6,057 nt of DNA, taken from the IMG/VR virus record IMGVR_UViG_3300045988_000161, positions 1 through 6,057 of that record. One strand, 5' to 3'. The notes beneath the pieces were generated by a model. That model had not been told where the DNA came from and searched no databases. It saw nothing but the letters and a program-made list of their open reading frames with translations. Made by a program: the position numbers and the translations under genes. This document shows positions 1 through 6,057 of this stretch, one piece after another; position 1 is the first letter of the stretch, and every line of letters begins with the position of its first letter. This stretch comes from a virus.

Positions 1-99
1 TCAGGAGCTTTAATACCAAACTGGGCAGCCATTTGGTCAGAATAATCCTTACTACTGAATTGTACTACTTCTTTCCAGCGCTGAAGATACTCTGTTGCA
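1..99. repeat. Terminal direct repeat, copy 1 (circular-genome closure overlap)
   Basis: Bases 1-99 (tcaggagctttaataccaaactggg...gatactctgttgca) match 5959-6057 base for base on reading. The offset is 5958 nt. The repeat lies inside an open reading frame that reads through it. Confidence 0.97.
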
Positions 100-1082
100 C
101 GAATTGAAAGAGCGGAAAGGTCTGAGTTAATTGAAACAGCACGCTGAGAAGAAAATGTACCAGAAACAGAGACCGAAGAAGAAGAAGCAGGATTAACAAC
201 ATAGTCCACATTGGAGTCAGAAACAGCAACAACAGAATTAGAAGAACCATTGGAATTATAAGAACCCGGTAAAACAGCTACAGAACCATATTGAGAAGAA
301 GGGAGCATACCCATAAAGTAGTCTTTAGGATAATTCGCATAGCGGAGTTTAACCATATTCACAGCCAATCCAATACTACCAGAACCAGACCAATAATCCA
401 CATTATATGCATAAGCTAAATGCTTCTCCCATTGGGAATTACTGAAGAAATCATAATAGATTTTCTGATAAGCAAGAAGAGGCAACATATTAACAGTCTG
501 TGAAGTTTGATAAACCAACGGGTTATCAGCGTCACCAAGATTATCAAGACCTAGGTATTTCTGTGTAATAGCAGCCTTACCTGTATTAGTACTAGCAATC
601 ATAGAGCCATAACCAAGCATATCAAGCAACTTACAGGAACCGTAAACAATAGGGAGGCCTGCGTCATCACGATTATTAGTTTGATCACCGGCATTAATCA
701 ACTGAAGAAAAGTACTAATAGAGCTTTGAGAAGTACTAGGAACAGAAGTAAGCGCAGAAACATTCTCAGAAGAACTAGCCGCGCTAGTCATATAATCCGT
801 CATTTGAGTAAAGGCCTGCGGAAGCGCACGAGATATCAAACGTAACGGCACAGCATAAAAGTCGTAGTATTCCTTGATACGAGTATAAGCAGCCGTATTA
901 ACAGGAACAGTACGGGTAAACCAATCAGATGAAATACGATATTTATTGCGAGGAATGGCAATCTGCCAATAGCAAGGAAGAATCTCACCAATTTTGGCAG
1001 TAAACAATTTTTTCGAGCTCAAGTCGAAAGAAGACCGATGAGTAGGAATTTTCGCACGGTCCAATGGATTAAAATCACTCAT
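1..1082 (-). CDS. VP1: Major capsid protein VP1 (F-like), 5'/N-terminal part. The gene continues across the circular junction into 5307-5958; full length is 577 aa.
   Basis: Not in the ORF track because no stop lies inside this end of the window. Hand translation of the reverse complement from the ATG at 1082-1080 is open down to base 1: MSDFNPLDRAKIPTHRSSFDLSSKKLFTAKIGEILPCYWQIAIPRNKYRISSDWFTRTVPVNTAAYTRIKEYYDFYAVPLRLISRALPQAF...SALSIRATEYLQRWKEVVQFSSKDYSDQMAAQFGIKAPE. The last residues are the start of track ORF 5307..5990. The frame is conserved: 1082+5958=7040 and 5990 are both 2 mod 3. The combined length is 1734 nt, giving 577 aa plus a stop. The N-terminal FDLS...G.(I/L)LP block, the YY(D)F...VP.R block and the later LQRW.E...FG(I/V)...(Y)IGG block are what I recognise from Microviridae capsid proteins. 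A 17-nt AT-rich spacer separates it from the VP4 stop. Confidence 0.93.
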   Translation of the reverse strand, partial: MSDFNPLDRAKIPTHRSSFDLSSKKLFTAKIGEILPCYWQIAIPRNKYRISSDWFTRTVPVNTAAYTRIKEYYDFYAVPLRLISRALPQAFTQMTDYMTSAASSSENVSALTSVPSTSQSSISTFLQLINAGDQTNNRDDAGLPIVYGSCKLLDMLGYGSMIASTNTGKAAITQKYLGLDNLGDADNPLVYQTSQTVNMLPLLAYQKIYYDFFSNSQWEKHLAYAYNVDYWSGSGSIGLAVNMVKLRYANYPKDYFMGMLPSSQYGSVAVLPGSYNSNGSSNSVVAVSDSNVDYVVNPASSSSVSVSGTFSSQRAVSINSDLSALSIRATEYLQRWKEVVQFSSKDYSDQMAAQFGIKAP

Positions 1083-1099
1083 AGTTTATAAATATTAAA

Positions 1100-2779
1100 T
1101 TAAACCATACGGTTAAATATATTATTAGCATCATTAAGTTTTTTGTGTTTAATCATGTCACGACAGAATGTAGAACTACGGTACCGCAGTTGCTCAAGGA
1201 GTAAAACCGTTTCACATGAAACATCTGACAAGACATCACGCTCCTGCCCGTCCTGAGGCAGCGCAAACATACAATCCGATATCTGTGGGTAAGAGGAGCG
1301 TAAGATGAATGCATCTCGTAAACTTTCATAATCTTTTTTCTTCTCATATTCTATGCCTGTTTTAATGATAAAATTAATACGACCGGAATAAGCACCAATA
1401 TCAGAACCGAAGTCAGGCAAATGCCAGTTACGGAAGAACTTAGAGACATATAAAAACAGCCTATATAACTTATTAATATAAGATTCAATATCGACATCGC
1501 TAGAACAGTTAACAAACCTAGTAAGACACCGAGAAGCATGTAATATAATCTTGTCATCATCGGTAAGAATAGAATTAACCTTGAGATACTTATAATAGGC
1601 ACGAACAAGACTCAGAATTGAATCCTGTTTATAATCAACGAATCCGAATTTCGCAATTCTTTTTGGCGTTGAATGTACAGCGCGAAGAACTCGAGCAATC
1701 GCAATACTATCGTCATTGCGAGCAGACGAGAATCGGGGCAATAATGAACGGATATACGACATGGGTGGAGTTGACCGAACACTGATGCCGTTGAAGTTAT
1801 AGACTCTTCCGTTAACGACAGAATCGATTTTTTGCTCAATCTGCGCATAAGGGTCTTTACCTTCCACGAAATCGCAACCTTTCTCAAAGAATCCAACAGA
1901 TGACCGCGATTTGGGTCTAAACGCGCGGCATGAGCGATATAGAAGGGGAGCAGCACTAAGGCTGTTAACGTAACTCGCAACGTACGACGAAGCTCCACCA
2001 GCGGAACGCTGGAAATCTGAACGACCGAGTTTCCAACTATTATCGTGACAGTATCGTAATACCTTAGAGACCTCTTTCGAGTTTGTGAATAATAAGAGAT
2101 GATAATGCGGGCGGAAATGGATGGGTCCATACTCTCCCACAGCGTAGAAATGTAACGTTTCATAAGAGCCTAATTGTTGAAATAAATGTTTACGTAAGCG
2201 TTTAATATAGTTCTGGACATCAACATAGTTTAAAAAGGGAATAAGATTATTACGACCGTATTGTTCAGAAGCGGAATAATCCGTTTTGTCAACGGCTTGC
2301 GTCTTATGAATAAAACTACGAATAGCATCCATACTAAGAAACCAATTATCCTTAACAGAAACATATTCCTTAATTTCACGGTCATACGGCACAGTGCCTT
2401 GAACCTGTTCGAAGAATATATGACGAAGCGCGTAGTTATCATTACATTGATATTCAGAAACAGGGATATACTGGTGATGTTCATAGCCAAAATAATTATC
2501 TCCTGAAATACCTAAGGCATCCTCATATTCACTATGAAGAACTTTACAATTCATAAGAGGAATATGAGCGTTGTCATAGGTCAGCGTTACAAAATAAGAG
2601 TACTTAAAAGCACTTCCTGCGGTCTTCACGCGCATGGACGCTTTTTTAGAACGCTTATGGATACAATAATCGCATTGACCACAATCCACGGCAAAACGTG
2701 CACCAGTGTACTTATTCGTGATAAACGAACGATACTGACAATGATCAACAGCCTTAAATAAATCAGGAGAAAATTTCAT
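1100..2779 (-). CDS. VP4: Replication initiation protein VP4 (HUH rolling-circle endonuclease), 559 aa from the ATG
   Basis: Track ORF 1100..2806, but its first codon (2806-2804) is TTG. The first ATG is at 2779-2777 (MKFSPDLF...), which I prefer as the start. Motifs read from the translation: a Cys cluster CGQCDYCIHKR; RCR motif I FVTLTY (nt 2593-2576); YIKRLRK...GEYGPIHFRPHYHLLLF with HUH motif II HYH (nt 2107-2099, cat tat cat); and motif III YVASYV with two Tyr residues. This arrangement is typical of Microviridae VP4/A-type initiators. Confidence 0.93.
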   Translation of the reverse strand: MKFSPDLFKAVDHCQYRSFITNKYTGARFAVDCGQCDYCIHKRSKKASMRVKTAGSAFKYSYFVTLTYDNAHIPLMNCKVLHSEYEDALGISGDNYFGYEHHQYIPVSEYQCNDNYALRHIFFEQVQGTVPYDREIKEYVSVKDNWFLSMDAIRSFIHKTQAVDKTDYSASEQYGRNNLIPFLNYVDVQNYIKRLRKHLFQQLGSYETLHFYAVGEYGPIHFRPHYHLLLFTNSKEVSKVLRYCHDNSWKLGRSDFQRSAGGASSYVASYVNSLSAAPLLYRSCRAFRPKSRSSVGFFEKGCDFVEGKDPYAQIEQKIDSVVNGRVYNFNGISVRSTPPMSYIRSLLPRFSSARNDDSIAIARVLRAVHSTPKRIAKFGFVDYKQDSILSLVRAYYKYLKVNSILTDDDKIILHASRCLTRFVNCSSDVDIESYINKLYRLFLYVSKFFRNWHLPDFGSDIGAYSGRINFIIKTGIEYEKKKDYESLRDAFILRSSYPQISDCMFALPQDGQERDVLSDVSCETVLLLEQLRYRSSTFCRDMIKHKKLNDANNIFNRMV

Positions 2780-2831
2780 ATAACCAAGAGCCTGCAGAGG
2801 CAACAAATATAAAAATAAACAATAAAGTCAA

Positions 2832-2915
2832 TCAAACACCAATAGCGCTAAGAATATAACCAAGAGCAGCAGACACGGCACCAATTACAATTTTCCAAAT
2901 ATTATTACGCTTCAT
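2832..2915 (-). CDS. Putative 27-aa single-pass membrane peptide (MKRNNIWKIVIGAVSAALGYILSAIGV)
   Basis: This is the C-terminal part of track ORF 2832..3056. An internal ATG lies at 2915-2913 and the stop TGA at 2834-2832. The peptide has a basic N-terminus (KR), then about 19 hydrophobic small-residue-rich positions (GAVSAALG). Third positions are T in 16 of 27 codons, like the confirmed genes. It overlaps the end of the 64-aa ORF by 11 nt and otherwise fills a gap before VP4 that would be non-coding. Confidence 0.4.
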   Translation of the reverse strand: MKRNNIWKIVIGAVSAALGYILSAIGV

Positions 2916-3099
2916 TGCTTTGAATTTTAATGTTAACAAAATCGCTTTCTTCTTTAATCGAATCCACAATAACAATAAGACCCAACGAAGAAATTCGTTC
3001 AGAATAATTTCCAAGGCCATCGAGAGAATTGACAATATAAGGCGAAATAACATCACGACCAGTAGTTTTTTCTTTAACTGAGATAATAAATTTTTGCAT
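2905..3099 (-). CDS. Hypothetical 64-aa protein, first ORF after the promoter
   Basis: Track ORF with ATG at 3099-3097 and stop TAA at 2907-2905. Its composition is balanced and non-repetitive (MQKFIISVKEKTTGRDVISPYIVNSLDGLGNYSERISSLGLIVIVDSIKEESDFVNIKIQSNEA). It is on the same strand as all other genes and about 45 nt downstream of the predicted promoter. I recognise no family. Confidence 0.55.
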   Translation of the reverse strand: MQKFIISVKEKTTGRDVISPYIVNSLDGLGNYSERISSLGLIVIVDSIKEESDFVNIKIQSNEA

Positions 3100-3148
3100 A
3101 ACTTTAAAATTTTAAAATATTAATAATAGTTATAACTCCTAACTGGGG

Positions 3149-3179
3149 CAAATATACAAACTATTTTTATAATTCCAAA
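3149..3179 (-). promoter_or_regulatory. Bacteroidetes-type promoter (-33 TTTG, 19-nt spacer, -7 TAnnTTTG)
   Basis: The minus strand reads ...tatTTTGgaattataaaaatagtttgTAtaTTTGcccc... The -33 TTTG is at 3179-3176, the spacer is exactly 19 nt, and the -7 TAtaTTTG is at 3156-3149. It sits in the AT-rich gene-free block 3100-3199, upstream of the first ORF of the single-strand gene train. Confidence 0.5.
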
Positions 3180-3199
3180 ATAAATCTCTTTTTTTTTAG

Positions 3200-3524
3200 A
3201 TTCTACCGTAGGGTGTGAGTTGTGCGTTTATGGACAAGGGATAGGAGAATCCGAGAGGATAACTCGGATTTGCTTCGCACACAACTAGGGGCTTCGCATA
3301 ATTATAAGGTCCTGGGAGAAAGACTTATTAACATAAATGTATAAAAAGGTGTATAGGCACGGCAAGGCAGGAGCTGTCTTGCCTTTGCGCGCCGTCGCGC
3401 TAAAATACCGGAGCGGAACGCTCCTATAAGGAAGTCGCTCCGCTCCATTTTTCGACCAGGCCCTACGCGGGCGGCGGATGTATATCGCTCAAACGCCGCG
3501 ATGGGCTTCTAGTCCTGAAGAATG
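3200..3524. other. GC-rich, hairpin-dense non-coding island (candidate complementary-strand origin, structured RNA, or attachment region)
   Basis: The track shows no ORF of 60 aa or more in gene orientation. By hand count 3361-3480 is 75/120 G+C (about 62%), against about 42% in a coding sample (4001-4060). Hairpins read directly: 3248-3255/3263-3270 (aatccgag/ctcggatt, 8 bp, 7-nt loop), nested in 3218-3226/3276-3286 (agttgtgcg/cgca[ca]caact, 9 bp with a 2-nt bulge). Also 3361-3370/3374-3383 (ggcaaggcag/ctgtcttgcc, 10 bp with one G-T), 3387-3391/3396-3400 (gcgcg/cgcgc), 3410-3415/3419-3424 (ggagcg/cgctcc) and 3471-3476/3494-3499 (gcggcg/cgccgc). Confidence 0.6.
3410..3452 (+). terminator. Intrinsic-terminator-like element on the strand antisense to the genes, with a competing upstream hairpin
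   Basis: ggagcgg (3410-3416) can pair with ccgctcc (3440-3446), and this is followed by aTTTTT (3447-3452). The same 5' arm can instead form the short hairpin ggagcg-gaa-cgctcc (3410-3424). On the gene strand the short hairpin is followed by ggtatttta, a weaker T-tract. Confidence 0.3.
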
Positions 3525-3683
3525 TTATTGCCTACCCAATTTAGGAATAATCTGGAACACACAACCAGAGATGTCTTGCTTGGCCTCATATTTACAGAAC
3601 CATTCTAAGGCATCATCCATAGATGTTACACACAATGAAAACACGACTTTACGTCCTTTTTTAATTCTTGCCTCGTAATACAT
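3525..3683 (-). CDS. Hypothetical 52-aa protein immediately downstream of VP2
   Basis: An internal ATG (3683-3681) of track ORF 3525..3737 lies 7 nt after the VP2 stop (TAG 3693-3691). Translation: MYYEARIKKGRKVVFSLCVTSMDDALEWFCKYEAKQDISGCVFQIIPKLGRQ, stop TAA at 3527-3525. The composition is non-repetitive and the ORF is in gene orientation. The upstream 18 codons of the track ORF (MHFLILLLLLRVLAVSKI) overlap VP2 in its +1 frame and look spurious. Confidence 0.45.
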   Translation of the reverse strand: MYYEARIKKGRKVVFSLCVTSMDDALEWFCKYEAKQDISGCVFQIIPKLGRQ

Positions 3684-3690
3684 AATTTTA

Positions 3691-4854
3691 CTAACGGCCA
3701 AAACCCTTAATAGGAGCAGGAGAATTAGGAAATGCACGCTTAAGAGTACCTACAGTATTTCCTGTGCCAGTAAATATACGAGTACCATAATCTAGAGTGT
3801 TACGCAATTCATAAGTATTGACATCCTTCTGTTTCTCCTTAGCAGACCATCTATAATAGTCACGCAAAGCCTTTTCTTTAGAAAACTCAATATTCTTAAG
3901 GGTATTAGTATTCTTCGAATCCCAGAGAGAAGAGAGACCACGAGCACGATTAGCCTGAATATTAGCATAAATCAATGAATCAGCTGTTTCCTCAGCTATT
4001 CTGTTTTGAATCCTAAGACCGTTAGTCTCAACAGACAACTTAACAGCCTTAGCCATCTCAGTTTTATACTGTGCTTCAGTAAGGGCACCTTGAGCATACA
4101 AGTTAGCCAAAGTCTGACCTTTAATAAACAAATCAGCCTGCTGTTGTTCATCAAGATATTTATTCAATATCTGTTGGGCTTCAGCATCCAAAAGTATTTG
4201 AGCTTCTTGAGCTTGAGTAAGACGACCGGCAAACTCCATATTCTTGAGTTCTTGATACTCCTTGGACTGGTCCAACAACGCAGACTCCCGACCAGTACTT
4301 TTACTCCAATAACCAGACTCACCAACAGCAATATTACGATAATCAGTAGCACCTCGAATCTGGTCAATCTTATACGGAGTAAGAGAAGCATTCTGCTCAG
4401 CATTAAGCATCGCCGCACGGGCTTGAGCCATGGAAGCAAGAGCAGAACCAACATCAGAAAAATCGGGACGAAATGCCTGCAAGCTAGGAGAAGTAGCAGC
4501 AGTAGCAGAAGCACCACCTGAAGCCGGAGACCTAGAACCAGCCATAGCGGCAGAACCTTGAACAAACGGATTCAAGCCACGGGAAATCATTGCATTGGGG
4601 GAATTATAGGAATTATTCATCCCCCACATTTTTTCTTGCCAATCTCGTTGAATTTGAGATTGCTCGGCATTAAATGCGTTATTCTCGCGGTTAATATCAA
4701 TACTAGTCTGGTTGGTCTTATTCTGAGACGATGCACCAATAGCATTACCAGCAAGAGATGCGCCAGCAGCAATAATACCACCAAGAACAAGAGGAGCAAT
4801 ATGCTTTTCGGAATGCCCCATTAAGGGGCTTTCTCCAATATCATAGAATTTCAT
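3691..4854 (-). CDS. VP2: Minor capsid / DNA pilot protein VP2 (H-like), 387 aa
   Basis: Track ORF with ATG at 4854-4852. It has an N-terminal Gly/Ala-rich hydrophobic segment (LVLGGIIAAGASLAGNAIGASS). This is followed by NRENNAFNAEQSQIQRDWQEKMWGMNNSYNSPNAMISRGLNPFV, the N..F...E.....R.WQE.M...Y.SP......GLNP block I associate with Microviridae VP2. A long Gln/Ala/Glu-rich helical region follows. The start overlaps the upstream stop as ATGA (4854-4851). Confidence 0.88.
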   Translation of the reverse strand: MKFYDIGESPLMGHSEKHIAPLVLGGIIAAGASLAGNAIGASSQNKTNQTSIDINRENNAFNAEQSQIQRDWQEKMWGMNNSYNSPNAMISRGLNPFVQGSAAMAGSRSPASGGASATAATSPSLQAFRPDFSDVGSALASMAQARAAMLNAEQNASLTPYKIDQIRGATDYRNIAVGESGYWSKSTGRESALLDQSKEYQELKNMEFAGRLTQAQEAQILLDAEAQQILNKYLDEQQQADLFIKGQTLANLYAQGALTEAQYKTEMAKAVKLSVETNGLRIQNRIAEETADSLIYANIQANRARGLSSLWDSKNTNTLKNIEFSKEKALRDYYRWSAKEKQKDVNTYELRNTLDYGTRIFTGTGNTVGTLKRAFPNSPAPIKGFGR

Positions 4855-5294
4855 TGAGCAGCAACGTCAGGGGCGGACGAAGAATCGGGCGCTGACTGTT
4901 GCTCTGCCAACATTGCCTGTGCATATTTAGTAAGTTCAGATTTCTCACTAGCTAATTGCTGTAATACAGCCTGCCTTTCAGACATAGTCTGACAATGACG
5001 AGAAACAACACAACTAAAGCGTTCTTCGTCGGTCATGTCATCCATAACAGTAGATTGGGTAGGATGCATCTGAGCTATAATATTCTGAACATTCATATCA
5101 CCAAGCAAACTACGGTATTTCTCCTGATTCAATAGAATCTGTGTCATATCGACTTGGATCAAATCACCATCAGGACTTTCATCGTACATAACTGAATCAT
5201 ATACAGACTTTTGATAACAAGGGTTTTCCTCAACCAATTCAGGAACAAATTCACTTTTAATATAATCCGGATTTTTATAAGCAAAATTTCTCAT
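4851..5294 (-). CDS. Acidic 147-aa protein between VP1 and VP2 (possible internal scaffolding protein, VP3-like; function not established)
   Basis: Track ORF 4851..5306 starts on TTG directly after the VP1 stop. The first ATG is at 5294-5292 (MRNFAYKNPDY...), 12 nt after the VP1 TAA. The protein is rich in D/E/Q with a predicted helical C-terminal half. Its stop TGA overlaps the VP2 ATG. The scaffold suggestion rests only on size, charge and position. Confidence 0.78.
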   Translation of the reverse strand: MRNFAYKNPDYIKSEFVPELVEENPCYQKSVYDSVMYDESPDGDLIQVDMTQILLNQEKYRSLLGDMNVQNIIAQMHPTQSTVMDDMTDEERFSCVVSRHCQTMSERQAVLQQLASEKSELTKYAQAMLAEQQSAPDSSSAPDVAAQ

Positions 5295-5306
5295 AACAAC
5301 ACACAA

Positions 5307-6057
5307 TTAATAGGGTAAACCATTTCTATCCAAGTTCTGAACAGCATATACTTGAAAATTAACATTACACAACAACTGGTCAAATGCAACAGAGCAATTA
5401 GAAGAATCAACCTGAGGAACGAATATAGAGTTCAACTGTTGGGGGCGGACCTTCATGGATTGATAAGACCAAGAACCGGAAGAAGTCAACACCTGCCAGC
5501 CGTCAAGAGGAGCAACCCAAGATTGATAAGCAGCACCAGCACGAAATCCAGCGTGAACAGTATCAATATTAGATTTCCACTGCCAATAACGAAGATTGTA
5601 GCCAAGAGAACCGGAAACAGCACGACCCGGATTATTCTGAAGATTCAGAGCAGGGACAGCTTGCATGCCAAGTTGGTCAAATGCAGGTTGCGGAAAATCA
5701 GAAATAGCAGTCACAGTCAATTGAGGATTCTGACCGGTCAGATTCCAATCCAACATAGGTACAGCGTGATATACACACATAATCACCTGATGTTCAGCGC
5801 CACAATTATAAGTAATAGTATGTCCAGAGTTACTAGATACACCTTTACCAGCAATAGAGGCCTGTGAAGAATCGGTATCAAGATTAGTATTAACTACTTC
5901 ATTAATATTGATGACACTAGACCAACCACCAATATAATGTGCATGATTGCCCATGTACTCAGGAGCTTTAATACCAAACTGGGCAGCCATTTGGTCAGAA
6001 TAATCCTTACTACTGAATTGTACTACTTCTTTCCAGCGCTGAAGATACTCTGTTGCA
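5307..6057 (-). CDS. VP1: Major capsid protein VP1, 3'/C-terminal part (5959-6057 duplicates 1-99)
   Basis: Track ORF 5307..5990 (MAAQFGIKAPEYMGNHAHYIGGW...NLDRNGLPY, stop TAA at 5309-5307) begins at an internal Met. The frame stays open upstream to the window end and joins the 1-1082 segment through the 5958-nt circle. Confidence 0.93.
   Translation of the reverse strand, partial: ATEYLQRWKEVVQFSSKDYSDQMAAQFGIKAPEYMGNHAHYIGGWSSVININEVVNTNLDTDSSQASIAGKGVSSNSGHTITYNCGAEHQVIMCVYHAVPMLDWNLTGQNPQLTVTAISDFPQPAFDQLGMQAVPALNLQNNPGRAVSGSLGYNLRYWQWKSNIDTVHAGFRAGAAYQSWVAPLDGWQVLTSSGSWSYQSMKVRPQQLNSIFVPQVDSSNCSVAFDQLLCNVNFQVYAVQNLDRNGLPY
5959..6057. repeat. Terminal direct repeat, copy 2 (circular-genome closure overlap)
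   Basis: Exact copy of 1-99. The repeat runs to the last base of the window, as expected for an assembler overlap on a circular molecule. Confidence 0.97.

Follow-up and report, generated by a model that had tools for sequence, protein, structure and literature searches.

A folded, highly conserved non-coding island in a Bacteroidales-type microvirus as a candidate complementary-strand origin

Results

The window, meaning here the whole stretch of 6,057 nt that was analysed, contains a circular genome of 5958 nt with bases 1-99 repeated at 5959-6057. All genes, including those for the capsid, pilot and Rep proteins, are carried on the minus strand, which is the packaged (viral) strand. The only sizeable gene-free stretch of this genome is a GC-rich, non-coding island (3211-3521) located directly 3' of the late genes (VP1-VP3-VP2), with the pilot gene on one side and the early promoter on the other. 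A candidate Bacteroidetes-type promoter for the small ORFs and Rep (3149-3179, minus strand) was identified as a match to the pattern TTTG-N19-TATATTTG, and the same pattern is found at the equivalent relative place in three distant genomes. The initial annotation had described the island as lacking a convincing gene and as differing in composition from its surroundings, and both descriptions hold: no ORF stays open across relatives in the gap 3100-3524, any reading frame being broken because the gap length differs by 1-2 nt, and GC content is 62.5% in 3361-3480 vs 39.9% for the genome.

The proposed assignment to a Bacteroidales-type microvirus is supported by CRISPR spacers. Spacers against the genome occur in type I-C arrays, and the Cas8c proteins of these arrays are 84-87% identical to proteins of Bacteroides, Parabacteroides and Phocaeicola; the host was deduced from these Cas8c homologues since a scan of the genome collection for the CRISPR repeat gave no match. 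The island element is present in at least 120 metagenome contigs, many of them labelled human gut, and in approximately 130 IMG/VR genomes. A search for relatives using the Rep alignment recovered the close clade only.

The island comprises two conserved modules on the minus strand, D1 (3211-3302, 88.7% identity across 119 genomes) and D2 (3346-3521, 88.9% identity across 119 genomes), which are separated by a variable linker (3300-3345, ~40% identity) that is missing or swapped for other inserts in relatives. With identities of 88-89% in the modules vs 75-85% in the genes, the island is the most conserved part of the genome, as would be expected if host machinery constrains these sequences.

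Both strands, folded as RNA and as DNA, are more stable than dinucleotide shuffles, with z values of -3.4 (plus) and -4.0 (minus) for RNA and of -4.2 (plus) and -5.3 (minus) for DNA. The check for covariation among relatives was also positive and identified ten short helices with compensatory changes; four hairpins of the island have 3-nt loops. Among 47 representatives, 98.3% of cells are paired and both sides have changed in 20 of 48 pairs, with 181 double changes vs 14 one-sided changes. Shuffles yielded 57±10 double-change cells, none of the 500 reaching 181, and the count falls to 7-22 when the pairing partner is slid. Parsimony counts (146 state changes, 15 pairs) are probably inflated by recombination and were not taken as event counts. 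RNA helices normally tolerate G-U pairs. Across 117 unique sequences the supported helices contain ~5290 Watson-Crick cells, 14 G-T and 15 A-C, and wobble is thus equally rare on both strands (~5300 paired cells). These comparisons show a genuine non-coding element, better conserved than the genes, whose helices are maintained by covariation that is Watson-Crick only.

Several other pairings were not retained. The long-range closing pair suggested between 3207-3213 and 3461-3467 has four of seven positions that are Watson-Crick in only 31-67 of 117 sequences, and it lacks compensation. The two G-T pairs cited in favour of a function on the opposite strand did not withstand comparison: g3367-t3377 appears as T-A in 51 sequences, as G-T in 47 and mostly as a mismatch in the rest, and g3247-t3271 is probably no pair because t3271 is paired with a3279 in 117/117. 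RNAalifold, applied to the whole island on MAFFT alignments, produced poor, strand-biased structures, and its G-U-rich helices (3348-3352/3405-3409, 3454-3456/3512-3514, 3458-3463/3503-3508, 3466-3470/3496-3500 and 3211-3215/3295-3299) were dropped because they are without double compensation.

On the viral strand, D1 is a three-way junction comprised of a mini-hairpin (m2), a closing helix (H1), a second mini-hairpin (m1), a hairpin (H2) and a conserved single-stranded tract. The nested hairpin noted earlier at 3218-3286 corresponds to H1 enclosing H2. H1 (3218-3224 with 3280-3286; 816 Watson-Crick cells, 1 G-T, 2 A-C) shows covariation in three pairs, and H2 (3248-3270; 3248-3255 with 3263-3270) has changed on both sides in six of eight pairs, with the stem variants CCGAG/CTCGG, TTGAG/CTCAA and CCAAG/CTTGG among relatives and a nearly invariant viral-strand loop, TTATCCT. 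The m1 mini-hairpin (3271-3279) reads T-GCGAAGC-A on the viral strand with a C-GAA-G core; its outer pair is GC in 70 sequences, CG in 38 and AT in 8, and its loop is GAA in 87, GAAA in 14, GGA in 5, GTA in 1 and GTAA in 1, with 7/115 deviating. The m2 mini-hairpin (3291-3297) is GCGAAGC in 110 sequences, GCGGAGC in 5 and ACGAAGT in 1. The single-stranded tract (3225-3238, CTTGTCCATAAACG on the viral strand) is a candidate initiation or nick site and carries CTTGTC in 99/117 and CTCGTC in 18/117 sequences.

A covariance model of D1 (R1) recovered full-length homologues in 14 distant microviruses, on the coding strand every time; Rep identity to these viruses, measured for seven of the 14, is at most 30%. 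R1 gave one significant match per genome and none at E<=0.01 in 93 unrelated loci (0.84 Mb searched). The resulting deep alignment has 99.2% of cells paired, both sides changed in 18 of 20 pairs, 79 double-change cells vs 1 one-sided and a single G-U cell (1 in 237), and CTYGYC is retained in it. D1 is ancient and always lies on the coding strand. These homologues were revealed by the covariance model only, as blastn of the island against the distant intergenic regions returned nothing significant. A loose pattern, CCCGAAGGG...CTTGTC, matched mostly unrelated phages and served only as a negative control for R1, and the motif CCnATCCnTTG was discarded as a general signal, being present only in the window and in one other locus (L146).

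D2 is a GC-rich, clade-specific hairpin array whose covariance model (R2) reaches 213 bits in the window and at most 8 bits in distant microviruses and G4. The three tandem GC hairpins previously noticed at 3361-3424 are recovered as H4, H5 and H6A. H4 (3361-3383; 3361-3366 with 3378-3383 plus a variable inner part) contains the compensatory pair 3365-3379 (AT in 62 sequences, GC in 55, wobble in none), and H5 (3389-3400; 3389-3392 with 3397-3400) is Watson-Crick in 468/468 cells, its pair 3391-3398 being AT in 88 sequences and GC in 29. H6A (3410-3424) reads GGAGCG-TTC-CGCTCC followed by GGTATTTTAG, with pair 3411-3423 as GC in 72 sequences and AT in 40. Together these 25 nt match the intrinsic-terminator pattern of a GC-rich hairpin followed by a T-run on the minus strand, and a scan of 2700-3900 found no other terminator-like site; in one subclade H6A is swapped for GCGAAGC or GCGTAGC. 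An alternative pairing to H6A, H6B (3410-3416 with 3440-3446), has one covarying pair. The third mini-hairpin, m3 (3437-3443), lies inside the invariant block GTCGCTCCGCTCC and is GCGGAGC on the viral strand in 105/117 sequences and GCGAAGC in 12/117, variation being confined to the middle loop base. All cells are Watson-Crick in S1 (3460-3463 with 3469-3472) and the overlapping S2 (3466-3468 with 3474-3476), which together span 3460-3476; pair 3463-3469 of S1 is CG in 113 sequences and TA in 4, and pair 3466-3476 of S2 is CG in 108, TA in 6 and GC in 3. Directly 3' of S1 on the viral strand is a CTG (3457-3459) present in 113/117 sequences. H7 (3484-3502; 3484-3488 with 3498-3502) has the compensatory pair 3487-3499 (GC in 99 sequences, AT in 12, CG in 4). 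A viral-strand box, ATACA(C/T)C, is found directly 3' of H7 (3477-3483, kept in 116/117) and again 3' of H4 (3348-3354, kept in 88/117); the motif, found post hoc, also follows hairpins in five of seven distant intergenic regions.

The three mini-hairpins of the minus strand (GCGAAGC twice, GCGGAGC once) follow a C-GNA-G rule, and their variants (GAA, GGA, GTA, GAAA, GTAA) retain the loop G and A. On the viral strand m1, m2 and m3 all match GCGNAGC or GCGNNAGC; the positive control in G4 was detected at 3977, and the primer annotated in the G4 record (3970-3997) includes GCGAAAGC. Syntenic gaps of seven microviruses with Rep at most 30% identical hold 28 mini-hairpin motifs in viral-strand orientation against 4 in the opposite one, vs 3.7±1.8 (maximum 11) in dinucleotide shuffles. 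There are 3-6 mini-hairpins per gap, distributed over up to ~330 nt, and 23/31 loops are 3-nt GNA. A review (PMC13037366) places the mini-hairpins GCGAAAGC or GCGTTAGC at the primer sites of G4, St-1 and alpha3, CCGAAGG in RSF1010 ssiA and GCGGAGC in N4 promoters, and describes 3-nt GNA loops as exceptionally stable in DNA and the RNA versions of mini-hairpins as much less stable. Because wobble is nearly absent on either strand and the C-GNA-G mini-hairpins belong to the minus strand, we read the island as structured viral-strand DNA and not as RNA or an antisense element. The initial annotation had leaned weakly towards the window plus strand, which the equal rarity of wobble on both strands and the minus-strand location of the loop motif do not support.

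Discussion

The island was originally likened to the complementary-strand initiation sites of G4 and phiX174, and the comparative sequence evidence favours this analogy. A complementary-strand origin is the most likely function, to which we assign a probability of about 0.5. In this reading the island would serve replication in cis, in the form of folded single-stranded DNA from the packaged (window minus) strand. Host SSB would coat the naked viral strand once it is injected, and the very stable hairpins, including the three GNA mini-hairpins that would resist melting and SSB, would remain folded and present fixed single strands to the host priming machinery, namely CTTGTCCATAAACG in D1 and, in D2, the ATACACC boxes and a CTG adjoining GC-rich stems. 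Primase might act directly, as at the G4 origin, with RNA polymerase less likely, and the primer laid down would allow complementary-strand synthesis and formation of the double-stranded replicative form. We infer the folded DNA to be the priming site, as we do the enzyme that would use it and the position at which the primer would start. Searches for another identity of the island (Rfam, tRNA/tmRNA, the genome collection, dif and the phiX origin) found none, and the literature searched describes no replication origin for microviruses outside the phiX174/G4 group.

Among known systems, the oric of G4, St-1, alpha3 and phiK resembles the island in its intergenic location in a microvirus, its packaged-strand hairpins and the presence of a GCGN(N)AGC mini-hairpin. 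A CTG also lies just 3' of a GC-rich hairpin in both; in the G4 record the start CTG is 3 nt 3' of hairpin I, and by analogy the CTG at 3457-3459 may be its counterpart. The G4-group oric differs in having about three hairpins in a 136-nt gap between F and G, whereas the island has ten helices in two modules over ~310 nt, is flanked by the pilot gene and the early promoter and belongs to a virus of a Bacteroidales bacterium. Comparison of the G4 origin with the island by blastn-short gave chance 9-13-mers only, and R1 and R2 had no significant match in G4. Set against a priming function, the ~310 nt and ten helices are far in excess of the ~136-nt G4 F-G intergenic region that holds the origin.

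Orientation-specific, folded single-stranded DNA priming signals are also represented by RSF1010 ssiA/ssiB and the sso of rolling-circle plasmids. The CCGAAGG mini-hairpin of ssiA is the m1 sequence in 27/115 relatives, but ssiA measures 40 nt and the primase that reads it is encoded by the plasmid. Conservation of sso elements does not depend on the accompanying Rep, and the same is true of D1. In f1/M13 the intergenic region consists of several hundred non-coding nucleotides with several packaged-strand hairpins and cis-acting replication signals, and the island resembles it as one multi-hairpin non-coding region of the packaged strand. RNA polymerase and gene II protein act on the f1 signals, among which there is also a packaging signal; in contrast, no mimic of a Bacteroidetes sigma factor promoter was found in the island, and no Bacteroidetes-type promoter for the island was seen in either orientation. 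Cis-acting replication signals within the same virus family include the phiX174 primosome assembly site and the viral-strand origin of phiX174/G4. The PriA site has no sequence consensus and folds into one hairpin of ~55 nt, and the viral-strand origin lies within gene A as 30 bp of unstructured sequence; the CTTG core of its CAACTTG|ATA occurs in the D1 single strand, but the window has no match to this origin within 3 mismatches. Conserved predicted DNA hairpins with compensatory substitutions also lie upstream of Rep in reekeekee- and roodoodooviruses and were proposed as candidates for negative-strand initiation (PMC9865509). In these tiny, unrelated microviruses the hairpins number one or two and span 13-64 nt, and the report contains no mini-hairpin rule, wobble test or covariance model (PMC9865509).

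The same structures could instead represent a viral-strand (+) origin, either in D1 or in the whole island, with Rep (VP4) nicking the single-stranded CTYG|YC tract presented by the three-way junction, either once the strand has been displaced or when supercoiled replicative-form DNA has extruded it; we regard this as possible, though rather improbable. D1 is single-copy, deeply conserved and always on the coding strand, and its single strand begins with CTTG, the core of the G4 origin (G4 500-519). The usual target of HUH endonucleases is single-stranded DNA next to a hairpin, and a D1 hairpin with a single-copy, single-stranded CTYG tract on the viral strand also fits a Rep nick site. The equal rarity of G-T and A-C likewise agrees with hairpins that extrude from double-stranded replicative-form DNA, since wobble would be absent from both strands if both fold during cruciform extrusion. 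In the phiX174 group the viral-strand origin is conserved and the complementary-strand origin variable, a pattern under which deep conservation, as in D1, would point to a (+) origin. D2, with its GC hairpins followed by CTG and its variability between clades, resembles the G4 complementary-strand origin more than D1 does, and one genome could have both, a (+) origin in D1 and a complementary-strand origin in D2, an arrangement like that of the f1 intergenic region. However, the shape of D1 is retained while Rep diverges to at most 30% identity, which is easier to reconcile with a constraint set by the host than with co-evolution with Rep. Only 4 nt (CTTG) are shared with the phiX-type origin, arrays of 3-6 mini-hairpins over up to ~330 nt are unneeded for a nick site, and where GNA mini-hairpins have a known association it is with priming or the entry of polymerase and not with HUH nick sites (PMC13037366). 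A CTTGATA found separately in the capsid gene was dismissed as a (+) origin candidate, since its Leu codon varies among CTT, CTC and TTG.

Another alternative is function at the RNA level. The position of the island directly downstream of the late genes would suit a structured 3' end of the VP1-VP3-VP2 transcript, acting in termination and exonuclease protection, and this sense RNA would account for H6A with GGTATTTTAG as the sole terminator-like site in 2700-3900, for the A-tract (3402-3405) and T-tract (3448-3452) that flank H6 as in a bidirectional terminator, and for the C-GNRA-G tetraloops (GAAA, GTAA) among the variants. We consider it unlikely: the A-C cells (plus coordinates) expected of a sense RNA number only 15 in ~5300, in no excess over the opposite mismatch, with 1 in 237 in the deep alignment, and the prevailing 3-nt GNA loops have their exceptional stability in DNA but not in RNA (PMC13037366). 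D1 also sits past the terminator-like site and before the next promoter, and a terminator or stabiliser explains neither the invariant single-stranded tracts nor conservation above that of the genes. An antisense structured RNA encoded on the window plus strand is very improbable. That strand is more stable than its shuffles (z -3.35) and RNAalifold can add G-U-containing helices to it, but the added helices are without double compensation, both cited G-T pairs fail and the loop motif rule applies to the opposite strand; no Bacteroidetes-type plus-strand promoter was seen by eye upstream, and a scan found such promoters on the sense strand only. For either orientation, the Rfam search gave no match (best, mir-383 at 21.9 bits against a gathering score of 70; two others also far below threshold) and the tRNA/tmRNA search of the island found none. 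The structured RNA that had been offered as an alternative is therefore disfavoured both by Rfam and by the intolerance of G-U.

The other alternative raised was an attachment region, which would be folded as in CTXphi and used for Xer-type integration. Such integration has been proposed for Bacteroidetes proviruses by Krupovic and Forterre (PMC3091885), who locate att sites resembling dif upstream of Rep in related proviruses and describe pairs of such sites reminiscent of CTXphi. For the island we judge this to be highly unlikely: the dif consensus has no match within 3 mismatches, and no integrated copy was found, the invariant D1 block being absent from 185,579 species genomes and the contigs that carry it, viral ones and the at least 120 metagenome contigs alike, being free ~6 kb genomes or concatemers. 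The exceptions are four contigs (L082, L091, L192 and L227), which are CRISPR arrays that hold the block as a spacer.

Conclusions

Within the complementary-strand origin interpretation, D1 may tentatively be viewed as a new and widespread class of single-stranded DNA initiation signal in Bacteroidales microviruses that would be read directly by Bacteroidales primase without a PriA primosome. In such a signal, a 92-nt junction nucleated by two GNA mini-hairpins would present the fixed CTYGYC tract; it would have been retained throughout the phage-host association and would be tuned by clade-specific arrays such as D2. Analysis of the island flags several annotated 'hypothetical proteins' as probable artefacts, and it indicates that the near-absence of wobble can distinguish DNA-level from RNA-level structure in comparative data. 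The D1 covariance model recognises these phages from non-coding DNA alone, and D1 provides a 92-nt mutable target that is common to very distant genomes. Hairpins that can be broken and restored and the candidate start or nick sequences are concrete targets for mutation, and a working origin would be useful for single-stranded DNA vectors for Bacteroides. Gut samples from humans and animals contain such microviruses in abundance.

Genome context and conservation of the island

The window is a circular 5958-nt microvirus genome whose bases 1-99 recur at 5959-6057. All recognisable genes, including those for the major capsid protein, the pilot protein and the replication initiator (Rep), lie on the window minus strand, and because the packaged strand carries the genes in all known Microviridae, the minus strand is the packaged viral strand. 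In GenBank the nearest records are microviruses from dog faeces, a human vaginal sample, and lemur faeces and saliva. Rep (1103-2806, minus strand, 568 aa) matches the replication-initiator family within residues 31-281 only, and a Bacteroidetes-type promoter, recognised by pattern match as TTTG-N19-TATATTTG (3179-3149, minus strand), precedes the small ORFs and Rep. A 52-aa ORF (3525-3683, minus strand) lies between pilot gene and island and had no match in a PHROG comparison; Dulem viruses 254 and 255 carry a 153-nt ORF in the equivalent position, and it may be an accessory gene.

The initial annotation described a gene-free, GC-rich, hairpin-bearing gap, and this description stands: 3100-3524 contains no gene, 3361-3480 is 62.5% GC versus 39.9% genome-wide, the listed helices are present, and each strand folds better than dinucleotide shuffles both as RNA and as DNA. 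The island (3211-3521) was found in 34 GenBank microviruses, about 130 IMG/VR genomes and at least 120 metagenome contigs, many of which carry a human gut label. Among 117 distinct relatives no reading frame is open across the whole island, and the length variation of its two parts, D1 (88-91 nt) and D2 (163-176 nt), would disrupt any such frame. Across 119 complete genomes, D1 (3211-3299) and D2 (3346-3521) share 88.7% and 88.9% identity with the window, exceeding the genes (75-85%), while the linker between them (3300-3345) is about 40% identical; the island thus comprises two modules with a disposable linker between them, and it is the most constrained sequence of the genome. The neighbouring segment 3522-3690 is alignable in just 7% of these genomes.

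The linker is also a hot spot for inserts, read from columns 101-245 of our alignment in nine relatives (L028, L075, L047, L053, L094, L100, L102, L112 and L144). One type consists of one to three tandem copies of TAAGTCCTGGACTTGACAAAGTG, containing the palindrome AAGTCC-T-GGACTT, and another of GTCCTAGATCCATTACTAATAGATCCAGG; GTCCTRG is common to all inserts and to the island's 3' tail, TAGTCCTGAAG (3510-3520). In PP511330, PP511392 and OP549867, CDSs annotated as 'hypothetical protein' overlie the structured element or a D1 homologue (L146 3581-3784, L007 1293-1619, L003 999-1295) and are probably annotation artefacts.

Helices and pairing at the DNA level

Ten short helices, every one local, found support in mutual information and in counts made for each helix over the 117 distinct sequences. 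In D1 these are H1 (3218-3224/3280-3286), H2 (3248-3255/3263-3270) and the mini-hairpins m1 (3271-3273/3277-3279) and m2 (3291-3292/3296-3297); in D2 they are H4 (3361-3366/3378-3383), H5 (3389-3392/3397-3400), H6A (3410-3415/3419-3424), S1 (3460-3463/3469-3472), S2 (3466-3468/3474-3476) and H7 (3484-3488/3498-3502). S1 and S2 overlap in a manner resembling a very tight pseudoknot, and H6A, its longer alternative H6B and a third mini-hairpin, m3, are mutually exclusive. Among 47 representatives 98.3% of helix cells are paired, and both sides change in 20 of 48 pairs. Double-change cells number 181 versus 57±10 in column shuffles (0/500 reach 181), falling to 7-22 when partners are slid. The long-range closing helix proposed earlier (3207-3213/3461-3467) fails the pairing test, and so do the G-U-rich helices added by RNAalifold on the plus strand.

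The island helices contain about 5290 Watson-Crick cells versus 14 G-T and 15 A-C cells in the 117 sequences, and 14 one-sided changes versus 181 double ones. Several pairs flip between A-T and G-C across tens of sequences without intermediates: 3391-3398 is AT in 88 and GC in 29, 3365-3379 is AT in 62 and GC in 55, and 3411-3423 is AT in 40 and GC in 72. In functional RNAs G-U pairs are common and nearly neutral, so the fact that neither strand shows them speaks for DNA-level pairing.

Mini-hairpins m1, m2 and m3 read xC-GNA-Gx' on the minus strand (GCGAAGC twice, GCGGAGC once) and fit the mini-hairpin rule d(GCGNAGC)/d(GCGNNAGC). Loops among relatives are GAA, GGA, GTA, GAAA or GTAA, the G and A constant and the middle varying, and in one subclade the 15-nt H6A hairpin is swapped for a further GCGAAGC or GCGTAGC. 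As DNA, such hairpins are extraordinarily stable, far more than as RNA, and they are poor binders of SSB; they occur at primer sites in G4 (GCGAAAGC) as well as in St-1 and alpha3 (GCGTTAGC), and also as CCGAAGG in RSF1010 ssiA and GCGGAGC in N4 promoters (PMC13037366). In the G4 record the annotated primer (3970-3997) includes GCGAAAGC, and the start CTG lies 3 nt past hairpin I. Two G-T pairs had been cited for action on the opposite, antisense strand, and neither holds up; helices of Watson-Crick pairs only, with a strand-specific loop motif, settle the question of RNA or DNA and of strand.

Distant relatives

Rep identity is at least 58% inside the clade and falls sharply to 30% or less in the next relatives, seven of which keep the order capsid-scaffold-pilot-gap-small ORFs-Rep. 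Over the gaps of these seven, mini-hairpin motifs number 28 on the viral strand and 4 on the opposite strand, versus 3.7±1.8 (maximum 11) in 1000 dinucleotide shuffles. Built on the viral strand, a D1 covariance model (R1; 92 positions, 20 pairs) found full-length D1 in all seven (E-values 2e-10 to 0.07) and, among 100 loci retrieved by a loose pattern, in seven more genomes (6.2-6.6 kb). It found no D1 in G4 and no further match at E<=0.01 across 0.84 Mb of mostly unrelated phage DNA; all matches are on the coding strand. The deep alignment retains m2, H1, m1, H2, a pyrimidine-rich spacer and a single-stranded CTYGYC followed by an AT-rich stretch; both sides change in 18 of 20 pairs, with 79 double-change cells versus one G-U cell in 237. 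The corresponding D2 model (R2) had no match outside the clade.

One box, A(T/A)ACA(C/T)C immediately 3' of a hairpin, was noticed post hoc; the window has two copies, and 5/7 distant gaps have it, with CTG two bases past it in three of these gaps. At L146 3489-3513, L145 3846-3870 and L150 3664-3688, a GCGTAGC- or GCGAAGC-tipped hairpin precedes A(T/A)ACACC, two bases and CTG; the L146 heptamer CCTACTG is identical to that at the G4 primer start (G4 3992-3998).

Host and CRISPR loci

Four contigs matching the element are type I-C CRISPR loci rather than viruses (L082 11800-12500, L091, L227 4300-4800, L192 3200-5900); their arrays share the repeat GTCACACCCTACGTGGGTGTGTGGATTGAAAC, and their spacers match the window. 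The L192 array has at least 18 such spacers, three within the island. L082 carries cas5c, cas8c, cas7 and cas1c, and the Cas8c adjoining its array shares 84-87% identity with Bacteroides, Parabacteroides distasonis and Phocaeicola proteins, which identifies the host as a Bacteroidales bacterium. The L082 repeat and the island start (3207-3217) have the 11-mer GTAGGGTGTGA in common, probably by chance (about 0.06 expected), since relatives carry TAGAGTGTGA there.

Proposed function of the island

We read the island as viral-strand DNA that folds and has a putative cis-acting role in replication, and we favour a complementary-strand origin. Its hairpins would outlast SSB coating of the injected viral strand and offer fixed single-stranded sequences to a host priming enzyme, as at the G4 origin. 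This reading draws on the DNA-level pairing, on viral-strand mini-hairpins of a type known at priming sites and their enrichment across distant clades, on a conserved CTG adjoining a GC-rich stem (kept in 113/117 sequences), and on conservation independent of Rep divergence; plasmid single-strand origins are likewise conserved independently of Rep. The chief competing reading takes D1 as the Rep nick site: D1 is single-copy, lies on the viral strand, and has a hairpin followed by a single-stranded CTYG tract recalling CTTG|ATA of the G4 origin, and in the phiX174 group the viral-strand origin is the conserved one. Both could coexist in the island, as in the f1 intergenic region.

Part of D2 may possibly have a sense-strand RNA role, such as termination at H6A with its T-run, but this leaves the island as a whole unexplained. 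H6 is flanked by AAAA (3402-3405) and TTTTT (3448-3452), the layout of a bidirectional intrinsic terminator between late genes and early promoter. An antisense RNA, for which the discounted G-T pairs had spoken, is unlikely, as is an attachment site.

Hairpin-built complementary-strand origins are textbook knowledge for G4, phiX174, f1 and rolling-circle plasmids. Conserved DNA hairpins that lie between genes and show compensatory changes have been proposed as candidates in two clades of tiny microviruses (PMC9865509). Neither this element nor D1, nor any origin of a Bacteroidales-type microvirus, was described in the literature we searched, and Rfam has no family for the element. New here are the element's size and its two-module build, how deeply D1 is conserved, the family-wide reach of the mini-hairpin rule, and the wobble test assigning the structure to DNA.
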